Source: Candidatus Shapirobacteria bacterium
GTDB taxonomy: Bacteria > Patescibacteriota > Microgenomatia > UBA12405
Assembly (NCBI GenBank): GCA_030698565.1
Contig: JAUYJS010000005.1
Span: 154,497-218,496, forward strand
Direction of reading: 5' to 3'
Length of the DNA stretch: 64,000 bases
Shown: one piece after another, positions 1 to 64,000 of the stretch
How the letters are laid out: the number at the start of each line of letters is the position of its first letter
Position numbering within the stretch: position 1 is the first letter of the stretch
Notes under the pieces: generated by a model
Told to the model about the DNA's origin: nothing
Databases searched by the model: none
Seen by the model: the letters and a program-made list of their open reading frames with translations, nothing else
Made by a program: the position numbers and the translations under genes

Positions 1-807
1 TGGTATTTATCATTCTTATATAAAAGACCAATAGAAGAGCAAATTGCTTGCCTGCTGCATGACTTGTCACACACTGCTTTTTCACATGTAATAGATTTTG
101 TGGTTAAAAACGAAAAATATGAATTTGCTGACAGTAAATTAAAAGAGATAATTAATAAATCAGATATTCCCCAAATAATTAAAAATGGTGGTTATAATTT
201 AGAAAAAATACTGGATAAAACAAATTTTCCTTTGCTTAATAATTATTTGCCCAATGTATCTGTGGATAGGTGGGACTATTTTATGAGAGATGGTTTTGCG
301 ATAGGTTTCTTGCCTAAGTCACTCATCGACACTTTTTTGAATGAAATATTTGAAAAAGAAGACGTTTTTTATTTTAAGGATATTAGACTCGCGTCAACTT
401 TTGCTATTTTATTTCTAAGTTTTTCCCGTTTGATTTGGTTAGATCCGACAGCGCATGGTGCATTTTTTTTGATGGCAGAAGCTATTAAAATCGCACTTGA
501 AGATAAATTAATTACGGAAGAAGATTTTTTTACTGATGATGAGGTTTTATTTGCCAAACTTAAATCTAGTCCGAATACTAAAATCCAACAATTATTAAAT
601 AGATTGTGTCCCGGAAATGAATTTATATATGAAGATGAAAGTAAAGCTGAATTTTTTGGACAAAACAAACCAAGATTTGTCGACCCGCTTGTTGAAAATT
701 ATGGAAAACTAATTAGAGTTTCAGAGTTGACACCCAGTTTGAAATATTATTTTGAGGAATTTAGCCAAAAATATAAAAAAACTGGAGTCTGCCAATTAAA
801 GAGGTAA
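1..807 (+). CDS. HD-domain metal-dependent phosphohydrolase (5' end outside window)
   Basis: Frame stays open to the window start (…IACLLHDLSHTAFSH…); the HD motif L-L-H-D precedes the first in-window Met. Confidence 0.55.
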   Translation, partial: WYLSFLYKRPIEEQIACLLHDLSHTAFSHVIDFVVKNEKYEFADSKLKEIINKSDIPQIIKNGGYNLEKILDKTNFPLLNNYLPNVSVDRWDYFMRDGFAIGFLPKSLIDTFLNEIFEKEDVFYFKDIRLASTFAILFLSFSRLIWLDPTAHGAFFLMAEAIKIALEDKLITEEDFFTDDEVLFAKLKSSPNTKIQQLLNRLCPGNEFIYEDESKAEFFGQNKPRFVDPLVENYGKLIRVSELTPSLKYYFEEFSQKYKKTGVCQLKR

Positions 808-815
808 TATTAGAA

Positions 816-1076
816 GTGGAATTTACTGTTTATATTTTACGAACTTCGGCCAACACACTTTATATTGGCCAAACAAGTAATTTAGTTAGAAGACTAAAAG
901 AACACAACAGTAAAAATGGCCGAGGAGCAAAATATACCCGGTGTTTTGAGTCGTGTTCCTTGGTTTATTCTGAAATTTATCCAAGCAGATCCGAGGCTAT
1001 GAAAAGAGAATTTGAGTTGAAAAAATTAACGAGATTAAAAAAAGAAGAGTTGATAAAAACTAAGTCAAAAGATTAA
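816..1076 (+). CDS. GIY-YIG nuclease superfamily protein (UPF0213/YhbQ-like)
   Basis: 86 aa with VYILRTSANTLYIGQTSNLVRRLKEHN, a classic GIY…YIG…R…E…N arrangement. Confidence 0.6.
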   Translation: MEFTVYILRTSANTLYIGQTSNLVRRLKEHNSKNGRGAKYTRCFESCSLVYSEIYPSRSEAMKREFELKKLTRLKKEELIKTKSKD

Positions 1077-2191
1077 TTAGGAAATTGCGAGTAATTGGGT
1101 GAAGAAGCTGGATTGTTTATAAAATTTTGAACTTCGGTCCAATTATTATCCCCTGCTTTAGGTAAAAGAACATACTGACCATCGGCGCTTTTACCTTGTT
1201 CCAAAACATTCTTATCGGTTAATGCAATTGATTCAATTTTATATTGACTTAATTCTGACGCGTTGTTTATAAATTCGTGCATTTTGTTGAAATCCATGTC
1301 GGTTTTAAGATTAGCCGATATGGTATTTATAAAAGGAATTATTTTGGGAATAAAATTTGAGTTAATGATTTTATTCTTGATACTAGTAATTACTAATTTC
1401 TGGCGCAAAGATCTTCCAAAATCACCATCGTCCTGAAGAGAGTGGCGGGAGCGAACAAATTTTAAGGCTGTCTGCCCATCCATGGTTTGTGAACCAGCAT
1501 CGAAATGTAAATGTTCGTAACGACAAGTGAAGGATTCCTCTAATTTGCTAGCAGAAATGGTGGCGGTCAAAGCTTTGATTTCTTCATCGGATTTGCCACA
1601 GGTATCTTTTTCTTTGTCCCCTATGGGATAGAGATAATCATCAAACGTGGTTTGAATAGGAACATTTATGCCGCCCAAAATATCGACTGTTTTAGTAAAA
1701 CCTTGAAAATCGAGAGCCGCAAAATAATCGATATTGAAACCGACAATCCGACCAACCACATATTTGGCCAATTCTCCCCCACCGGCTGCACCAGTAAATT
1801 CAACTTTTTTTTGAGGGTATCTTTTGTTGTCGTTGCCAATAGAATAGGCGGCGTTAACTTTGAAATTTTTATCTTCTGTAGCTGTAATTGGAATCGGAAC
1901 CCAAAGATCGCGAGGAACGGAAATTAGAGTAATTTTTTTATTTTTTGGTTCAACACGAGCAACTATTATGGAGTCGGTTAAATAAGTACCGTCGTGTGTG
2001 CCACCGCCATATCCCAAAAGGAGAATAGAATAAGGTCGTAATGGATCGAGAGTCGGAGTTGGCTGGATAGAGACGATGGGTTGATTTGGCTTAACAACAA
2101 TTTTTTTATAGTTTATATACCCATAGATACCAGCAAAAATGATTAGAGATATGTTAAACAAACTAACACCGATAAGAATTTTTTTTATCAC
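1073..2191 (-). CDS. LytR-CpsA-Psr (LCP) family cell-envelope phosphotransferase
   Basis: N-terminal TM segment, then LLLGYGGGTHDGTYLTDSIIVARVEP and the rest of an LCP-domain pattern. Confidence 0.65.
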   Translation of the reverse strand: MIKKILIGVSLFNISLIIFAGIYGYINYKKIVVKPNQPIVSIQPTPTLDPLRPYSILLLGYGGGTHDGTYLTDSIIVARVEPKNKKITLISVPRDLWVPIPITATEDKNFKVNAAYSIGNDNKRYPQKKVEFTGAAGGGELAKYVVGRIVGFNIDYFAALDFQGFTKTVDILGGINVPIQTTFDDYLYPIGDKEKDTCGKSDEEIKALTATISASKLEESFTCRYEHLHFDAGSQTMDGQTALKFVRSRHSLQDDGDFGRSLRQKLVITSIKNKIINSNFIPKIIPFINTISANLKTDMDFNKMHEFINNASELSQYKIESIALTDKNVLEQGKSADGQYVLLPKAGDNNWTEVQNFINNPASSPNYSQFPN

Positions 2192-2292
2192 GGTTAAATT
2201 TTATTATATCTCACTACTACTTCGTAGCGTTGGATTGTTGGAGTTTTGATGTTCCCCGCCTTAGAACAAATTTGGACGGAAGTTGTGGGGTT

Positions 2293-3555
2293 TTAGTTTA
2301 ATAACCATTCATATAAGGGTACAACTTCAATCTTTATCCCCTCTCTGTCTACTGTCTGTTTATCACTCTCAGTGATCAGGCGACTGCTAGTAACTCCTTT
2401 GTGTTCTTGGACAGCAGCGACGATAGCCCTTAGTTCCCTTTCCTGTGTTTCGGGGAGATCAAAGTATTGGGAGACTTGAATAAATGAGTTTATCTTAGGT
2501 AAAAAGAAATCAACTTCATAATTTTGAGCTGTTTTGTAATAATAAATATCTTGATATTCTCTTCTTAATTTTAAATAAACAACATTTTCCATTAATTTTC
2601 CTGAGTTCTCAGAAAAATTAAAACCGACTGATACGGCCAAACCAGTATCAATCCCATAAACCTTTTTAGCCGCAATTTGTTGTTCTTTGACCGAGTAAGC
2701 ATATTTATTAACCACAAAAAATAGCCAACTATTTTCTAGATAATCAATATAGCTTTTGATAGTATTAACACTCCCCAATTTAAGAAGTTCTTTAAGTTTA
2801 TTAAAAGAAATAAGAGTAGAGATATTACTGACCAAATAAAAAGTTAATTCTTTTAAACTTTTAACATTATCCAATTTGTAACGAGTGGCAATGTCACGAT
2901 ATAAAACATCATCGTAAAGTGTTTTGTGAATTTTTAATTCTGGATATTTAAGCGAATCCGGAATACCACCAGAGACTACATAATCTTTAGTTAACCCAAC
3001 CAGTTGTCCTTTTTCCTTAGTAGTTAATACTTTCAAATCAGGCACTTTGACATTTTTAAATAATAAAAACTCTTTAAATGAAAATGGGAATAGTTCTACC
3101 CGTAAGTAACGACCAGTCAATCTATTACCCAACTCTTGACTTAATAGAGAAGCATTAGAGCCAGTAACAATAAATTTATAGCCTTGGTCGTGAAGACGAC
3201 GAACAAACCGTTCCCATTCTGGGACGTTTTGGATTTCGTCAAATAGAAATGTATGTTTTTCCCCAAACAAACTGATTAAAGTTTCGTGAAGCAAATCAAA
3301 ATCTTTCACCTCAAAATTTAACAACCGTTCATCTTCAAAATTGACGAAGTAATAATCATCTTTGAGATATTTATTGGCTATTTGAGCCAATAAGGTAGAC
3401 TTCCCTACTCGACGTAAACCACTAATAACTGTAATTTGAGGCGCACTAATAATTTGACCCAACTTATCTAAAATTTCTCTTTTTACACCCAAATCACGAC
3501 CAATAAACGATTGTTGTTGTTCTTTTAAAGCTGAAGCCAAAATATCTCTATTCAT
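2293..3555 (-). CDS. AAA+ ATPase (DUF4143-type, Walker A GKST)
   Basis: 420 aa with P-loop VISGLRRVGKSTLL and the typical ATPase/DUF4143 architecture. Confidence 0.55.
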   Translation of the reverse strand: MNRDILASALKEQQQSFIGRDLGVKREILDKLGQIISAPQITVISGLRRVGKSTLLAQIANKYLKDDYYFVNFEDERLLNFEVKDFDLLHETLISLFGEKHTFLFDEIQNVPEWERFVRRLHDQGYKFIVTGSNASLLSQELGNRLTGRYLRVELFPFSFKEFLLFKNVKVPDLKVLTTKEKGQLVGLTKDYVVSGGIPDSLKYPELKIHKTLYDDVLYRDIATRYKLDNVKSLKELTFYLVSNISTLISFNKLKELLKLGSVNTIKSYIDYLENSWLFFVVNKYAYSVKEQQIAAKKVYGIDTGLAVSVGFNFSENSGKLMENVVYLKLRREYQDIYYYKTAQNYEVDFFLPKINSFIQVSQYFDLPETQERELRAIVAAVQEHKGVTSSRLITESDKQTVDREGIKIEVVPLYEWLLN

Positions 3556-3734
3556 AATTCAACTATAATACATATTGTTTTCACTGTCAATGAAAACAAT
3601 ATCAGGTTTGTTTTCAACCTAAAATATATTTCATCCACTTAGGCTCCACGCCTTAGAGTCCCTACTATTTATAGTCTGCAATCTTCATTTACGGTGTGTG
3701 TGTGTTATTTTATTTGATGGTATGATTTACTTAA

Positions 3735-3971
3735 ATGAAAAAACTTAACGAAATAAAAATAACTGCAAAGCAATTTTTAATTATTTCGGTCATTAGTTTT
3801 CTCCTTTCATTTATTGCCTTTGAGGGACCGCTCTTCTTAATATCAATATTATCGCTTGGAATATCAATTTATACTCTTGGTGTTAATAAAAACAATATTA
3901 TAATCAAAATAATTGGCGGACTAATCATCGCCTGGATTCTTTATATTTTCTTGTTTAGTAAACCGGTTTAG
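3735..3971 (+). CDS. small integral membrane protein (hypothetical)
   Basis: 78 aa, three hydrophobic helices; no recognisable motif. Confidence 0.3.
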   Translation: MKKLNEIKITAKQFLIISVISFLLSFIAFEGPLFLISILSLGISIYTLGVNKNNIIIKIIGGLIIAWILYIFLFSKPV

Positions 3972-4019
3972 ATTCAATTTGAGGAATATTATCTTATTTA
4001 TTTTAATTGGAAAGACAAA

Positions 4020-4847
4020 TTAATCGGTCCACTCTTTTATGGCTCTTTCGTAATTTTCTGGTGTTGAAATCTCGAACCAACTACCGTCATATGAAAAACC
4101 GCACATTTTTTCTTCTTGGGCTAATTTAGTAAAAACTTCATCTATTGTTACTAGGCCATGAGAAGGAATATAACGTAAAATCTCAGGACTAAAAAGATAG
4201 ACTCCGGCGTTAATTAATTGAGTTGGTTTAGAGTGATCGTGTTCTATAAATTTAACGATTTTTTCGCCTCTTAATTGGACGGTGCCGTATCCTTTGGTAT
4301 TGGCTGAATTTGATAGGGCAATTTGAGCCACATATTTTTCTGGCTGATAGTAGCTAATAAATTCCATTAAATCAATTTTGGTTAGTACATCGCCATTGAC
4401 TACTAAAAATGGTTTATCTTGAAGTAAAGTAGAAGCGTTACGAATGGCACCGGCACTACCAAGTGGTTTTGATTCATGACTATAGGAAATTTTTACACCA
4501 TATTTTTGACCGTTGCCCACATATTCTTTGATTTTATCTCCAAGATGACCAGTGGCAATAATTATTTCTTTAATGCCAACTTCCCGAAGCATAGGGATAA
4601 TATAATCAATCAACGGACGGCCGTGAACTGGGATCAAAGGCTTTGGAACCTCGTAAGTTAGCGGCCTCATTTTTACTCCACTACCGCCAGCTAAGATTAT
4701 GGCTTGACCTACTTTGGGAACAAGAACTTGGGACAAAAAATATTCGATAGCATGGGAGCGATTGCGAAGATTAAAACCGTCTATCGCTGCATCAAGGGAT
4801 TTGATAATATCGTTTTTAATGGTAATAGTTAGTCGTTGCCTGTCCAT
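4020..4847 (-). CDS. ribbon-helix-helix (CopG/Arc-like) domain fused to sugar-phosphate nucleotidyltransferase
   Basis: N-terminal RLTITIKNDIIKSLDAAIDGFNLRNRSHAIEYFL (β-strand + two helices, RHH-like). It is followed by AIILAGGSGVKMRPLTYEVPKPLIP…NGD (NTP-transferase G-x-G-x-R and catalytic region). Confidence 0.6.
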   Translation of the reverse strand: MDRQRLTITIKNDIIKSLDAAIDGFNLRNRSHAIEYFLSQVLVPKVGQAIILAGGSGVKMRPLTYEVPKPLIPVHGRPLIDYIIPMLREVGIKEIIIATGHLGDKIKEYVGNGQKYGVKISYSHESKPLGSAGAIRNASTLLQDKPFLVVNGDVLTKIDLMEFISYYQPEKYVAQIALSNSANTKGYGTVQLRGEKIVKFIEHDHSKPTQLINAGVYLFSPEILRYIPSHGLVTIDEVFTKLAQEEKMCGFSYDGSWFEISTPENYERAIKEWTD

Positions 4848-4927
4848 AAGTTAATATATTATACAACGAAGTAATCCAGCTATTATTTACGGTTGCTTAA
4901 TAGATATAAAATAGATATAAATGAGCT

Positions 4928-6331
4928 ATGAATAAAAAAACTAAAATTGTCGCTACTATTGGACCCGCCTCGGAAAACGGGGAGGTAATTGAAAAATTAA
5001 TTTTGGCTGGTGTGAATTTGTTTAGGTTTAATTTAAAACACAATGATTTTGATTGGCATCAAAATACTATAAAAAAAGTTAGGGAAATAGCTAGAAAACT
5101 GGATTACAATATTGGTACGATTGCTGATTTACAAGGTCCAGAAGTTAGAATAGAAACTTTTGAGGGCAAGGAAGTTGAAATTAAAGAGGATGAAAGTCTT
5201 TTTATTGGACCGACTACTAACAGTAATAAGACCATTACTCTTAATCCAAAAGAAGTAATTTCTAGTTTAGAAGTTGGCGATACGGCTTTTATAGATGACG
5301 GGGATTTGGAATTACAAATAATAGGTAGCAAAAATGGAGTCGTGGAGGCAAAAGTTGAGATAGATTACATAATTAAAAATAGAAAAAGTTTAAATATACT
5401 AAAGAAAACAATTGATTTACCTCTTTTGTCGGAACGTGATCTTGTAGCTTTGGAAATGATCCCTAAAATTGACCCAGATTATATTGCTTTATCGTTTGTT
5501 AGAACTAAAGAAGATATCGAAACTCTAAGATCAAAATTAAAAGAAATTGGAGCAACTTCTAAAATAATAGCTAAAATTGAAAATTCATCGGCTATCAATA
5601 ACCTTGAAGAAATAATTAAGGTTACTGATGCTGTAATGGTAGCTCGAGGAGATTTGGGAGTAGAAGTGGCAATGGGAGAATTGGCTTTTTGGCAAAAAAG
5701 AATAATTGATTTAAGTAGAAAATATAATAAGCCAGTAATTGTTGCTACACAAATGATGCAATCGATGGTCCATAATTATCATCCAACTAGGGCTGAAGCG
5801 ACTGATGTAGCCAATGCTATTTTTGATGGTACAGATGCTTTGATGTTGTCAGAAGAAACTGCCACTGGGGATCATCCATTTAAGGTAATTAAAGAAATGA
5901 ATAAGATTGCAGAATTTTGTGAAAAAAATGGTGTGGCAAAATCAATTGAACTTAAATTAGACAGTACGACGGAAGTTTTGGTGAGGGCTGCGGCTAATAT
6001 TATAAAAAACTCAGGTCAATTTCCGATAAAAGCCATAATCGTCTTCACTGAATCGGGGAATACAGCAAGAATTTTATCTAAATATAGATTTAAAATTCCT
6101 ATTGTTGCTGTTACAAACAATTCTGATACGGTTAGATCATTGGCACTTTCTTATGGAGTAATGCCGTTAATACAGGAATTTCCAGAAAATCAATTTAGAA
6201 TGGAAGATCCAATTTTCAAAAAACTTATAAACTTTGAGTTTATTGAAAAAGACGATAATGTTTTGGTGATTCACGGCAATAACTGGATGACAGCGGGCCA
6301 AACCAGTGATATTAGCTTGATTAAGGTCTAA
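4928..6331 (+). CDS. pyk: pyruvate kinase
   Basis: KIVATIGPAS…NLFRFNLKHN…MVARGDLG…; full-length 467 aa. Confidence 0.85.
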   Translation: MNKKTKIVATIGPASENGEVIEKLILAGVNLFRFNLKHNDFDWHQNTIKKVREIARKLDYNIGTIADLQGPEVRIETFEGKEVEIKEDESLFIGPTTNSNKTITLNPKEVISSLEVGDTAFIDDGDLELQIIGSKNGVVEAKVEIDYIIKNRKSLNILKKTIDLPLLSERDLVALEMIPKIDPDYIALSFVRTKEDIETLRSKLKEIGATSKIIAKIENSSAINNLEEIIKVTDAVMVARGDLGVEVAMGELAFWQKRIIDLSRKYNKPVIVATQMMQSMVHNYHPTRAEATDVANAIFDGTDALMLSEETATGDHPFKVIKEMNKIAEFCEKNGVAKSIELKLDSTTEVLVRAAANIIKNSGQFPIKAIIVFTESGNTARILSKYRFKIPIVAVTNNSDTVRSLALSYGVMPLIQEFPENQFRMEDPIFKKLINFEFIEKDDNVLVIHGNNWMTAGQTSDISLIKV

Positions 6332-6335
6332 TTTT

Positions 6336-7070
6336 TTATTTTTGCAATTCTTTTAACGATTCTTGGTGTTTTTGAGCCATAATATTTTGGACTCTTAAAA
6401 GAGAATCGAATGTACCGGCGTCTTCCCATAAACCCTTAAAAATATTTACAGTTAGCTCACCATTTTTTAGATAAATATTATTAAGGTCAGTAATTTCAAT
6501 TTCACCTCGAGCAGATGGCTGCAAATTTTCAGCGTATTTAACAACACGATTATCATAAGTATATAAACCGACGACAGCATAATTACTTTTGGGAATTTTT
6601 GGTTTTTCTTCGATTGAAAGCGCTGTCATATTTTGGTCAAATTCAACGACACCAAAACGCTCAGGGTCGGTTACTTGTTTGGCATAAACTGTGGCTCCGC
6701 CTTTGAATGAACTCACTTTTTTGGAGAAATCTTCATCAAAAATATTGTCACCTAAAATCATGGTGACGTCGTCGTTGCCGATAAAATTTTTACCAATACG
6801 AAAAGCGTCGGCCAAACCTTTTGGTTCTTCTTGTATCTCGTAAGTAAACCTGGCACCAAATTCTACACCAGAACCGAGGAGATTTAAAAATTGTCCAGCA
6901 TAATCAGGGGCAATAATTATTAAAATGTCAGTAATTCCAGCTTTAATCAAAGTATCTATTGGGTAATAGATCATCGGTTTGTTGTAAACCGGTAAAAGTT
7001 GCTTGGATGTGATCTTAGTTAATGGTCGTAAACGGGTCGCCCTACCGCCTGCAAGAATAATTCCTTTCAT
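6336..7070 (-). CDS. rfbA: glucose-1-phosphate thymidylyl/nucleotidyltransferase (short form)
   Basis: MKGIILAGGRATRLRPLTKITSKQLLPVYNKPMIYYPI… is the RmlA-type signature; 244 aa. Confidence 0.7.
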   Translation of the reverse strand: MKGIILAGGRATRLRPLTKITSKQLLPVYNKPMIYYPIDTLIKAGITDILIIIAPDYAGQFLNLLGSGVEFGARFTYEIQEEPKGLADAFRIGKNFIGNDDVTMILGDNIFDEDFSKKVSSFKGGATVYAKQVTDPERFGVVEFDQNMTALSIEEKPKIPKSNYAVVGLYTYDNRVVKYAENLQPSARGEIEITDLNNIYLKNGELTVNIFKGLWEDAGTFDSLLRVQNIMAQKHQESLKELQK

Positions 7071-7125
7071 TGTTTATTTAAATTCTAATATCAGCATTGT
7101 ACTACAATTACTGGTCGATTCAAAT

Positions 7126-8343
7126 TTATTTTTTTTTCCAAATAACTTTATTATAAATAAACCAATTTAATGGAATAGTGATTGTAAAAATAGCTATAAC
7201 TTGATAAAGAAAAAGCCTGTCCCCAAAGAGATAAGTCAACGTAGCCACAACGACTGAAGGAAATAAAATACCTGAAATAACAGAGGATAAATTAAAAGTT
7301 AAAAATTTAGTTACAAACTTCAACATGTTCGTTATCTTTTCTTTGGAAAATGTCCATGTATTATTAAAAATAAAATTTGAAATAATTGCTATTTCGGCTG
7401 CCATAGCATTGGCCAAACCATTTAATAGACTAAGATTGGATTCGGGTGTTATTAAAATTGATTTAAAAAATCTAGCACCTGCAGTGTTTATTATAAAACC
7501 AACCCCGCCAACAATTCCAAATTTTAAAAATTTTCTAGTTTGTTCATCATGTAAACGCAATAAAAAAGCAACCCTAAAAATATCTTTGGCAGTATTCGTC
7601 TCAATTTTTGATTCGCCCGCATTGCGTACATGGAAATTAAGAGGAATTTCCTTGTATTTAGCCCCCAATCTTAGAGTTTCAAAAAGTAATTGAAGTTTAT
7701 ATCCAAAACTTTTAGTATATAAATGATCAAAATCCATGTCTAATTTGTCAGCAAAACCGTTGACCCTAGTAACCTTGAGACCCGTAGTGGGATCGGTAAC
7801 CCGCCAAAAATTTTTAAAGGGAAAAAACATGATAAATCGAGCAACTAGACCGCCAATTTCACTGTAGAAAAGTCTTTTAAATCCCCAGCCTTTTGGATTC
7901 GAACCACCTTTAATTTTCCTCGAACCAATGACGTAGTCATAGCCATTTTCAACCTCTCTAAGCATTAGTGGAATTGTTTCTGGCGGGTGTTGGAAGTCAC
8001 CATCAAATTCAAAAATAAAATCGGCTTTTAAGTTGTCCATGGCATACTTAAAACCCTTGAGATAGGCAGCTCCAATTCCATCTTTACTCGTCTCGGAATA
8101 TAAAAAAACATTTGAATATTTTTTGGATTTTTCTTCAACTACTTTTCCAGTTCCATCAGGAGAGTTGCCATCAACGACTAAAATTTTCATATCCCAATTT
8201 CTAATAAGTCCGCTTGTTTTATTTTTAATATCCAAAAAGGTTTTGTCGTTTAAAAAATCGATCATTTCACCAATATTGTCGGCTTCGTTGTAAGTAGGAA
8301 TGACTATAACAGCTATTGGATTCGACTTATTATTTACTTTCAT
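7126..8343 (-). CDS. GT2 polyprenyl-phosphate glycosyltransferase (Dpm1/ArnC-like) with C-terminal GtrA-like membrane domain
   Basis: VIPTYNEADNI…VVDGNSPDGT…DGDFQH (DXD) N-terminal catalytic domain, then four C-terminal TM helices typical of GtrA fusions. Confidence 0.7.
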   Translation of the reverse strand: MKVNNKSNPIAVIVIPTYNEADNIGEMIDFLNDKTFLDIKNKTSGLIRNWDMKILVVDGNSPDGTGKVVEEKSKKYSNVFLYSETSKDGIGAAYLKGFKYAMDNLKADFIFEFDGDFQHPPETIPLMLREVENGYDYVIGSRKIKGGSNPKGWGFKRLFYSEIGGLVARFIMFFPFKNFWRVTDPTTGLKVTRVNGFADKLDMDFDHLYTKSFGYKLQLLFETLRLGAKYKEIPLNFHVRNAGESKIETNTAKDIFRVAFLLRLHDEQTRKFLKFGIVGGVGFIINTAGARFFKSILITPESNLSLLNGLANAMAAEIAIISNFIFNNTWTFSKEKITNMLKFVTKFLTFNLSSVISGILFPSVVVATLTYLFGDRLFLYQVIAIFTITIPLNWFIYNKVIWKKK

Positions 8344-8382
8344 AAATTGAGTATAACAGAGATTTTATTGTTAAAATAAGGC

Positions 8383-9069
8383 ATGAAAATAGACATTATT
8401 ACTCTTTTTCCACAAATGTTTGAGTCGCCATTCTCAGCAAGCATACTTAAGAGGGCGATCAATAAGGGGTTAATAAATATTGAAATGCATAACCTAAGAA
8501 ATTGGGCATTGGATAAGTATGGTTCAATAGATAATAGGCCCTTTGGCGGTGATATTGGTATGTTGATGCGTCCTGAGCCGGTGTACCAGGCATTGGAGTA
8601 TGTTAAGGGACAGAAAGGGTTTAATAATAAATCAAAAAAAATTATTTTAATGTCAGCTTCGGGTAAAAAATTTACTCAGAGTATGGCAGAAAAACTTAGT
8701 AAACTAGACAACTTAGTGGTAATTGCTGGGCATTATGAAGGGTTTGATCAAAGGATTGTAGATAATATGGTAGACGAAGAAATCTCTATTGGTGACTTTG
8801 TTTTGACCGGAGGTGAGTTGCCTGCCATGGTAATTGTAGATGCTGTTTGTAGATTAATTCCTGGAGTATTGGGAAAAGATGAATCAAATAAAAATGAAAG
8901 CTTTTCTGAAATTGAAATCGATGGTAAAAAAATAAGAGCTCCTGAATACCCCCAATACACACGCCCAAGAGAATTTATGGGACATAAGGTTCCCGATGTA
9001 TTACTTTCGGGAAATCCTAAAAAAATTAAAGAATGGCAGATTGAACAGATTAAAAAGCGATTAAAATAA
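8383..9069 (+). CDS. trmD: tRNA (guanine37-N1)-methyltransferase
   Basis: MKIDIITLFPQMF…RPFGGDIGMLM…VIAGHYEGFDQRI…. Confidence 0.9.
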   Translation: MKIDIITLFPQMFESPFSASILKRAINKGLINIEMHNLRNWALDKYGSIDNRPFGGDIGMLMRPEPVYQALEYVKGQKGFNNKSKKIILMSASGKKFTQSMAEKLSKLDNLVVIAGHYEGFDQRIVDNMVDEEISIGDFVLTGGELPAMVIVDAVCRLIPGVLGKDESNKNESFSEIEIDGKKIRAPEYPQYTRPREFMGHKVPDVLLSGNPKKIKEWQIEQIKKRLK

Positions 9070-9301
9070 CGGCCAACAAAGCAAACAAAAAATATTCGAT
9101 AATAATAGAGAGGTGCAAATCCCCTTTTTTGTAATGATGAAATAGACTCCAAAAAAAATAGGATGAAACTACCCCGTAAATTACACGGTGTCGCAATAAT
9201 TCATTGTAACGAAATTGGAAAAAAAGTATGGCGCCGACGAAAAGAATTATAAATAATATAAAATGTTCACCTGGTTTTTCTTTAATTTCTTTAATGATCA
9301 T
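9050..9301 (-). CDS. small membrane protein (hypothetical)
   Basis: 83 aa with two hydrophobic helices; first gene of the minus-strand surface-protein gene string when read 5'. Confidence 0.3.
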   Translation of the reverse strand: MIIKEIKEKPGEHFILFIILFVGAILFFQFRYNELLRHRVIYGVVSSYFFWSLFHHYKKGDLHLSIIIEYFLFALLAVILIAF

Positions 9302-9303
9302 TT

Positions 9304-10167
9304 TTAGAAAATTTTGCCTTGTTGGCTATATATTAAAAATATAAATATAATTAAAAGAAAACCTAAATGGCCAGCTGAGGAACCAGATATTCGATGCGTA
9401 CCATTTCTTAAAGTTATATAAGCATCGACTAAAAGAGCAAAGATTAAAATTAAAAACATGAGAGATCCGAGGAGTTTGCTGATAAATAACGGACTAATTG
9501 CTAATCGAGTGGATGTTTGGGCTAAAACTTGTGATTCATTACTTAAACCAAAAGGATGAGAGTTTAATTCGATTTCTTCCGTGGTATTGTTGGCAATAAT
9601 TCCGTCAACTGGAGTACCAAAATGTTGAGCCACCAATGTTGTTTTGATACCACTTATGACTCCGTCGGCCACGCCGATACCGATTTCTTTATATTTAGGG
9701 TTGACGATATTTTCTTTGTGTGTTGGCGATTGCATCCAAGCAGTCATCATGGATTCGGTATCATAATAATCTTTGGCGAGGTTTTCCCCTGCGACCGTAT
9801 ATTCATAATTTTGAGACTTAAAAAAATCCCAAGGAGTTTTGCCTTCTGGTGAAGTGTGGGCCCAATAATTATGAGTAAACATATCTTGAGTCTTATTTTT
9901 AGCGGAATTTGCTAATAAAGACCTAAAGTGTAGTGGTGGTAATCCATTTTTTTGCCTTTCTAAATTAGTTGAATAAAATACTTTAGCTGCGGTAATTTCG
10001 GATGAATAACCTAGAACACCAGGCTTAACTATAGTAAAAGATTTAATAAGTGTTTGATTGAAAAGATAGAAAATAATCAAAAAACTTAAAAAATGCGGAC
10101 GCAAGATACTGGCGCGATGGCTATTTCTTTCCTGGGGTACAAATAAACTTGATAGCAAGTGCTTCAC
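9304..10167 (-). CDS. CAP/SCP/PR-1 domain protein, membrane anchored
   Basis: HNYWAHTSPEGKTPWDF…YTVAGENLAKDY…MQSPTHKENIVNPKYKEIGIGV is a CAP-domain signature; N- and C-terminal hydrophobic segments. Confidence 0.6.
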   Translation of the reverse strand: MKHLLSSLFVPQERNSHRASILRPHFLSFLIIFYLFNQTLIKSFTIVKPGVLGYSSEITAAKVFYSTNLERQKNGLPPLHFRSLLANSAKNKTQDMFTHNYWAHTSPEGKTPWDFFKSQNYEYTVAGENLAKDYYDTESMMTAWMQSPTHKENIVNPKYKEIGIGVADGVISGIKTTLVAQHFGTPVDGIIANNTTEEIELNSHPFGLSNESQVLAQTSTRLAISPLFISKLLGSLMFLILIFALLVDAYITLRNGTHRISGSSAGHLGFLLIIFIFLIYSQQGKIF

Positions 10168-10181
10168 AAATTTAGTATAGA

Positions 10182-10772
10182 TTAATTAAATACCTTTGCC
10201 AAGATAAAATAAATTAAAATTACTGCACCAACACCAAAAACTATTTTTAGAGAAAAGAAATGTTTTATTCGATCAAATAGATTTGGGGAAGAGGTAGTAC
10301 CTAGTACCTCAGCACAATCAAACTTATAATTTAAGTCAAAATTAGTGGTTAAGTTTTGAAAATCGTTCCCAGTGTTTGAATTTAAACTAGCCGACCAGTC
10401 AATGGTTTCAGATTCATTAGGTTTGATGGTATTTAATGTAATATTTTTCTGAGTCAATATGTCACTCAATCGACCAGAAAATAAAATATTACTGGTTGAT
10501 AATATTTTCATCTCGATTGATTTGGATAATTTGTCGTTCCATCTTTTTCCTTTCACGATTTCTAAATTTAATTTGCATTGACTTGATTGAAGATTAATTA
10601 TCTTTAAATGACTAGTAACCTTAAATCCTGGATAAATATTATCTTGAGAAAATAAGGGTAGATTTGAAGGACTCGAACACTCACCTTCTGATTGGCAAAT
10701 TATATTTATATCGTTAGCATAAGCAAACGGAGTAAAAAGTAAAAATATAAATATAAAGATAATTAATTTCAT
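10182..10772 (-). CDS. secreted protein with C-terminal TM anchor (hypothetical)
   Basis: Signal peptide MKLIIFIFIFLLFTPFAYA, Ser/Asn-rich body, C-terminal helix plus short tail. Confidence 0.35.
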   Translation of the reverse strand: MKLIIFIFIFLLFTPFAYANDINIICQSEGECSSPSNLPLFSQDNIYPGFKVTSHLKIINLQSSQCKLNLEIVKGKRWNDKLSKSIEMKILSTSNILFSGRLSDILTQKNITLNTIKPNESETIDWSASLNSNTGNDFQNLTTNFDLNYKFDCAEVLGTTSSPNLFDRIKHFFSLKIVFGVGAVILIYFILAKVFN

Positions 10773-13159
10773 AAATTAAAAATTTTACTGAGAACTTGGG
10801 TACTGCCAATGTCTAAAATCTGAGTTAAATTAACAACGGCGGTTTGACCTATGTCTAAGTCGGGGGTACAAGTTCCTCCCGTCGAACATGTGCCTAAAAA
10901 CAACTCTCTGTCTGTTTTGGAATTTTCGATACTTTGCTTTTTAATTTCACCATAAATTCCTTTTTCTAACCCGAGGCTTGAATAAATAATTTCATAAGTT
11001 AAGTGATCAACATTTGCCGGAATATTGGAAACCGTAAAAGTAATTTTTTTTGAAGACGAGTTGTAGTTGAGCTGAGTGTCGATCGAATTTTTGGTATAAC
11101 TCCAAGTACCAACTCCGTCGGGAGTTCTTTGCCAATCAGAATTGTCGTTATTATCAACATAAGTAGTCGAATCAATAATATTATTTTCTTTTATTAACGA
11201 AATTGTGTCATGATCAGAATCAAAGAGAAAATCAAATTCGGATAGACTAAATAAATAAGCACTGGTTGGACCAACATTAATATTGGTTAAGGTTTGTGTT
11301 TGGCCAGATATATTTTTTATAAAATAGTCGTCAAGAAAAAAATCATTAGAGGTATTGTTGAATAGTTCTATCCCTGGTGAATTAAAAAATATATGGTTTA
11401 AAACAACTTCCGGTTGAACTATTATTTCAATTTGATTATTTTTCTCTTCATTGCCAGCCAAATCGGTAGAGTTAAAATTTAACAGGTTATCCCCAATTAT
11501 TAAATCTGGAATGATGGATGTATCAAATACTCCACTACCTAAATCTTGGGCAATTAGTTGGATGGTAGAAGTTTCTCCAATACGTAAATCAGTGGTCGAT
11601 ATTTTTATATCATCTATGTCGGTCCAAGCGTATCCAGAAGAACCGACATTGTTAACTCCAAAAAATAATTTTAATGGTTGGTCGTAATAGTAATTTGATA
11701 GTGGTTTACTAATGGAGCACCAACCTGAGTCGACTGGGTCACTAAAACTTCGGCCAAAATTAATTATATTTTCTAATAACTGATCATTTTGACCTAAAAT
11801 TTGAACATTAAAATTACTAAAATCATAAGTGTCGCTATTAAAAGATCTAAATGAGAAAGAGACTGTGGGGCGAAGGTTTTGGGGTAAGGAAAAGATTTGA
11901 TAGATTCCGTCTTGGACAGGTTGATCGGTGGTTGGTTCTTTAAAACCCAAAGAAAACATTTCTGAGCCAGTAGTGGGTAAAACCGTTTCTCCTACCCCTG
12001 AATCTGATGAAATTACATGGTGGTCTCCGACTGAACTTGATATGTTCCAACCCAATAACCCTGATTCAAAACTACCATTTTCTAATAAATTTTGACCGGA
12101 CCAGTTCTTAATTGAAAAAGAGGTAGAGTCGATAAAGGTAGTAGGTGGTTTGGTGTCTATTTGAACTAAATATTTTTTTCCTTCAGAGTCAATATCCGTT
12201 TCGTGTCTACCGTCTAGGGTGTGGGCAACTGTATAAAAAGTATATAAACCGTCTTCGTCGGCATTAAAATTAAAACTACCACTTTTATTTCTAAAATCTA
12301 GATTGTCTGGACAAATAAAATTTGAATCCAGATTTATAGAATAACAAAGTTGAACATAGTCCAAATTTGCCACAGAATTTAATGTGTAACCGATATTGAG
12401 ATTGTTTGTATTTACAACCGAATCTTCATTAGTAATTGAAGAAAAAACAGAAACCCAAAAACCAGTTGAAAAAGAGTTGTTTTCTATTGATGAGGTATTA
12501 GAAAAAAATGATTCGGTGTTCGGTATTTGACCAAAAGTAAATGATAAAAAAGGTATAAATATAATTAAAAGATTCAAACTACTTTTCTTGGGTTTATTTT
12601 TTTTCTTTATTTTGTATTTTTTAATTACCTCTTCTTCAATTGCTTTTTTTAATTGAAATAATTGGTTGATAAAAACATAAATTGTAGGTAATAAAATCAA
12701 AAACATAAATCCTTTTGGGGTACGCACCCAGAGAGATAAATAACCCAAAAAAGGAAAGTCAAAAATTACCTTGCCCTTAATTTGTTCGATTTTAATTGGC
12801 TCTAAATCTGGGGAACTGTTGGCGTCGCCTTTGGTTCTGAAAACCATATTTGATTCGTTTTTATCGACACTAATTACTCGATGGGTAATTAGTAGGTCTG
12901 GTTGGGTAATTGAGCTAAAAGTAACAACATCTCCCTCTTGTGTATTTTCTGTTTTATCGGCCGAAACAAATATTAATGATCCAGTTTTTATGGTTGGTTC
13001 CATAGAACCAGACATGACACGAAAAATGTAAAACTTCTTTGTGGGAGTGAAAGTAGTTAATATTATTATTAACAATGCCGATATTAAAACTAAATTTAAA
13101 ATAAAGTTAATGGTTCGTAAACTTATTTGAACAAAGTGCCTAAAAATTTTTATTATCAC
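10769..13159 (-). CDS. SipW/archaeal-type signal peptidase I (S26B) fused to ~600-aa extracellular Ser/Thr/Asn-rich domain
   Basis: N-terminal TM, then catalytic Ser box FRVMSGSMEPTIKTGSLIFV, His box ITHRVISV and FRTKGDAN. A second TM (FMFLILLPTIYVF) and lysine-rich linker follow, then a long β-rich domain. Start overlaps the upstream gene stop by 4 nt. Confidence 0.6.
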   Translation of the reverse strand: MIIKIFRHFVQISLRTINFILNLVLISALLIIILTTFTPTKKFYIFRVMSGSMEPTIKTGSLIFVSADKTENTQEGDVVTFSSITQPDLLITHRVISVDKNESNMVFRTKGDANSSPDLEPIKIEQIKGKVIFDFPFLGYLSLWVRTPKGFMFLILLPTIYVFINQLFQLKKAIEEEVIKKYKIKKKNKPKKSSLNLLIIFIPFLSFTFGQIPNTESFFSNTSSIENNSFSTGFWVSVFSSITNEDSVVNTNNLNIGYTLNSVANLDYVQLCYSINLDSNFICPDNLDFRNKSGSFNFNADEDGLYTFYTVAHTLDGRHETDIDSEGKKYLVQIDTKPPTTFIDSTSFSIKNWSGQNLLENGSFESGLLGWNISSSVGDHHVISSDSGVGETVLPTTGSEMFSLGFKEPTTDQPVQDGIYQIFSLPQNLRPTVSFSFRSFNSDTYDFSNFNVQILGQNDQLLENIINFGRSFSDPVDSGWCSISKPLSNYYYDQPLKLFFGVNNVGSSGYAWTDIDDIKISTTDLRIGETSTIQLIAQDLGSGVFDTSIIPDLIIGDNLLNFNSTDLAGNEEKNNQIEIIVQPEVVLNHIFFNSPGIELFNNTSNDFFLDDYFIKNISGQTQTLTNINVGPTSAYLFSLSEFDFLFDSDHDTISLIKENNIIDSTTYVDNNDNSDWQRTPDGVGTWSYTKNSIDTQLNYNSSSKKITFTVSNIPANVDHLTYEIIYSSLGLEKGIYGEIKKQSIENSKTDRELFLGTCSTGGTCTPDLDIGQTAVVNLTQILDIGSTQVLSKIFNL

Positions 13160-13167
13160 GAATGTTA

Positions 13168-13737
13168 TTAAAACGTCATTGTTGGGTCGCCGTCTAGCTG
13201 AACACCAGCCCCTGATTGGACTGTGTGAAATATTAAATTTGAACTGTCGATTTTTCCTTGAAGATCATTGTTGACTGATGATTTTAGAAGAGCGTCAATT
13301 CGATAATTTTTAGTTGTTCCTGGGTCAACTTGAGCCATGAGTTCCGACCAATTTGTTAGGAAAAACTTATAATCCTGCCAATCTATTATTGTTTCGTTCG
13401 AATCCTTATCGAAAACTGATAGCTCTAAATAGCTTTCGTCTAATTCTGAATTATAAAATGGACTATTTATTAAAAATTGATTAGATATTCCAAAATATAA
13501 ATCGGCATTTATAGTACCATCATATTTAATTGATATGTCTTGTGATTGTGGTTCACCGGGAAGTAGGTTTTCAAAATTTATAGGTGAAGTTAAAGATGAA
13601 TCAAGCTTGACACTCCCTGTTGTGAAAGTATTGCCGGAAATTATTTTAGTATCACTAAAATAAGCGATAACTGCCCCGGTGGTACCAATTAAAAGGAGTA
13701 TTAAAACAAGAAAACTGACAAATATTTTTTTATTCAT
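13168..13737 (-). CDS. TasA/camelysin-family secreted protein with SipW-cognate signal peptide
   Basis: MNKKIFVSFLVLILLLIGTTGAVIAYFSDTKIISGNTFTTGSVKL matches the G-T-x-A-Y-F-S-D-T…N-x-F-x-x-G signature of SipW-dependent TasA-like proteins. It sits directly upstream of the SipW-like gene. Confidence 0.6.
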   Translation of the reverse strand: MNKKIFVSFLVLILLLIGTTGAVIAYFSDTKIISGNTFTTGSVKLDSSLTSPINFENLLPGEPQSQDISIKYDGTINADLYFGISNQFLINSPFYNSELDESYLELSVFDKDSNETIIDWQDYKFFLTNWSELMAQVDPGTTKNYRIDALLKSSVNNDLQGKIDSSNLIFHTVQSGAGVQLDGDPTMTF

Positions 13738-13774
13738 AATGTAATATAAATTACATTATATATATGAAAAAAAG

Positions 13775-14131
13775 TCAATGGGTCAGTTTTATAATTTCTC
13801 GAATTATCAAGCTACCTATCAATATTCCCACTAAATCAATAAAGGTGTCGCTTATTTTACCTTCCCTTCCAGGAACAAATTGTTGATGAAATTCATCTGA
13901 GAGTGAGTAAATATAAGCAATCAAAATTGAATATTGATATTTTTTAAAGGCTGAATATAAAAAAATACCCAATATGGCATATTCAATTAAATGCAAACTC
14001 TTGAAAAATAAAAGACTTTGGACTTGGCCGTTAATAATACCCGTGGTAGAACGGGAAGAGAAATAAAATATTACAGCCATCCATAAAACTGAAGGTAAAA
14101 ATCGGATTAAATTTTTAAAATTTAATTTCAT
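13775..14131 (-). CDS. VanZ-like family membrane protein
   Basis: 118 aa; LWMAVIFYFSSRS start and four TM helices, typical of VanZ. Confidence 0.45.
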   Translation of the reverse strand: MKLNFKNLIRFLPSVLWMAVIFYFSSRSTTGIINGQVQSLLFFKSLHLIEYAILGIFLYSAFKKYQYSILIAYIYSLSDEFHQQFVPGREGKISDTFIDLVGILIGSLIIREIIKLTH

Positions 14132-14997
14132 GTGTCAGATTTTTTTAGAAATAACGGTATTAAAAGTAGAATACCACCCGAAATTATAAAAATCATTGGT
14201 AAGTAATTTGATTTCTTTTCGTTTTGATTTTTTATTATATTTACTGGGGTTGGGCTAATTTCAGAAACAACGGTCTCACCTAAAACATATTCGCTTGTTG
14301 GAGTAATCAAATCAGAACTCGAAGTTGCCTCTGGACTTGTTGGTGTTGGTGACGGTGATATTGGACTTAGGGTTGGTGTGGGTGTTTTTGTTGGTGTGAA
14401 TGTTGGTGACGGAACATTAGTTGGTTGTGGAGTATTAGTGGGAGTATTGGTGGGTGTGGGTGAAGGAGGCGGATTGGAAATATTTAAATAAACAGAATTA
14501 CTTAAAATAGCATTACCAGAACTGGTGTATTTGGCTGATTCAATTATTTTGCAAGTTATTTTGCAACTGCCATTAGCAGATGAGAACTTAACTCGAATAG
14601 TGATATTTTGACTAATGTTTCCAGAAGAATCTGTTGAAAATTTTGGCATATTTTGCCAACTGCCGTTATACCCATTAAGCCAATTAGAATCATTTTGTAC
14701 CTCGACGGAATAATTATCACTACCAACTCCTCCGTAACATTTAAAATAATAGTCGGTATCGTTTTTCCCATGAGAAAAAATAAAATTTAATAAAAAAGAC
14801 TGCTCCTTAAATTCATCGCTCGAGTTTAAGCTTACTACCAAGGAAACAGCTGTGCTGCCAATTGTCGGCGTTGGAGCGATTGTAATTGTGGGTGTATTTG
14901 TAGAAGTTGGAGTCAATGTTGGAATATCAGTCACAGTTTGACCAAATATTGGAACAGGAAATATTATTCGTAATAAATATAACAATAAAACAAACAC
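14128..14997 (-). CDS. Pro/Thr-rich cell-surface protein with C-terminal membrane anchor
   Basis: Signal peptide, a PT-repeat block (TPTSTNTPTITIAPTPT), Cys-containing globular core, a second PT linker (PSPTPTNTPTNTPQPTNVPSPTFTPTKTPTPT), then a TM helix and KKSDT tail. Confidence 0.4.
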   Translation of the reverse strand: MFVLLLYLLRIIFPVPIFGQTVTDIPTLTPTSTNTPTITIAPTPTIGSTAVSLVVSLNSSDEFKEQSFLLNFIFSHGKNDTDYYFKCYGGVGSDNYSVEVQNDSNWLNGYNGSWQNMPKFSTDSSGNISQNITIRVKFSSANGSCKITCKIIESAKYTSSGNAILSNSVYLNISNPPPSPTPTNTPTNTPQPTNVPSPTFTPTKTPTPTLSPISPSPTPTSPEATSSSDLITPTSEYVLGETVVSEISPTPVNIIKNQNEKKSNYLPMIFIISGGILLLIPLFLKKSDT

Positions 14998-15000
14998 AAA

Positions 15001-16443
15001 CTAGTTTAGCAAATCGATGGCGAGATTTATTTTTCTCAATGTGGCCTCTTTGCCAATGATCGGTAGACAGTCAACGACTGGTGGGGTCGAAACTGAACCG
15101 CAAATTGCCACTCTAAAAACCATAAAGAATTGCCCAGTGTTCCAGTTATTTGATTTAATTTGGTCTAACAAATTAGTTTGTAGAGTTAAAAAGTCAAAAG
15201 TTTTTAAGTTTAAAATTAATTCTTTTGTTTTATTTAACATATCATGGGCTAATTCGGGAGTAATATTTTTTTGAAGCAATAAGGTTTTATCGTAGCTTAC
15301 ATCTTCAAATAAAAATTTAGTTAAATTGGCAGCGTCCTTGAGAGTCGTGATTCTTTCCTTTATTAGGGGAATAATTTGCATTAAAATTTCAAAACTGACT
15401 TCCGGAATAAATGGCTTAAGAAGTTCGACGAGTTCACTGTCTGTTTTTTGACGAATGTAGACACCATTTATATAATCTAACTTTTTACGATCAAAAGCAG
15501 GGGCCTTTTTATTTAATTTTTCAATACTAAATTGTTTGACAAAATCGCTTAAGGTAAATATTTCTTGTTCAGTTCCCGGATTCCAACCCAAAAGCATGAG
15601 AAAATTTAAAACAGCTTCGGGTAAATAGCCGTTTTCCAGAAAAATTCGGGCGTGTACGGATCCGTGCCTTTTACTCATCTTGCCTTTGTGGTCTGGGTCA
15701 AGTAATACAGTAAGATGGGCTGTTTTTGGCATGTCCCAACCGAAATATTTGTACAAAAGTACGTGTTTTGGGGTTGATGAAAGCCATTCTTCAGCCCTTA
15801 AAACATGGGTAATATTCATTAACTGATCGTCAACCACAACAGCGAAATGATAAGTTGGGATGCCATTTGATTTAATTAAAACTTGATCATCAATGTCGTT
15901 GGTATTGAATTTTATTTTTCCCCGAATCAAATCTTCAAAAACAACTGTTTCATTTTTGGGAATTACCATCCGAATAGTGTATGAAACTTTAGAGTCTAGA
16001 TTTTTTTGAATTTCTTCTTTGGATAAATGTAGACAGTGCTGGTCGTATTTGGGTAATTTTTTTTGAGATCTTTGCTCTTCACGCAAATTATTCAGACGCT
16101 CTTGGGTACAAAAACAATAATAAGCTAGACCTTTGTTTAATAATATTTGGATGTATTTTTTATAAATATCTAGGCGTTCTGTTTGAATATAAGGACCGTA
16201 GGATCCGCCAATATCGGGGCCTTCGTCCCAAGATAGATTGTAATCTTTGATTACCTGCATGATTCTTTCCTGTGATCCTGGGATAAAACGCTTTTGGTCG
16301 GTGTCTTCAATCCTTAAAATAAATTGACCTTTATATTTTCTGGCTAAGGCATAGTCATAAAGTAGGGTTCTAAGGCCACCAATGTGAAGTTCTCCCGTAG
16401 GGCTAGGAGCTATTCGCGTACGCACAAGAGTTGGATTATCCAT
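15001..16443 (-). CDS. gltX: glutamyl-tRNA synthetase
   Basis: RIAPSPTGELHIGGLRT (HIGH) … KMSKRHG (KMSKS). Confidence 0.9.
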   Translation of the reverse strand: MDNPTLVRTRIAPSPTGELHIGGLRTLLYDYALARKYKGQFILRIEDTDQKRFIPGSQERIMQVIKDYNLSWDEGPDIGGSYGPYIQTERLDIYKKYIQILLNKGLAYYCFCTQERLNNLREEQRSQKKLPKYDQHCLHLSKEEIQKNLDSKVSYTIRMVIPKNETVVFEDLIRGKIKFNTNDIDDQVLIKSNGIPTYHFAVVVDDQLMNITHVLRAEEWLSSTPKHVLLYKYFGWDMPKTAHLTVLLDPDHKGKMSKRHGSVHARIFLENGYLPEAVLNFLMLLGWNPGTEQEIFTLSDFVKQFSIEKLNKKAPAFDRKKLDYINGVYIRQKTDSELVELLKPFIPEVSFEILMQIIPLIKERITTLKDAANLTKFLFEDVSYDKTLLLQKNITPELAHDMLNKTKELILNLKTFDFLTLQTNLLDQIKSNNWNTGQFFMVFRVAICGSVSTPPVVDCLPIIGKEATLRKINLAIDLLN

Positions 16444-16506
16444 GGCTTATTTTAGCATCATAAAAATTAAAATTTATTATGTTTGTTTTTTTATGTAAAA
16501 TAAGGT

Positions 16507-17550
16507 ATGTCTTCATTAACCCATACGGCCTACATGAGTAGAAAAATAATTAGTTTTGGTAGTGTGGGCTTAGTTGCTTTTCTAGTTCTTTGGTCAGTCT
16601 TAACAAGTGCAATAAAATCATATAATACTGCCTATCCTGCCGTTATACCACCAACTGTAAGATATGGCAGGTTACCTAAAATTGTTTTTCCAGAAAAGCA
16701 ATTTAATAAAAAGACTTTTAGTCTAGAACTACCCAACGATACTTTTCCTAAAATTAGTGAACAGGCAAAAGTATATGTGATTTACCGGCCAGATAGTCTA
16801 TTTTCTGCATTAGAAGATGATTCAAAAACTGCCGCTCAACTCGCTTTTAATAGTAAACCAATAGAAATGAGGGTTGGTTTGTATCAATTCCAAAACCCTG
16901 AATCTAGTAATACATTGATTATGAATGTTTTTGATGGCAGTTTCAAATTAGAGTACCCTTATTTAAACGATCAACTGCTTTTGACTCCAGAAAGGGTTCC
17001 AGATAAAAATGAAGCTATAGATATCGCTTCCGATTTTTTAGGATCAGGAGACAAACTTACAGATGATTTGGCTAATGGTGAAAAAAATGTAAGTTATTGG
17101 AAAATAGAAATGGGCGCTTTGAAACAAGCCAATTCCCAATCGGAGGCTCATATTGCTCGGGTGGATTTTTTCAGAAAAAATATTGATGATAACCTAAAAA
17201 TAGTAACTAATGAGCCCGAAAAAGCGGCAATATCGATATTGGTTAGTGGTTCTAGTGTTAGCGACAAAAGAATCGTTGAGGTTAATTATAAATATGCCAA
17301 CATCGACCGTGAGTCTTTTTCAACATATCCAATTAAATCTACAGAGTCTGCCTGGAAAGAGCTGCAAAGTGGTAATTATTGGCCAGTTTCTGACACTGAA
17401 ACTAGTTCTGTAGTAATACGAAGAATTTACTTGGCATATTTTGAACCAGTGACCTTAACAAATTACATGCAACCAGTCTTTGTGTTTGAAGGTGATAATA
17501 ATTTTATTGCCTATGTTCCGGCTGTGACTGATGATTATACTCAAAAATAA
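16507..17550 (+). CDS. membrane-anchored hypothetical protein
   Basis: N-terminal TM then a 300-aa soluble domain; no motif recognised. Confidence 0.35.
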   Translation: MSSLTHTAYMSRKIISFGSVGLVAFLVLWSVLTSAIKSYNTAYPAVIPPTVRYGRLPKIVFPEKQFNKKTFSLELPNDTFPKISEQAKVYVIYRPDSLFSALEDDSKTAAQLAFNSKPIEMRVGLYQFQNPESSNTLIMNVFDGSFKLEYPYLNDQLLLTPERVPDKNEAIDIASDFLGSGDKLTDDLANGEKNVSYWKIEMGALKQANSQSEAHIARVDFFRKNIDDNLKIVTNEPEKAAISILVSGSSVSDKRIVEVNYKYANIDRESFSTYPIKSTESAWKELQSGNYWPVSDTETSSVVIRRIYLAYFEPVTLTNYMQPVFVFEGDNNFIAYVPAVTDDYTQK

Positions 17551-17555
17551 AGTGA

Positions 17556-18476
17556 TTAAGGGGAATATGGTTGCCAGACAATATTTTGTTTGGCCCAGTC
17601 AATAATTTTTCTAGTATCAGAAAAACGTTCGGGACTTTGAGCGACAACACTAATTAAATAGTGACCGTCAATATTGATTAAACTCACAAAGCAGCCTCCC
17701 GCTTCTGGCGTCCAACCGGTTTTGAGACCTTCTATTTCAGAGACAACGTCTAAAAGTTCATTAGTGGAATCCAGGATTCTGATTTCTTTGTTGTCCACAT
17801 CAGCAATAGTAATTTTTTTGCTTTTAACCGTACTTTTTATAATAGGATTTTTGATGGCTATTCTAGATAATTCCGCTAAATCATAAACGGTCGAATAGTG
17901 TTCGGAGTTGTGGATACCATCAAAGTTAATAAACTTGGTACCAATTAGACCGTATTTTTGGGTCATTGAATTCATTTGACTAATAAATCCAACAATTCCT
18001 TGGGGATGGTGCTCGGCTAAATTAAACGCAGCATCGTTGGCTGAATGAACCAAAAGTGCGGAAATTAAAGATCTGACTGTTATATTTTCTCCTACTTTTA
18101 GATCTATTATTTGACCTTCAGTATAAGTTTGTTTAACAGTAACCACTTCGTCTAATGGGTAAATATTTAAAGCTGTCAGAGCAGTAGCTAATTTGGTGAT
18201 TGATGCAGGATAAACCTTGTCGTGAGGATTTTTAGACAATAAAATTGTATTTGTATCGTTGTCGATCAATATATAATTTTGCGCCTGTATTTCAGGATTT
18301 TTGTCTGGTTTTACCACCGGAATTAGAGGGTGTTGGTATTGACCTAATTTTTCCTCACTACTACCTAAAACACTTGAATTTTGTGGGTAGATTAGCCAAA
18401 AACTAGATGATGGTAATAAAAATAAATTTAAAACCATCAAAAGGGCAATGATTAAAAAATCGAGTTTAAATTTCAT
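17556..18476 (-). CDS. D-alanyl-D-alanine carboxypeptidase (peptidase S11, PBP5-like)
   Basis: ASITKLATALTAL (SxxK), HSANDAA (SxN) and signal peptide. Confidence 0.7.
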   Translation of the reverse strand: MKFKLDFLIIALLMVLNLFLLPSSSFWLIYPQNSSVLGSSEEKLGQYQHPLIPVVKPDKNPEIQAQNYILIDNDTNTILLSKNPHDKVYPASITKLATALTALNIYPLDEVVTVKQTYTEGQIIDLKVGENITVRSLISALLVHSANDAAFNLAEHHPQGIVGFISQMNSMTQKYGLIGTKFINFDGIHNSEHYSTVYDLAELSRIAIKNPIIKSTVKSKKITIADVDNKEIRILDSTNELLDVVSEIEGLKTGWTPEAGGCFVSLINIDGHYLISVVAQSPERFSDTRKIIDWAKQNIVWQPYSP

Positions 18477-18481
18477 CCTTT

Positions 18482-20290
18482 TTATTGTTGTGCGTAACTC
18501 CCCTGGCTGGGATTAAGCAATTTAACAAAATCACTAGCTTTCATAATTACCGAATTTGTTTTTGAACCAGCATTAAAGGCGATTTCTTTATTTTGCAACA
18601 AGTTCGTATCAACATAAACTGAAGTATTAAATAAATTACCAAAGGGTGGGACTCCCCCAATTTCAGTTCCGGTAATTTTCTTTACTTCTTCGGGATTAGC
18701 CATGCGCAAATCTTTGAAACCAAATTGTTTTTTGAATTCATTATTGTTTAGTTTATCGGAGGCAGATAGAACCGCCAGAATTGGGTTGTTGTCAGCAAAC
18801 ATCACTAAGGCTTTGGCTCCTTGATTAATATTGGTTCCACGAACTTTAGCGGCCTCTTCAGATGTGCTTGTGGCAATATGAGTTAGCTCCTTAAAATTAA
18901 CTTGTTTTTCTTTTAGGTAATTAATTAATTTTTCATGAAGATCAATATTATTATTAATATTTTTTCTACCAGTTAATGACAGACGACTATCTATACGCTC
19001 CATATCTCGAGGAAAAAGACTGGCTTGACGAACATTGTCGAGCTTTAAGATATTTTGAGTAATACGTTCTAAACCAATAGCAAAACCACCTTCTGGGGGC
19101 ATGCCATATTTAAAGGCTTGGCCGTAAGGTGTTTCAAAATCTTTTGGATCTTGACCACGTGATTTTATTTTGGCTTGTAATTCATTGTAATCATGAATTC
19201 TTTGGCCACCACTAATCCATTCAACCCCCCGACCGATTAAATCAAAAGTCAATGTTTCTTCTGGATTTTCTGGGTTAGAGTAAGAATACCAGGCGCGCTT
19301 TTTGGTGTAAAAATGGGTAATAAATACAAGATCACTGCCAAACTCTTCTAGAGACCAACGACAAATTTCTCTTTCGCCTTCAGGGTCCATGTCGAGTTCG
19401 TTTCGAACGTCACGGCCAGAACGCTTGTAAATTAATTCAAGAGCGTCTTTGAGTTTAATAATAGGAGTAGTCTCGACTGTTTTGGGAATAGTAACACCGT
19501 ACTCATCTAGAATATTTTGATGTTTTTCGGAAATAGCTTTAAACACGACCTTGACTACGCTGTCAGCCATTTTCATTAGCTCGGTCCAATTGTCTATAAA
19601 ACCCATTTCCATGTCTAAACTAACGTACTCCGTTAAATGTCGAGTTGTTACTGATGGTTCGGCTCTGTATGCATGAGCGACAGTAAATACACGTTCAAAA
19701 ATTGATGTTAAAACTTGCTTATATAGTTGAGGACTTTGGGCTAAGTAAGCCTTGTAGTCAAAATAATCGACAGAAAATACCTCGGAACCACCTTCGGTTG
19801 ACCCAGCAACTAAAGTTGGAACAAATATCTCAATAAAATCATTTTTGGTTAAATAATTTCTAAAAGCTTCTACAATTGTGGCTTGAATTTTAAAAACGTC
19901 TTGAACTTTTTGGTTGCGTAACGAAGCCGAACGATGATCCAATAAAACCGGGAGTGTTACATTTAAGTCTGGCTGATGAATATCAAAAGGTAAATCGTGA
20001 GATTCAGATAAAATTTTTAGATCTTCAACTTCAATTTCAATTTTTCCAGAAATAATTTTATCGTTAAAATACTTAGAGTCGCGATCACGAACCGTGCCAG
20101 TTATTTCCACAACAAATTCTTCCTTAAGAGAGCCAATATTTTTATCACCGACTACCTGGACAATTCCTGAGCGGTCGCGAATGTCAGCAAAAACTAATTT
20201 GCCGTAACTTCGGACGCTATTTACCCATCCTTTAATAGTAATTTCTTTGCCAACACATGCTGGCGTTTCTCTTATAAGTGTTCTTTGCAT
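18482..20290 (-). CDS. aspS: class IIb aspartyl(/asparaginyl)-tRNA synthetase with C-terminal YbaK/ProX-type deacylase domain
   Basis: N-terminal OB anticodon-binding domain (VGKEITIKGWVNSVRSYGKLVFADIRDRSG) and class II core (motif-3-like GGFAIGLERI). An extra ~150-aa C-terminus has EEAAKVRG…KALVM…LAVLSASDKL…EIGGVPPFG…AFNAGS, which matches the YbaK deacylase pattern. Confidence 0.7.
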   Translation of the reverse strand: MQRTLIRETPACVGKEITIKGWVNSVRSYGKLVFADIRDRSGIVQVVGDKNIGSLKEEFVVEITGTVRDRDSKYFNDKIISGKIEIEVEDLKILSESHDLPFDIHQPDLNVTLPVLLDHRSASLRNQKVQDVFKIQATIVEAFRNYLTKNDFIEIFVPTLVAGSTEGGSEVFSVDYFDYKAYLAQSPQLYKQVLTSIFERVFTVAHAYRAEPSVTTRHLTEYVSLDMEMGFIDNWTELMKMADSVVKVVFKAISEKHQNILDEYGVTIPKTVETTPIIKLKDALELIYKRSGRDVRNELDMDPEGEREICRWSLEEFGSDLVFITHFYTKKRAWYSYSNPENPEETLTFDLIGRGVEWISGGQRIHDYNELQAKIKSRGQDPKDFETPYGQAFKYGMPPEGGFAIGLERITQNILKLDNVRQASLFPRDMERIDSRLSLTGRKNINNNIDLHEKLINYLKEKQVNFKELTHIATSTSEEAAKVRGTNINQGAKALVMFADNNPILAVLSASDKLNNNEFKKQFGFKDLRMANPEEVKKITGTEIGGVPPFGNLFNTSVYVDTNLLQNKEIAFNAGSKTNSVIMKASDFVKLLNPSQGSYAQQ

Positions 20291-20311
20291 ATGTTTATTT
20301 TATATATAAAT

Positions 20312-20510
20312 AACAAAAAAATCCCGACACGGTGCCAGGATACGAAAAATAAATCTATTTTTCGTGCTCCGTTTTCCTCCCAGCCATAGCCGGATTTGTG
20401 ACACACGTTGGCGCAATTACGGGCGCTTCCCGAAGGGTTCTAATCATCGACTGTCGTCAACTTTCTTCCCTTAGCATCGGCAGTGTTGACTGCGTCATCG
20501 CTTTTGAATT
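20312..20510 (-). promoter_or_regulatory. candidate T-box riboswitch leader (Asp specifier) upstream of aspS
   Basis: ~190-nt GC-rich structured leader in an AT-rich genome. The Stem-I-like helix GUCAAC…GUUGAC has a 3'-side internal loop GACAG (GAC = Asp codon followed by a purine). The T-box-like AUCCUGGCACCGUG (UGGNACC core, N=C, complementary to discriminator G) sits in the 5' arm of the terminator. Confidence 0.4.
20314..20341 (-). terminator. intrinsic terminator/attenuator hairpin + U7 immediately upstream of aspS start
   Basis: Minus strand AUCCUGGCA-CCG-UGUCGGGAU (9 bp including 2 GU pairs) followed by UUUUUUU, about 25 nt before the aspS ATG. Confidence 0.5.
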
Positions 20511-20523
20511 ACTTTATTTTACT

Positions 20524-22182
20524 TCAGTTTGATAAATTGTCAAACAGAATTTCTTTGATTATCAACTGTGGGGTTTTGACACCATTCCAGACATTAATGT
20601 CTAATCTGGCGACAATATTGACTTGGGAGCCAATTTTTATTTGGGAATCAAGGTCTCCTTTTTTAAAGGCGATGGCCTCTGTTGGTTGAGTGCGACCATA
20701 AGAGTCGCCTAATTTTAATTTTAAATGATCACTATTGGCACCAATTAAACGTTTTTGAATTACAGACAAATTTTTAAAGATAAATATAGGCTCTTGGTTA
20801 TCGAAACCAAATGGTTCTAACTTTTTAATTACTTTATAGTTTTTGGTGTTTACGGCTGATAACTTCATTTCGGCGTCAACGTTTAAAATAGGTTGAAGCT
20901 TTAATGTTTTTAATTTTTCGTTAATTATCTGAGTAATGGTCTTTTTGAATTTACTGATTTTTTTGGTTTCAATGGAAAAACCGGCAGCTTCTGAATGACC
21001 GCCGACATCGACAAGTAAATTTGAACATTGCCGAAGAGCATCGATAATATTTAATTCTTTAATCGACCGACAAGATCCTTTGGATATTTCTGGAGTAACA
21101 CCAATAACAATCGACGGTAAATAATATTTTTCGGTTAAACGACCGGCGATTAAACCAATAATTCCTGGCTGAAAAGATTCGTCTTTTACAAAAATTAGCT
21201 TATCTTTATTGTCTAGAACTAGCTTTTGAGCAGTATCGATACCGTTTTGTTGGAGCAGTTGTCGATTTTGGTTGTGTTCATTAGAAATTTGAGCGTATTT
21301 CGAAGCTTGGATAGCATTGCTGCTGCACAATAACCTGAGGGCGTCAGTAGGATTTGACATACGACCAACAGCATTGATCCTAGGACCTAAAACAAACCCT
21401 AAATCAAAAGCAGACAAGAGGTCTTGTTTTAGACTATTTATTTCCATTAATTTTTTGAGACCGGGGTTGGGATTTAACCTGAGATTTAAAAGTCCATGGA
21501 CAACCAAGTTTCGATTAATGTCAACTAAAGGCATACAGTCAGTAACTGTGCCTAGCGCAGCTAAACCGATATCGGCATTGTCATCAAATTTCGAAGCTAG
21601 AAGCCAGGAAATAGCCGAGCCGGATATTTTAGTGGAGTGGACAATGGCAATTGCATTTGGAGGTTCTGTCAAAGGTAAGTGGTGGTCGGTAATAATCACA
21701 TCTATATTTTTTCTATTTAATTTGTCAATTTCTGAGTGGGCAACAATGCCGTTATCAACCGTAATAATTAAATTAAAATCCGTTTTCTTTTCGCTTTGAA
21801 AATTATAGACAGATTTAGCTTTGATGCCATATCCATCTTTTTCCCTGTCTGGAACAAAAGGCAATACTTTTGCACCAATTTTGGTGAGTGATTGCCAAAG
21901 AATCGCCGTGGCAGTAATACCATCAGCATCATAATCACCATAAATTAGGATATTTTCATTCTTGAGAACCGCATCTTTGATTCTTTTTACTGCTTTATCT
22001 AGATTGGATGTTGAGACAGAAAAATCCTGATTTTTCAACTCTTTTGGATGAACTGGATTTAAAAAAATATCCACATCTTTGTTTTTTATTTGCCGATTAT
22101 TCAAAAGTAATTCTAAGAATTCTATTGGGTTTGTTTGATTATCAACAATAGTAGCTGATTTAATTTTTATTTTGGGAACCAT
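20524..22182 (-). CDS. recJ: single-stranded-DNA-specific exonuclease RecJ
   Basis: DHH motifs: ILIYGDYDADGITA, VIITDHH, and a DHHA1-like C-terminal region. Confidence 0.85.
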   Translation of the reverse strand: MVPKIKIKSATIVDNQTNPIEFLELLLNNRQIKNKDVDIFLNPVHPKELKNQDFSVSTSNLDKAVKRIKDAVLKNENILIYGDYDADGITATAILWQSLTKIGAKVLPFVPDREKDGYGIKAKSVYNFQSEKKTDFNLIITVDNGIVAHSEIDKLNRKNIDVIITDHHLPLTEPPNAIAIVHSTKISGSAISWLLASKFDDNADIGLAALGTVTDCMPLVDINRNLVVHGLLNLRLNPNPGLKKLMEINSLKQDLLSAFDLGFVLGPRINAVGRMSNPTDALRLLCSSNAIQASKYAQISNEHNQNRQLLQQNGIDTAQKLVLDNKDKLIFVKDESFQPGIIGLIAGRLTEKYYLPSIVIGVTPEISKGSCRSIKELNIIDALRQCSNLLVDVGGHSEAAGFSIETKKISKFKKTITQIINEKLKTLKLQPILNVDAEMKLSAVNTKNYKVIKKLEPFGFDNQEPIFIFKNLSVIQKRLIGANSDHLKLKLGDSYGRTQPTEAIAFKKGDLDSQIKIGSQVNIVARLDINVWNGVKTPQLIIKEILFDNLSN

Positions 22183-22326
22183 AACTTGTTATATTTTACA
22201 TAAAATTGGTTTTTTAGGTGCGATTTTGTTATAATTGCCAGTGGTTGGGGTAAGTAACGCCAACTAGCCCGGCTAGGATAATATCCTATTAATTTAGTTA
22301 GGTAAAAGGAGTCTTAAAAGACAAAT

Positions 22327-22596
22327 ATGGCAAAAAAATTATTCATAGGTAATCTGGATTTCACGGTGACAGATGAGCAGTTAACGAGTTTATTTTCCGT
22401 TTACGGCCAAGTCGTATCGGTAAATATTGTTCAAGATAAATTCACTCACAGAAGCAAAGGATTTGCTTTTGTAGAATTTGCCAATGAAGAGGATGCCGTC
22501 AAAGCTATGTCCGAATTAGACGGAACTGAACAATCGGGAAGGAACATTAATGTCAAAGAGGCATTGCCTCGTCCTGAAAGACCTGATCAAGGGTAA
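22327..22596 (+). CDS. RRM-type RNA-binding protein
   Basis: RNP-2 LFIGNL and RNP-1 KGFAFVEF; 89 aa. Confidence 0.8.
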   Translation: MAKKLFIGNLDFTVTDEQLTSLFSVYGQVVSVNIVQDKFTHRSKGFAFVEFANEEDAVKAMSELDGTEQSGRNINVKEALPRPERPDQG

Positions 22597-22616
22597 TTAA
22601 TACTTGAATTTGGTAC

Positions 22617-22645
22617 AAACCTCCCGGTAATCCGGGAGGTTTTTG
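22617..22645 (+). terminator. rho-independent terminator after the RRM-protein gene
   Basis: aaaCCUCCCGG-uaau-CCGGGAGGUUUUU. Confidence 0.6.
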
Positions 22646-22660
22646 GTTTACAATACTTTT

Positions 22661-24004
22661 ATGAACAAAAATATTTCGATCCCCAAAGAGGTGATCAATA
22701 TAATTAATAAATTCCAAAAGAATGGAACGGAGATTTATATCGTCGGAGGAGCTAGTCGAGATCTTATCATGGACAGAAAAGTAAATGATTGGGATTTTAC
22801 CACCAATATAACTCCTGAAGAAGTTAAAAAAATATTTCCAAATACTTTTTATAATAATAATTTTGGCACGACTAGTATCGTAAATAAGGATAAAGAGATT
22901 TTTGAAGTAACTACTTTTAGAACTGAAAGGGGTTATTCTGATAGCCGGCACCCAGATGAAATTAAATGGGGTAAAACTTTGGAAGAAGATTTACAAAGAA
23001 GAGATTTTACTATTAATGCCATTGCTATAAAAATAAATTCAAATAATCAAGATGTTGAAATAATTGATTTGTTTGGTGGCCAAAAGGATATAGAACAAAA
23101 AAAAATTAGAACTGTCGGTAATCCAGATGAGAGGTTTTCGGAAGATGCTTTAAGACTGATGCGGGCAGTTAGAATCGCGACTCAAATTGGATTTAATTTA
23201 GAAAAAGAGACACTGGAATCAATTAAAAGAAACTCTTCTTTAATTAATAAAGTGGCTGGTGAAAGAATTAGAGATGAATTGTTTAAGATTCTTTTGGCAG
23301 AAAAACCTAGTCGAGGTATTGAGTTATTGCGAGATTCGGAACTTTTGAAAGAAATAATACCAGAACTTTTGTTGGGGATAGATTTTGCCCAAAAGGGCCA
23401 CCATATAGATGATGTTTGGACACATAATCTGAAAACATTAGATAATTGTTTAAGTTCAAATCCAATTACCCGGTTGGCTTGTTTACTGCACGATGTGGCT
23501 AAACCCATTGTGGCAATGGGAAGCGGTGAAGCCAGAACATTTCATAATCATGAAATTGTTGGGTCAAGAATTGCTACAAGGTTTGGCAAAAGATTGAGAT
23601 TATCTAACAAAGAACTGGATTTACTTTTTATATTAGTTCGCCGACATATGTTTACCTCAGAAGAAGGTCAAACAGACAAGGCAGTTAGAAGATTTATAAA
23701 AAATGTTACGCCTGAATACATAGATGAAATGCTTAGTTTAAGACGAGCAGACAGGGTTGGCAGTGGAGCCAGGGAAACTAGCTGGAGATTGGAACTATTT
23801 AAAAATAGAGTCGTTGAAGTGCAAAAGCAACCATTTTCGATCAAAGATTTGAAAGTTGATGGTAAAGATGTCATGGAAATACTGGATATTAAACCTAGTC
23901 GAAAAGTAGGCGAAGTTTTAGAAAATATTTTCAAAGAAGTTGAAGATAATCCAGAACTAAATCAGAGAGAAATTCTGCTAGAAAAAATAAAAGGATTTAA
24001 GTAA
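22661..24004 (+). CDS. cca: CCA-adding tRNA nucleotidyltransferase with HD domain
   Basis: IYIVGGASRDLIMDRKVNDWDFTT (Pol-β head) and LLHDVAKP (HD). ATG at 22661 preferred over the TTG at 22643, which overlaps the terminator. Confidence 0.8.
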   Translation: MNKNISIPKEVINIINKFQKNGTEIYIVGGASRDLIMDRKVNDWDFTTNITPEEVKKIFPNTFYNNNFGTTSIVNKDKEIFEVTTFRTERGYSDSRHPDEIKWGKTLEEDLQRRDFTINAIAIKINSNNQDVEIIDLFGGQKDIEQKKIRTVGNPDERFSEDALRLMRAVRIATQIGFNLEKETLESIKRNSSLINKVAGERIRDELFKILLAEKPSRGIELLRDSELLKEIIPELLLGIDFAQKGHHIDDVWTHNLKTLDNCLSSNPITRLACLLHDVAKPIVAMGSGEARTFHNHEIVGSRIATRFGKRLRLSNKELDLLFILVRRHMFTSEEGQTDKAVRRFIKNVTPEYIDEMLSLRRADRVGSGARETSWRLELFKNRVVEVQKQPFSIKDLKVDGKDVMEILDIKPSRKVGEVLENIFKEVEDNPELNQREILLEKIKGFK

Positions 24005-24010
24005 ATTTAT

Positions 24011-24880
24011 TTACTGAGTTTTTGAAGTTTGTTTTTTAAAAAACAGGACTAAGGGAATAGCAACACCAGTAGAAGAATATGTACCACAAACGACACCGAT
24101 CAAAAGGGCGGCGGCAAACCACCGAGTAGCTTCACCACCCAATAGAACTAAGGCGAACAACATGAAAATAACGGTCATAGAATTATTAACAGAACGGTTT
24201 ATGGTTTCAGTGACTGCTGTGTTGGCCATATCCACCCAATTAAATTTACTATTTTGGCGTTTGAGTTCACGAATACGATCAAAAATAACCACTGTGTCGT
24301 GGACCGAAGCTGAAAGTGTAGTCAATAGGGCAGTAACAAAAAGTGAATCCAACTCAGCTCCAAAAAAATGACCTAGCAAGGAAAAACTACCAATTAAAAT
24401 AAAGGTATCATGAAACATAGCGATAACTGCCGATGCACCAAAGGTAAAATCATTAAAACGACTACCAATAAATATAGCTAAAACAAGTGATGACAAAACA
24501 ATTGCATATATTGTTTTTTTGAGTAATTCTTTGCCGAGACTTGGACCTAGAGTCTCAAATTTAAGTTCCTTGAAATCAATATCAATGGCCTTAAACGAAG
24601 TATCCAACTTGTTTTTCTGGTCAGTATTTATATTCTCGAATTTCAAACTAAATACTTGACTATCACCTTTGGTAATAGAAGCAAGTGAAACATTGGCGTC
24701 CTTGAATATGTTTTCTATTTTGGAATTTTCAGAAACATCAGGAAGGATAATTTGCCAAGCAGATCCGCCAGAAAAGTCGATTGATTTTTTAAAATTCCAT
24801 CTGAAGATAGAGTAAACAGAAACTAAGATTAAAGTTAGAGATATTATAAAAAATAGTGGACGAAATTTCATTATATTCAT
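24011..24880 (-). CDS. secF: protein translocase subunit SecF
   Basis: 289 aa with six TM helices and a SecF-like periplasmic loop; follows secD by 3 nt. Confidence 0.8.
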   Translation of the reverse strand: MNIMKFRPLFFIISLTLILVSVYSIFRWNFKKSIDFSGGSAWQIILPDVSENSKIENIFKDANVSLASITKGDSQVFSLKFENINTDQKNKLDTSFKAIDIDFKELKFETLGPSLGKELLKKTIYAIVLSSLVLAIFIGSRFNDFTFGASAVIAMFHDTFILIGSFSLLGHFFGAELDSLFVTALLTTLSASVHDTVVIFDRIRELKRQNSKFNWVDMANTAVTETINRSVNNSMTVIFMLFALVLLGGEATRWFAAALLIGVVCGTYSSTGVAIPLVLFFKKQTSKTQ

Positions 24881-24882
24881 AT

Positions 24883-26244
24883 TTATTTGTCGTGATGGGC
24901 TAAAACCCGTAGTAAATTTCTAGTAACAAAGACTCCAGTAAAAATACTTAATAAAATACCTAAAATTAGGGTAATAGCAAAACCACGAACCATACCTGAT
25001 GTATTTAAAAATGACCAATTTAGGGGATTAAAAAGAATTAAGCCCGTGATAATTGTACAAGCATTAGCATCTTTGATTGAATCCCAAGCCCGACCAAAAC
25101 CTAACTCCATGGCTGTATTCCAGCTCTTCCCTTTTCTAATTTCTTCACGCATACGCTCAAAAATTAGGATATTACTATCAACGGCCATACCAACTGATAA
25201 AATAAAACCGACTATTCCGGGAAATGTGAGAGTGACAGGAATTAAACGATAAAGACTGAGTGCAAGTAAACCATAGATAATTAAACCGATATTGGCAATG
25301 AAACCTAAATAACCATAATTACCTATCATAAAAAGCGAGACTATAATTAGGCCGACTGAGCCGGCAAAAATACCCTGATTGATTGAGTCTTTTCCTAGAG
25401 TCGCTCCGATCCGAGTTTGTTGAATTAATTTAATAGGTAATGGAAGTGCACCAGCATTTAATTGAGCTGTAAGTGTTTTGGCAGTTTTATAATCAAATTC
25501 CCCACTAATTACGGCATTTCCATCGGTAATTGCACTGTTAACTGTGGGAGCACTAATTATAGAATCGTCTAAAAATATGGCGATTCTTTTGTCGAGATAT
25601 TCTTTGGTGGCTTTTTCAAATAATTTAGCTCCTTCAGGATTGAATTCGATTGCGACTTCTGGCTTGCCTGTTTGAGGATTCGTTGTAACCGCAGCTTTGG
25701 TTAAATGTGATCCGTTAATACCGATGTCTTTTGAAAAAAGATCGTAAATAGTAGCAGAAGCTGTTGCTTCTGGAGCGATTGTAGCTTCACCCATAAATCT
25801 AAGCTGAGCGGTTTTACCAATAAATGAAATTGCTTGATCAAAATCTTCAATACCTGGTAATTCTATGGTCAGTCGGTGTCTGTCGACTTCGTTGGAAATC
25901 TGAACATTGGCTTCACTTAAACCAAAAAGGTTGACTCTTCTTTCGATATTGCCTTTTAGAGATTCGATTGCCTGAGGAATGTCTTCTTTTTTTACACTTG
26001 AAGTATCGACATCAAAATTTAAAGAGGCTCCACCGGCTAAATCTAGGCCGTATTTTAAATCTATATTTTTGCTAAAATTGCCTATTTTAAGCTCTGGTCG
26101 ATAAAACGTGTGTTCCCAATTAACCTTACCTAGGTGTATGTTTACAGGTAAAGATGAGGGCATGTTTAAAATTAGAGCAACAAAGGTTATTCCTAAGATA
26201 ATCCAAAATGTTCGAAGAATGCGTTCAGGGATTTTTGAAGCCAT
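24883..26244 (-). CDS. secD: protein translocase subunit SecD
   Basis: 453 aa, SecD-type topology (large first periplasmic loop, C-terminal TM bundle). Confidence 0.8.
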   Translation of the reverse strand: MASKIPERILRTFWIILGITFVALILNMPSSLPVNIHLGKVNWEHTFYRPELKIGNFSKNIDLKYGLDLAGGASLNFDVDTSSVKKEDIPQAIESLKGNIERRVNLFGLSEANVQISNEVDRHRLTIELPGIEDFDQAISFIGKTAQLRFMGEATIAPEATASATIYDLFSKDIGINGSHLTKAAVTTNPQTGKPEVAIEFNPEGAKLFEKATKEYLDKRIAIFLDDSIISAPTVNSAITDGNAVISGEFDYKTAKTLTAQLNAGALPLPIKLIQQTRIGATLGKDSINQGIFAGSVGLIIVSLFMIGNYGYLGFIANIGLIIYGLLALSLYRLIPVTLTFPGIVGFILSVGMAVDSNILIFERMREEIRKGKSWNTAMELGFGRAWDSIKDANACTIITGLILFNPLNWSFLNTSGMVRGFAITLILGILLSIFTGVFVTRNLLRVLAHHDK

Positions 26245-26246
26245 AT

Positions 26247-26435
26247 TTAATGTTTGTTAATTAAAGATAATTGACGAGGGTGTCCGGTAAAAACATAGGT
26301 AATCGAGGCTTTGGAACTGTTAATTTTAATTTGGGCTAAATCCCCTTCTTTTATACCAAAGTCTTTAATATTTTTAGAAGGGATTGTGATCGCCAAGCTA
26401 TTACCAGTCTTAATTACTTTTCTTGTTTTTGCCAT
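26247..26435 (-). CDS. AbrB/MazE/SpoVT-type swapped-hairpin DNA-binding protein
   Basis: VIKTGNSLAITIPSKNIKDFGIKEGDLAQIKI is the canonical AbrB/MazE looped-hinge-helix pattern; 62 aa, 2 nt upstream of secD. Confidence 0.55.
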   Translation of the reverse strand: MAKTRKVIKTGNSLAITIPSKNIKDFGIKEGDLAQIKINSSKASITYVFTGHPRQLSLINKH

Positions 26436-27026
26436 TTATATATTTATAATTTCTCGCGGATTTCCAATTATAACAAGTGGTGAACTTAGAAAAAAATCAA
26501 CAATGAATTGATCTCTTTTTTGCTTCCGTAATTGAAACTCGCCTTTATCCATAATCATGTAGTTTATTTCGCGACCTCTCTTTTCTTCCTCTAATTTGAT
26601 GGCACTTTCCACTTCTTTAAGCAATACGTTGCCTACAATTACTAAATCAATGGCACCTTCCTTGTTTTCACCAGATACCAACTTGTAATTATAGAAAAGT
26701 AGTTTTATTTTACCCGATAATTCGGTTTTATTCTGTAGGACTAAACCTAAACCGGCGTTTTTATTGGCGAGTGTTAATAAGTCTAAAAATAATGAAGATT
26801 CGCGATTAGCCCAATAATACAGACGATTCCCACGCCACTCTGATTTAACAATGTCAGCCTTCTTGAGATTGTCCAATTCCCGACGGACAGAATTAATTTC
26901 TTCTTCAGTGATTCTAACAAGCTGTCTGACATAGTAGATCTCTTGAGGAAAGTAAAAAAGTGTATTGATTAATTTAACCCTAGTTTGAGAAATAAACAAA
27001 TGCTTAAGACTGTTTTGTATCTTCAT
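26436..27026 (-). CDS. winged-helix DNA-binding protein with possible minimal nucleotidyltransferase-like C-terminal half
   Basis: N-terminal wHTH-like QTRVKLINTLF…YYVRQLVRITEEEINSVRRELDNL; C-terminal GAIDLVIVG resembles an NTase motif (weak). Confidence 0.35.
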   Translation of the reverse strand: MKIQNSLKHLFISQTRVKLINTLFYFPQEIYYVRQLVRITEEEINSVRRELDNLKKADIVKSEWRGNRLYYWANRESSLFLDLLTLANKNAGLGLVLQNKTELSGKIKLLFYNYKLVSGENKEGAIDLVIVGNVLLKEVESAIKLEEEKRGREINYMIMDKGEFQLRKQKRDQFIVDFFLSSPLVIIGNPREIINI

Positions 27027-28278
27027 ATCTGACCACTGAACTTGTAGGTAAAATTTCTATCCAAATTTGACCGGGAACAAATTTAACTTCTTTGCCAGCA
27101 CTGTCTTTGAAAACAGTTCGGCTTGTTCGGTTCTTTTTGGTCCAGGTAATATCTGTTTTATTGCCATTTTCAAATAAATAGCCGGTACCGTTACCTATAA
27201 CACCATAAAGAAGGTGACCGTGTTCATCGATGGAACGAGTTTCTTTGACATATTCGACAACTACATTTTTTGTGGAAATTTGTTTTTGAGTGTTGAAGTC
27301 GATATGTGGTTGCCCACCATTTGAACGAAGATATGAGTTGGAGTTTTTGTCATAATTCCAAGTTACGGAATATTCTTTGTACCCTGTCCAAAAATCAAAC
27401 GAGAAAGTAGGTGTGCTTGGATTTGCAGAGACGGAATCCGCCTGACTAAAGTTCCATGATTGATAATTTTTGTCCCATGATTGGTTATTAATTTGAGTTA
27501 GATTAGTCAATCCTCTATTGGCAGCTGTATTCCAAAGTTCCTTAGTGGAACAATACATGGTATGTTCTGTGGCCCGAGTGTCGCCCAAACGATCTGGTTC
27601 TCGTCGACAAACTTTGTAGGATAAGGAAAATTGGCTTAGATCACCCCAAGTTCCTTTATTGTTCCAACCATAATTAGAAATTTGTTCAATTGCTTGGGCT
27701 TTTTTGTTGGTAGTACAAGGACCAGATTGTTTGCCAGTTACGGGGTCTTTGGGAGCACTACAATTGGCACCACCAACATGAGCATAAAGAGGATAATCAC
27801 TGTATTCAGAAGCCAAATCTAGAAAATAAGTTCGGGCAGATCTGACCGGACCGATATCGTAAGTATTGGTTGAACCATCAACAATACCACAATAAAATAC
27901 TCCCATAAATCGGGTAATTCCGCCTTCGGCGATAGCTTCATAAACAATATCGGCATTTTGTAATCCTGATTGAGGACGGGCTTCAGCGTGGTTTTCGATC
28001 ATAACAGCAAGTGGCCTTCGGGCTGACCAAATTTTTTCTTCATCAGTTGTATATTTAAGTCCGTTTAAAGGACAACTTTGAGTTTTTGGACCACTAAAAT
28101 TAATTACACCTGTTTGTTTGTTATCCTTTTTTTCTGCAACATTATTATTATCTGAAGGAGAATTAGTAGAGAGATTGAAAGAATTCGCTGGAGTTAACTT
28201 GTCGAAGGTTAGGTAGGATATGCCACCAATGACTAAAAACAGACCCAAAAAGCTTAAATTTTTAAATTTATTTGCCAT
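27004..28278 (-). CDS. DUF3048 (YerB-like) secreted/lipoprotein-family protein
   Basis: PLAVMIENHAEARPQSGLQNADIVYEAIAEGGITRFMGVFY matches the DUF3048 core. Start placed at internal MANKFKNLSFLGLFLVIGG (signal peptide); the upstream 32 codons lack an SD. Confidence 0.6.
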   Translation of the reverse strand: MANKFKNLSFLGLFLVIGGISYLTFDKLTPANSFNLSTNSPSDNNNVAEKKDNKQTGVINFSGPKTQSCPLNGLKYTTDEEKIWSARRPLAVMIENHAEARPQSGLQNADIVYEAIAEGGITRFMGVFYCGIVDGSTNTYDIGPVRSARTYFLDLASEYSDYPLYAHVGGANCSAPKDPVTGKQSGPCTTNKKAQAIEQISNYGWNNKGTWGDLSQFSLSYKVCRREPDRLGDTRATEHTMYCSTKELWNTAANRGLTNLTQINNQSWDKNYQSWNFSQADSVSANPSTPTFSFDFWTGYKEYSVTWNYDKNSNSYLRSNGGQPHIDFNTQKQISTKNVVVEYVKETRSIDEHGHLLYGVIGNGTGYLFENGNKTDITWTKKNRTSRTVFKDSAGKEVKFVPGQIWIEILPTSSVVRYEDTKQS

Positions 28279-28285
28279 TATTTTT

Positions 28286-28633
28286 TTAACCTTTAATAGT
28301 TTTAAATATAGCTGATTTTTCTTCTTTTGACAAAGAAATGTTTTGACCTTCACCGTTTTTGATCGGTTTGGCATAGAGCCGGGTATTGTCTCTGTTGTGC
28401 AAAGATGTGACCACTACCCCGGAATTGTTTTGATCTAATAAACATAAAACAAAGCTTTGGTCGCCACCAAGATCGTCAAAGGGATTGAATCTGTTTAAAT
28501 TTATTTTAACACTGGCGGGGATATTGTTTATTGCCACTTTATTTTTGTAGCTATTTTTTTTATAAACTATATAAGTCAAATAGCTTAATCCAAGTAAATT
28601 ACAAATTGATACAAAGAGTAAAACGAAAATCAT
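28286..28633 (-). CDS. small membrane-anchored hypothetical protein
   Basis: 115 aa with N-terminal TM; 7 nt upstream of the DUF3048 gene. Confidence 0.3.
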   Translation of the reverse strand: MIFVLLFVSICNLLGLSYLTYIVYKKNSYKNKVAINNIPASVKINLNRFNPFDDLGGDQSFVLCLLDQNNSGVVVTSLHNRDNTRLYAKPIKNGEGQNISLSKEEKSAIFKTIKG

Positions 28634-28815
28634 TACTCAACAATTGTATCAAAATATTGTGCTATACTGGCGATAGAAATGAAGGGAAATGAATTTATAA
28701 AAAGGGATTTATTGAAAAGTTTCACACTTAGCTTGTTGTCGATTTTAGCCATTATTGTTATATATTATTTTAAGAAGAGTCGTTAAACATTATTATTTTA
28801 AGGAGGTGAATATAG

Positions 28816-28992
28816 ATGGCAACTATTAAATTTTATTCCGTAAAATCGAGAAAGTCAGTTGAAGTAGACGTAGGCAATGTTCAAAAAGTTATGCTAAAGA
28901 ACGGTAGACCAGCTGCTAAAACAGTTGATCCAGAAACAGGTACAAATATGTTTAAGATTCTGTCTGCTGCTGATGCTGCTTTGCTTAAATAA
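28816..28992 (+). CDS. unannotated 58-aa basic protein (possible small SH3-like nucleic-acid-binding protein)
   Basis: Perfect SD AAGGAGGUG 7 nt upstream of ATG. MATIKFYSVKSRKSVEVDVGNVQKVMLKNGRPAAKTVDPETGTNMFKILSAADAALLK. Below the 60-aa cutoff of the ORF track. Extended -10 (TGcTATACT) at ~28656-28664. Confidence 0.45.
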   Translation: MATIKFYSVKSRKSVEVDVGNVQKVMLKNGRPAAKTVDPETGTNMFKILSAADAALLK

Positions 28993-29018
28993 ATATTGTA
29001 AAATACAATTAACTCAAA

Positions 29019-29284
29019 GAAATCGAAGGATCTAACTCCGATTTATCGGGGAGGAAAGTCCGGACCGCAAAAAGCACAGAATTCTGCAGAGCAGAACAAG
29101 ATGTAAGTTTTGGGCAATGCTACAGTGACGAATAGTCCCGATACCTAAAAGGGTCGGGGTGAAGTGAAACGAGCATCCTTCTGGCGGAAATCTCAAGTAG
29201 GGGCGTTTGTATCTAGCTTTTGAGAGCCTCAGGTAGAGAGAATAGATTGATGGTCCTTAAACAGAATCCGGCTTATCGATTTCT
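29019..29284 (+). ncRNA. rnpB: RNase P RNA (bacterial type, reduced)
   Basis: GGAGGAAAGUCCGGAC (CR-I/P4 5' strand), GGGGUGAAGUGAAACG (CR-IV-like), ACAGAAUCCGGCUUAUCG (CR-V/P4 3' strand). P1 closes as aaaucga…ucgauuu. Confidence 0.75.
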
Positions 29285-29300
29285 TTGGGTTTTTGTTTTG

Positions 29301-30296
29301 TTATTTTTCTGATTTATCAGTAAGAACCGTAAATATTGTTTCAATGGTAATATAAATTGGTATTGCTAAAATTGCACCAACTATTCCGCCAAGCTTGGCT
29401 CCAGTTATAAGTAAAAATATTGTAATCAAGGGACTTATTCCAACTGTTTCTTTCATAACCTTCGGTACAATAATGTGGTTTTCTAATTGCTGAATTAAAA
29501 CTCCCCAACCAACAGCCAAAAGTGCTGTTATTGGTGAAATTGTTAAGCCAACAAGAGCAGCAAGGGCAGTAGCAATAATTGGTCCCACATTTGGAACAAC
29601 TTCAAGTAACCCAGCAATTATGGCTAATGGAACGGCATACTTTAATCCTAAAAGTGAAAAACCAATATAAGACAAAACGCCAATTGTGGTCATAAGAATA
29701 ATTTCAGCATGCACCCAATATCCTAATTTCTTTTCGAGAAGATTGAATATCTTTCTTATTTGAGCATCAACTTTGCTGCTTAGAAAACTAAAACCGTATT
29801 TATTTAAATTTTTCCTTTCCAAAAGCATGTAGAAAGTAACTACAAATATTATTAGAGTGGAAACGACGTCGGCTACAACTGAAAAGGCGGTCCTGGCTAT
29901 ATCACCAGGCAAGGTTTCTAATATTTTAAATTGAGAAGAAATGTCTGAGGCGGAAGCACCAAAAAAACTAGTGTTGGCTAGGTCTTGGGGCAAGGTATTA
30001 ATTAAACCAGTGGTTTGTTCTATTAATAATGGGATTATTCCGGCAAAAGCAAAAGAAATAATAGAAAGAATCGTGATGTAAATTAAAACTATTGACAAGG
30101 GCCTAGGCAGTTTATATTTTTCTAGTCGAGTAACTAACGGATTTAAGGCTTCCATGAAAATAAAACAAATGAAAAACAAAACTAAAATTTCTTTTAAAAA
30201 CCAAACTAAAAATATACCTAATATAAGCATGACTGTAAATATTATGGTTCTGTAGGATATTTCAACCCGTTGTGATTTCATTCTGTATTGTACCAT
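29301..30296 (-). CDS. AI-2E family transporter (PerM/YdiK/UPF0118)
   Basis: 331 aa, eight TM helices in the AI-2E arrangement, with conserved G/P-rich C-terminal helices. Confidence 0.65.
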   Translation of the reverse strand: MVQYRMKSQRVEISYRTIIFTVMLILGIFLVWFLKEILVLFFICFIFMEALNPLVTRLEKYKLPRPLSIVLIYITILSIISFAFAGIIPLLIEQTTGLINTLPQDLANTSFFGASASDISSQFKILETLPGDIARTAFSVVADVVSTLIIFVVTFYMLLERKNLNKYGFSFLSSKVDAQIRKIFNLLEKKLGYWVHAEIILMTTIGVLSYIGFSLLGLKYAVPLAIIAGLLEVVPNVGPIIATALAALVGLTISPITALLAVGWGVLIQQLENHIIVPKVMKETVGISPLITIFLLITGAKLGGIVGAILAIPIYITIETIFTVLTDKSEK

Positions 30297-31225
30297 TTCG
30301 TGATTGTATATAAAATATTTTTATAACAACCAGTTGAGGTTATATTAAAAATATGAATATTGGGTTGGTTTTTGAACCAGGTTTTTTGACGCCTAGCTAG
30401 AGCATGCTCGTTATATTTCCATTGTTGAACGCATTGATTCAATATTAAGTCCTCGTTTATTGGTTTATTGTTTTTGAGACGCACGCGGTGCGTCTCTACA
30501 AATAATGTTTTAAATTCTTTGTAGGCCAATGTGTTTAATCCAGGATCAGACCATTTATATTTTTTTAATAATTTTTCAATTTCTTTTATTAAACCGTCTT
30601 TTATCCTGTTTTCTACCCGTTTATCAATTTGTTGATAAAGATAGGGATTGGGAGCGGTGAGGGAGATATGAAGAGGATTTATTTTTATTTTGGTTGTAGA
30701 ACGGACACGAAGGTCCGTTCGTACATGTAATTTTATTTCGATTTTGCGAATGAGACGATGGGGGTTGTGTTTTTCGGAATTATTTAAACCATCAAAAGCT
30801 TTTTTATCTAAAATTGAATAAATTTTTTGGAGCCACTTTGTTGAAAGACGATTTAAAAAGAATCTTAGTATCGGCATGGGCTTAATATGATAGGTTTGGT
30901 TTTGGGAATCGATTAGTGAATTAATATATAGGCCCGTACCTCCAACCACGATTGGCAATTTTCCTTTTTTATAAATTTCTTCAATTATACTTTTGGCTAA
31001 TTTTTGATATTCGACTACTGAAAATGTTTGATTGGGATTTATGACATCAATAAGATGAATTGGGATATTTTTGGGATGATCCTTGCCTGTACCAATATCC
31101 ATTCCTTTATATATTTGCCTTGAGTCGGCAGAGATTAGTTCGCCGTTAAATTTTTTGGCCAAAGCGATGGCTAATTTAGTTTTGCCAGTTGAGGTTGGGC
31201 CAGAAATTATTAAAAGTTTGTTCAT
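30278..31225 (-). CDS. miaA: tRNA dimethylallyltransferase
   Basis: LLIISGPTSTGKTKLAIALAKKFNGELISADSRQIYKGMDIGTGK. Confidence 0.85.
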   Translation of the reverse strand: MNKLLIISGPTSTGKTKLAIALAKKFNGELISADSRQIYKGMDIGTGKDHPKNIPIHLIDVINPNQTFSVVEYQKLAKSIIEEIYKKGKLPIVVGGTGLYINSLIDSQNQTYHIKPMPILRFFLNRLSTKWLQKIYSILDKKAFDGLNNSEKHNPHRLIRKIEIKLHVRTDLRVRSTTKIKINPLHISLTAPNPYLYQQIDKRVENRIKDGLIKEIEKLLKKYKWSDPGLNTLAYKEFKTLFVETHRVRLKNNKPINEDLILNQCVQQWKYNEHALARRQKTWFKNQPNIHIFNITSTGCYKNILYTITKWYNTE

Positions 31226-31251
31226 ATTAATAATGTATTTTATCTAAGTTC

Positions 31252-32001
31252 ATGGTAAAAATTGTTATGTATTTAGATGTAAATAAAATTAAGGATATCT
31301 TGCTGGAAAAAGAACATTTTAGAATTGTTTTTTTAGGAGATTCGATTACTTCGGCTGAATGGGTTCATCCGAATTGGCGTGAGATAGTAGAATATGTTTT
31401 AAAAGATGAGCTTGAAAATATAATTCCAGATTGGAAAATACCGTCTTGGAAAATAAGAGGGATCAATTGCGGATTTGATGGGTCGACCAGCCTGGATCAC
31501 TTGGAAAGATTGGAATCTGAGGTTTTGAATTATAAACCTGATTTAATAATAAGCTTGTTTGGCGGTAATGATTTGTATTTTGGAATTTCTCCCAAAGAGC
31601 ATAAAGAAAATATAATTAAATTGATAAATAAAATTAAAACAGAGGTCCCCTATTTAATTTTCTGCTCCTCAATTGCATGTGGAAAAAACGAAACAGTAAA
31701 AAATAAAGAATATCCTAAATATGTTGATGAATTAAAAAATATTTTTCCAGTTAATGATGTTTTGTATATAGATATGTATGAAAAATACGCCAAATTTGAT
31801 TTGAATAAATTTTATACTTTTGTTTCTGAAGGCAACGAGGTGGTTGGTATAAAACCAGGAGATATTGATTTTTTACATCCGAATCAATTAGGAAACGCAT
31901 ATATAGCAAAGATAATTTTGAAAGATGGTTTTGGAATTGAATTTGACCCGGAAAAATATATTCGAGAGACAGTGGAAGGAAAAATGTTTCCGGGGTATTG
32001 A
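31252..32001 (+). CDS. SGNH/GDSL hydrolase family protein
   Basis: IVFLGDSITSAEW (block I Ser), GGNDL (block III), DFLHPN (block V D-x-x-H). Confidence 0.65.
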   Translation: MVKIVMYLDVNKIKDILLEKEHFRIVFLGDSITSAEWVHPNWREIVEYVLKDELENIIPDWKIPSWKIRGINCGFDGSTSLDHLERLESEVLNYKPDLIISLFGGNDLYFGISPKEHKENIIKLINKIKTEVPYLIFCSSIACGKNETVKNKEYPKYVDELKNIFPVNDVLYIDMYEKYAKFDLNKFYTFVSEGNEVVGIKPGDIDFLHPNQLGNAYIAKIILKDGFGIEFDPEKYIRETVEGKMFPGY

Positions 32002-33093
32002 TTAAACGTTAAAACGGAATTCGACGATATCGTCGGGATGCATGACGTATTCTTTGCCTTCGTGGCGCAATTTACCGGCGGTTTTGGCGCCTTCCCAGCC
32101 ATTGTATTGTATAAAATCATTATAATAGACAATTTCGGCCATGATAAATCCCCTTTCAAAATCCGTATGAATTACACCAGCAGCTTGCGGTGCAGTGTCT
32201 CCTTGATGAATTGTCCACGCCCTGGCTTCTGTAACTCCAGCGGTGTAATAAGATTGGAGTCCTAGGGTGTCATAGGCTTTTTGAATCACCCTTTCTAAGC
32301 CAGATTTTCTTACACCCAATTCTTTTAGATAGGCTAGTCTTTCTTCTGGACTTAATTCTGATAAATCAAATTCTATTTTGGCACAAACAGGCACAACTTT
32401 TTCAAAATTTTCTATTTTTAATTTCCAATTTTCAATATTGGAATAAGTGTTTTCATCAACATTGGCAACAATAAAATAAGGCTTATTGGTCAATAAAAAT
32501 AAATCTTTAATTAATCCTTTCTCTTCATCATTCAGTTGAATATTGATAGCCAAGATTCCTTTTTCCATTTCAGCTTTTAATTTTTGAGTGGCAATAAATT
32601 TTTTATTTTTATTTTCTTTGGGATTATTTTTATTGGCACTTAAATATCTATCTACTGTTTCCAAATCTTTAATTATTAGCTCAGCACAAATTACTTCAAA
32701 ATCGCCTTGAGGATCTACTGAACCTTCTTTGATAATATTTTCGTCAGAAAAGGATCGGACCACATGACAAATAGCATCACAATCACGAATGTTGGTTAGA
32801 AATTTATTTCCCAACCCTTCTCCTTGGGCTGCACCTTTGACTAATCCGGCAATATCAACAAATTCTACGATTGCTGGAACGACTTTTTTGGTCTTTACAA
32901 TATCGGCTAAAATAGGTAATTTTTCATCAGGTACTTCGACTACGCCGACGTTTGGATCGATTGTACAAAAAGGGTAATTACTAGCATCGGCAACGCGTTT
33001 GCCCAGTAACGCATTAAATAAGGTTGATTTACCTACGTTGGGAAGACCGACAATTGCGATACTTAATTTAGACATGAGGTATTTTACCAACAA
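32002..33093 (-). CDS. ychF: ribosome-binding ATPase YchF
   Basis: [18 protein letters not shown]… and C-terminal TGS domain. Confidence 0.9.
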
Positions 33094-33121
33094 ATGCCTG
33101 TTTGTGCCGGACTATTTAAAC

Positions 33122-33147
33122 AGAAACCCGGCCGAAGCCGGGTTTCT
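33122..33147. terminator. GC hairpin terminator downstream of hup (symmetrical)
   Basis: aaaCCCGGC-cgaa-GCCGGGuuu with U/A-rich flanks on both strands. Confidence 0.45.
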
Positions 33148-33167
33148 TTAAAAAATATCAAATAAAA

Positions 33168-33440
33168 TTATTTGACCATTTTTTTGATTTTAGTTCCTGG
33201 AATGTATCTTGGCATTCTTCGGGCGACAATCTTTTTGGATTCTTTAGAACCAATAGCTTTAATAGTTTTGGCTTTGAACATTTTGGTTTTGAAAGTTCCA
33301 AAACCGGAAAGCTTTACTGTTTCACCATTTGAAAGAGCTTTCATAATTTCATTTAGGAAAGTCTCAACTGCTTGCTTAGAAGCTTTTTTACTTAGTTTGG
33401 CTTTTTGAGAAACAACTTCAATAAGATCTTTTTTAGTCAT
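33168..33440 (-). CDS. hup: DNA-binding protein HU
   Basis: MTKKDLIEVVSQKAKLSKKASKQAVETFL…GFGTFKTK…; real start at the internal Met (the upstream 19 codons have no SD). Confidence 0.85.
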   Translation of the reverse strand: MTKKDLIEVVSQKAKLSKKASKQAVETFLNEIMKALSNGETVKLSGFGTFKTKMFKAKTIKAIGSKESKKIVARRMPRYIPGTKIKKMVK

Positions 33441-33500
33441 TGTTTTTTTTAAATATATAATTAATATTAATTCTATCGGAATATCGGCAAAATGCAAGTA

Positions 33501-35114
33501 TTATGCGTTATTTTTTACCGCATTTTTATTGAGTTTACTGCCAACAACGACACTACTAGTTCTCAATTCTCTAATAACAGTAACTTTAATTTGCCCTGCC
33601 CACTTGGCCTCTTCTTCTAATTTTTCGGCAATATTTTGACTAAGAACTTCGGCCTCAGAATCGGACACTTGACTGGGTTCGACTATGACAACAACTTCTC
33701 GCCCGGCCTGATATGCCGCAACACTGATAACACCCGGAAAACCTTTGGCGACTTCCTCAATGTTTTTCATTCTTTTTAAATATTCCTCGTGGACTTCGTA
33801 TCTGGCTCCTGGACGAGCACCCGAGGCAGCATCACCGATATAGACGATTATAGATTCGACTGAGGAAAATTCTTTATCTTCATGATGTTCGGCGACACAA
33901 TTTATTACCGACTCCGGTATTTTATATTTTCTTAATAGGTCGACGCCTAGGTCTACATGAGTACCCTCTTGGTCGGTTACGACCTTGCCTATGTCGTGAA
34001 GTAACGCGCCCATTCGGACCACATTGACATCAGCCTTTAACTCATAAGCAATTGCCGTTGCAATTTTAGTAGCTTCAATAGAATGCTTAGCTAAATTTTG
34101 ACCATACGAATATCTGAATTTATATTTACCTATTTCCCTAATGAGATCTAATGGTAAATTAAATACACCAACTTCCTGGCAAATTCTTTTACCTTCATTA
34201 ATTAAGATCTTTTCCATTTCTGTTTTTGTTTGAGCAACGATCTGCTCAATTTTAACTGGTTGGATTCGACCATCTTTAATTAATTTTTCTAAAGAGATTT
34301 TGGCAATTTCTCTTCTAGTTGAATCAAAAGAAGAAATTCGGATATCATTGGTTTCGTCTAATTCTAATTCGACACCAGTAACTTTTTCGAAGGCTCTGAT
34401 GTTTCGACCTTCACGTCCAATAATTTTTCCCTTAATGGTTTCGTCTGGTAAGCTAATAGTGGAAACAGTATATTCGGCCACATAGTCAGTAACTCCGTGA
34501 CGGATATTGTCTACTAATATTTCTTTGGCTAATTCTTCACTTTTTTGTCTAATTTCTTCCTTAGCTTCTTCAATTTTTTTGGCAACCCAATTAACCATCT
34601 TCTTTTCCGTACTACTAATTATGAGCTGCTTGGCCCTTTCAAGATCTAAGCCAGAAATATTTTCCAGTTTTTCTAATTGTTTTCTGTATAAGTCATCGAC
34701 ACTAGTCAATTTAGTTCTAATTTCTGAACTTTGACTATCAAGAGCTTTTTCTTTTTGGAAAAAATATTTTTCCTTTTCATCCAAAGTAGCTAGTCTTTGA
34801 AAAATTTCTTGTTCTTTTACTTTTGCTGCTGCTTCAATTCTTTTGGCATTATCTAATGCAACTTTGGCAGCAAAACTAACCTCTGGAGCTGAAACTGTGA
34901 CTGGTGTCGGGGTAACTGGTTCCTGAGTTTTTTCTTTTGGAGAAAAAACTACCCTGTTTTTTACCGGAACTGTTTTTTTGTCGTCTTGAACTTTAATAAC
35001 CGGAGCAGAAATAGAAGTGGACTTATTGGGTGTACCAAACAACCCTTTAACTTTAGATAAAAATGATTCGAGCATATTGCCTCCATAATTACTTTGAATC
35101 CCAAAAATCCGCAA
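33501..35114 (-). CDS. rny: ribonuclease Y
   Basis: N-terminal TM/coiled coil, KH domain (IIGREGRNIRAFEKVTGVEL), HD domain (ALLHDIGK). Confidence 0.85.
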   Translation of the reverse strand: MRIFGIQSNYGGNMLESFLSKVKGLFGTPNKSTSISAPVIKVQDDKKTVPVKNRVVFSPKEKTQEPVTPTPVTVSAPEVSFAAKVALDNAKRIEAAAKVKEQEIFQRLATLDEKEKYFFQKEKALDSQSSEIRTKLTSVDDLYRKQLEKLENISGLDLERAKQLIISSTEKKMVNWVAKKIEEAKEEIRQKSEELAKEILVDNIRHGVTDYVAEYTVSTISLPDETIKGKIIGREGRNIRAFEKVTGVELELDETNDIRISSFDSTRREIAKISLEKLIKDGRIQPVKIEQIVAQTKTEMEKILINEGKRICQEVGVFNLPLDLIREIGKYKFRYSYGQNLAKHSIEATKIATAIAYELKADVNVVRMGALLHDIGKVVTDQEGTHVDLGVDLLRKYKIPESVINCVAEHHEDKEFSSVESIIVYIGDAASGARPGARYEVHEEYLKRMKNIEEVAKGFPGVISVAAYQAGREVVVIVEPSQVSDSEAEVLSQNIAEKLEEEAKWAGQIKVTVIRELRTSSVVVGSKLNKNAVKNNA

Positions 35115-35237
35115 CCGTACTTACTCTTTGATCAATTTAAAGTTAAAAGTATGATTAAATATTTTTAACATTGTTGGCTGTTTAGGATAAAAAGTAAAAA
35201 ATAACTAATAAAATTTAAAAAATAAGATTCTATTATT

Positions 35238-35888
35238 TTACCTGGAATTTATTAAATCGTCAATCGTAAATTTTACGTTATCATAGGAAAAACCTTTACG
35301 AATTAGGTAGGCGGTTACTTTTTTTCTGTTGTTAAAGTCTATTAAATCACTAGAATTATGTATTTTTTTGATAATTAAATTTTTTATTTTGTCCTTATCT
35401 CCTTCGTTATTTAATTTTTCTGGGGGAATTATACTTGTGTCTATTCCGTTCTTTTTTAATAAAAATATTATTTCTTGACGCGATTTTCGACTATTTTTCT
35501 TTATAAAAAAGTTAATATACTCCTCGTCATTTATGAGTCCTTTTTCTTTTAGTTTTAAAATATTGCTTTCGATTAACTCTCTTTTTTCCGACTCAGATAA
35601 GGCCAATTGATATTTTTTCGTCAATCTTCTAAGATATAAACTTAATTTAAAAGTTAAAATCCTGGTGGTTTTTGGAGAAATAGCTATTTGCCTCAGGGAA
35701 TAATCTTTTAGAAGATAAGTTAAAGCAATATTTACTATTTTTTTGAATATTAATTCATCTAGATCCATCCCTGAATGGAGAGAATGAATCACCACATCAT
35801 CGATAAAGAACGGCAAGTACTTACCATCAGAAAAACGAAGGTATACCCTGTTGGGAATTCGGCTAGCCTTGATTGATTCAAGATTCAT
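35238..35888 (-). CDS. recX: recombination regulator RecX
   Basis: 216 aa helical-repeat protein immediately downstream of recA. Confidence 0.6.
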   Translation of the reverse strand: MNLESIKASRIPNRVYLRFSDGKYLPFFIDDVVIHSLHSGMDLDELIFKKIVNIALTYLLKDYSLRQIAISPKTTRILTFKLSLYLRRLTKKYQLALSESEKRELIESNILKLKEKGLINDEEYINFFIKKNSRKSRQEIIFLLKKNGIDTSIIPPEKLNNEGDKDKIKNLIIKKIHNSSDLIDFNNRKKVTAYLIRKGFSYDNVKFTIDDLINSR

Positions 35889-35897
35889 TTTTTAAAT

Positions 35898-36950
35898 TTA
35901 TTCTTTTGCTTCTTCAACTGATGCTGGAGTGGTATTTTTGGAAACTTCCCAAATCTTGGTTTTTAAATCTTTAGCGATTTCTGGATGTTCTTTGAGATAT
36001 TTTTTGGCAGCTTCCCGACCTTGAACATTTTGATCGCCAATTTTGTAAAAAGCTCCAGCCTTGGTAATTAAATTAAATTGCGTCGCAATGTCAACTAAAC
36101 CACCAAAGATAGATATACCTTCGGTGTTTAATATATCAAACTCGGCTTCTTTAAAAGGAGGTGCCACTTTGTTCTTAATAATACGAGCACGATGCTGAGA
36201 GCCAATGGATTCACCTGATGGAGTTTTTATGTTGGCAATTTTTCGTAAATCTATTCTGACAGAGGCATAAAATTTTAGAGCCAAACCACCGGGAGTGGTT
36301 TCGGGGTTACCGAACATGATACCGATCTTTTGTCTTATTTGATTGGTAAATATGACTACGGTTTTGGATTTGGAAATAGCTCCGGTAAGTTTTCTAAGAG
36401 CTTGTGACATAAGTCGAGCTTGAACACCCATCATTGAATCGCCCATCTCGCCTTCTATTTCGGCTTTTGGTACTAGTGCAGCAACTGAATCAATGACTAT
36501 GACATCAACGGCATTGGATCTGACCAATGTTTCTACTATTTCTAGGGCTTGTTCACCATTGTCTGGCTGAGAAATCAACATATTGTCTATGTCCACTCCT
36601 ACAGCAGCAGCTCGAGTTGGATCGAGAGCGTGCTCTACGTCTATAAATGCTGCAGTGCCTCCTAGTTTTTGAGCTTCAGCAATTAAATGTAAACAAACGG
36701 TGGTTTTTCCAGACGCTTCTGGTCCGAAAATTTCAGTGACACGACCTCGAGGTAAGCCGCCAATACCCAATGCCATATCTAAAGGAATACAACCTGTGGG
36801 AATGGCTTCTACTGACATGTCGGCTTTTCTTTCACCCATTTTCATAATGGCACCATCACCATAAGTTTTGGTAATTTGTTCCATGGCAATTCGGACCGCT
36901 TCGAGCTTGTTACCTTGAATATTTGTGACTGTTTTCTTTGTTTTTTTCAT
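35898..36950 (-). CDS. recA: recombinase RecA
   Basis: [16 protein letters not shown] (Walker A), [10 protein letters not shown], and L1/L2 loops. Confidence 0.95.
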
Positions 36951-37127
36951 TGTGTAATTTTTGGTTAAATATTAATATATAGTATATTGATACCAATATG
37001 TTTTGGTCAAGTCAATAAGCAAAACCGAAGAAAAACCGAAACCTAAAATTCGTCATTATAATATAAATAATCGATGTTAAAATACTTAATACTTGATACT
37101 TTTTTACCCTAGACTCAAGTTGTAAAA

Positions 37128-37201
37128 CGGGGATTGGCGCAATTGGCTAGCGCGCACGTATGGGGTGCGTGAGGTTGCTGGTTCGAATCCAGTATCCCCG
37201 A
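37128..37201 (+). tRNA. tRNA-Pro (anticodon GGG)
   Basis: Hand-folded cloverleaf with a 7-bp acceptor stem CGGGGAU/AUCCCCG, giving C1:G72 and discriminator A73 as in bacterial tRNA-Pro. U8, D-arm GCGC-AAUUGGCUA-GCGC, anticodon arm CACGU-AUGGGGU-GCGUG (U33, GGG, G37), T-arm GCUGG-UUCGAAU-CCAGU. No encoded CCA. Confidence 0.8.
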
Positions 37202-38754
37202 CAAAACTTTACAACCCTACTTTTTAACATAGTAGCGAATGGCTCTTTTAACGTAAAGTTAGTTACTTTCTTTTCATCAATAGTAAAGTTCAAGAATATT
37301 TCTCGGCAAATTATATCTTTTCCTCTAGTATCTGCCGATTCAACAATAACTGCCGCATTTTTAGATAAGTTCAAGAATTGTTCTATTGTTAAGGGGTCTG
37401 TTTCTGAATTATTTAAATCATTTTCAAGTTTACTAATGTTGTTGGTTAATTGTGTTTCTTGAGCCTCCATTTTTTCTATTTCATCCGAGTTTATTTTCCA
37501 AATGGTTGAACCTATCTTATAATTGATAATTTCCAGACTTCTGTCTTTAATATCTTTTTTAATTTGTTTTAACACTCCTCTAATATTATTTAATTCTTGT
37601 TTTATTTTTTGCTTCTTAGCATCTGATAGTTTTATAAGATTATCTTGATAATTCTCATAATCTTTTTCGGTAAAATTTAACCCGGTTGTTAAAAATTCAT
37701 ATACAAAGTTAAAAATAACTTTAGAACGTATAGATTTATTTTTACGAATACATAAAGGATTATCACAACGAATATAAAGATATTTTGTTTTCTTACGGCT
37801 TCCAGAGGTAGTTGGTGCTATAACCATTCTACCTCCACAATAATGACAGTAAACCATCCCTCTTAAGGGAAAAAAGGATACTTTGTAGTTTATATTTGGT
37901 TTCATCTTCTTTAAATTAAATCTTTGTATAGCCATAAAGTCTTCTTCACTGACTGCCGGTTTAAAAATTGAAGTTAGATTCTCTCTAAGATCTACTGTAT
38001 CGTTTGCTTGTATTATTTTTCCATAATAAAAAGAGTCGTGAAACATGACACTTAATCTCTGTTTACTTATTAGTATTTCTTTTTTAGATTCATTTTTTAA
38101 TACTCGCGAATAACCATTTTTGTCTAGATATTTTTTAATTTCTTCTATTGAATCCCCCTCTTTTCTCATCTGCCAAGCTGTACAAATTAAATCAAAATTT
38201 TTTCCGTCTGGTTTATAAATTCCATTTTCATTTATATAACCATGTTTAGGAATATGGGTTCTACCGCCTTCTGAAAACTTATGTCTAGTTCCCCGTGTTA
38301 CTTTTTGCGATAGATCATCTGAATACTGTTTTGATAACACAAACGCCATTCCTAAAAGCATTTTCCCGTTGGCATCTTTTGTAAAATAATGGGTTTTAAA
38401 TTTTAGGTCTTTAATTATTGCTTCATCAATAAGGTTAATTATTTCTCCCCCTTCTAACATGTTACGAGCCAATCTGTCAGGGTTCCAAGAAATAATTCCA
38501 TCATAAAGACCTTTTTTAATATCCTTAATCATTTGGTTATACAATGGTCTTTGACCGGGTTTCTTAGCTGATTGTTTTTCTGAAATAGTTTCTACAATAT
38601 TTATATTTAAATCTGAGGCTAGTCGCCTACAATCTAATATTTGATCATTGATAGAACGTATTTGTCTTGATTCATCAGTTGTGGATTTACGAGCGTAAAG
38701 AACATATTTTAATTTCTTGATATCTAATTCTTGTTCTTCTAAAATAGAATTCAT
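37147..38754 (-). CDS. large serine recombinase (resolvase/invertase catalytic domain + recombinase domain + zinc ribbon)
   Basis: YVLYARKSTTDESRQIRSINDQ (catalytic Ser motif), …CHYCGGRM…RCDNPLC (Zn ribbon), C-terminal coiled coil. The last ~18 codons are encoded by the complement of the tRNA-Pro T-arm/acceptor. Confidence 0.8.
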   Translation of the reverse strand: MNSILEEQELDIKKLKYVLYARKSTTDESRQIRSINDQILDCRRLASDLNINIVETISEKQSAKKPGQRPLYNQMIKDIKKGLYDGIISWNPDRLARNMLEGGEIINLIDEAIIKDLKFKTHYFTKDANGKMLLGMAFVLSKQYSDDLSQKVTRGTRHKFSEGGRTHIPKHGYINENGIYKPDGKNFDLICTAWQMRKEGDSIEEIKKYLDKNGYSRVLKNESKKEILISKQRLSVMFHDSFYYGKIIQANDTVDLRENLTSIFKPAVSEEDFMAIQRFNLKKMKPNINYKVSFFPLRGMVYCHYCGGRMVIAPTTSGSRKKTKYLYIRCDNPLCIRKNKSIRSKVIFNFVYEFLTTGLNFTEKDYENYQDNLIKLSDAKKQKIKQELNNIRGVLKQIKKDIKDRSLEIINYKIGSTIWKINSDEIEKMEAQETQLTNNISKLENDLNNSETDPLTIEQFLNLSKNAAVIVESADTRGKDIICREIFLNFTIDEKKVTNFTLKEPFATMLKSRVVKFCRGYWIRTSNLTHPIRAR

Positions 38755-38759
38755 TTGTA

Positions 38760-39140
38760 TTATTGATTAATTGTTTTATACCATCCTCTCGCAAGACGTT
38801 TATTTATTTCTATAAGTTGTTCTTTTACTAATTTATCATCTGTTTCATCTTTTAGGTCTTTAGGCTCTCTTTTACCAAATTCGTCTGTATATACACGTTC
38901 TAAATACCAGGCAGCTGCCTGCCAAGACTTGTTTGAAGCTTCAAAAATTCTACTAATTAATAATAATTTCCTTTCCATTTCTGCCTTTTTTATGGTGTCG
39001 GAAAACTCCGGTTTTTCTTTTTGCCATTCGTAAAAAGTACTTTCTGATATTCCCATACAAAAAGAGGCGTCTCTATTTGACAATCCTTTTTTAATCAGTT
39101 CACAAATTTTTTCTAATAAATCTTTTGAGTATTTAGCCAC
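38760..39140 (-). CDS. phage terminase small-subunit-like HTH protein
   Basis: ICELIKKGLSNRDASFCMGISESTFYEWQKEKPEFSDTIKKAE resembles the TerS N-terminal HTH (Y-E-W-x-K-x-x-P-E-F-x-x-x-I). Confidence 0.4.
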   Translation of the reverse strand: MAKYSKDLLEKICELIKKGLSNRDASFCMGISESTFYEWQKEKPEFSDTIKKAEMERKLLLISRIFEASNKSWQAAAWYLERVYTDEFGKREPKDLKDETDDKLVKEQLIEINKRLARGWYKTINQ

Positions 39141-39243
39141 ACACTATTTTACATTTATTCTACCGATTAATCATTTATTATCAGTAAAAATGCTAATGAC
39201 ATTAGCCATTTCTAGTTTGAATTATTTTTAACTATTATTCTGA

Positions 39244-39594
39244 TTACAATTTAATACCAGTTATTTGAGGTTTGTTGATTTCATCATTCATAATAGCAAC
39301 CCACATACACCGACAACCATCGTGAATAGGTGGTTTGTATTTATAATAAGCTGGGTCGTCTTTAGCAATTACACTTCCGTCTAATTTTGCACAAGTAGGA
39401 CATGTTTTATCATCTAAAATAGCAGAATACTCAAAAGCATAAATATCCTTGGCGTATTCAGTTAGTAGTATATCTATATTTTCACTTGAGGCATGTATAT
39501 TTGCAGATTCAACATTATTTGACTTGTTATTTACTTGTTTTGAAGTAGAGAATATTTTTATAAATATATCTATTAAGTTGTTAATTATCATCAC
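39244..39594 (-). CDS. phage Mu-F/SPP1-gp7-like head-morphogenesis C-terminal domain fragment
   Basis: …CPTCAKLDGSVI…PPIHDGCRCMWV is the C-x-x-C…H-x-x-C-R-C signature of the Phage_Mu_F family; only 116 aa (truncated). Confidence 0.45.
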   Translation of the reverse strand: MMIINNLIDIFIKIFSTSKQVNNKSNNVESANIHASSENIDILLTEYAKDIYAFEYSAILDDKTCPTCAKLDGSVIAKDDPAYYKYKPPIHDGCRCMWVAIMNDEINKPQITGIKL

Positions 39595-39606
39595 ATTTAT
39601 TAGCTA

Positions 39607-39813
39607 TTATTTTCTAAGCGAATTTATTATTTCATTATCAACATTACTAAGGGTTTCCATTGCATTGGTAATTTGGTCAATTAACTGTTTATTGGCGTAG
39701 TTTAAATACAAATTTGTTTTATTTAAATTAAACAAAAATATTACTGAAATAATTAGTCCAACAATAGACAATCTTAAGATCCACAATTCTGTTTTAGATA
39801 TATTAGTTTTCAT
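39607..39813 (-). CDS. small single-TM protein (hypothetical)
   Basis: 68 aa; TM WILRLSIVGLIISVIFLF. Confidence 0.3.
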   Translation of the reverse strand: MKTNISKTELWILRLSIVGLIISVIFLFNLNKTNLYLNYANKQLIDQITNAMETLSNVDNEIINSLRK

Positions 39814-39849
39814 ATTTTAAGTTAATTATTACCAAATAATAACATAACT

Positions 39850-39863
39850 TTCCATATATGGAA
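39850..39863. promoter_or_regulatory. perfect 14-bp palindrome TTCCATATATGGAA in divergent promoter region (candidate operator)
   Basis: Lies between the divergent minus-strand module (start 39813) and the XRE gene (start 39904). A half-site-like TATATGG recurs 9 bp downstream (39870-39876). Confidence 0.35.
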
Positions 39864-39903
39864 TGGTGTTATATGGCAAGTTCCCCAATAATGAGCTTGT
39901 TGT

Positions 39904-40140
39904 ATGCAAGGCTATAAAAAAGACAACCCATATCAAAGAGAACGTAAGGTCTTAGGACAAACGATTAAAAGATTAAGGGAGAATGTTGGAATAACTCAAG
40001 AAGATTTAGCGGACAAGGCACATGTTAACGTATCTTATCTAGCAAAGATTGAGACAGGTTATGTAAATACTACCGTTAGATATTTGATTAAGATTGCTAG
40101 AGGGTTAGGAGTAAGTGTAAAAGAATTGTTTGAATTTTAA
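39904..40140 (+). CDS. XRE-family helix-turn-helix transcriptional regulator
   Basis: LGQTIKRLRENVGITQEDLADKAHVNVSYLAKIETG; 78 aa, cI/Cro-like size. Confidence 0.75.
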   Translation: MQGYKKDNPYQRERKVLGQTIKRLRENVGITQEDLADKAHVNVSYLAKIETGYVNTTVRYLIKIARGLGVSVKELFEF

Positions 40141-40151
40141 CTCAAAAAAAA

Positions 40152-41762
40152 CTAATTATCGGATTGGGGATCTTTCCAATTATCTGGAATCTTGATAGTT
40201 GCTTTTATTCCTGCGTGGTTTTCAAGTAAATAAAGTAAATTGGTTCCACTAAGTAATTCCAATGGTTTACCTGCAGCAAAATCAAAAGCAGCCTTACCAT
40301 AGCCACTTGTAGTAACTAATATACCTTTAGATGCTCCTTCATTTTGGACCGTACCAAATAAATCCCTTACAGCACTAACACCGACTGTATTTTTGTATCG
40401 TTTTGCTTGAATAACGACCTTACCACCAAATATGGGGCGAGGATCATAAGCGACACAATCAACCCCTCCGTCACGTGATGCTTGGGTTAAACGTGTTTCA
40501 AGACCCATCTTCTCAAAAAGATTAGTTATAAGTGACTCAAACTCACCAGGAGTTAAATCCATTAAATTTGGTCTTTGATCTAATTCAGATAAAACATCTG
40601 ATGCTTCAATAAATCTAGAATCAACCATGTTGAATTCCAACACTGGTCTTACAGGGGCTAATTCTGATGGATTTTTTGAAAAAGATGCGTCAAGTGTTTT
40701 TAAACAAGAAATTGGATCAATTCGTGAAAGATCAATATCTTTAAAAACAGAGTCTGTTGTTCTAATTGTAATAATACAAGGCCGAATATCTTTACCCGTT
40801 CCGCTATTTATTGAATTAACATATCCGTTAAAAACCAAGCTTTCAACTAAATTTTCTTTATCTATAGAAAAAATTATATTTAAAATACGAAGCGATTCTT
40901 GTGCAATAAAAGACGTGTATAAATTTTTACGAAAAGTAATTGATGCTGGAATAGATAAAATTTTGTCTGATGATTTTATATATTTACAAGAGGACTCAAG
41001 AGGAATAATTTCAAATGGTGGTAAATCATATTCTATAACGAGTTGTTTTGACTCTGGTATATATGCGAGTTTTGTATTGGATGGAAATTCAGTGGGAAGT
41101 TCAAAAAATTCTAATGCCCAAGAAAAAAATTCTACTACTGCTTGTGGTTGCTTTTTTGTAAAATTATCTTTTAACTTAAAAATCTCATTATTTTTTTCTT
41201 TTGTCTCTTTAATTATTTTTTCTACCTCTTTATTATAATTTTTTTTAGCTTCTAATAACATCTCTTTCCTCTTTTTTTCTTGTATTTTATACAATTCAAC
41301 GTCTTTATTATAATTAATTTCAGCTTCTTCAGTTCTTTTTTTATGTATATTTTTTACTCCTGGAATTAATTTTAACAATCCAAGTTCTTTAGGAAGATAA
41401 TCCTCAAGTTCAGGCTCATTTTCAGTAATATTTAATTTTCCGGGATTAAATGGTTTTATGTCAGGTTCTTTTATAAATTTATCAAGTGAAAAATTATATG
41501 ATTTTAAAAGTGAGTTTTTAAGTCTATCGGATAATTGCTTTATTTGATTAGACAAATCAACTTTTAAAGCTTCTGTTTGTCCTAGTTGAGATTGTAAATA
41601 TTGGCGAGCTTTTTCTTTTTCGTCCAGAATTTTCGCACGTAACATTTGTTTGCGATGTGCTTCTTCCTCTCTTAGGACACGTTTTTGATAGGCGAGATTT
41701 AATCTTGCTTGTCTATTTGCCTCACGTGCAGACGCACGTATCATTTTTACTAAAAGTCCCAT
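40152..41762 (-). CDS. coiled-coil protein with C-terminal Mrr-type (PD-(D/E)xK) restriction endonuclease domain
   Basis: C-terminal LTPGEFESLITNLFEKMGLETRLTQASRDGGVDCVAYD…GGKVVIQAKRYKNTVGVSAVRDLFG…GILVTTSGYGKAAFDFA matches the Mrr_cat pattern (G-x-DGG-x-D … Q-x-K-R-Y). N-terminal ~170 aa strongly coiled-coil (Lys/Glu heptads), plus a ~200-aa middle domain. Confidence 0.65.
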   Translation of the reverse strand: MGLLVKMIRASAREANRQARLNLAYQKRVLREEEAHRKQMLRAKILDEKEKARQYLQSQLGQTEALKVDLSNQIKQLSDRLKNSLLKSYNFSLDKFIKEPDIKPFNPGKLNITENEPELEDYLPKELGLLKLIPGVKNIHKKRTEEAEINYNKDVELYKIQEKKRKEMLLEAKKNYNKEVEKIIKETKEKNNEIFKLKDNFTKKQPQAVVEFFSWALEFFELPTEFPSNTKLAYIPESKQLVIEYDLPPFEIIPLESSCKYIKSSDKILSIPASITFRKNLYTSFIAQESLRILNIIFSIDKENLVESLVFNGYVNSINSGTGKDIRPCIITIRTTDSVFKDIDLSRIDPISCLKTLDASFSKNPSELAPVRPVLEFNMVDSRFIEASDVLSELDQRPNLMDLTPGEFESLITNLFEKMGLETRLTQASRDGGVDCVAYDPRPIFGGKVVIQAKRYKNTVGVSAVRDLFGTVQNEGASKGILVTTSGYGKAAFDFAAGKPLELLSGTNLLYLLENHAGIKATIKIPDNWKDPQSDN

Positions 41763-41786
41763 AATTTAAGTCAAATAAGTTACAAT

Positions 41787-42365
41787 TTATTTATACCATT
41801 TATCAAAACGTTCTGGAATAACTTTAATTATATATCCGCTTTTCGTTAAAAGAGTATCAAAACCCTCTCCACGGAGTGTATTAAAAATACTAATATGTTT
41901 TGTTCCGCAGATAAAAACGACATTTTTATCTTTTATTTTATCTACAATTTTTTTTAACCAAATTTTTTCTCTTTTTTCATACTCTTTCCACATTTCACAA
42001 TCAATTATCATTCTTTGTTCTGGAGTTAATAGACCTATCCAACCATGTTCTTTTTTTAAATCATTCTCATCTTTAATGTTTTCGTTTATTCTTTCATGCA
42101 ATTCTGGATCACAATAACTATGGTCTATATTATTTTTTAATTCTTTTTTCATTTTATCAACCAAACGTTTTATTGTAGAGCTTTTGACTTTCCATATTTT
42201 ATTAACATCAACACTCCATTCTTCAAACACAAATCTAATATCAAAATCTAAAATTAAATTTTCTAATGTATTTAAAAACTGTTTTGATAAATTACAATCT
42301 TTATTTAACTGAATATCATGGTTAATGCCAATTAAGTAGACCACTTCTTTAGACACTTGGTTCAT
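41787..42365 (-). CDS. hypothetical protein (middle gene of the Mrr-nuclease operon)
   Basis: ATG at 42365 (MNQVSKEV…) preferred; the track 'M' at 42413 is a TTG. Two G-x-x-H-like segments (LIGINHD, FICGTKHISIF); no confident family. Confidence 0.35.
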   Translation of the reverse strand: MNQVSKEVVYLIGINHDIQLNKDCNLSKQFLNTLENLILDFDIRFVFEEWSVDVNKIWKVKSSTIKRLVDKMKKELKNNIDHSYCDPELHERINENIKDENDLKKEHGWIGLLTPEQRMIIDCEMWKEYEKREKIWLKKIVDKIKDKNVVFICGTKHISIFNTLRGEGFDTLLTKSGYIIKVIPERFDKWYK

Positions 42366-43194
42366 ACAACTTCTTTTTAAAAAAATTATGATATTTTGCC
42401 AATGAACAATCAATTATTTTATATTGTTTAAGTTTACTTGCAAAATAAAGATAAAAAGTGAAGGAACTCTTTAAAACGAGGTCAATATTATTAGGATTTT
42501 TATCAAGTATCAACATGTCTCCTTTATCATTATTAATCCAAAAGTGCTGAATACCTCTCATTGAAAGATGAACATATTCCGAAAGGTGCTTATAAGCTAA
42601 TAGATAGGTATGTTCAACTCCTCCAGACTTATCTTTTTGTTTTGTTTTTAATTTTTGGTCTATTCCAATAGCCCTATCTAAAAGACTTCCCCATTCCTTA
42701 TCAAATTCCTTCTTTTTCTTGAACGAGATGCCCAGTTTTGATTTGTAGTATGCAAGTTCATCAGAAGGCACTTTAGACATATCTCTTAATTTTTGCCTAG
42801 TGAATATTTTTTTTCTTTGTTTCGGATACCTTGTGTAGTAATCTTGTAATAATTGGACTAGCGATTTTCTATAATAACTATCTTCAATTGCAAAAAGATA
42901 CAATAATCTGTCATTGGGATGACCTAGAACATACATTGAGTTAATCCATGCTTCCACAATGCTTCTTAAGATAACTATTGCTGCCTCTGGTCTACTTTGT
43001 TTACATAGTTCAAATATCGCTTCTGTATATGAGTTAACAGCGGCAAACATTGATACTAATAATATCTGTTTTAAATTTAATTTATTTTTATAAATAGGTT
43101 TTCTTGTAAATTCATCTTTCGTATAATTAACCATTTCCGATAGCTTTTCTAGTATTTCCTGATTTTTGGGTTTTATTTTTGGTAAAATATCCAT
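42349..43194 (-). CDS. hypothetical α-helical protein (first gene of the Mrr-nuclease operon)
   Basis: 281 aa with SD-like AAAGG upstream; 17-nt overlap with the next gene; no motif recognised. Confidence 0.35.
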   Translation of the reverse strand: MDILPKIKPKNQEILEKLSEMVNYTKDEFTRKPIYKNKLNLKQILLVSMFAAVNSYTEAIFELCKQSRPEAAIVILRSIVEAWINSMYVLGHPNDRLLYLFAIEDSYYRKSLVQLLQDYYTRYPKQRKKIFTRQKLRDMSKVPSDELAYYKSKLGISFKKKKEFDKEWGSLLDRAIGIDQKLKTKQKDKSGGVEHTYLLAYKHLSEYVHLSMRGIQHFWINNDKGDMLILDKNPNNIDLVLKSSFTFYLYFASKLKQYKIIDCSLAKYHNFFKKKLYEPSV

Positions 43195-43893
43195 CTGTTG
43201 TTTTACCTTTTATAACACAAACCTCATGTACATATATTAGATCTTAATACTTCTACTAATTTACTTATTAAGTTCAATAATACTTTTCTTAATTAGTTTT
43301 CGGATCATCATCTAACTTAATACGTTTTCCATCTGAGTCTTTTATGCTTGTTGCATTGGCTTTTGCTTCTTCTGAATTTACATCAACAGATTTCATTGTA
43401 TTAATTAGCAGATCAAGTGATGTTGGTTGTGTAGATGTGTTTTTTTGATTTTCGTCAATACTCATAAGGAGAATTATAGCTATTTTGTGGGTATTTTAAA
43501 AGTAAATATTCAGATAGTTTTTCTTTGTTGTTGTTATAATCCCAATTATTAACAAGCGATTCAAATAGGGGTTTAAAAAGTTCAATGCTTATCGCTTCAT
43601 CCCGACAATACCTTTTTTCTCTTCCCATGCCTCAATTTGCTCATCAGCAAATTTGTCAACTTGGGTGACGTAAACATTGCTATCTATCACTTTAGTGTTT
43701 TTATCTCGCCATTACTGTTTTTGTACGTTTAAGGCGACTTGGTGACATAATGTCTCACAGACAAACTGCCCTATTATCGGCTATGTTCTGTAATTTGGAT
43801 TATGGGAAGTTGAGTCACCAAACTTACATCAAAAAGGTGACGTTTGTATACCTAAAAAAACCTGAAATAATTTAGCTTACCGAAAAAAATAAT

Positions 43894-44157
43894 TTATTTT
43901 TTTGGTTGTATAGCCACTTCCTGCTCATTAAAGATAGCCTTCACTGGTTTACCAGTTTCTGCTGTAATTTTTTGCATCGTATCGAGTAAACCGTCTCTTG
44001 AGCAACCAGGCAAAACTTCTACATCAACCTGTTCATTTCCAACACTTATTCCGCCAATAAAAACCTGTACTTTATGACCCTTAACTTTCTTTAAACCACG
44101 CATCGAATACTTTTCAGTTAAGGTCTGGGGGGCTAGGTTTCGATTAACTTCTTTCAT
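43894..44157 (-). CDS. hypothetical 87-aa protein
   Basis: ORF only; sits just inside the putative island end. Confidence 0.25.
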   Translation of the reverse strand: MKEVNRNLAPQTLTEKYSMRGLKKVKGHKVQVFIGGISVGNEQVDVEVLPGCSRDGLLDTMQKITAETGKPVKAIFNEQEVAIQPKK

Positions 44158-44283
44158 AATTTTATCTTCTAAGTTTAGAATTTCATCTATATTGTAACAT
44201 ACATAGTTGTTCCTAAAATTTATAGATATTTGTCATTTTTTTGGATTTAAAATCGCGCGCGCAAAGAATAATTTTCAATCGAG

Positions 44284-44324
44284 CCCCGCTTTTTACGCCG
44301 TGCCCCCGCCCACGGCGTGCGGGG
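44284..44324. repeat. GC-rich compound hairpin (CCCCGC-uuuuu-ACGCCGUG-loop-CACGGCGU-GCGGGG)
   Basis: 14 G:C-rich pairs in a 41-nt span inside an AT-rich spacer between the island end and ppa. No clean U-tract on either strand. Confidence 0.4.
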
Positions 44325-44448
44325 AAGTGTTATAATTTCATGAATACAGTTCGAATTTTTCAGTACAATGCCGACTTAGTTTAAACGCATTCACATAATC
44401 GCTTGTTCGAAGAAATGAAAGTAAGAGTTTGTGGATCTAATAAAAAGC

Positions 44449-44991
44449 TTAACGCTTTAATTCTGAAATAGCTTCGCCTTCTTCTTGATAAGTCTTGGAA
44501 GACTCTTCAATCATGCTGTATGCGTCTTCTAAACTTCTCCAACCTTTGATAACAACGTCTTTTTCTTCAAGTCTTTTATATTCACTAAAAAAATGAACGA
44601 TTGATTTTAAAAGGTGGGGTGAGACATCGTTTACATCTTTGATATGAGCGAAGTTTGGATTCTTGGCTGGGACAGCTAAAACTTTTTCATCATCACCCTT
44701 TTCGTCGGCCATAATAAAAAGACCGATGGGGCGAGCTTCCATAAGACAACCTGGGAAAACAGGAGAGTCGGTAATAACCATTATATCCATATGATCACCG
44801 TCGGCGGCTCTAGTTTCTGGAATAAAACCATAATCAACCGGATAAAAGAATGGTGAATGAAGTACTCGGTCGAGTTTTATGACATTTAATTCTTCATCAA
44901 ATTCGTATTTGTTATGGGAACCTTGGGGAATTTCTATGATAGCGTTGACTATCTGAGGAGATTTTTTGTTATTTGGCACTAGTTGAATCAT
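44449..44991 (-). CDS. ppa: inorganic pyrophosphatase (family I)
   Basis: IEIPQGSHNKYEFD…DGDHMDIMV…AKNPNF. Confidence 0.9.
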   Translation of the reverse strand: MIQLVPNNKKSPQIVNAIIEIPQGSHNKYEFDEELNVIKLDRVLHSPFFYPVDYGFIPETRAADGDHMDIMVITDSPVFPGCLMEARPIGLFIMADEKGDDEKVLAVPAKNPNFAHIKDVNDVSPHLLKSIVHFFSEYKRLEEKDVVIKGWRSLEDAYSMIEESSKTYQEEGEAISELKR

Positions 44992-45177
44992 AATGATATG
45001 ATACTAGCATATGGAAAGTAGAAATAAAAGCGAAAATATTAAAGACAATTTGATTTTTAAAATTGAAACAGAGGATACGGATAAGATCCTAAATAAGAGA
45101 ATTAAAATTATAAAACGAGCCTATGCAAGTTTGCGTAGATCGGCTTGGGAAAAATTGAAAGGTAAGTTGGGTGAGTG

Positions 45178-46290
45178 CTAATGGTCGAGTAGATTAATAA
45201 AAAGTAAAAATAGAAGTATTAGTATCACAACGATTATAATTCCGATTGTAAATTTTGATATGGGCTTTTTAGTTTGTTTTATATTATTTTCAGCTAGATA
45301 CTTTAGATTTTGATAAATAGAATAAATAAAAACACTTCCGATTGATCCCCAAATAGTAGCTACTATAAAATTGGTTCCAAAAATAATTATGCCCGATAAA
45401 TTGAATAATTTAATTAAGAAATTTGTTAAAAATGAAATTATAAAAAACAAGACGCCCATTAAAAAGAATCTACTAAATAAATCTGGCCACCAGCCACCAA
45501 CATAACCTTTGCTATCAATTATTGAATCGATAATATTATTATTCTTCTTTTCCACTATTGTATACGGAGCCATTAAATACCAAAAAGAGAACATTATAGA
45601 TGGTATAAAAAGCAATCCAAAAACAATGATGGGGGTAAACAGTGCGCTTATATTGACAGATGTTCTAAGACTAAAGTAAGTTAGATACGCAACGATTAAA
45701 AGGACCGTTGCAAGCAACACATTGACCACTGCTGAAAGTAAAGCTATTTTAGGAATATTTTTTAATATATTTCGTAAGGTTTCCTTTAAATCCAACTTGT
45801 CACTTGACCTTTTCAATATTAAAAATACAGTTATGTTCTTTAAGTTTAAAAATATATTTAATAGTATTATGTTAATAACGCCAAAAACTATTAATATTGG
45901 CGGAAGTGATCGGGTTGTATAACTCTTGACCAGTTCCATAAATGCTGTCCTGGGTATGAAAAGTAATATGATAGACAATAATCCTTCGTACAATAGCGAA
46001 AAAAATAATATTGACAGAGACAAACTTATAAAGTTACTTTTGTATAAATTAATAGATCTTTTTAAAAGGTCGCCAAAACTTAGAATTCCAGTATATATTT
46101 CCTGTTCTGATGAATTTTCTAAACCAATAGAATGAACTTCCGGGACAACATTTACTCTCAACTTTTCGAACGCTTCGTTTATGTCCTGTTCGGACCAACC
46201 AGCCTGAAGCAAATTGATTTTTATTGTTTCCTCAGATAACTTTTTATCAAGACAAATCTTAACGTAATCAAGTAATTGTTGTGTAACCAT
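45178..46290 (-). CDS. polytopic membrane protein with N-terminal soluble helical domain (hypothetical)
   Basis: ~70-aa N-terminal soluble region then six or more TM helices. Confidence 0.35.
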   Translation of the reverse strand: MVTQQLLDYVKICLDKKLSEETIKINLLQAGWSEQDINEAFEKLRVNVVPEVHSIGLENSSEQEIYTGILSFGDLLKRSINLYKSNFISLSLSILFFSLLYEGLLSIILLFIPRTAFMELVKSYTTRSLPPILIVFGVINIILLNIFLNLKNITVFLILKRSSDKLDLKETLRNILKNIPKIALLSAVVNVLLATVLLIVAYLTYFSLRTSVNISALFTPIIVFGLLFIPSIMFSFWYLMAPYTIVEKKNNNIIDSIIDSKGYVGGWWPDLFSRFFLMGVLFFIISFLTNFLIKLFNLSGIIIFGTNFIVATIWGSIGSVFIYSIYQNLKYLAENNIKQTKKPISKFTIGIIIVVILILLFLLFINLLDH

Positions 46291-46353
46291 ACCCTAAGTT
46301 TATATTTATTTTATATAAAATAAAGGTATGAAAAAGTAGATATTTTACTAAGG

Positions 46354-47121
46354 CTAAAAACTATTGATTACTTTTTCTTTTTCAATATTATTTTCAAAAA
46401 ATTGTTTTACGTTTTTATAAAGAACGAACGAGTAGATTAATATCAGTGGATTGTACAAAATTTGAAAAAGCCAAGAGGTTACTGTAAATATTGGTTGATG
46501 TTGCTGCCTAAAGAAGAACAAGACTAGTGCGTTTAAAATAGGCAGTGTCCAAATTCTGGCGAAAATTGAGAAAAAAGCGCTTTTGACATATTTTTTGCTG
46601 ATATTAATTGCTTGCAATATACTTGTATTTTGGTCAATTAAAATATAGGGGGCAAAATAAAACCACGTACTTAAAATAGCTAACGGAAAGACAAATAATA
46701 AGAAACCTCCTAAATTAATAGCAATCAAAAGGAGTGATAAAAACATATAAGGCAACGATCTTTTGTGAGCCATTCTGAGCATTTCATTAAAATCGATTTT
46801 ATTCGAATTACTTTTAGAAATTAAAATAGTAGCTATTCTGTAAGTAGATAAATACAAATACATGATTAATATTAATAAAAAGACTAATAGATAAATTATA
46901 ATAGTTGACCAAATGTTAAAACCAATTAATTTGACAATAGGCCGACCGTAAATCTCTATAAGATCTGGTCCGGAAATATAAAATATATGACCCCACAGAG
47001 AAAATTTAAGTATATTAAAAAGATTTTTTTTGTAAATAAATAAAGATTTTTTAATTAAATCGTTTATTTCTAGTAAAGCGCTAGTATCCTTTTTATTTTG
47101 TAAATTAAAATTATTTATCAC
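46354..47121 (-). CDS. polytopic membrane protein (hypothetical; possible paralogue of preceding gene)
   Basis: 255 aa, multiple TM helices, similar composition to its neighbour. Confidence 0.35.
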   Translation of the reverse strand: MINNFNLQNKKDTSALLEINDLIKKSLFIYKKNLFNILKFSLWGHIFYISGPDLIEIYGRPIVKLIGFNIWSTIIIYLLVFLLILIMYLYLSTYRIATILISKSNSNKIDFNEMLRMAHKRSLPYMFLSLLLIAINLGGFLLFVFPLAILSTWFYFAPYILIDQNTSILQAINISKKYVKSAFFSIFARIWTLPILNALVLFFFRQQHQPIFTVTSWLFQILYNPLILIYSFVLYKNVKQFFENNIEKEKVINSF

Positions 47122-47195
47122 GAGTAAGTTTTGCGGTTATATTCATTACTTTATAATTTATTTCTTATAAGAATTTATATTATTTTTACATAAAA

Positions 47196-47227
47196 GTAAA
47201 CAAAAAGACTCCCGGATGGGAGTCTTT
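47196..47227 (-). terminator. rho-independent terminator ending the ribosomal super-operon
   Basis: Minus strand AAAGACUCCC-aucc-GGGAGUCUUUUUGUUU. Confidence 0.65.
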
Positions 47228-47247
47228 GAAATTCCAATAAAAATAGA

Positions 47248-47655
47248 TTAACGCTTTGGAGATTGCTTTTGGCGTCGGGCTTTACCACCAGTACCAACCA
47301 TTCTTCTTTCTCTAACTCTAGAATCTACAGTCAAAAGCCCGGCAGCACGAAGAAGTGGTCCGAAATCGGCTTCATCCTTCTTTAAAGCTCGGGCAACAGC
47401 CAAAACTAAAGCTTCAAGCTGGCCATTTTTACCACCACCACTGATTTTAGCAGTGAAGTGATATTTATCCATGGTTTTTGTAGTAGAAAAAGGTTTATCT
47501 AAATTAATTTTAAGGGTAGAACCGGGAAAATACTTATCAGCAACTAGATCGTTGACCAGTGATTCGCCTTTACCTTTGTATAATTTAATAGTGGCAACAG
47601 CAGATTTGCGTCTACCAATGGCATAAATGTAAATATTTGGTGTTTTTTTAACCAT
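47248..47655 (-). CDS. rpsI: 30S ribosomal protein S9
   Basis: GRRKSAVATIKL…GGKARRQKQSPKR. Confidence 0.9.
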   Translation of the reverse strand: MVKKTPNIYIYAIGRRKSAVATIKLYKGKGESLVNDLVADKYFPGSTLKINLDKPFSTTKTMDKYHFTAKISGGGKNGQLEALVLAVARALKKDEADFGPLLRAAGLLTVDSRVRERRMVGTGGKARRQKQSPKR

Positions 47656-47656
47656 A

Positions 47657-48082
47657 TTATTTTTTAGTTAGTTTGTCAGCGTAATCATGTTCGCTGCCTA
47701 CAAAAATTTTTAACCGAGTCATTCTTCTGTCTCTTAACTTATTTTTTGGAAGCATGCCATGTACACCATGCTCAATTACTTTACGTGGATCTTTTTTGAG
47801 AAGTTCTGCAAAAGTTAATTCTTTTAAATGGCCAGCCCAAGCAGTGTGATGATAATAAATTTTATCAGTAGCTTTCTTGCCAGTTACTTGAATCTCAGCA
47901 GCATTGATAGCGATTACATAATCACCATCATCGCGATGATACGAAAAATCAAGCTTGTCTTTACCCATTAATAATTGGGCAATTTGAGTACAGACACGAC
48001 CTAAGGTTTGACCTTTTAGGTCAATTAAATGCCAAGCTCTTTGGACTTCGCTTCCTTTTTTAACGGTTGTTTTAAATTTCAT
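47657..48082 (-). CDS. rplM: 50S ribosomal protein L13
   Basis: QRAWHLIDLKGQTLGRV… and operon position. Confidence 0.9.
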   Translation of the reverse strand: MKFKTTVKKGSEVQRAWHLIDLKGQTLGRVCTQIAQLLMGKDKLDFSYHRDDGDYVIAINAAEIQVTGKKATDKIYYHHTAWAGHLKELTFAELLKKDPRKVIEHGVHGMLPKNKLRDRRMTRLKIFVGSEHDYADKLTKK

Positions 48083-48540
48083 TTTTTCTCCTTTTTGATC
48101 TTCTTAACCTTAGTTGCAACCTTGGCTTTAACTGTTTTTTTCTTTGGTTCTTCGACTACTTTTTTGATAATTTTGAAGTCAACTGGTTTAATAAAAGCGA
48201 GTTTGACAATTAAGGAATCGTCCCCCATTCTTCTTTTAATTTTGATTACTTTGGTAAAGTTAGATGTTTGGCCTTCAAAAACAGATTTGAAAGATGAGAC
48301 GACAGTATTGACCCAGGTTTGATCCTGAAGATGGCGGAAAAGTTCCCTTTTGGCTGTTAGTTCTGGTTTACTCATGATTGTCGAGGACAATCTCTCAATT
48401 AGAGGAATAACCGCTTTGGCCTTAGCTTCGGTAGTTTCAATACCACCATGAGTAAATATATTCCTGGTTAAAGAACGAAGAAGAGCTTGGCGTTCATGAT
48501 GATTGCGGCTTAATTTTTTGCCGAAAATACGATGATTCAT
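48079..48540 (-). CDS. rplQ: 50S ribosomal protein L17
   Basis: MNHRIFGKKLSRNHHERQALLRSL; Lys-rich C-terminal extension. Confidence 0.85.
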   Translation of the reverse strand: MNHRIFGKKLSRNHHERQALLRSLTRNIFTHGGIETTEAKAKAVIPLIERLSSTIMSKPELTAKRELFRHLQDQTWVNTVVSSFKSVFEGQTSNFTKVIKIKRRMGDDSLIVKLAFIKPVDFKIIKKVVEEPKKKTVKAKVATKVKKIKKEKK

Positions 48541-48543
48541 AAT

Positions 48544-49461
48544 TTATTTCCAAGTAAAGCCCTTCTCTTTGAGCCAAGAATCAATAATCTTTAATGATTT
48601 TTCACCGACATTTTTAGCTTTACTAACTTCCAATCTACCAGCTTTAATTAAAGCGTCGATGGTAGGATAACCGGCTTTTTTGAGTGCATTGGTGACTCGT
48701 AGGGGTAATTCAATTTCTTCAATTGAAATATCGGTACCAGGAGCAGTTGGATTGGAGTCGATAGTGATTACTTCAGAATCAAACTCTTTAGGATCAACTA
48801 TTTGACCGAAAGAAAAAATTAAATCTTTGGCAGCCATCTTGAGGGCTGTTAATGGTTCGACTGAACCATCGGTCCAAATATCTAAAGTCAATTTGTCATA
48901 ATTAGATTTTTTACCTAAACGAGTTGGTTCAACAACATAGTTAACTTTGGTGACTGGAGTAAAAGTAGCATCTAAAATGATTTCACCGACTACATCTGTT
49001 TTTTGCTCCTTGGCCATGGTGTAACCAACTCCCCTTTCGACGATTATGTCCATATCAATGGATGATTTGGAATCGCTTAGGGTAGCAATGTGCTGTTCTG
49101 GATTAGCAACTTTACAAAGTGCACTGTTTTCAATATCGGCAGCAGTAACTTCACCTGATCCTTTTTTCCCTAAATGGATAGTCAAAGGTTCATCTCTATT
49201 ATAAATAAATTTAATTTTCTTTAAATTTAAGGAAATCTCGACGAGATCTTCTTTGACACCCGGAAGAGTAGTGAAAAGATGATTGGCGCCGTCAACTCTG
49301 ATACGAGTGATAGCTGCACCGGGAATTGTAATCAAAAGAACTCGACGAAGACTGTTGCCGAGTGTGTGACCAAAACCGCCAACTAACGGGCTTAATTCGA
49401 ATTTGCCGTAAGCATTAGTAGATTTTACTGTTTTGACATTAAATTTGCTTGTGTCTATCAT
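48544..49461 (-). CDS. rpoA: DNA-directed RNA polymerase subunit alpha
   Basis: GFGHTLGNSLRRVLL…; C-terminal domain with NALKKAGYPTI. Confidence 0.9.
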   Translation of the reverse strand: MIDTSKFNVKTVKSTNAYGKFELSPLVGGFGHTLGNSLRRVLLITIPGAAITRIRVDGANHLFTTLPGVKEDLVEISLNLKKIKFIYNRDEPLTIHLGKKGSGEVTAADIENSALCKVANPEQHIATLSDSKSSIDMDIIVERGVGYTMAKEQKTDVVGEIILDATFTPVTKVNYVVEPTRLGKKSNYDKLTLDIWTDGSVEPLTALKMAAKDLIFSFGQIVDPKEFDSEVITIDSNPTAPGTDISIEEIELPLRVTNALKKAGYPTIDALIKAGRLEVSKAKNVGEKSLKIIDSWLKEKGFTWK

Positions 49462-49475
49462 AGTTAGTCTCCTTT

Positions 49476-50108
49476 TTATCTTGAATAATATTCAATAATT
49501 AAATTTAAATCTATACCATTGTTGACTTCATCCTTGTTTGGTAATGAAATAACAGTGGCAGTGTAATTTTGTTTGTTGAGATCTAGCCAAGTAGCGGCTT
49601 TAAAGTCTTTTTCAGCCATAGGCATTTTGTCTTGATATTGAGTTAATGCTTTTGATTTTAAAGAAACAACGTCGCCGACCTTAATTTCATAGGAAGGAAT
49701 ATTGATTAGTTTTCCGTTTACTAAAATGTGTTTGTGGCTAATGATTTGCTTAGCTGCTGACCTGGAAGAGACCAAGCCAGATATATAAACTATATTATCC
49801 AATCTTCTTTCCAAAAGAACAATCAAATTATCACCAACTAAACCTTTTATTTTTTTAGCTTTAGTATAGTAATTTTTGAATTGAGTTTCCTGTACACCAT
49901 AAATTCTTTTGGCTTTTTGCTTGGCACGAAGCTGGATGCCGTAATCGGTTGGCTTGGAGGAAGATTTAATACCGTGCATACCGGGCTTTACTGCGCCTTT
50001 CTTTTCGATCGGGCATTTGGCAGATAAACATCTGGCACCTTTAAGATAAAGTTTAGTGCCTTCTGTTCGGCATAATCTACATTTTGAATGAAGTGTAATT
50101 CTGGACAT
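49476..50108 (-). CDS. rpsD: 30S ribosomal protein S4
   Basis: Zn-finger-like CRLCRTEGTKLYLKGARC and S4 domain. Confidence 0.9.
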   Translation of the reverse strand: MSRITLHSKCRLCRTEGTKLYLKGARCLSAKCPIEKKGAVKPGMHGIKSSSKPTDYGIQLRAKQKAKRIYGVQETQFKNYYTKAKKIKGLVGDNLIVLLERRLDNIVYISGLVSSRSAAKQIISHKHILVNGKLINIPSYEIKVGDVVSLKSKALTQYQDKMPMAEKDFKAATWLDLNKQNYTATVISLPNKDEVNNGIDLNLIIEYYSR

Positions 50109-50114
50109 ATGTTT

Positions 50115-50513
50115 TTATACTCTTCTTTGTTTTGGAGGTCGGGGACCATTGTGAGGTACTGGAGTGATGTCTGAAATCATGTCGACATCGAAATCTCTTT
50201 TAATCCTCAAAAAGCGGAGAGCGGCATCACGGCCAACCCCTGGACCTTTTATATAAACAGCTAACTTTTTAACACCATGTTTTTTGGATTCATCTAAAGC
50301 TTTCTCTATGGCAGTTGTAGCTGCAAATGGAGTAGATTTACGTGCTCCTTTGAAACCGCAATTACCAGAACTGGACCAGGCAAGAACGTTGCCTTTGACA
50401 TCAGTAACAGTAACAATAGTATTGTTGAATGTAGATTTTATGTAAAGCCGGGCTTCAGCCAAGTTTTTGAAAATTTTCTTTTTTATTACTTTAGTTGTAG
50501 TAGTTTCGTTCAT
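50115..50513 (-). CDS. rpsK: 30S ribosomal protein S11
   Basis: …AWSSSGNCGFKGARKSTPFAA…. Confidence 0.9.
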   Translation of the reverse strand: MNETTTTKVIKKKIFKNLAEARLYIKSTFNNTIVTVTDVKGNVLAWSSSGNCGFKGARKSTPFAATTAIEKALDESKKHGVKKLAVYIKGPGVGRDAALRFLRIKRDFDVDMISDITPVPHNGPRPPKQRRV

Positions 50514-50527
50514 AATTTATGTTTAAT

Positions 50528-50947
50528 TTATTTATTTTCAGTATTACTAGCAGCCTTTTGCTGAGCTTCAATTTTTGCCCAAGCTTCCTTGGTAAGTGAA
50601 CCGATTGTTTTTCTTTTACCTTTTCTAGTACGAGAATTAGTTTTGGTTCTTTGACCTCTGGCTGGCAGACCGACTATGTGGCGGATACCACGATAACTTT
50701 TAATAGCTTTTAAACGTTCAATATTTTCTCTAATTTCTCTTTTAAGATCGCCTTCTATTTTAAAAGTTTCTAGGGCTTTCATTATATTTCCGATGTCATC
50801 GCGAGAAAGATCTTTGATTCTAGTGTCTAAATTAACATTGGCTAATTTGGCCAAACTTTTGACATTGGTTTTGCCAATACCGAAAATTCGGGTTAACCCG
50901 ATTTCAGATCTTTCATTGTCAGGAATTTCTATACCTATAATTCTCAT
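50528..50947 (-). CDS. rpsM: 30S ribosomal protein S13
   Basis: MRIIGIEIPDNERSEIGLTRIFGIG. Start moved to this Met; the longer track ORF overlaps rpmJ in another frame. Confidence 0.85.
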   Translation of the reverse strand: MRIIGIEIPDNERSEIGLTRIFGIGKTNVKSLAKLANVNLDTRIKDLSRDDIGNIMKALETFKIEGDLKREIRENIERLKAIKSYRGIRHIVGLPARGQRTKTNSRTRKGKRKTIGSLTKEAWAKIEAQQKAASNTENK

Positions 50948-50950
50948 GAT

Positions 50951-51064
50951 TTTAACCCTGTTTTTGGGTGTGTCTTTTAGTAGAACAAATAACTCTCTTG
51001 ACACCCTTTCGGATGACGATTTTACAATTTTTACATCGACGTTTAACGCTAGATTTTACTTTCA
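50951..51064 (-). CDS. rpmJ: 50S ribosomal protein L36 (Zn-ribbon type)
   Basis: Hand-translated 37 aa [37 protein letters not shown]; absent from the ORF track (under 60 aa). Confidence 0.85.
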
Positions 51065-51122
51065 TAGGAATGCTTGGATATTGTAACCTAAAATTGTTTC
51101 AATATCAAAGACCAAATTTCGA

Positions 51123-51329
51123 TTAAGTTCTATAGACAATACGACCTTTGTCTCCTTCTGGACTTAGTACCATAGAAACAGAGTCTCCTGCCATAACCCG
51201 AATATGGTTCATTCTCAATTTTCCGGCTAAATGGGCAATTATTACTTTTTCGTTTTCTAATTTTACCCGAAAAAGATAATTGGGTAAGACTTCTGTCACC
51301 AGACCTCTATGTGTTGGCTCGTTCTGCAT
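51123..51329 (-). CDS. infA: translation initiation factor IF-1
   Basis: …[29 protein letters not shown]… and S1-like fold. Confidence 0.85.
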
Positions 51330-51952
51330 TAATTGTTTAATTGATTAATTAATAATGGTGATTTTACAGTTTCCTTTATGTTTTGGCAAATGTCATTAAA
51401 AATTAGTTCTGTTGGCTGATTGCCATCGATAGTAATTAGTAGTTTTTCTTGATTAAAATAATCTAATATTGGTTCAATGGTTGCTTGATAAGATTTAAAC
51501 CTTTGGGCAATAGCTTCTTCTGTTTCGTCGGTCCGACCATGATCAGAAAAAGTTTGTCCGACTTTCTTTTTTAACTGGCGTCTTTTGATTATTTCTTCAG
51601 GATCAATGTCGATATGGAAAAGTGCTGAAATTTTTTGATCCTTAGATTCCAGATACTTTTGAATAATAATCCCCTGCTCTAAAACTCTAGGGAAACCATC
51701 GACAACAAAATTAAAATTATTTATTTGATCTAGTTTTTTTGTAAGAATATTAATGGCGACTTTGTTTGGTACCCAAGTGCCTTTATCGATATAGGGTTTG
51801 GCCATTTGACCAAGTCGGGTGTTGATAGCAATTTCATCTCGTAAAAGTTGCCCCATAGAAATATGAATTAAATTGTATTTCTCAGACAACATTCTACCTT
51901 GAGTACTTTTGCCACAACCAGAGGGGCCAATAATAAATAGGTTTAATTTCAT
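51329..51952 (-). CDS. adk: adenylate kinase
   Basis: [20 protein letters not shown]…. Confidence 0.85.
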
Positions 51953-51953
51953 A

Positions 51954-53234
51954 TTAATAAGTCAATTTTTCGTAATTATAGGTTTGAACGACGTTTTCTA
52001 TTTTTCTAGTTAATTCAATAACAACAGAAACGACAATTAAGACACTGGTTCCACCAATAGTTAATGTGGTGACACCTGTAATTTTTTCGACAACGGAAGG
52101 CATAACTGCTATGGCTCCCAAGAATACAGCTCCAATGAAAACTACTCTGTTTATCAAATACTGAAGGCGTTTTTCAGTAGCAATTCCTGGGCGGATACCG
52201 GGCACAAATCCACCAGATTTTCTTAATTCATTAGCAACATCTTTGGGCTTGAAGATTACTGAGGTGTAAAAAAAGGTAAAACCAAGAACCATAAGAAAAT
52301 AAAAAATCATATAAAAGTAGCTGTCAGTTCTAAACCATCTGGATAAATTTAGAGCAACAGAAGAAATTATGGGATTGCTGACACTACTTAGAGATTGACC
52401 TAAAATTGAGGGAATGGTGACCAAGGAAACAGCAAAAATGATTGGCATAACACCGGCAGTATTTACTTTGATAGGCAAATAGGTAGTTTGGCCACGATTG
52501 GCGTAGTTAATAGGAATGCGTAAAACAGCTTCTTCGACTAATACTATACCTAATATGAGGAAAAAAGCTAAAACCATAAAAATAACTATATTCATGGTTG
52601 TTTGGGGATTGGAAAAATCTGAGGTAGCAAAAGTCTGGAAAGCACTAACAGGCAACCGAGCGATGATACCGGCAAATATTAACATAGAAATTCCATTACC
52701 TACACCATAGTTATTGATAAGTTCACCAAAAAAAATCATGATCATTGTACCAGCTAACATAGTAGCGATCATGCCTACCAAGGTTAAAGGTGAAAGATTA
52801 CTGATTATATTTTGCGATCTTAGAATGCCATACATACCTATTGATTGAATAATTGATAGTGGAATAGTGGCAATACGGGTATATTGATTGATTTTGGCCC
52901 GACCATATTCGCCTTCTTTACTTAGCTCTTCTAATGAAGGAACGACTAAGGTTAAAAGCTGCATCATAACTGAGGCGTTGATATAGGGGTTAAGGCCTAA
53001 AGCGGCAATGGAAAAATTAGCCAATGTGCCACCGGAAAAAATATCTAAAAGAGACAATAATTGATTTTGATTAAAAAAACTGCGAAGTAAATCTAAATTA
53101 ACACCAGGAACTGGAATATAAGCAATGAATCGAAAAAGTATTAATATTCCTAAAGTAAAAATTATTTTTTGACGAAGGATGGGTGTTTTTAGACCCTCGA
53201 GATATAAAGACAGGGTTTTAACAATCCGATTCAT
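51954..53234 (-). CDS. secY: preprotein translocase subunit SecY
   Basis: 426 aa, 10 TM helices, between rplO and adk. Confidence 0.9.
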
Positions 53235-53683
53235 TATTCTATATTACCACCCGCTGCTGTAATTTTCTTTTGAGCTTCTTTGGAAACTAAAATTCCTTTA
53301 AAGTTAATAATCTTGGTAATTTCACCGGAAGATAATACCTTTAACATTGCCCTAGATTCAAGTTTACTTAACTTAGCTCTTTTAGCTAATGTAACTGAAT
53401 CGACTGTTTCGTCTTTTTTAAATAATTTGTCAATTTGAGATAAACTAAAAACAACATTTTGACTTCGGGAATTTAATCTGTGCTTGCCTCTCAAAAATGG
53501 TAATCTTTTGATCCAGCCTTTTTTGATTTTGGTTCCATCAAAAGTTAATTTTGTTTTGCCTCTAACTTTGTCACCTTTGGCACCACGACCAGTAGTATGA
53601 CCACCGACACCAGAACCAATACCACGACCAAGACGTTTGGTACTTTTAGCGGTAATTTTTTTTAGATTTTTTAAGATTTCCAT
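53234..53683 (-). CDS. rplO: 50S ribosomal protein L15
   Basis: Gly/Arg-rich N-terminus ([19 protein letters not shown]) and position. Confidence 0.85.
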
Positions 53684-53684
53684 A

Positions 53685-54158
53685 TTATTTTTTTAACATC
53701 GAAAGAGCCTTGAGTGTAGCCCAAACATTTAAGGATTTATTTTTTGAACCAATGATTTTACTAACTACATCTTTAATTCCAGCTAATTCAACTACGGCCC
53801 GAACTGGACCGCCGGCGATTAGGCCACTTCCCTGTTTACCTGGTCTAATTAAAACCATGGCTCCTTTAAATTTAAGTTGAATGGCTGCAGATATAGTACC
53901 ATTAACAATAGGGATATTGATCATGGCTTTGTGTGATTTTAGAATTGCCTTTTGAATAGCATCAGCTACGCTTTTGGCTTTACCTAAACCAACTCCAACT
54001 CTGTTTTTTTTATCACCAGAAACGACTAGGGCAGTAAAATGGATTTGATTTCCACCTTTTGTTTTCTTGGACACGCGTTTTATTTCGACAACCTTATCTG
54101 TAAATTCGCTTTCCGGTCTGTCTGGTCTTCTAAAATTTTTGTTTGATTCGTTGTTCAT
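53685..54158 (-). CDS. rpsE: 30S ribosomal protein S5
   Basis: …VVEIKRVSKKTKGGNQIHFTALVVSGD… and position. Confidence 0.9.
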   Translation of the reverse strand: MNNESNKNFRRPDRPESEFTDKVVEIKRVSKKTKGGNQIHFTALVVSGDKKNRVGVGLGKAKSVADAIQKAILKSHKAMINIPIVNGTISAAIQLKFKGAMVLIRPGKQGSGLIAGGPVRAVVELAGIKDVVSKIIGSKNKSLNVWATLKALSMLKK

Positions 54159-54164
54159 GTGTCT

Positions 54165-54509
54165 TTAAAAATTTAATCCTTTTGACCTGGCACCTTCGGC
54201 GACTGCCTTAACTCGTCCGTGAAAACGGTAAGGACCTCGATCAAATCTAACTTTATTTATCTTTTTATCAATAGCTAAAGCGGCAATAGTCTCGCCAACC
54301 ATAGTTGCTTTTTGAGTTTTTGTTTCTTTACTTTCTTTAATTGTTTTAGTCGAAGCTGAAACTAAGGTTTTGCCATGTTTATCGTCGATTATTTGAGCCC
54401 AAATGTGTTGATTACTTCTGAACACACTAAGACGAGGTACACCTAAATTGTTTGATAGTGAACCTCTAACTCTTTTAGTTCGTCTAATTTTTTGATTTTG
54501 ATTGATCAT
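54165..54509 (-). CDS. rplR: 50S ribosomal protein L18
   Basis: …PRLSVFRSNQHIWAQIIDD…. Confidence 0.85.
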   Translation of the reverse strand: MINQNQKIRRTKRVRGSLSNNLGVPRLSVFRSNQHIWAQIIDDKHGKTLVSASTKTIKESKETKTQKATMVGETIAALAIDKKINKVRFDRGPYRFHGRVKAVAEGARSKGLNF

Positions 54510-54517
54510 GGTAGTTT

Positions 54518-55057
54518 TTAGGCCTTAGCCTTTTTACCTGCTTTAAGTTTAATAAATTCACCAGCATATCTAATACCTTTACCTTTGTATGGTTCTGGTT
54601 TTCTGATTTTTCGAATATTGCTAGCTACTTGACCAACAATTGTTTTGTCGGCTCCAGTTACGGAAACTTTTGTATCTTCTGTAACTTGGAATAGTATACC
54701 TTCGGGAGCAATTATATCAACAGTGTGGATGTAACCAGCATTGACTATAAGTTTATTGCCAGAAAGAGAAGCTTTGTAACCAGTTCCTCTAATTTCCAAT
54801 TCTTTTTTCCAATGAGTAACTACACCTTGAACCATGTTGTTGATATGGGCACGGATGGTTCCATGATTAGCTCTAGTTTTTTTGTCTTCTGAAACTCGAC
54901 TGACAATAACTTGGCCGTCTTTAACTTCCACATTAATTTTTACTGGAAGTTTTAGTTTTAAGTTTCCTTTTGGACCAGAAACATTAACTATATTAGAATC
55001 GACTGCAACAGTGACTCCGACGGGTATATTTATTAGTTGTCTTCCAATTCTTGACAT
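54518..55057 (-). CDS. rplF: 50S ribosomal protein L6
   Basis: MSRIGRQLINIPVGVTV… two-domain L6. Confidence 0.9.
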   Translation of the reverse strand: MSRIGRQLINIPVGVTVAVDSNIVNVSGPKGNLKLKLPVKINVEVKDGQVIVSRVSEDKKTRANHGTIRAHINNMVQGVVTHWKKELEIRGTGYKASLSGNKLIVNAGYIHTVDIIAPEGILFQVTEDTKVSVTGADKTIVGQVASNIRKIRKPEPYKGKGIRYAGEFIKLKAGKKAKA

Positions 55058-55063
55058 AATGGT

Positions 55064-55453
55064 TTACCAAATTTCGGCAATAATTTCTCCACCTAAACCT
55101 TTTTTGGTTGCCTCTTTTTGAGACATTAGGCCAGAAGAAGTAGAAATAATAATTAAAGAATCCTTAGTTTTTCCCCAGGGAAGAGAAGACGATTTTTCAT
55201 ACAATCTTCTACCTGGTTTAGAAAATAATCTAACTTCGGTTACTTTTGGCTGATTGTTGTTGTAAGATAGACTAATAGTCATAGTTTTTTTAATATCTCC
55301 AGTAACTGAATAGTCAGCAATATAGTTATATTTTTTAATTATTTCAGCTAAACTTACTGAATATTTGGAGGCAGGAGCAGAGATACTTTTTCTACTGGCT
55401 CTGTAGCCATTTTTTATTCTAATTAAAAAATCTGATGAGGTTGAGTTAATCAT
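55064..55453 (-). CDS. rpsH: 30S ribosomal protein S8
   Basis: DFLIRIKNG… and position. Confidence 0.9.
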   Translation of the reverse strand: MINSTSSDFLIRIKNGYRASRKSISAPASKYSVSLAEIIKKYNYIADYSVTGDIKKTMTISLSYNNNQPKVTEVRLFSKPGRRLYEKSSSLPWGKTKDSLIIISTSSGLMSQKEATKKGLGGEIIAEIW

Positions 55454-55467
55454 GTTTTTTTATTAAA

Positions 55468-55653
55468 TTACCAACTTGCCTTTTTAACTCCGGGAAGTAA
55501 ACCGGCATTAGCTAACTTACGAAAATCGAGACGACAAATTCCAAAGAGTCTAATAAAACCTCGAGAACGACCACAAATGTGACATCGATTGTGATACCTA
55601 ACTTTAAATTTTAGTTTTTTATATTCACGAACGATTTTTGCTGTTGTTGCCAT
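55468..55653 (-). CDS. rpsZ: 30S ribosomal protein S14 type Z (Zn-binding)
   Basis: 61 aa with C-x-x-C…C-x-x-C (CHICGRS…FGICR). Confidence 0.9.
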
Positions 55654-55656
55654 ATT

Positions 55657-56196
55657 TTATTTTTTTTCAAATCGAAGACCCAGGGCGGATAATAACATTT
55701 TTGCTTCATCTTTTGAAGAGGCATAAATGTTTAAGGTCACCTGGACTGAACGAATTTTAGTGACTTTATCCAAATTTACTTCAGGAAAATAAGTTTGGTC
55801 TTTTATGGTTAAATTATAATTTCCTTTGTCGTCAAATGCGGTGAGTGAAACACCTTTAAAATCGCGTAATCTAGGAAAAACTAAGTTAAATAATTTTTCA
55901 ACAAAATCATACATGCGTTTACCACGTAGGGTAACAACTAAAGCTAAAGGCTCGTTCATTCTTAATTTAAAAGAAGCGACGGCTTTTTTAGCTTTGGCTA
56001 ATCTGGGTTTTTGACCAGTGATAGCCATGATTTCGGCTTCAGCGGCATTCAAAGCTTCCTGACTCTCTCGGGCATCAGATACACGATGATTAATAACGAC
56101 TTTATTGAGACGAGGCAAAGAAAGAGCATTTCTTTTTTTACCTAATTCCTTGATCAAGTTTTCTTTGATGGTTTTATTGACTTGGGTACTTAACAT
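55657..56196 (-). CDS. rplE: 50S ribosomal protein L5
   Basis: Operon position and the L5 pattern. Confidence 0.85.
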   Translation of the reverse strand: MLSTQVNKTIKENLIKELGKKRNALSLPRLNKVVINHRVSDARESQEALNAAEAEIMAITGQKPRLAKAKKAVASFKLRMNEPLALVVTLRGKRMYDFVEKLFNLVFPRLRDFKGVSLTAFDDKGNYNLTIKDQTYFPEVNLDKVTKIRSVQVTLNIYASSKDEAKMLLSALGLRFEKK

Positions 56197-56200
56197 AGTT

Positions 56201-56527
56201 TTATTTTTTAATTTGAACAGAAACTAATACTGCTTGGCATTTTTTGCAGATTCGACTTTTGTCGCCGGCTTTGTCAATTTGATAACCTACTCTGGTAGCT
56301 TTTTTACATTGAGGGCAAATCAAGGCAACTTTACAAACATTCATTGGTCTTTCTTTTTCTATAATACTACCCTTTTGACCTTGAGTTGGTTTGATATGTT
56401 TTTTAAATATATTTAAACCCTTGACTGTTACACGGCTAGATTTTGGAAAACTACGAATAATTTCGCCTTCCCTATTTTTATCTTTACCGATTAATATTTT
56501 AACTTTATCGCCTTTTAAAATTTTCAT
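56201..56527 (-). CDS. rplX: 50S ribosomal protein L24 (with internal CxxC…CxxC zinc-ribbon-like insert)
   Basis: KOW motif MKILKGDKVKILIGKDKNREGEI; C-terminal CPQCKKATRVGYQIDKAGDKSRICKKCQ. Confidence 0.85.
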   Translation of the reverse strand: MKILKGDKVKILIGKDKNREGEIIRSFPKSSRVTVKGLNIFKKHIKPTQGQKGSIIEKERPMNVCKVALICPQCKKATRVGYQIDKAGDKSRICKKCQAVLVSVQIKK

Positions 56528-56529
56528 AA

Positions 56530-56898
56530 TTAGTAGACCTCTTTGGCCATTGATGCAATTTTGTTAAACCCAGCATCTTTTATTTCACGAGCGATTGGCC
56601 CAAAGATCCTGGTTCCTCGTGGATTATTTTGAGAATCAATTATAACACCGGCATTATCACTAAAGCGGATATAGGATCCATCGGCTCGACCATATTCTTT
56701 TCTGGTACGGACAATAACCATTTTAACCTTATCCTTCTTTTTGACTAAACTGTTGGGAATAGCCTCTCTGACGACAGCTAAAACCGTATCACCAATAGTA
56801 GCTTTTTTATGGAAAGAACCAGTGTAGACATGAATAACTTGGACAAGTCTGGCTCCGCAATTATCGGCTGGTTTGATTATACTTCTGAGCTGGACCAT
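56530..56898 (-). CDS. rplN: 50S ribosomal protein L14
   Basis: MVQLRSIIKPADNCGAR…. Confidence 0.9.
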   Translation of the reverse strand: MVQLRSIIKPADNCGARLVQVIHVYTGSFHKKATIGDTVLAVVREAIPNSLVKKKDKVKMVIVRTRKEYGRADGSYIRFSDNAGVIIDSQNNPRGTRIFGPIAREIKDAGFNKIASMAKEVY

Positions 56899-56901
56899 AG
56901 T

Positions 56902-57174
56902 TTATAAATGTTTTATTATTTCTAATGTAGTAAATCTTTTGATTTTACTTAATGGTCTAGTTTCTCGAACCAGAACCATATCACCTTCATTGGCCGATAA
57001 ATTATTCTCGGCATAAATTTTACTGCTTTTTTTTATAATTTTTTTGTAAAGCGGATGGCGACTTTTGTATTCCAATTTTACAACAATAGTGTTGGTCATT
57101 TTGTTGGAAACAACTTTACCAGTAAATGTTTTACCGGTTTTACCTGCTTCTTTTTTAATAATTTTATTTTTCAT
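56902..57174 (-). CDS. rpsQ: 30S ribosomal protein S17
   Basis: GKVVSNKMTNTIVVKLE…. Confidence 0.85.
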   Translation of the reverse strand: MKNKIIKKEAGKTGKTFTGKVVSNKMTNTIVVKLEYKSRHPLYKKIIKKSSKIYAENNLSANEGDMVLVRETRPLSKIKRFTTLEIIKHL

Positions 57175-57376
57175 TTTCTTTTTCTTTCAATAAAGTCAAG
57201 ATATATACAATCTCATATTTAATCTTTTTAAAGATAGAAGTATCCTTCTGATTGCCAGTATGAAATTTCATTCTGCTTTCAACTAAATTCTTTTTACTAT
57301 TAGAAAGAAGCTTTTGCAACTCAGCGACACTTTTTTGTCTGTAGGAGATTTTATCAGTTTTTTTCATAAATTCCAT
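57164..57376 (-). CDS. rpmC: 50S ribosomal protein L29
   Basis: …SVAELQKLLSNSKKNLVESRMKF…. Confidence 0.8.
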   Translation of the reverse strand: MEFMKKTDKISYRQKSVAELQKLLSNSKKNLVESRMKFHTGNQKDTSIFKKIKYEIVYILTLLKEKENEK

Positions 57377-57378
57377 AC

Positions 57379-57783
57379 CTATTTTCTTTTAATTATTTTA
57401 GTGATAACGGGTAATTTAGCAGATGCTAGTTTTAAAGCCACTGTTGCTTCTGACTCGGTGACTCCAGAAATTTCAAACATGATACGCCCAGGCTTAACTA
57501 CACTAACATAACCTTTGACATCACCCTTACCAGCACCCAATGGAGCACCAGCACCTTTTTCAGTAATTGGCTTGTCGGGGAAAATTCGAACCCACATACG
57601 ACCGGTTCTTTTGGTGGCATGAGCGATAGCTCGCCTGGCAGATTCGATTTGGTTGGCAGTGACCCAGCTACAGGTCATGGCTTTGAGACCATATTCACCA
57701 AAAGTAACTAGGTTACCTTTGGAGTTGCCGCGCATAGTACCTCTAAATTGTTTTCTATATTTGGTTCTGCTTGGTTGCAACAT
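57379..57783 (-). CDS. rplP: 50S ribosomal protein L16
   Basis: MLQPSRTKYRKQFRG…. Confidence 0.9.
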   Translation of the reverse strand: MLQPSRTKYRKQFRGTMRGNSKGNLVTFGEYGLKAMTCSWVTANQIESARRAIAHATKRTGRMWVRIFPDKPITEKGAGAPLGAGKGDVKGYVSVVKPGRIMFEISGVTESEATVALKLASAKLPVITKIIKRK

Positions 57784-57787
57784 AATT

Positions 57788-58429
57788 TTATCCTAAACAC
57801 AAATAAACTTTAACCCCAATATATCCTGAACGAGTCAGAGATGGGTTTTCAAAATAATCAATATTGGATCGAATTGTGCTTAGAGGAACTTTTCCTTGTG
57901 AAAATTTTTCTCGGCGACTAATTTCAGCACCGTTAATTCTACCGGAAAGAATAATTTTTATACCCTTGGCACCAGAAGACATAGATTTTTCCATGGCAGA
58001 TAAAACTACCCTACGATAAGGCATTCTCTTGGTTAGTTGATAGGCAATTTTTTCTGCTACTAATTTGGCTGATAAATCACTGTGCTTAAATTCTTCAACT
58101 TGGATTTCGATATTTATTTTACCAGAAGTTTTGACTAATAATTTTTGAATTTCTTTTTTGGTTGTTTCTAATTCTTTACCACCACGACCAATTACTAATC
58201 CTGGCCGGCTAACAATTAAAATCAATTTTATTTTTTTGACAGACCTTTCGATTCGAGTATCCACAATACCGGCTGAATATAATTTCTTTTGCAAAAGATC
58301 TCTGATGGACTTATCTTCCATTAAAAATTGAGGATATTTCTTTTTATCTGCAAACCAAGAAGACTTCCATTCGGGACTGTTTTTGACAGTCTCTAGTCTA
58401 AAAATGATAGGATTTACTTTTTGACCCAT
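57788..58429 (-). CDS. rpsC: 30S ribosomal protein S3
   Basis: MGQKVNPIIFRL… and KH domain. Confidence 0.9.
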   Translation of the reverse strand: MGQKVNPIIFRLETVKNSPEWKSSWFADKKKYPQFLMEDKSIRDLLQKKLYSAGIVDTRIERSVKKIKLILIVSRPGLVIGRGGKELETTKKEIQKLLVKTSGKINIEIQVEEFKHSDLSAKLVAEKIAYQLTKRMPYRRVVLSAMEKSMSSGAKGIKIILSGRINGAEISRREKFSQGKVPLSTIRSNIDYFENPSLTRSGYIGVKVYLCLG

Positions 58430-58432
58430 AAT

Positions 58433-58834
58433 TTATTTATTTCCTTTAACAATTATTTCAAGACGACTATGTCTTTTTTGAATAAGACCACGAGCAAAGC
58501 GAGAACCGTGGGACTTGTCCATTCTTTTAATCTTTTGACCTTCGTCGACTTTGATGATATCAAACTTTAATGTGTCTGTGTTTAAACCAAAATTATTTTT
58601 GGCATCAGCGATAACGTTTTGGACTGACTTGACAAGTAACCGGGCGGCTTTTGTATTGGTAAATTTAAGTTGAGTTAATGCAACCGAAGGAAGTAAGATT
58701 CTAATTCGGTTGACTAAAAGTCTTAATTTCCGAGGGGAAATCATTAAGTTTTTATTTTGATAACGCACACTGACGATCTGAATTTCTTTGACTTCAGTGA
58801 CAGCTGGTTTAATATTTTTAACAGTTTTTGCCAT
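58433..58834 (-). CDS. rplV: 50S ribosomal protein L22
   Basis: Operon position and L22 pattern. Confidence 0.8.
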   Translation of the reverse strand: MAKTVKNIKPAVTEVKEIQIVSVRYQNKNLMISPRKLRLLVNRIRILLPSVALTQLKFTNTKAARLLVKSVQNVIADAKNNFGLNTDTLKFDIIKVDEGQKIKRMDKSHGSRFARGLIQKRHSRLEIIVKGNK

Positions 58835-58837
58835 AGT

Positions 58838-59110
58838 TTATGTCTTTTCAACAACTCTTTTAACAACACGTCCATGACCCTTAAAGGTTCTGGTAGGAGA
58901 AAATTCGCCTAAGCGATGTCCGACCATATCTTCAGTTACATAAACATTAATAAATTTTTTTCCATTATGAACTTCAAAATTTTTGCCGACGAAATCAGGT
59001 GATATTTGACTTCTTCGAGCATATGTTTTGATTGATCCAGCTGTTTGGGCTTGAACTTTTTTTATAAGTTTGGCATCAATATATGGACCTTTTTTGGAAC
59101 TTCTGGACAT
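58838..59110 (-). CDS. rpsS: 30S ribosomal protein S19
   Basis: [12 protein letters not shown]…GHGR…. Confidence 0.9.
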
Positions 59111-59853
59111 TATTTGCGTCGTTTAACAATTAATCTATTGGAGGTATTTTTGCGTTTGCGAGTTCTTTTACCCATGGCTGGTTTACCCCATGGAGTTTTT
59201 GGATTCATACCAATTGAACTTCGACCTTCACCACCGCCGTGTGGATGGGAGTGAGGATTTTGAGCAACTCCTCGGACAGAAGGACGGATACCACGATGTC
59301 GTGAATCTCCGGCTTTAACTAATTTTTGGTTAATATGATCAACATTGCTAACTTGGCCAATGGTTGCTTTGGAGTCGGCATCAAAAATTCTGATTTCTCC
59401 GGAAGGAAGTTTAATAATAGCTTTCTTGTTGTCGATGCTTTGAACATAGGCAGCAGCTCCGGCGGTTTTAATTACTTTAGCTGGTTGGCCTTTTTTGAAT
59501 GCAAGAGCATGAATCGGAATACCAATTGGAATATTTTTGATTAATAAACAATTGCCTTCTTTGATTGGAGCGGCATCTGTGGAAATTAAAACATCATCAA
59601 CTTTGAGATTGGCTGTGGCCAAAATATAAGATTTACTGCCGTCTTCATAATGAAGAAGGGCAATATTGGCGGTTCGATTTGGATCGTATTCAATGGCGGC
59701 TACCTTGGCTTTAATATCGATTTTGTCTCTTTTCCAATCAATTTCTCTTAGAAATCTTTTTTGTTCTCCACCGCGATGTCGGATAGAAACATGGCCTTGA
59801 GAATCTCGTCCGCTAGTTTTTTTCTTAATAGTTAATAATGATTTGACTGCCAT
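59110..59853 (-). CDS. rplB: 50S ribosomal protein L2 (short, 247 aa)
   Basis: …[19 protein letters not shown]… and C-terminal HPHGGGEGR. Confidence 0.9.
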
Positions 59854-59856
59854 GGT

Positions 59857-60162
59857 TTATTTGGTTTTAAGAGTTAATAATTCGATTTTTTGATCTTTTT
59901 TGATAAAAATCACAGCTTTCTTCCTGTCGGGTTTATTGATGGTTTTCTTCTTGCGCCAATCTGTTTTGAGTTTACCTTTGATAATATAGGTATTGACTCG
60001 AATTGGATCAATTGAAAAAACCATTTTAAAAGCTTCGGCTATTTGATTCTTGTTGGAGTATGTATTAACCCAAAAAGAATAGTAACCTCTCTCTTGCAGA
60101 GCTAAGGATTTTTCCGTAACAATTGGTTTTAATATAATATTTTGTGGGCTTAATAAGTTCAT
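59857..60162 (-). CDS. rplW: 50S ribosomal protein L23
   Basis: Operon position and L23 pattern. Confidence 0.8.
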   Translation of the reverse strand: MNLLSPQNIILKPIVTEKSLALQERGYYSFWVNTYSNKNQIAEAFKMVFSIDPIRVNTYIIKGKLKTDWRKKKTINKPDRKKAVIFIKKDQKIELLTLKTK

Positions 60163-60164
60163 GT

Positions 60165-60800
60165 TTATTTGATGATTTTGGCCACTGCTTTTTTGCTAAA
60201 GATCAAAAAGTTTTGGTTTGACAAATCATAAACATTTAAAGATTTTAAAGATAAAAGATTGGTTTTAGGAAGATTTCGAAAAGCTCTTCTCACATTATTC
60301 AGGGTTTTTGTCGTTATAATGCCAACCTTTGAGCTGTCTGATAATACTTCATTTACAGCTCTTAGTCCAGTGAGCAATTTTAAACCTTTTTTGGTTTTAG
60401 GATCGATAGAACCGATTTTGTCGATGACTAAAATCCTTTTATCTTGAGCAAATTTTGTCAAGATTGAATTTAGAGCGGCAATTTTCATTTTTTGAGGCAA
60501 TTTTAGGGTGTAGTTTTGCACACCTCGGGGTCCAAAAGTTACGCCTCCGCCAACAAATAGAGAGGCTTTACGTGAACCATGTCGGGCGCGTCCAGTACCT
60601 TTTTGAGCCCAAACTTTTTGGGTGGTTCCAATGACTTCTGCTCTAGTTTTAGTTTTAGCGTAAGAATGATGTTGATTAGCCAAATAAACTCTAATTGCTT
60701 GAGCAATGAGCTGTTCGGAAATCTTGGCATCGAAGACTGATTTTGGCAAAGTAATTTCGCTTAACTTTTCTGCTTTAGTATTGTAAACTGCGGTTTTCAT
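60165..60800 (-). CDS. rplD: 50S ribosomal protein L4
   Basis: Operon position and L4 pattern (…[10 protein letters not shown]…). Confidence 0.85.
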
Positions 60801-60804
60801 ATAA

Positions 60805-61428
60805 TTAGATTTTCTTTAAAATGGTAATCCAGGAATTAAAACTACCAGGAATCGAACCACTGATTGCTATTTCATTAGTTTCTTTGTTTATACTAATGAT
60901 TTTTAATCCAGTAACTGTTTTGTTTTTATTACCGTAATGACCTGGCATTTTTTTACCTCGAACAACCTTGCCTGGGGTTTGAGCACCAATAGAACCTGGA
61001 GCTCTAACTCTGTCTGATTGCCCACCAGAAACTGGTTGACGTTGAAAACCCCACCTTTTGATAACACCAGCGAAACCTCTACCCTTGGAAACACCAGTAA
61101 CATCAACTATGTCGCCGACTGAGAAAACATTGTCTACTGAGATGTCAGTACCAATTTCAATATTTTGATCTGTTACGGCTTTAAATTCTTTGAAATGATT
61201 GGGTTTTATCTCTAGTTTAATTTTTGAAAGTTTATCGAGGGTGGCTTTGTCTAATTTCTTCTTTGTTCCGTAAGCAATTTGAACAGATTGATATTTGTCT
61301 TTATCTTGGGTTTTTATTTGAGTAACTTTGACAGGTAATGCTTGACACCTGGTTACAGAAATTCTGTTACCGTTTTCTAAAAAAACACTGGTCATATGAC
61401 CTTTTTTTACAATGAATCCTGAAATCAT
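60805..61428 (-). CDS. rplC: 50S ribosomal protein L3
   Basis: …[17 protein letters not shown]…. Confidence 0.9.
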
Positions 61429-61431
61429 AGT

Positions 61432-61743
61432 TTACATCTTAATTTCTACTTCCACGCCAGAAGGTAGGTCTAGGTGCTGAAGAGAATCTACAGTACGAAG
61501 GCTGGTGTTGGAAATATCGATAAGCCTCTTATGAGTAAGAATTTGATAATGATCCCGAGCATTTTTATCTGTGTGGGGACTAGTAAGAACGGTAATTAGT
61601 TTTCTATCTGTGGGCAAAGGAATAGGTCCTTGCACTTGAGCACCAGCGGTAACCGCAGCCTCAACTATTTTGATAGCTGCTTCATCGATAATTCGATGAT
61701 CAAAAGATTTTAATCTAATTCGGATACGGTTACCTTTGGCCAT
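61432..61743 (-). CDS. rpsJ: 30S ribosomal protein S10
   Basis: [14 protein letters not shown]…. Confidence 0.9.
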
Positions 61744-61745
61744 AA

Positions 61746-62918
61746 TTATTTTATGATTTCTGTGATAGCGCCGGCACCAACTGTCAAACCACCTTCGCGG
61801 ATAGCGAATCTTTGACCTGGTTGCATGGCCACAGGTTTAATTAATGTAATTGTAACGTTAGCATTGTCACCTGGCATAATCATTTCGGTACCATCGGCTA
61901 ATTTTACATCGCCGGTAACATCAGTAGTTCTAATGAACACTTGAGGTCGGTAACCTGAAAAGATAGGAGTATGACGACCACCTTCTTCTTTTTTGAGTAA
62001 TAAGACTTCAGCTTTGAATTCGGTATGAGGAGTAATGGAAGCAGCTTTGGATAAAATTTGTCCCCTTTCAATGTCTTCTTTTTCTACACCGCGGAGCAAC
62101 AAACCAACATTGTCGCCAGCTTGACCTTGATCAAGAATTTTGTGGAACATTTCTACTCCAGTAACGACTGCTTTTTTGGTGTCTCTTAAACCTACGATTT
62201 CAATTTCATCATTGACCTTAACAATACCTTTTTCAATTCTACCGGTGGCAACGGTACCTCTACCTTTGATGGAGAAGACGTCTTCAATTGGCATTAAAAA
62301 TGGTTTGTCGAGTTCGCGTACAGGTTCAGGAATATAATTGTCGAGTGCATCCATTAATTTTTTAATGGATTCAACACCATCGGCATCACCGTTTAGGGCT
62401 TTAAGAGCTGAACCACGAATAATTGGAGTTTCGTCACCTGGGAATCCGTATTTAGTTAATAAATCACGAATTTCCATCTCGACTAAATCTAAGAATTCAG
62501 GATCTTCAACTAAATCAACTTTATTTAAGAAAACAACTAAGGATGGAACGTTTACTTGTTTGGCCAAAAGAACGTGTTCTCTAGTTTGAGGCATAGGGCC
62601 GTCTGGAGCAGAAACAACCAAAATAGCACCATCCATTTGGGCAGCACCCGTGATCATGTTTTTTACATAATCAGCATGTCCCGGACAATCGATGTGAGCA
62701 TAATGTCTTTTTTCAGTTTCGTATTCAATATGAGAAATAGCAATGGTGACGATTTTAGAGGAGTCTCTAACAGTACCACCTTTTGCAATATCAGCGTAAG
62801 ATTTGGCGCTTCCTTGGATCTTGGACATAGCTGCCGTTAAAGTAGTTTTACCATGATCCACATGACCGATAGTGCCAACGTTAACGTGAGGTTTGGTTCT
62901 TTTATATGTGTCTGCCAT
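61746..62918 (-). CDS. tuf: elongation factor Tu
   Basis: [13 protein letters not shown]…DCPGHADY…NKVD…. Confidence 0.95.
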
Positions 62919-63038
62919 TTGTTTTCTCCTTTGTTGTTTTTTGTCTTTTGAGGACTAATTTATAATTAATAATATTTTAGCTTAAAATGCTTTAAGATTG
63001 TATCAACTAATCTTTTTGTTTGCAACACAGTAAAACTG

Positions 63039-64000
63039 TTAAGATTTGACAGTTTTACTAATAAGTAACCCTTCCTGAATTTCGCGAGGAACTGGATCAT
63101 AATGGCTTGGTTCCATATAAAAAGAACCGCGGCCTTGAGTCAAGCTACGAATTACAGTAGCATAACCTCTAACTGCTTCTAGTGGGATAAAAGCCATGAC
63201 GGTAGTAAAGTTTCCCGATTCTGTGGTTCCATTAATTTGGCCGCGCCTGGAAGAAAGGTCTCCAATAACTGAACCTAAAAATTCAGAGGGAGTGCTGACT
63301 TCAAATTTCATAATAGGTTCCAAGATTATTGGTCTGGCTTTTTCGAAAGCATATTTTATGGCGTAAGAACTGGCCAATTTAAAGGCCATTTCGGATGAGT
63401 CGACTTCGTGATAAGTACCGTCGTAAACAGTTACTTTTATATCTGTGGCGGGGTATCCAGCGATAATACCTTTTTTCAAAGTTTCTTTGACACCTTTTTC
63501 AATTGCAGGAATAAAATTGGCTGGAATGGCACCGCCTTTGACGGCGTTTACAAATTCGTAACCCTCACCTCTGTTTTTTGGTTCAATTTTGATTTTACAA
63601 TGACCATACTGACCATGACCACCAGATTGATGAATGTATTTACCTTCGCCCTCGGCATTGGCACTGATTGTTTCTCGATAGGCAACTTGAGGTGAACCGG
63701 TTTTAACATTGACACCAAATTCTCTTTTAAGACGGTCGACAACTATTTCCAAATAAAGCTCGCCCATGCCAGCAATAATTGTTTGTCCGGTTTCGTGGTT
63801 ATAAGTAACTCTAAAGGTAGGATCTTCGATGGCTAGTTTGTTTAGAGCGGTACCCATTTTTTCTTGATCATCGGCAGTTGCTGGTTCAATAGACAAAGAT
63901 ATGACTGGTTCAGAAAATTGAATTGGAGACAAGGATATAGGATTGCTCTTGTCACACAAACTGTCGCCAGTTGTCGACTCTTTTAGACCGATACAAGCAA
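63039..64000 (-). CDS. fusA: elongation factor G (C-terminal part; N-terminus beyond window)
   Basis: Domains III-V of EF-G (…GMGELYLEIVVDRLKREFG…); the frame is open to the window end. Confidence 0.85.
   Translation of the reverse strand, partial: ACIGLKESTTGDSLCDKSNPISLSPIQFSEPVISLSIEPATADDQEKMGTALNKLAIEDPTFRVTYNHETGQTIIAGMGELYLEIVVDRLKREFGVNVKTGSPQVAYRETISANAEGEGKYIHQSGGHGQYGHCKIKIEPKNRGEGYEFVNAVKGGAIPANFIPAIEKGVKETLKKGIIAGYPATDIKVTVYDGTYHEVDSSEMAFKLASSYAIKYAFEKARPIILEPIMKFEVSTPSEFLGSVIGDLSSRRGQINGTTESGNFTTVMAFIPLEAVRGYATVIRSLTQGRGSFYMEPSHYDPVPREIQEGLLISKTVKS

Follow-up and report, generated by a model that had tools for sequence, protein, structure and literature searches.

The genes at 9050-14997 of the window, the whole 64-kb stretch of DNA that was analyzed, look like a TasA-type surface-fibre gene set of a Microgenomates-like CPR bacterium, and it is rather probable, taken together with the assembly scheme described below, that their products form a fibre. 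The sequence-only reading had proposed a SipW/TasA-type surface-fibre locus in a CPR-like genome, and this core held up in the computational tests proposed along with it, namely HMM searches, AlphaFold modelling and co-conservation. Six co-directional minus-strand genes with 4-nt overlaps had been described; the strand, the overlaps and the domain assignments were correct, but the tightly packed minus-strand ORFs number seven, the one at 9050-9301 having been left off the list.

14128-14997, minus strand: Pro/Thr-rich surface protein, 289 aa (ORF list)
13775-14131, minus strand: VanZ-like membrane protein, 118 aa (PF04892)
13168-13737, minus strand: TasA-superfamily protein, major subunit candidate, 189 aa (PF12389 and TIGR04088)
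10769-13159, minus strand: SipW-type peptidase plus ectodomain in one ORF, 796 aa (TIGR02228)
10182-10772, minus strand: membrane-anchored TasA-fold protein, 196 aa (hhalign)
9304-10167, minus strand: CAP/YkwD-domain membrane protein, 287 aa (PF00188)
9050-9301, minus strand: small protein with two hydrophobic segments, 83 aa (ORF list and hydropathy)

The overlaps lie at 14128-14131 and 10769-10772, and the remaining gaps are 37, 8, 14 and 2 nt. Close spacing is the rule throughout this genome (GltX, for one, ends just 3 nt upstream of the locus), so that the overlaps by themselves are a poor guide to function.

The 189-aa protein belongs to the TasA superfamily, with the TasA fold, a SipW-type signal peptide and the residues of the protomer interface, and is a candidate for the major fibre subunit. 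In the profile searches suggested earlier it scored above both cut-offs, with 24.2 bits for the SipW-cognate signal peptide TIGR04088 (cut-off 19) and 28.6 bits for Peptidase_M73/TasA PF12389 (cut-off 22.5), the latter over residues 15-77 only. The motif that had been quoted, GTTGAVIAYFSDT…NTFTTG, is present as written. The signal peptide comprises aa 1-25 (nt 13663-13737), the predicted cut is VIA/YFSD (the slash marks the cut), and the mature N-terminus YFSDTKIISGNTFTTG is a putative donor strand. The AlphaFold model has the expected TasA-like fold, the TasA fibre being its best PDB match, followed by the ABP pilin, CanX and the thread subunit; the closest structures are all donor-strand filaments, and chaperone-usher pilins are also among the matches. 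In the profile alignment to 8aur, F27, P60 and Q174 correspond to TasA F29, P62 and Q232, the "proline box" of the protomer interface (PMC10151520), and their equivalents are kept in 36-37 of 37 CPR family members. An HMM built from the N-termini of TasA-like proteins (TasA-N) was run over the 275 six-frame ORFs of the window. It matched only two: the 189-aa protein with 70.9 bits and, at an internal site, the 796-aa protein with 12.4 bits (E 0.0017). No other ORF exceeded 4.2 bits.

The 796-aa ORF has three hydrophobic segments by hydropathy, the third preceded by a Lys-rich loop, and divides as follows.

12650-13159, minus strand: SipW-type (ER/archaeal-type) signal peptidase I core, aa 1-170 (TIGR02228)
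12509-12649, minus strand: fusion junction, aa 171-217 (hydropathy and homologue alignment)
10769-12508, minus strand: released ectodomain candidate, aa 218-796 (TasA-N HMM, split orthologues)

The core scored 114.2 bits with TIGR02228, the archaeal/ER-type SPase I family (cut-off 51.85), and 114.6 bits with the Bacillus SipW equivalog NF046067, below the cut-off of 190. It contains two predicted membrane segments, TM1 (aa 19-37) and TM2 (aa 150-168), and the catalytic motifs SGSMEP (S50/S52), THR (H93) and GDAN..D (D112/D118), whose residues are nearly invariant among 40 homologues. The peptidase part of the model matches human SEC11C (7p2q_A, 28% identity). The TIGR02228 match, the conserved motifs and the likeness to SEC11C indicate that the peptidase is apparently active.

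The junction itself resembles a signal peptide. The Lys-rich loop KKAIEEEVIKKYKIKKKNKPKKSS is n-region-like and TM3 (aa 194-212) is h-region-like; PNTES follows, which places small residues at -3 and -1 of the predicted cut S217/F218. Among 40 fused homologues, position -1 is Ala in 33, Ser in five and Thr in two, position -3 is Thr in 26, Ala in nine and Ser in one, plus four with Ile or Val, and P2' is Phe in 37; the consensus after TM3 is PTNA/YFSDxxVxxGNTFS. The TasA-N HMM matches aa 217-233, and the corresponding position in about 45 of 74 homologues. In the protein of the window the motif is degenerate (TES/FFSN, 12.4 bits) and TIGR04088 gave no score at the junction. AF2 assigned pLDDT values below 50 to aa 182-230 and did not place the junction in the active site with confidence. 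Separate ectodomain genes with a signal peptide of their own are found in split orthologues (L022 6591-8171, L011 6426-8390 and L079 6531-9011), where sipW abuts or overlaps the start of the following ectodomain gene. An assembly error as the source of the fusion was ruled out because fused forms occur in independent samples at 30-89% identity. Given TM3, the cleavage/donor motif and the separate genes of relatives, the ORF looks like a fusion of sipW with a downstream substrate gene, from which the ectodomain would probably be cut and released.

The ectodomain begins with FFSNTSSIENNSFSTG (nt 12461-12508), a copy of the TasA-like donor-strand motif, and continues with the following domains.

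About aa 240-345: Ig-like domain
About aa 350-525 (11585-12112, minus strand): CBM-like jelly roll
Between the jelly roll and the LTD: small beta module
aa 583-668 (11156-11413, minus strand): LTD, below the cut-off here and recorded for homologues
C-terminal end: beta-sandwich with LGTCSTGGTCTPD

The ectodomain has no C-terminal membrane segment. In hhalign, aa 213-350 matched the TasA-like family with 90% probability (E 1.6e-6) over 20 columns only and the later domains gave no match to it, so that the approximately 560 residues beyond the N-terminal strand are beta-sandwich modules that are not TasA-like. Foldseek matches were to CBMs, a sugar-binding domain, fn3 arrays and adhesins, and homologues carry OmpL47-type and choice-of-anchor-J domains. 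By analogy, the ectodomain is a candidate for a TapA-like initiator or a tip-adhesin subunit, and this large adhesin-like subunit may sit at the fibre tip.

The 196-aa protein had been described simply as another anchored secreted protein. The secretion and anchoring segments are indeed present, an ordinary signal peptide (aa 1-19, AYA/ND) and a C-terminal membrane helix (aa 177-195), and hhalign refined the assignment: this is a second TasA-fold protein, without the donor motif and with a C-terminal anchor. The protein has no match in Pfam or NCBIfam. However, hhalign against the TasA-like family gave 97.4% probability (E 1.5e-11, 115 columns), with a TasA-like beta-sandwich at about aa 37-155 and its conserved P48 aligned to P60. 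A phmmer search returned 526 relatives at E≤1e-3. The TasA-N HMM found no SipW-type donor motif in 150 members of this family, at least 92 of which have a C-terminal hydrophobic segment. Four cysteines (26, 32, 66 and 153) are invariant, and these together with the protein's own N-terminal strand (NDINIIC) could lock or fill the groove such that no donor strand is accepted. The protein is proposed to be a base or terminator subunit.

The check for synteny in related Patescibacteria showed that the core genes are co-conserved in many loci. About 80 Patescibacteria loci share the order TasA-like gene, SipW, large substrate, anchor, which persists even among different flanking genes. Upstream of 68 of the 75 SipW genes stands a TasA-like gene whose product carries a SipW-type signal peptide. 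The anchor family directly follows SipW or its substrate in 44/66 loci and is absent within 5 kb in the other 22/66.

The remaining genes were identified as had been claimed, but not all of them belong to the core of the gene set. The 118-aa protein is VanZ-like (PF04892, E 2e-17). The 289-aa Pro/Thr-rich protein, which has no Pfam match, starts with a signal-like segment and ends in a membrane helix, both seen by hydropathy, and has a beta domain at its centre. This pair recurs in Microgenomates-type loci, and an LTD protein takes the place of the Pro/Thr-rich gene in L001, L006 and L022. The VanZ-like protein probably lies outside the core of the fibre module, and the Pro/Thr-rich protein is a lineage-specific neighbour. 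The 287-aa protein has a conserved N-terminal segment, an extracytoplasmic CAP domain (PF00188, E 7.5e-17; TIGR02909, E 3e-31 but below cut-off) and two C-terminal hydrophobic segments. A CAP gene lies downstream in L001, L003-L008, L010-L012, L022, L024, L059, L079, L080 and others, yet in only 18 of the 59 loci whose downstream flank extends for 5 kb or more. Orthologues of the 83-aa protein were found by jackhmmer in 20 loci, each just after CAP; the L006 orthologue has a weak DUF5656 match. CAP and the 83-aa protein are thus frequent, not universal, neighbours of the module.

It is reasonably likely that the functional unit is smaller than the run of seven ORFs, consisting of only three or four genes, namely those for the TasA-like protein, the SipW-substrate fusion and the anchor, perhaps joined by CAP with the 83-aa gene, and that the Pro/Thr-rich, VanZ and possibly CAP genes adjoin it through a lineage-wide gltX-trmD synteny. 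Synteny covers the entire stretch from gltX to trmD in L001, L003 and L005, unrelated genes stand between the VanZ/Pro/Thr-rich pair and the TasA/SipW genes in L004, L005 and L006, and no VanZ or Pro/Thr-rich match was found in Parcubacteria- and Saccharibacteria-type loci. However, CAP and the 83-aa gene stay with the module in L006, L007 and L010 despite different other flanks, and the central domain of the Pro/Thr-rich protein (aa 67-128) has 42% identity (E 2e-10) with a domain inside the L022 anchor-family protein.

The scheme considered somewhat better than even is a TasA-superfamily fibre made without chaperone or usher, in which the peptidase would cut both substrates. Cleavage of the 189-aa precursor after VIA25 would expose YFSD…, which would be inserted as a donor strand into the next subunit as in TasA. 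Acting in cis or in trans, the peptidase would also cleave the fusion protein of which it is part after S217, releasing an adhesin-like subunit which, like TapA, would have a donor strand and no acceptor fold and could cap only the acceptor-open end of the polymer. Since the 196-aa protein would be able only to accept a strand, it would cap the other end and hold the fibre on the membrane. From a donor-only adhesin and an acceptor-only 196-aa protein follows the predicted order, going outward from the membrane: the 196-aa anchor, then n copies of the 189-aa subunit, then the released adhesin. Such a fibre would present the CBM-like and LTD domains of the adhesin at its distal tip, which suggests a role in attaching to a surface or a host cell.

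The possibility was considered that the fusion is never cleaved and that the peptidase permanently carries the ectodomain, tethered by TM3, as an assembly platform, a substrate-recruiting module or an adhesin, with the membrane-proximal TasA-like strand nucleating fibres at the enzyme. The sequence-only reading had indeed envisaged a peptidase carrying a giant ectodomain. A SipW-type peptidase and an ectodomain do share one ORF, which is kept as such in many lineages, and the degenerate junction of the window would fit a tether, as would the SPase I-DUF5305 accessory-module fusions read as permanent subunits (bioRxiv 10.64898/2026.01.04.697558) and the reported colocalisation of B. subtilis TapA with the membrane (PMC10151520). 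Permanent carriage is nevertheless improbable: TM3 is signal-peptide-like, the cleavage/donor motif is kept, with the -3/-1 small-residue rule observed in 40/40 and P2' Phe in 37/40, which would be needless for a permanent tether, and in split orthologues this ectodomain is an ordinary secreted protein in its own right, whose signal peptide looks cleavable. Quite unlikely is a reading with no fibre at all, in which the TasA-like proteins are monomeric secreted or envelope proteins or a camelysin-type protease and the SipW-type enzyme is a general signal peptidase that merely adjoins abundant substrates. The Pfam family name Peptidase_M73 speaks for it, as does the abundance of SipW-type peptidases in Patescibacteria (335 relatives from one peptide pattern). 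However, the 189-aa sequence has a single His, no Cys and no HExxH, its best-conserved residues are those of the TasA protomer interface, and its closest structures are donor-strand filaments. Moreover, the ordinary AXA-type signal peptides of the anchor and the Pro/Thr-rich protein point to a second signal-peptide class.

In the preferred reading of cleavage and fibre assembly, the nearest known system is tapA-sipW-tasA of Bacillus subtilis. There, TasA fibres assemble by donor-strand exchange and TapA is the initiator. In both, a dedicated ER/archaeal-type signal peptidase adjoins its substrates, and the major subunit combines the TasA fold with a SipW-type signal peptide, aromatic at P1'/P2', and retains the F/P/Q residues of the proline box. 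The second substrate is comparable to TapA in that its likeness to the major subunit ends with the N-terminal strand, the remainder being complete beta domains of non-TasA type (PMC10151520). However, the genes here run in the order major subunit, peptidase, accessory substrate, anchor; the accessory substrate is translated as one polypeptide with the peptidase and is far larger (about 580 aa), with modules of CBM-like and LTD type; the Bacillus operon has no counterpart of the TasA-fold protein that ends in a membrane helix; and the equivalog scores lie below their cut-offs (NF046066, 13.8 against 450; NF046067, 114.6 against 190).

The TasA-superfamily filament loci of archaea and bacteria (ABP AbpA/AbpB, AbpX and Tafi) likewise combine one or more fibre subunits, an SPase I, a predicted tip or adhesin and an anchor (bioRxiv 10.64898/2026.01.04.697558; PMC9245690; PMC12518558), and the ABP pilin, CanX and thread subunit rank after TasA as structural matches of the 189-aa protein. 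In contrast to those loci, anchoring here falls to a TasA-fold domain followed by a C-terminal membrane helix in place of an SLH or LPXTG protein; the peptidase is a small two-helix core instead of ten helices; what is fused to it is a substrate with a retained cleavage site, in place of a DUF5305 accessory module; and the host is a Patescibacterium, a group that those papers mention only in a remark on distribution. Chaperone-usher type 1 and P pili and the sortase-assembled pili of Gram-positive bacteria resemble the proposed fibre in their logic: an adhesin at the tip, a shaft in which donor strands link copies of one major subunit, and a last subunit that attaches the fibre to the cell. 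The 64-kb window, however, yielded no chaperone, usher or sortase, and a C-terminal LPXTG sorting signal is absent. Assembly here would instead be driven by removal of the signal peptide, and the likeness to these pili is one of analogy, not membership.

The putative fibre locus spans 9050-14997 and consists of seven ORFs, all on the minus strand. The sequence-only reading had described six co-directional minus-strand genes; the orientation stands, and the number is corrected by a small membrane protein that was absent from its list. The two 4-nt overlaps that it had pointed out are real, and all of its domain assignments hold when evaluated with Pfam and NCBIfam HMMs, and with hydropathy for the membrane segments.

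ORFs of the locus
14128-14997, minus strand: Pro/Thr-rich protein, 289 aa
13775-14131, minus strand: VanZ-like protein, 118 aa
13168-13737, minus strand: TasA-like protein, 189 aa
10769-13159, minus strand: SipW fusion, 796 aa
10182-10772, minus strand: anchor, 196 aa
9304-10167, minus strand: CAP protein, 287 aa
9050-9301, minus strand: small membrane protein, 83 aa

The other intergenic gaps within the locus are 2-37 nt. The upstream neighbour GltX ends 3 nt from the locus and a convergent TrmD gene overlaps the opposite end, so packing is tight genome-wide and alone is no evidence of function. The GC content, ~31-39%, is uniform over the whole window. A promoter and terminator scan of 8900-16700 gave counts that were not above those of shuffled controls (37 vs. 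31.5±5.6; 4 vs. 4.7±2.6) and is therefore silent on operon structure. Elsewhere in the window, an RNase P RNA at 29018-29284 on the plus strand is best described by the archaeal model RF00373, not a bacterial one (130 bits, E 2.8e-36); the genes around it (TrmD, GltX and a D-Ala-D-Ala carboxypeptidase-like ORF) have bacterial-looking sequences.

The 189-aa protein is the candidate major subunit of the fibre. It had been described as TasA/camelysin-like with a SipW-cognate signal peptide, and both profiles scored above their cut-offs. PF12389 (TasA/camelysin, Peptidase_M73) gave 28.6 bits against a cut-off of 22.5, over residues 15-77 only, and TIGR04088 (SipW-dependent-type signal peptide) gave 24.2 bits against 19, over residues 10-43. 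The score with the Bacillus TasA equivalog NF046066 was 13.8 bits, below the cut-off of 450. The peptidase core of the 796-aa ORF scored 114.2 bits over residues 20-164 with the archaeal/ER-type signal peptidase I model TIGR02228 (cut-off 51.85), and 114.6 bits with the Bacillus SipW equivalog NF046067, below its cut-off of 190. Because these Bacillus-specific models were missed, both proteins are regarded as family members rather than orthologues; judged by its profile matches, the 189-aa protein is a member of the TasA superfamily and not a TasA orthologue.

A profile search recovered 85 relatives of the 189-aa protein, mostly of 170-230 aa. The AlphaFold2 model, built with a 37-sequence alignment (pLDDT 84.5), has the expected TasA-like jelly-roll/beta-sandwich fold. 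The top Foldseek match in the PDB is the cryo-EM TasA fibre 8aur_A (E 2e-6), followed by chaperone-usher pilins, a Pyrobaculum bundling pilin and cannulae. In a profile alignment to 8aur, F27, P60 and Q174 align to TasA F29, P62 and Q232, which belong to the "proline box", where the TasA protomer interface is most conserved (Roske et al., PMC10151520); F27, P60 and Q174 are kept in 36/37, 37/37 and 37/37 members of the CPR family, respectively. Residues 20-57 of the monomer model are nearly all non-regular, with one bridge residue (45), and the block-mean pLDDT is 52-74 at residues 21-40 and 86-90 at residues 41-60. This N-terminal stretch is compatible with a donor strand, without proving donor-strand polymerisation. 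The possibility was considered that the protein is a camelysin-type metalloprotease. However, it contains only one His and lacks both HExxH and Cys, which rules out this reading and makes the protease sense of the Pfam name inapplicable.

The peptidase occupies the first ~170 residues of the 796-aa ORF, with TM1 at aa 19-37, the SGSMEP motif (S50/S52), H93, D112/D118, and TM2 at aa 150-168. The motif, the histidine and the aspartates show at least 90% conservation in 40 homologues, and we take their roles to be catalytic from what is known of SipW and Sec11. The peptidase part of the AlphaFold2 model matches human SEC11C (7p2q_A, 28% identity). The ORF has a GTG start at 13159. A public gene call for the same protein (P0001, 768 aa) places the start 28 codons downstream (window 13076-13159), which would cut into TM1; the longer form is backed by homologue N-termini.

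TM2 is followed by a Lys-rich loop, a third hydrophobic segment (aa 194-212) and the sequence PNTES|FFSNTSSIENNSFSTG, which parallels VIA|YFSDTKIISGNTFTTG of the 189-aa protein. The homologues have the post-TM3 consensus PTNA|YFSDxxVxxGNTFS, a near-perfect SipW-cognate motif; the junction motif of the window's own ORF is degenerate. An HMM of TasA-like N-termini matched the junction in ~45/74 homologues with up to 25.8 bits, and among 275 six-frame ORFs of the window it matched only the 189-aa protein and the 796-aa junction. In 40 fused proteins, position -1 is Ala (33), Ser (5) or Thr (2), position -3 is Thr (26), Ala (9), Ser (1) or Ile/Val (4), and Phe occupies P2' in 37. There would be no need to conserve such a pattern at an uncut site, and cleavage of the fusion is considered probable.

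In the loci of three relatives (L022, L011 and L079) the orthologues are split. There, sipW is a gene by itself (193-205 aa) and either abuts or overlaps the beginning of the next one, a separate substrate gene whose product is equipped with a Met, a basic n-region, a hydrophobic core and a motif of its own, e.g. MKKHLIKLSILFFILSLYKIGNTSA|YFTNTQTVTG. When stretches of the split-gene product and the window ectodomain are paired (DHVQLCYAFNLARPLICP / DYVQLCYSINLDSNFICP; FYLGTCSTGGICTPE / LFLGTCSTGGTCTPD), the separate product is clearly orthologous to the ectodomain. A peptidase and what looks like its own substrate are joined in the 796-aa ORF. The earlier description of a peptidase carrying a giant ectodomain was thus right as to the single ORF, and probably wrong in making the ectodomain part of the peptidase, since it looks like a substrate with a cleavage motif and has a separate gene in relatives. 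Among 86 SipW ORFs surveyed, 24 were fused (at least 350 aa) and 61 stand-alone. Fused forms with 30-89% identity recur in independent samples, so the fusion is no assembly error. The combination of SipW core, third membrane helix, A|A[YF]xD-type motif and large ectodomain was also seen outside CPR, including in cultivable Actinobacteria (P0049, P0055 (Williamsia), P0056, P0064 (Rhodococcus), P0045, P0048; for example GSAA|AYIDSASATTGSFAS). All six of these proteins are annotated as "signal peptidase I" only.

The AlphaFold2 model of the full-length 796-aa protein (pLDDT 81.4) is of low confidence at residues 182-230 and forms a confident chain of beta modules over residues 240-796. Foldseek matched the ectodomain to carbohydrate-binding modules (2c26, 1wky), the Fbs1 sugar-binding domain, fn3 arrays and large adhesins, and its homologues contain LTD, OmpL47-type barrel and choice-of-anchor-J domains. 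No C-terminal membrane segment was found by hydropathy. A TasA-fold domain was considered for the ectodomain, which hhalign aligned with the TasA-like family over 20 columns comprising the cleavage site and N-terminal strand (90% probability, E 1.6e-6). None of the later domains matched that family in the profile comparison, and with the match limited to this N-terminal motif a TasA-fold domain was ruled out. A DUF5305-type accessory domain was likewise ruled out, there being no DUF5305 match in Pfam. What was found is a TapA-type pattern, in which a SipW-type signal and a subunit-like N-terminal strand precede a complete non-TasA fold. TapA, the filament initiator, has the N-terminal strand in common with TasA and an otherwise complete fold (PMC10151520). 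No TapA or YqxM model was among the NCBIfam matches of the 796-aa protein at E<=0.1; the ectodomain may work like TapA, though outside the TapA family.

Sortase-type anchoring was also considered. A regex scan of the window ORFs (64 kb only) gave no TLxTC sortase motif, and LPxT[GAS] gave two matches, neither of them a C-terminal sorting signal. The first, LPTTG near residue 395, lies in the CBM-like domain of the ectodomain with no hydrophobic segment after it and is probably a chance match rather than a sortase signal; the second falls in a short ORF on the plus strand, probably no real gene. With no sortase motif and no C-terminal LPXTG, this type of anchoring was ruled out for the 64-kb window.

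The 196-aa protein has no Pfam or NCBIfam match. An exhaustive phmmer search found 526 cluster representatives at E<=1e-3, a family not covered by Pfam, with a conserved N-terminal domain (residues 1-155) that is often followed by fn3 or LTD domains. The hhalign comparison with the TasA-like family extended over 115 columns (97.4% probability, E 1.5e-11) and aligned the invariant P48 to P60 of the 189-aa protein. The signal peptide of the family is of the ordinary AXA type (A-G|N-D-L-T-I-T-C); its members also have four invariant Cys and usually a C-terminal hydrophobic segment with basic residues after it. A SipW-type motif was found in none of 150 members. On these alignments the 196-aa protein is assigned as a TasA-fold anchor, whose Cys-rich N-terminus might fill its own groove.

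The CAP protein scored 62.7 bits with PF00188 (cut-off 21.1, E 7.5e-17) and the VanZ-like protein 64.4 bits with PF04892 (cut-off 30.1, E 2e-17). Hydropathy indicated signal-like N-termini and C-terminal membrane segments in the 289-aa and 196-aa proteins. In other relatives the gene at the position of the Pro/Thr-rich gene encodes an LTD protein instead. A similar identity for the Pro/Thr-rich protein is unsupported, as Pfam gave no LTD match; its central domain (aa 67-128, YYFKCYGGVGS…) matches instead aa 179-238 inside the anchor-family protein of L022 (8174-9595), with 42% identity and E 2e-10. From such matches it seems that these surface proteins have undergone domain shuffling. The N-terminal segment of the CAP protein, LF[IV]PQ-x-x-N-x-[HY]-[RQ]-A-x-[IL]L-x-P-x-FL, is highly conserved in the window and in L011, L022 and L079, and its conservation among distant relatives suggests a specific interaction.

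Six homologue loci that were looked up have the core order of one or two TasA-like genes, SipW fusion, anchor-family gene, CAP and small membrane protein; in L006 and L007 the core is retained although the flanks are unlike those of the window. A GTDB-wide scan for SipW gave 335 relatives, the best 80 loci of which were taken for HMM annotation; almost all of these 80 are from Patescibacteria (Microgenomates, Parcubacteria and Saccharibacteria lineages). A TasA-like gene with a SipW-type signal peptide lies <=3 kb upstream of SipW in 68/75 loci, and this adjacency, together with the fusion to a motif-bearing substrate, leads us to infer that the peptidase cleaves the neighbouring TasA-like precursors. 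The anchor family was present <=5 kb downstream in 44/66 loci, and CAP anywhere in the locus in 18/59. Co-conservation of the gene set in Patescibacteria was thus borne out for TasA-like, SipW and anchor genes, in part for CAP, and not for VanZ and the Pro/Thr-rich gene, for which the HMM-annotated loci contained no match outside the Microgenomates-type loci; even within these, unrelated genes can part the pair from the module.

One Patescibacteria MAG (L022, 3451-10471) carries two tandem modules with two sipW genes, in the order TasA-like – SipW – TasA-like – TasA-like – SipW – large substrate – anchor – CAP. Several loci (L008, L010, L011, L016, L023, L032 and others) have CPR-type synteny and gene content under non-CPR record titles such as 'uncultured Gammaproteobacteria', 'Candidatus Methanoperedens', 'Clostridia' and 'Bdellovibrionales'; these contigs are probably from mislabelled or contaminated bins.

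The donor-strand mechanism of TasA is established (PMC10151520), and on that basis a mechanism can be proposed for the locus. On cleavage by the peptidase, each 189-aa subunit would have its N-terminal strand freed for insertion into the next subunit. The released ectodomain would be a strand donor and not an acceptor, and the 196-aa protein an acceptor and not a donor. The fibre would then be built as membrane – anchor – (subunit)n – adhesin, the sole arrangement using all three proteins. The folds, motifs, fusion and synteny are the observed part of this mechanism. Very likely, the product of the locus is a TasA-type fibre served by a dedicated peptidase, and the chances are about even that the full three-part architecture is correct.

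A more speculative and rather unlikely reading makes the SipW–adhesin fusion a self-priming device for initiation in a peptidase-driven pilus pathway. Each peptidase would be synthesised with one tip adhesin covalently attached and would cut it in cis, and the freed donor strand would capture a major subunit whose signal peptide still holds it to the membrane. With each further cleavage a subunit would be added at the base, and the TasA-fold protein, permanently anchored, would finally accept the last strand. If true, a tip-first, anchored fibre would be built without chaperone, usher or sortase, and might serve Microgenomates-type CPR cells as an organelle of host attachment that differs from type IV pili.

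A large part of bacterial diversity belongs to the Patescibacteria (CPR), whose members are believed to live attached to other cells. To our knowledge, type IV pili are the only CPR appendages so far tied to attachment. The TasA-type fibre proposed here would be a second candidate, a fibre system conserved across the group, with a candidate tip adhesin bearing sugar-binding-like modules and a candidate membrane anchor. The peptidase–substrate fusion serves as a natural "Rosetta stone" tying the SipW-type enzyme to its substrate class, and its occurrence in cultivable Rhodococcus and Williamsia makes cleavage and fibre assembly directly testable.

TasA/SipW operons are well established, as are TasA-superfamily filaments; those with a dedicated SPase I, tip and anchor include ABP, AbpX and Tafi (PMC9245690; PMC12518558; bioRxiv 10.64898/2026.01.04.697558). 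A literature search for SipW, TasA or camelysin in CPR, Saccharibacteria or Actinobacteria yielded only a one-sentence distribution remark on PF12389 homologues in Patescibacteria (PMC9245690). A perspective on Patescibacteria mentions type IV pili and adhesins, and no signal peptidase or TasA-like system (PMC11665869). Within the incomplete coverage of this literature, no description was found of a peptidase fused to a substrate that retains its cleavage site, of the TasA-fold membrane-anchor family of the 196-aa protein, or of a conserved Patescibacterial TasA/SipW cluster. The locus is no new kind of system, and extends and refines the known TasA-superfamily filaments of Bacillus, other bacteria and archaea. 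Its ectodomain resembles TapA in having a TasA-like N-terminal strand and an otherwise complete fold, although no TapA sequence homology was found. A fusion of SPase I to a DUF5305 accessory module has been noted already (bioRxiv 10.64898/2026.01.04.697558); the CPR locus differs in that the fusion partner is a substrate that keeps its cleavage site.

Follow-up and report, generated by a model that had tools for sequence, protein, structure and literature searches.

In a 64-kb stretch of DNA, called the window here, we analysed the gene of a 796-aa protein. The gene lies in a cluster on the minus strand, whose members are listed below from the upstream to the downstream end, with their positions in the window.

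14128..14997, minus strand: Pro/Thr-rich surface protein of 289 aa with a C-terminal transmembrane (TM) tail, upstream end of the cluster
13775..14131, minus strand: VanZ-like membrane protein
13168..13737, minus strand: TasA-family protein of 189 aa with a SipW-dependent signal peptide, predicted fibre subunit
10769..13159, minus strand: fusion ORF of 796 aa, SipW-type signal peptidase plus substrate-like ectodomain, GTG start
10182..10772, minus strand: TasA-fold protein of 196 aa; ordinary signal peptide, C-terminal TM helix, no donor motif
9304..10167, minus strand: CAP/YkwD-like protein with flanking TMs, downstream end of the cluster

The TasA-family gene is located 8 nt upstream of the fusion ORF. 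Its product matched PF12389 (28.6 bits versus 22.5) and TIGR04088 (24.2 versus 19), and it is named 'TasA family protein' by NCBI. The start of the TasA-fold gene overlaps the stop codon of the fusion ORF by 4 nt. No Pfam match was found for its 196-aa product, which hhalign related to the TasA-like family (Prob 96.4 %, E 1.2e-9). The AF2 model of this protein (pLDDT 76.7) has a helix at residues 165-195, and its best PDB hits in Foldseek were TasA 5of2 (E 4.5e-5) and 5of1 with TM ~0.5; AbpA 7ueg was found at rank 17. It is a candidate membrane anchor or terminator.

The same arrangement was found in the loci L001-L007 and L009, and in the compared loci the fusion or ectodomain gene always lies between the TasA-like and the TasA-fold genes. 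Two TasA-like genes precede the fusion in L004, L006, L007, and L009. The VanZ-like protein (PF04892, 64.4 bits) occurs in L001, L003, L005, L006, and L007, the CAP/YkwD-like protein (PF00188, 62.7 bits) in L001 and L003-L007, and counterparts of the 289-aa protein in L001, L003, L004 (with a lamin-tail domain, LTD), and L005.

The original prediction had allowed that correction of a frameshift might split this ORF into a normal SipW and a separate downstream gene. No such split was found here. The NCBI protein MDP4009775.1, annotated as "signal peptidase I" in a MAG of Candidatus Shapirobacteria, is the identical 796-aa protein, and the ORF is also uninterrupted in two Logan assemblies. Across the junction, a JGI homologue (89 % identical) and dozens of independent homologues with 30-40 % identity are continuous as well. 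Unbroken fused ORFs recur in many assemblies of independent origin, among them P0003 (on a contig of 1.1 Mb) and the NCBI proteins P0005, P0008, and P0012, and the fused form makes up 20 of the 43 best ectodomain representatives. The exception is L002, in which a frameshift in the linker, near T/A homopolymer runs, splits the peptidase and the ectodomain into separate ORFs in different frames with an overlap of 44 nt. The linker of the window ORF is likewise encoded by A-rich DNA with A6-A8 runs. L002 and these runs are the points for a merger of two genes by frameshift or misassembly, an explanation which is extremely improbable and effectively refuted by the continuous ORF and its many independent fused relatives. 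The fusion is real and not an assembly artefact. Proteins of this kind are labelled just 'signal peptidase I' in databases.

The peptidase half contains the following features.

13049..13105, minus strand: TM1, residues 19-37, N-in anchor of the peptidase (Kyte-Doolittle 19-residue mean 2.69)
12719..13042, minus strand: extracytoplasmic S26B catalytic domain, residues 40-147 (TIGR02228 and residue conservation)
13004-13006, 12881-12883, 12824-12826, and 12806-12808, minus strand: catalytic residues Ser52, His93, Asp112, and Asp118, respectively
12656..12712, minus strand: TM2, residues 150-168 (hydropathy), the C-terminal TM typical of SipW/Sec11-type enzymes; AF2 helix 148-182

TIGR02228, the model for archaeal-type signal peptidase I, matched residues 20-164 with 114.2 bits (cut-off 51.85). 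The archaeal/ER-type Ser (SGSMEP) and His (THR) boxes that had been noticed earlier are present, as is a GDAN box, and His takes the place of the bacterial Lys. It had further been asked whether the catalytic residues are substituted in homologues. They are not: Ser52 is kept in 48/49, His93 in 50/50, Asp112 in 49/50, and Asp118 in 50/50 of the aligned sequences. The score with the Bacillus SipW equivalog NF046067 was 114.6 bits, below its cut-off of 190, and the enzyme is best classed as SipW-like, not as an orthologue of Bacillus SipW. A search with the motif S[GASD]SMxP found it only in the fusion ORF, and detected no second signal peptidase within the 64-kb window.

TM1 and TM2 flank the catalytic domain, with positive charges on the cytoplasmic side. 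The N-terminal tail before TM1 contains 3 K/R and no D/E, and AF2 predicts a helix at residues 2-36. Residues 1-168 form an intact SipW/Sec11-type (S26B) signal peptidase, in which the external catalytic domain lies between an N-in TM1 and TM2. The second TM of the original prediction is present, but hydropathy gave three TM segments (19-37, 150-168, and 194-212), the last of which had been missed. Because the loop 168-195 contains 11 K/R against 3 D/E and there are three TMs, residues 213-796 are expected to lie outside the cell. The large Ser/Thr/Asn-rich ectodomain (Ser 12.3, Asn 9.9, and Thr 8.7 %), which had been put at ~600 aa, is recovered as an extracellular region of ~580 aa joined covalently to the intact S26 peptidase.

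The junction between the two halves contains the following features.

12581..12655, minus strand: Lys-rich cytoplasmic loop, residues 169-193 (11 K/R versus 3 D/E; pLDDT <50)
12524..12580, minus strand: TM3, residues 194-212 (hydropathy 1.74), putative h-region of an internal SipW-type signal peptide
12509..12523, minus strand: c-region PNTES, residues 213-217, with Thr at -3, Ser at -1, and predicted cleavage after Ser217
12461..12508, minus strand: FFSNTSSIENNSFSTG, residues 218-233, TasA/TapA-like donor-strand motif and predicted mature N-terminus

Judged from the sequence, residues 169-217 are built like a signal peptide: the Lys-rich loop would be its n-region, TM3 its h-region, and T-E-S occupies -3 to -1. 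TM3 aligns with the N-terminal signal peptides of the stand-alone homologues P0004, P0006, and P0074. Among 55 aligned sequences, none has a gap at the predicted cleavage site. Position -1 is A in 42, S in 9, T in 2, and N in 2 (A or S in 51/55), position -3 is T, A, S, I, or V, position +2 is F in 49/55, and position +4 is D in 42/55; conservation reaches +16. F219 belongs to the only 11 invariant columns of a 14-sequence alignment.

This conserved stretch follows the pattern xF[SN]D...F[ST][ST]G, which the adjacent TasA-family protein likewise has at its mature N-terminus. In a six-frame search of the 64-kb window, the motif was found only in the TasA-like gene and the fusion ORF. The window carries a degenerate variant, with FFSN for YFSD and Ser for Ala at -1. 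We built an HMM solely from 11 TasA-like N-termini and ran it against long SipW proteins. Its best match lay 12-46 residues past the peptidase domain, and 39 of 95 such proteins reached 10 bits or more; in the window it matched residues 214-233 with a modest 10.0 bits (iE 0.007), and homologues reached up to 25 bits. TIGR04088 gave no match to the internal segment 186-240 of the window at its cut-off of 19 bits, and 14.8 bits, also below the cut-off, for the segment of the homologue P0008. In TasA, the donor strand comprises residues 28-38, with F29, I32, and F39, and starts at the N-terminus generated by SipW; F29 and F39-A-S-G contact neighbouring subunits in the fibre, and the N-terminus of TapA resembles this strand (PMC9674648). 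Residues 218-233 of the fusion protein likewise resemble a subunit donor strand, and a TapA-like role is predicted for them.

The junction motif and the motif of the adjacent TasA-like gene also co-vary. All 40,320 pairings of eight loci were evaluated, and the true one had 61 identities against 42.75 +/- 4.75 (P=1.2e-4), in a hand-made ungapped register of phylogenetically related loci that hold few independent events. This co-variation could come from shared peptidase specificity instead of a shared groove.

The ectodomain was divided as follows.

12125..12442, minus strand: D1, residues ~240-345, seven-strand Ig/Fn3-like domain (AF2 pLDDT >90; Fn3-array matches)
11585..12112, minus strand: D2, residues ~350-525, carbohydrate-binding-module (CBM)-like jelly roll (Foldseek)
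11414..11581, minus strand: D3, residues ~527-582, small Ig-like domain (AF2; weak Big_13 and OmpL47 matches)
11090..11413, minus strand: D4, residues ~583-690, LTD-like beta-sandwich (PF00932 below cut-off; AF2)
10772..11089, minus strand: D5, orphan beta-sandwich of ~105 aa with the motif YEIxY...GIxGxI...LGTCSxGGxC

AF2 modelled the 796-aa protein with a mean pLDDT of 86.5, and low confidence was limited to residues 183-239, where the linker, the signal peptide, and a free N-terminal strand would make it expected. The models confidently depict Ig-like, CBM-like, Ig-like, and LTD-like domains followed by an orphan C-terminal domain. Of the β-helix, Ig-like, and lectin folds that had been suggested for this region, AF2 and Foldseek supported the Ig-like fold for D1 and D3 and a CBM-like fold for D2, whose Foldseek hits were 2c26 (E 4.2e-7), 2zey (CBM16, TMt 0.60), 1umi (Fbs1 sugar-binding domain, TMt 0.48), and 1wky. 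The match of PF00932 to residues 583-668 scored 23.3-25.5 bits, below the gathering threshold of 34.3, and coincides with a confident beta-sandwich in AF2; PF00932 is precomputed for many homologues of the fusion protein. With Pfam and NCBIfam, scans of the protein and its parts gave no match, to a TapA family model or any other, beyond the peptidase and LTD-like regions. The protein may act like TapA, yet it is not a member of the TapA family. The earlier statement that the ectodomain has no recognisable motif is only partly right, in view of the sub-threshold lamin-tail match at 583-668 and the conserved SipW-substrate/TasA donor-strand-like motif at 215-233.

D5 has the invariant residues Y722, Y726, C758, S759, and C764, and also occurs in many small proteins; no relative was found for it in Pfam or PDB, nor any relation to TasA. 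It was considered as a TasA-like acceptor domain and ruled out (hhalign Prob 0.3 %, no sequence relatives in Pfam or PDB).

The 43 best ectodomain representatives comprise 20 fused forms, 16 stand-alone forms with a signal-like N-terminus, and 7 fragments. The homologous fusions to be looked for in other genomes do exist in many independent assemblies. In L001, the gene order of the window is kept without sipW, and the ectodomain gene is free-standing. In P0017/L003, TM2, the loop, and TM3 are absent, and the motif directly follows the catalytic domain; going by this layout, P0017/L003 cannot be a conventional signal-peptidase substrate. L003 was the only locus that a search from one alignment of the family found among the GTDB species representatives, and the ectodomain family is therefore rare among them; a more diverse alignment contained no conserved stretch. 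A word-indexed search with the ectodomain returned only 11 proteins. A fused SipW also occurs in a related TasA-like gene cluster of Rhodococcus globerulus.

Because the junction has every component of a SipW-type signal peptide and the N-terminal signal peptides of stand-alone relatives align with TM3, it is more probable that the ectodomain is a substrate to be cleaved off than that it positions the enzyme. The gene probably encodes an enzyme-substrate fusion in a TasA-type (donor-strand) surface-fibre operon, and its peptidase would release a TapA/AbpB-like initiator or tip adhesin. We infer the cleavage, the formation of a fibre, and its polarity of tip, shaft, and anchor. After insertion into the membrane, the peptidase domain would cut behind Ser217, in cis or from a neighbouring molecule. 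This would leave a normal-sized SipW with two TMs and a clipped signal segment, and set free an ectodomain of ~64 kDa. The new N-terminus would then work like that of TapA of Bacillus or the proposed AbpB of Pyrobaculum, entering the first TasA-like subunit as a donor strand and nucleating the fibre, whose distal tip would carry the glycan-binding-like domains as an adhesin. The TasA-like subunits would be processed by the same peptidase, and the downstream 196-aa TasA-fold protein would take the last donor strand, so ending the fibre and anchoring it in the membrane. The fusion would secure one initiator per peptidase at the same membrane site.

The original prediction had placed the peptidase at, or within, the structure whose subunits it processes. 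The TasA-family gene upstream and the membrane-anchored TasA-fold protein downstream agree with this, but a permanent tether is argued against. TM3 would then be an uncleaved third span, and the ectodomain would hold the enzyme at the base of a TasA-like structure or be an usher-like assembly platform, possibly one that presents its strand motif while still attached. We regard such a tether as unlikely. Small residues at -3/-1 are present in essentially all 55 sequences, P0017 (T-K-S) included, and are needless for a permanent span. The same segment is an ordinary N-terminal signal peptide in the 16 stand-alone representatives and the syntenic L001, the motif begins just 5 residues past TM3, which leaves scant space for subunit binding, and the TasA donor strand begins at a free, cleaved N-terminus (PMC9674648). 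The tether is nevertheless favoured by P0017/L003, in which the ectodomain joins the catalytic domain without an h-region and which may stay tethered. About half of the family is fused, suggesting that the linkage itself is useful, and the operon context links the protein to a TasA-like structure.

Slightly less likely again is that the ectodomain is cleaved but takes no part in a fibre. It would then be a secreted or surface glycan-binding protein, its conserved N-terminus would serve peptidase recognition only, and the fusion would reflect genome streamlining. The CBM-like D2 and the LTD-like and Ig-like modules, which are typical of free surface proteins, suit this explanation, as does the curated TIGR04088 motif, which is defined as a signal-peptide feature. 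However, type I signal peptidases read mostly -3/-1 and the h-region, whereas the conservation to +16 covers the equivalents of F29 and F39-A-S-G of TasA. The co-variation with the adjacent subunit and the constant position of the gene between the TasA-like and TasA-fold genes also speak against it.

On the preferred reading of an enzyme-substrate fusion, a wider proposal can be made, which we consider possible and hold tentatively. The ORF may encode a self-processing precursor, a type I signal peptidase that cleaves its own C-terminal passenger at the internal signal peptide and so supplies one initiator and tip adhesin per enzyme to a three-part TasA-type pilus, made without usher or sortase, widespread in CPR, simpler in Actinobacteria (Rhodococcus), and perhaps used for host attachment. 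The tip of this pilus would only donate a strand, its shaft would be TasA-like, and its terminator would be a TasA-fold protein that has no donor strand and is anchored by a C-terminal TM helix.

To our knowledge, type I signal peptidases are seen as stand-alone enzymes, either for housekeeping or dedicated to one operon, and little is known of how CPR cells attach to their partners. Our full-text searches on peptidase-LTD and SipW fusions found no paper describing such a fusion. It would be a new peptidase architecture, with enzyme and substrate in one chain and an internal signal peptide between them, and would parallel in bacteria what internal signal peptides are in viral polyproteins. It would also give Microgenomates/Shapirobacteria a candidate surface fibre with an assignable tip, shaft, and anchor. 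TapA-type initiation is readily tested in the fused form, with S52-dependent cleavage as a simple read-out, and the fused SipW of Rhodococcus globerulus offers a cultivable entry point.

The system is a variant of the known TasA/SipW type, and the fused arrangement is its new part. As in tapA-sipW-tasA of B. subtilis, the gene of a TasA-family subunit has a dedicated signal peptidase of the ER/archaeal type as its neighbour, and there is an accessory protein. Once cleaved, this accessory protein has an N-terminus similar to the TasA donor strand, with a complete Ig-like fold behind it. TapA starts filaments by donating its N-terminus (PMC10151520). Unlike in B. subtilis, a single polypeptide here contains both the peptidase and the accessory part, with an internal signal peptide linking them. 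The accessory part is ~580 aa long and comprises CBM-like, LTD-like, and orphan domains, and a further gene encodes a TasA-fold protein that has a C-terminal TM helix. The ABP system of Pyrobaculum similarly combines a TasA-like donor-strand pilin with a larger multi-beta-domain neighbour, AbpB, which was proposed as initiator and distal adhesin supplying the first complementing strand (PMC9245690). No dedicated peptidase gene was found in the ABP locus and the general signal peptidase was credited (PMC9245690), whereas the peptidase here is dedicated and fused. In sipW-calY1-bc1280-calY2 of B. cereus, sipW shares its cluster with two paralogues of the TasA family, similar to L004, L006, L007, and L009, but SipW is separate and normal-sized, and the accessory protein BC1280/CapP is unrelated to the ectodomain described here. 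SipA/LepA of streptococcal pilus islands is an S26-family protein within a surface-fibre cluster and is needed for assembly, but it is without catalytic residues and chaperones sortase-built pili. The window protein, which shares the setting in a surface-fibre gene cluster, retains Ser/His/Asp and sits in a donor-strand system. In viral polyproteins, such as those of flaviviruses, an internal signal-peptide-like TM exports the downstream part and is cut on the trans side by the host signal peptidase; that peptidase is a separate host enzyme, whereas the precursor described here would carry its own.

Our search with profile models showed that TIGR02228 (archaeal-type signal peptidase I) matches residues 20-164 of the fusion protein with 114.2 bits (cut-off 51.85); the Bacillus SipW equivalog model gave the same score, below its strict cut-off of 190. 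Pfam placed Peptidase_S26 and S24 at the N-terminus and, below threshold, a lamin tail domain at residues 583-668. The catalytic residues Ser52 (SGSMEP), His93 (THR), Asp112 (GDAN) and Asp118 are kept in 48-50 of about 50 aligned homologues. Because of the TIGR02228 match and these conserved residues, the original description of the peptidase was correct: its S26 Ser and His boxes are borne out, and no general substitution of the catalytic residues in homologues, named at the time as a possible refutation, was found. As judged from sequence, the domain is S26B/TIGR02228 by its defining features and is not the Bacillus SipW equivalog. The ORF, from a CPR (Microgenomates-group) bacterium with a GC content of about 33 %, is identical to NCBI MDP4009775.1 from a MAG contig of 232 kb, annotated there as "signal peptidase I [Candidatus Shapirobacteria bacterium]", and is present uninterrupted in two Logan assemblies. 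The other refutation considered, a frameshift that splits the ORF, fails against many independent continuous ORFs; these effectively exclude an artefact, which we regard as extremely improbable.

A second TM segment had been claimed and is present (150-168), but hydropathy gave three segments, not two: 19-37, 150-168 and 194-212 (TM3). The loop at 168-195 contains 11 Lys/Arg versus 3 Asp/Glu and should therefore be cytoplasmic, with residues 213-796 extracellular. The fusion ORF and its neighbours are the following.

Genes around the fusion ORF in the window
9304-10167, minus strand, CAP/YkwD-like protein with TM segments
10182-10772, minus strand, 196-aa "hypothetical protein" whose start overlaps the fusion stop codon by 4 nt
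10769..13159, minus strand, fusion ORF, 796 aa, GTG start
13168-13737, minus strand, TasA-like gene, 189 aa with a predicted mature form from Tyr26, NCBI name "TasA family protein"
13775-14131, minus strand, VanZ-like protein
14128-14997, minus strand, Pro/Thr-rich surface protein

The TasA-like gene matched PF12389 with 28.6 bits (cut-off 22.5) and TIGR04088 (SipW-dependent signal peptide) with 24.2 bits (cut-off 19). In the fusion, TM3 is followed by PNTES and then FFSNTSSIENNSFSTG; the N-terminus of the upstream TasA-like protein, ...GAVIA-YFSDTKIISGNTFTTG, is built up in the same way. This junction is free of gaps in all 55 sequences of an alignment of relatives. At position -3 the residue is T/A/S/I/V and at -1 it is Ala 42 times and Ser 9 times; positions +2, +3 and +4 are Phe, Ser and Asp in 49, 41 and 42 of the 55, respectively. 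F219 is among just 11 invariant columns of a 14-sequence full-length alignment. The donor strand of TasA comprises residues 28-38, starts from the N-terminus created by SipW and makes hydrophobic contacts through F29, I32 and F39 (PMC9674648). F219 of the window protein is equivalent to TasA F29, and F230-S-T-G to TasA F39-A-S-G.

TIGR04088 did not match the isolated junction segment of the window protein and gave 14.8 bits on that of one homologue. We therefore trained our own HMM on the N-terminal 48 residues of 11 stand-alone TasA-like proteins of related loci and included no fusions. In long SipW-domain proteins its best match lies 12-46 residues C-terminal to the peptidase domain, reaching at least 10 bits in 39 of 95 (maximum 25 bits); in the window protein it covers residues 214-233 (10.0 bits, iE 0.007). 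When the 64-kb window was scanned in all six frames with a regular expression, only the TasA-like gene and the fusion ORF contained the motif.

For 8 loci we set the 18 residues from +1 of the ectodomain, whether fused or free, against the corresponding 18 encoded by the TasA-like gene directly upstream. Identities within loci numbered 61, versus a mean of 42.75 +/- 4.75 over all 40,320 pairings (P=1.2e-4), with the register set by hand and with few independent events, since the 8 loci are related. The result was unchanged without the YFSD core. Matching pairs include IETG/IETG in L002, DNSFSS/DNSFSS in L003 and VTFS/VTFS in L005, three of the related loci. Shared peptidase specificity could contribute to this signal.

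Exhaustive HMMER search with residues 213-796 against 1.84 billion representative proteins found just 129 relatives of the ectodomain at E<=1e-3 and 43 at E<=1e-30. The latter 43 comprise 20 with the peptidase at their N-terminus, 16 that stand alone and have a hydrophobic N-terminus with, in nearly all cases, a TNAYFS-type motif after it, and 7 fragments. The stand-alone proteins P0004, P0006 and P0074 each start with a signal peptide that aligns with TM3 of the fusions, so the segment that forms TM3 appears to work elsewhere as an ordinary cleavable signal peptide. Locus L001, which encodes P0004, is syntenic with the window and has no sipW at all; its gene order is GltX, Pro/Thr-rich surface protein, VanZ, TasA-like, ectodomain gene, 214-aa C-terminal-TM protein, CAP, TrmD and GT2/GtrA. 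In L002, sipW (169 aa, ending just past TM2) and the ectodomain gene are separate ORFs, which overlap by 44 nt in different frames beside T8 and A6 runs (L002 1050-1105). The split may reflect true fission, an error of assembly or a slippage-prone switch by which the gene alternates between the fused and the split form. The Lys-rich linker DNA of the window (12581-12655, minus strand) also has A6-A8 homopolymer runs. In Ca. Shapirobacteria ELA138, P0017 (L003 5614-7353) is a fusion without TM2, basic loop and TM3, its catalytic domain joined straight to TPTKS-YFIDQ...DNSFSS. Going by this sequence, processing or tethering must work differently in that lineage. The ectodomain is thus free in L001, separate from the peptidase in L002 and joined to it in a variant way in L003, and therefore fusion and fission were repeated events.

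Other passengers were found among relatives. That of P0018 (L009 5001-6950) holds a TasA/camelysin domain (PF12389) followed by LTD, so the peptidase can also have a protein of the fibre subunit type as its fusion partner. In Williamsia and Rhodococcus there are fused SipW proteins whose loop is R-rich and which have a third TM and the motif AA-[YF]-x-D...F-[AT]-[AS]. One cluster of Rhodococcus globerulus (L008 2549-7180) contains three TasA-like genes, a stand-alone sipW and a fused 542-aa SipW with R-rich loop, third TM and TGTAAA-FQDTARAQSTFTAAS; this cultured actinobacterium would make a tractable model of the fusion. Two distant matches, P0042 and P0043, combine a SipW-type peptidase with a sortase domain (PF04203), a different peptidase-enzyme fusion.

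With the 55-sequence alignment as input, AlphaFold2 reached a mean pLDDT of 86.5; values exceed 90 in most of 240-796 and are low only at 183-239 (loop, TM3 and motif). Secondary structure and Foldseek PDB matches of the model indicate five ectodomain domains.

Predicted domains of the ectodomain
D1, residues ~240-345, Ig/Fn3-like, seven strands
D2, residues ~350-525, jelly roll, carbohydrate-binding-module-like
D3, residues ~527-582, small, Ig-like
D4, residues 583-690, lamin-tail-domain-like sandwich
D5, residues 691-796 (window 10772-11089, minus strand), orphan C-terminal beta-sandwich, ~105 aa

Foldseek matched D2 to 2c26 (E 4.2e-7), CBM16 2zey (TMt 0.60), the Fbs1 sugar-binding domain 1umi and the mannanase CBM 1wky. 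Of the folds for which a test had been suggested, Ig-like ones are thus present in the prediction, as D1 and D3. D5 carries the ectodomain's most conserved motifs (YEIxY, GIxGxI and LGTCSxGGxC), with Y722, Y726, C758, S759 and C764 invariant, and it has no Pfam family and no PDB sequence relative. It also occurs alone in many CPR proteins of 140-390 aa, some with an N-terminal YFSD...GNTFST motif. D5 was considered as a TasA-like acceptor domain and rejected, since profile comparison showed no resemblance to TasA-like proteins (Prob 0.3 %).

The 196-aa protein begins with an ordinary signal peptide and ends in a TM helix. At its N-terminus a Cys-bracketed hairpin (C26/C32, conserved) replaces the F...F[ST][ST]G motif; C66 and C153 are also present. 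Profile-profile comparison matched it to the TasA-like family (Prob 96.4 %, E 1.2e-9, 109 columns), beginning past the donor-strand region. Its AF2 model (pLDDT 76.7, helix 165-195) has B. subtilis TasA 5of2 (E 4.5e-5, TM ~0.5) and 5of1 as top PDB matches, with Pyrobaculum AbpA 7ueg at rank 17. On these three results it is a TasA-fold protein, one that lacks the donor motif. Just 7 relatives were found among 5.8 billion proteins.

The arrangement recurs in the more distant loci L004-L007 and L009, where one or two TasA-like genes are followed by a SipW fusion, a TasA-fold-module protein and a CAP-domain protein; homologous fusions, which the original prediction proposed to look for in other CPR genomes, thus exist. 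The TasA-fold-module protein, whose module is N-terminal and matches that of the 196-aa protein, sometimes has Fn3 spacers and, where the gene is complete, a C-terminal TM and basic tail. Upstream there are usually VanZ and a surface protein that is Pro/Thr-rich or has an LTD. The CAP/YkwD-like, VanZ-like and Pro/Thr-rich genes, which flank the TasA-like/SipW genes in the window, keep their order in L001 and L003-L007, which points to a surface module of six genes that lies between gltX and trmD. A C-terminal GG-x-LLL-x-PL-basic tail is common to the Pro/Thr-rich surface proteins.

In the best-supported model, the window ORF encodes an enzyme-substrate precursor. TM1 and TM2 would insert the peptidase, leaving the Lys-rich loop cytoplasmic, and TM3 would act as a signal peptide that exports the passenger. 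The peptidase would then cleave after Ser217, in cis or in trans, and such cleavage within a TasA-type system we consider probable. The freed FFSN... N-terminus may complement the first TasA-like subunit and so nucleate a fibre with the Ig/CBM/LTD modules at its distal tip; we give this strand donation an even chance. The donor-less, TM-anchored TasA-fold protein might take the last strand, terminating and anchoring the fibre, a role that we propose tentatively for the 196-aa protein.

The ectodomain was originally thought to be tethered to the peptidase permanently. P0017 favours such a tether, but the -3/-1 site is conserved, stand-alone orthologues exist and only 5 residues separate TM3 from the motif, so we consider it unlikely. 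Slightly less likely still is an ectodomain that is cleaved and serves as a surface lectin without a role in fibres.

The databases label fusion-type proteins merely "signal peptidase I", and full-text searches of the literature on SipW, TasA, signal peptidase-lamin tail and CPR turned up no description of the architecture; PF12389 in Patescibacteria receives a bare mention in one paper. The proposed precursor resembles two published systems. The N-terminus of TapA is similar to the TasA donor strand (PMC9674648), and TapA, whose own Ig fold is already complete, starts filaments by donating it (PMC10151520). In archaeal bundling pili, AbpB has been proposed as first-strand supplier and distal adhesin (PMC9245690). 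The window ectodomain is, however, not a homologue of TapA, and the likeness to tapA-sipW-tasA and AbpA/AbpB lies in the way of working, as known here from sequence and models.

Follow-up and report, generated by a model that had tools for sequence, protein, structure and literature searches.

What defines T-box riboswitches is that they read a tRNA at its two ends: they recognise the anticodon and, through a UGGN sequence of which the U must pair with A76 in every T-box, also the uncharged NCCA end. In Clostridium acetobutylicum, tRNA-dependent asparagine formation is reportedly under Asn-specific T-box control (Saad et al. 2012, J Biol Chem), where an AAC specifier is said to govern a non-discriminating AspRS and the signal to be uncharged tRNA-Asn, not tRNA-Asp. 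That system differs from the leader described here in its canonical long-Stem-I T-boxes with UGGN.

T-boxes with a short Stem I carry their specifier in the apical loop, with a purine after the codon and C preferred at its third position, and class II T-boxes likewise have no distal Stem I platform (PMC7583486). The class II, ultrashort-Stem-I T-boxes of actinobacterial ileS genes (M. tuberculosis, N. farcinica) resemble our leader in their apical specifier ending in C and followed by a purine, their short Stem I devoid of an elbow-binding platform, the purine string of their Stem II S-turn, and their IIA/B pseudoknot with its F-box. They differ in being translational, in keeping a UGGN bulge that pairs with the tRNA NCCA end and in belonging to Actinobacteria, whereas the leader reported here has an intrinsic terminator, no conserved UGGN, an expression platform of three strands (a, b and a', defined below) and a CPR host.

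The recJ-aspS spacer and its homologues

We analysed a 64 kb stretch of a Candidatus Shapirobacteria contig (hereafter the window), in which recJ (20524-22182, minus strand; stop codon 20526-20524) and aspS (ATG at 20290) are separated by a spacer of 233 nt on the minus strand (20291-20523). As the earlier note had remarked, this spacer is rich in G+C, with 0.50-0.53 over 20350-20499 as compared with about 0.30-0.40 in its flanks. It is bordered by the following features:

18482..20290, minus strand: aspS(-ybaK), the putatively regulated gene; 602 aa, NF003483 at 457 bits, YbaK_EbsC over residues 456-596
20516..20543, minus strand: sigma-70-like promoter of the leader; TTGACA (20543-20538), 16 nt, TAAAAT (20521-20516), 11/12 matches

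Profile matches identify the aspS product as an aspartate--tRNA(Asn) ligase of the archaeal type that carries a YbaK-like editing domain at its C-terminus, and the closest genomes for this protein are Candidatus Shapirobacteria and Woesebacteria MAGs. The promoter-like TTGACA-16-TAAAAT overlaps the recJ stop codon.

Homologous leaders were collected through both protein and DNA. A protein-guided scan of species-representative genomes gave four loci with a clearly homologous leader (L001-L004), and a DNA pattern drawn from two conserved blocks gave 19 metagenome loci, with five chance matches to the 21-base pattern dropped: L054, and L044, L045, L047 and L048, which are copies of one eukaryote-like contig. 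The latter four were considered as a divergent variant in front of another gene and rejected, their ORFs being eukaryote-like (bHLH-like peptide) with no bacterial genes. Exact-protein look-ups added the leader-bearing L062, L063, L067, L069, L072 and L076, along with four loci without any leader (L061, L068, L073, L074) and two with a different leader (L065, L075). The distinct leaders of the window's type number 21; twelve leaders were retrieved by the DNA pattern, which required strands a and b, and 10 were found through protein instead. The closest relative, L067, is 92% identical at the protein level, the AspRS-YbaK orthologues behind L065 and L075 are 58-59% identical, and orthologues 78-79% identical lack the leader. 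The leader precedes not only AspRS-YbaK fusions, but also a plain 437-aa AspRS (L056) and AspRS of the bacterial type (L043, L049 and L059, the last scoring 697 bits for NF001750).

Comparative sequence evidence supports the spacer as a real, conserved and putatively regulatory RNA, the 5' leader of aspS. A covariance model (R2) built from 16 leaders of other genomes, and leaving out the window, L056, L067 and L076, matches the window at 20359-20506(-) with 61 bits (E 4.9e-12), the spacer being its sole match of note in the 64 kb. Two alignments, a MAFFT alignment of 18 leaders and a model-fitted one of 22 sequences, agree in their results: 92-93% of cells are paired (92.3% with MAFFT) and 15-18 of the 27 pairs show double changes (15 with MAFFT), values that none of 500 shuffles reached, and sliding the 3' partner by 1-3 columns lowers pairing to about 36%. 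Stem I, lower Stem II, IIA and the IIB pseudoknot each covary separately, while the thermodynamic z-score of the leader is modest (-1.83). The comparison of aspS leaders that had been suggested as a check on the earlier note yields covariation, but not conservation of the specifier and T-box sequence that the note had named. The suggested RF00230 scan returned no T-box match in the window, and no other Rfam family was found at the site either, whether the cut-off was the gathering threshold of 93 bits, E<=0.5 for the whole 64 kb or E<=10 for a 421-nt segment with the spacer.

The terminator hairpin at the 3' end of the spacer might alternatively be a plain recJ terminator. It starts 183 nt past the recJ stop codon, with about 190 nt of conserved structure standing before it, and the leader accompanies aspS also at loci without recJ, in addition to having a promoter-like site of its own. 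Upstream genes differ between loci (an acetyltransferase gene precedes the leader in L069), and most homologous leaders have a TAAAAT/TATAAT -10-like box 6-15 nt before their K-turn; the leader therefore belongs to aspS, not to recJ.

The decoding module of the 5' half

At the level of predicted structure, the homologues establish that the 5' half of the leader (20502-20410) keeps a T-box decoding module, made up of a K-turn, an ultrashort Stem I, Stem II and a IIA/B pseudoknot:

20473..20502, minus strand: ultrashort Stem I; K-turn-like base AGCGAUGAC (20502-20494) opposite CGAUGCU (20479-20473)
20487-20485, minus strand: AAC (Asn codon), the candidate specifier, in the apical Stem I loop; 3' purine A at 20484
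20433..20472, minus strand: Stem II; lower helix AAGGG (20472-20468) / CCCUU (20437-20433)
20410..20432, minus strand: Stem IIA/B pseudoknot; IIA CGGG-AAGCG-CCCG (20432-20420), F-box-like CCCGUAA

A putative K-turn of the GA-motif type is present at the base of Stem I (AGCGAUGA...CGAUGCU in the window, AGCG-AUU-GA-GGUG / CACC-GA-UGCU as family consensus). Its strand AGCGAUGA agrees with the Rfam T-box consensus agCgaUGA, and it is to agCgaUGA...GAGcu that Rfam aligns the equivalent segments of L056 and L065. Above the K-turn, Stem I is reduced to a hairpin of 4-5 bp with a loop of 6-7 nt (4 bp in the window, GCAG-UCAACA-CUGC, 20493-20480), in which the distal elbow-binding platform, consisting of the AG bulge and distal loop, is absent. 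The stem covaries (GCAG/CUGC, GGUG/CACC, GUGG/CCAC, UCCGA/UCGGA), and the apical loop, UCAACA in the window, reads CCAACAC, CUAACA or CAAACA elsewhere, with AACA invariant in the 18 aligned leaders and L076, that is, in 19/19 leaders that have Stem I on the contig. The conserved specifier-like triplet is hence an Asn codon followed by A, at odds with the Asp specificity claimed in the earlier note; AAC would be read by tRNA-Asn, and the candidate codon with its purine matches the tRNA specificity expected of the aspS product, which is annotated as a ligase loading aspartate onto tRNA-Asn.

The Asp specifier had been placed in a GAC-A internal loop of a long GUCAAC/GUUGAC helix. Both strings are present (20490-20485 and 20461-20456), but they pair in no homologue and the helix was rejected: GUCAAC comprises the apical loop of Stem I plus one stem base, GUUGAC supplies the 5' side of Stem II's upper hairpin, and the two halves belong to different covarying helices. 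The proposed specifier, GACA (20455-20452), instead caps Stem II, where the sequence is GAUA in L067 and GAAA, GCAA or UUA elsewhere. That upper hairpin (UUGAC-GACA-GUCGA, 20460-20447) is separated from the lower helix, which covaries at 4/5 pairs, by a purine-rich, S-turn-like internal loop (AAGAAAG, 20467-20461, opposite UGAUUAGAA, 20446-20438). In the leader alignment the cap is free to vary (GACA, GAUA, GAAA, GCAA, UUA), while GAAGAA and UAGA of Stem II are invariant and CCGUAA is conserved. In the pseudoknot, the 3' strand of IIB, GCGC(C) (20414-20410), is predicted to pair with the loop of IIA, and IIA and IIB both covary (GCUA/UAGC, ACUU/GAGU, GAAC/GUUC, GAAU/AUUC, GCUUU/AAAGC).

These observations bear on the reading of the leader as an evolutionary relic, in which a decayed T-box would no longer bind tRNA and the hairpin with its U7 would serve as recJ terminator or constitutive attenuator. 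Such decay would account for the dispensability of the leader, orthologues of 78-79% identity doing without it, and for the loss of the canonical acceptor-sensing element. It is nevertheless very improbable in view of compensatory changes in four helices, the pseudoknot included, and of invariant AACA, GAAGAA and UAGA across leaders whose proteins are 58-92% identical, as well as of the promoter-like site, the linkage to aspS instead of recJ and the distance of 183 nt between recJ stop codon and terminator.

Strands a and b and the terminator

We show here that the 3' half of the leader (20407-20314) is organised as a three-strand switch, and not as a canonical Stem III followed by a UGGN-bulge antiterminator. 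Its elements are:

20399..20407, minus strand: strand a, CGUGUGUCA; core GUGUGUC invariant
20380..20393, minus strand: lineage-specific hairpin CCGGC-UAUG-GCUGG, inserted in the tip of Px
20363..20371, minus strand: strand b, CGGAGCACG; family form (C)GGAGCAC, GAGCNC invariant
20342..20365, minus strand: 'Stem III-prime', an A/U-rich hairpin ACGAAAAAUA-GAUU-UAUUUUUCGU between b and the terminator
20314..20341, minus strand: intrinsic terminator; 9-bp hairpin AUCCUGGCA-CCG-UGUCGGGAU (20341-20321), then U7 (20320-20314)

Strand a directly follows IIB and has the family form (A)ACGUGUGUC(R), with GUGUGUC invariant in 21/21 leaders; the GAGCNC core of strand b is invariant as well, and both statements include the 10 leaders that did not come from the DNA pattern. 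Pairing of a with b gives the hairpin Px, which several leaders show in the minimum-energy fold predicted for their full length and whose core consists of U.G, G.A and U.G. Because strands a and b never vary, this core is without covariation support; the tip of Px varies yet stays paired (GU/AC, GC/GC, GA/UC, GCC/GGU, or a GNRA cap), which therefore supports the hairpin. The CCGGC-UAUG-GCUGG insertion occurs only in the window and L067, with other hairpins at the same place in L051, L056 and L076 and a loop of 4-10 nt in most leaders. Downstream of b, Stem III-prime, the lowest 3 bp of which compete with the base of Px, is found in most leaders with varying sequence and is absent in L003.

The terminator stands as the earlier note had described it, a 9-bp hairpin whose U7 ends 23 nt before the ATG. 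A hairpin and U-run are found in every leader except L063, with unrelated stem sequences; in L063, which has no terminator, a hairpin covers the AUG and its 5' arm GGCAUA is complementary to a. Within the window's terminator lies a' (UGGCAC, 20337-20332), complementary to a. Across the family, the pairing between a and the terminator apex amounts to 5-8 bp in a register that shifts with the terminator sequence, and the a:apex duplex has a mean energy of -9.85 kcal/mol versus -6.5 for shuffled terminators (p<=0.03 in 9/16 leaders; in 4/16 the complementarity is no better than in shuffles). If the terminator 3' arm is kept from pairing, a is joined to the apex in the minimum-energy fold of nearly every leader, and GGAG/GGA of b pairs with CUCC/UCC just upstream of the apex, a b:b' contact that covaries once (UGGAG:CUCCA in L001 versus CGGAG:CUCCG elsewhere). 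In the window the corresponding antiterminator (GUGUCA:UGGCAC plus GGA:UCC) is also the unconstrained minimum-energy fold. Folding thus predicts mutually exclusive terminator and antiterminator states, mediated by an a:b lock and an a:apex antiterminator, with a predicted energy gap of about 1-8 kcal/mol between the two; as in the window the prediction slightly favours the antiterminator state over Px together with the terminator, regulation would have to be kinetic.

The sequence AUCCUGGCACCGUG (20341-20328), which overlaps a', had been read in the earlier note as the T-box sequence of a canonical Asp T-box, its UGGC pairing with the GCCA end of tRNA-Asp in competition with the terminator, under a GAC-A specifier in a Stem I loop. 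The sequence is there, and its UGGCACC (20337-20331) equals the bulge consensus UGGNACC, lies directly after a hairpin and has a counterpart, GGGUGGCACCGCG, in canonical relatives, but it is not conserved: among the 21 leaders UGGCACC occurs in this module of the window only, relatives reading CCCGGCACA, CCGCACAC or CCGACAC at the site and most having no UGG anywhere in the 3' half. L067 reads CGGCACC, so that a U.G pair of the terminator stem is replaced by C-G and not even the nearest relative keeps the U needed for pairing with A76; on this evidence and that of the rest of the family, UGGCACC was rejected as a functional bulge. Moreover, the motif belongs to the terminator's 5' arm and loop, just before the U-tract and not in a bulge, whereas its canonical place is upstream of the terminator. 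Added to the missing Rfam T-box match in the window, the unconserved GUCAAC/GUUGAC helix and the substitution of GAC-A (GAUA in L067; GAAA, GCAA or UUA in others), this leaves the canonical Asp T-box with next to no credence.

Other roles for the 3' strands were also tried and rejected. Pairing of a with the specifier loop (GUGU:ACAC) as a self-inhibitor reaches at most 4 bp and is lost in leaders with an ACAA loop. A degenerate UGGN in b or in the Px loop would have to be CGGA, UAGU or UGUC, each of which mismatches CCA, and the Px loop varies freely. Mimicry of the 3' half of tRNA-Asn by the 3' module, suggested by a resemblance to E. coli tRNA-Asn, was set aside because most leaders are without the needed hairpin. 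A tRNA-Asn gene, sought for complementarity to a and b, was found neither on the window nor on the homologue loci examined.

A model for the switch and its relation to T-boxes

Taken as a whole, the leader is probably a transcription attenuator of the aspS(-ybaK) mRNA, a T-box-derived three-strand switch that would respond to tRNA-Asn. In this model, a (GUGUGUC) would pair with b (GAGCAC) to form Px and leave the terminator free to form, or would pair with the terminator apex and 5' arm (UGGCAC in the window), with GGA:UCC in addition, to form an antiterminator and allow readthrough into aspS. Binding of tRNA-Asn (anticodon GUU) to the decoding module would favour the antiterminator, so that an accumulation of free tRNA-Asn would lead to more non-discriminating AspRS being made. 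Selection on the decoding module remains strong in leaders devoid of a canonical discriminator, and the module must consequently act through the a/b/apex switch.

The invariance of a and b amid covarying helices suggests sequence-specific recognition by a factor in trans, and hence a dual-input or protein-controlled attenuator in which AspRS, another factor or an ion would bind Px and lock it in the OFF state (autoregulation in the case of AspRS), while the T-box module would bind tRNA-Asn separately. Synthetase-bound mRNAs have precedents in the E. coli thrS operator and in yeast AspRS, which binds its own mRNA. The weakly paired core of Px contains U-GUC-R, the anticodon-loop sequence of tRNA-Asp, but both predicted states place this GUC in an irregular helix instead of an anticodon-like loop of 7 nt. 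The leader precedes two non-orthologous types of AspRS that share only tRNA substrates and anticodon recognition, and in L056 a single decoding module is followed by two terminators in succession, as if the first answered a different signal; the decoding module, however, is still selected in leaders without the canonical discriminator and must consequently be coupled to the switch. On balance we consider control of Px by a protein or other ligand unlikely, and retain the tRNA-Asn-responsive switch as the working model.

Descent from T-boxes is supported by the relatives of the leader. L065 and L075 are like the window in their ultrashort Stem I, Stem II and IIA/B and in the gene family they precede (AspRS with or without YbaK), and differ in having GAC in the apical loop and, after IIA/B, a standard Stem III, the AGGGUGGCACCGCGA antiterminator with its UGGCACC, and a terminator. 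L056 is a hybrid, with AAC in the loop, the new module with its own terminator, and then a standard antiterminator and terminator; its AAC loop coexists with a canonical UGGC bulge, which implies that the tRNA has G73, the base expected in tRNA-Asn. The IIA/B segments of L065, L075 and L056 are nearly identical to that of the window (CGGGCGCGCCCGUAA versus CGGGAAGCGCCCGUAA). A model of the window's family (R1) matches the canonical leader L065 with 27.7 bits (E 4e-4), and Rfam aligns L056 and L065 to its T-box model with 38.3 and 44.9 bits, both below the gathering threshold of 93 bits. In these Rfam alignments 73-76 model positions are deleted (73 distal positions of Stem I in L056), and blocks shared with the window map to the T-box Stem I base, Stem II, IIA and CCGUUA; in L056 specifically, the Stem I base maps to AGC...GAGCU, Stem II to GAGAGAAGAAAG...UUAGAACUCUC, and IIA with the F-box to CGGAAGCGCCCGUAA.

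With canonical RF00230 leaders the window shares its position in the 5' leader of an aaRS gene, the K-turn (AGCGAUGA), Stem II, IIA/B and the exclusive terminator/antiterminator folds, and its predicted antiterminator has the topology of that of a T-box: an outer helix, a 5' bulge, an inner helix with an insertion, and a continuous 3' strand. It differs in having neither the long Stem I with its distal platform nor a T-box sequence, in the extra locking hairpin Px, and in a 5' bulge that, unlike that of canonical T-boxes, varies in sequence and length and carries no UGGN. Because the acceptor-pairing element is absent and the leader goes undetected by the Rfam model, it is set apart from regular members of the T-box family. 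Given the absence of acceptor-end pairing, a switch blind to tRNA charging would be unprecedented, and we raise only tentatively the possibility of a new class of tRNA-responsive riboswitch, in which decoding of tRNA-Asn would drive antitermination without pairing to the tRNA 3' end. Such an RNA may detect free tRNA-Asn through nothing but the anticodon, such as tRNA-Asn whose anticodon AspRS has left unoccupied, or charging may be read by a mechanism not yet described.

The suggestion that an aaRS gene in a CPR-like lineage is under T-box control survives as regards T-box descent, although the details of a canonical Asp T-box do not, and the family places T-box-type control in CPR/Patescibacteria. 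In the literature searched, we found no paper joining T-box riboswitches with CPR/Patescibacteria, which is no proof of novelty. Canonical and derived CPR forms both lie far below the Rfam threshold and are for that reason missed by standard annotation. In the canonical CPR relatives an intrinsic terminator goes together with an ultrashort Stem I, which on kinetic grounds is considered an unusual combination (PMC7583486). An AAC specifier is in keeping with the indirect Asn-tRNA(Asn) pathway that genomes as reduced as these are expected to use. Finally, in this well-conserved natural family the anticodon-reading half of a T-box is kept under selection and the acceptor-reading half has been replaced; the family therefore poses the question whether regulation by a T-box can do without the sensing of charging, or whether charging is sensed in another way.

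Distribution of the leader and the AspRS fusion

Among AspRS orthologues, the conserved T-box-derived leader 5' of aspS shows a patchy distribution: it is present in locus L076 despite an AspRS just 58% identical to that of the window, and is absent from L061, L068, L073, L074 and L005-L010, where the orthologues are 78-79% identical to the window protein and the recJ-to-aspS gap measures about 0-45 nt. The window AspRS itself is a fusion protein:

Window 18482-20290, minus strand, residues 456-596: YbaK/Cys-tRNA(Pro)-deacylase-like editing domain, fused to AspRS

Shapirobacteria and Woesebacteria together contribute over 50 protein clusters with the same PF00152 and PF04073 fusion, and near-relative AspRS proteins of 440-460 aa are without the YbaK-like domain.

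Search specificity and other window features

The covariance model of the leader family, R2, also gave a weak match that overlaps the 3' end of an ORF, at 59092-59194 on the minus strand of the window (16.2 bits, E 0.07); this match is probably noise. Four loci (L044, L045, L047 and L048) were rejected as chance matches to the 21-base search pattern: they are metagenome contigs that have in common one eukaryote-like sequence, with a bHLH-like ORF and zero bacterial genes, a case showing that pattern matches need a check of their context. Three further features were recorded in the window:

22327-22596, plus strand: gene for a small RRM-type RNA-binding regulator (NF058537, 103 bits)
22643-24004, plus strand: CCA-adding enzyme gene
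29018-29284, plus strand: RNase P RNA (top match RF00373, an archaeal Rfam model, 130 bits; lower-scoring overlapping matches of its clan left out)

The regulator gene adjoins the CCA-adding enzyme gene and is divergently oriented relative to recJ. The RNase P RNA lies in a bacterial (CPR) window, yet its best-fitting model is archaeal.

Canonical, hybrid and variant leaders

Two loci from CPR genomes carry canonical T-boxes:

L065, 951-1160: canonical T-box
L075, about 170-470: canonical T-box

In both, an intrinsic terminator goes with an ultrashort Stem I whose apical loop is UUUGUGACC; the Rfam gathering score is 93, and L065 reaches just 44.9 bits. The sole AspRS-relevant codon in their apical loop is GAC, followed by C rather than a purine. 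A hybrid leader precedes the gene for a 437-aa AspRS in L056, and runs from an AAC decoding module through the a/b module (the strand-and-terminator switch of the leader's 3' half) and a canonical antiterminator to a second terminator:

L056, 5662-5966: hybrid leader
5846-5869: first terminator, belonging to the a/b module
5896-5925: canonical antiterminator CAGGG-UGGCACC-GCGC...CCCUG
5919-5966: second terminator

Finally, a variant of the leader is found in L063:

L063, 1027-1205: variant leader with a start-codon-covering hairpin, GCAUAAUUAUAU...AUAUUGUUAUGC

Because this hairpin over the start codon takes the place of the terminator, the sequence suggests that control in L063 would be exerted at translation rather than transcription.
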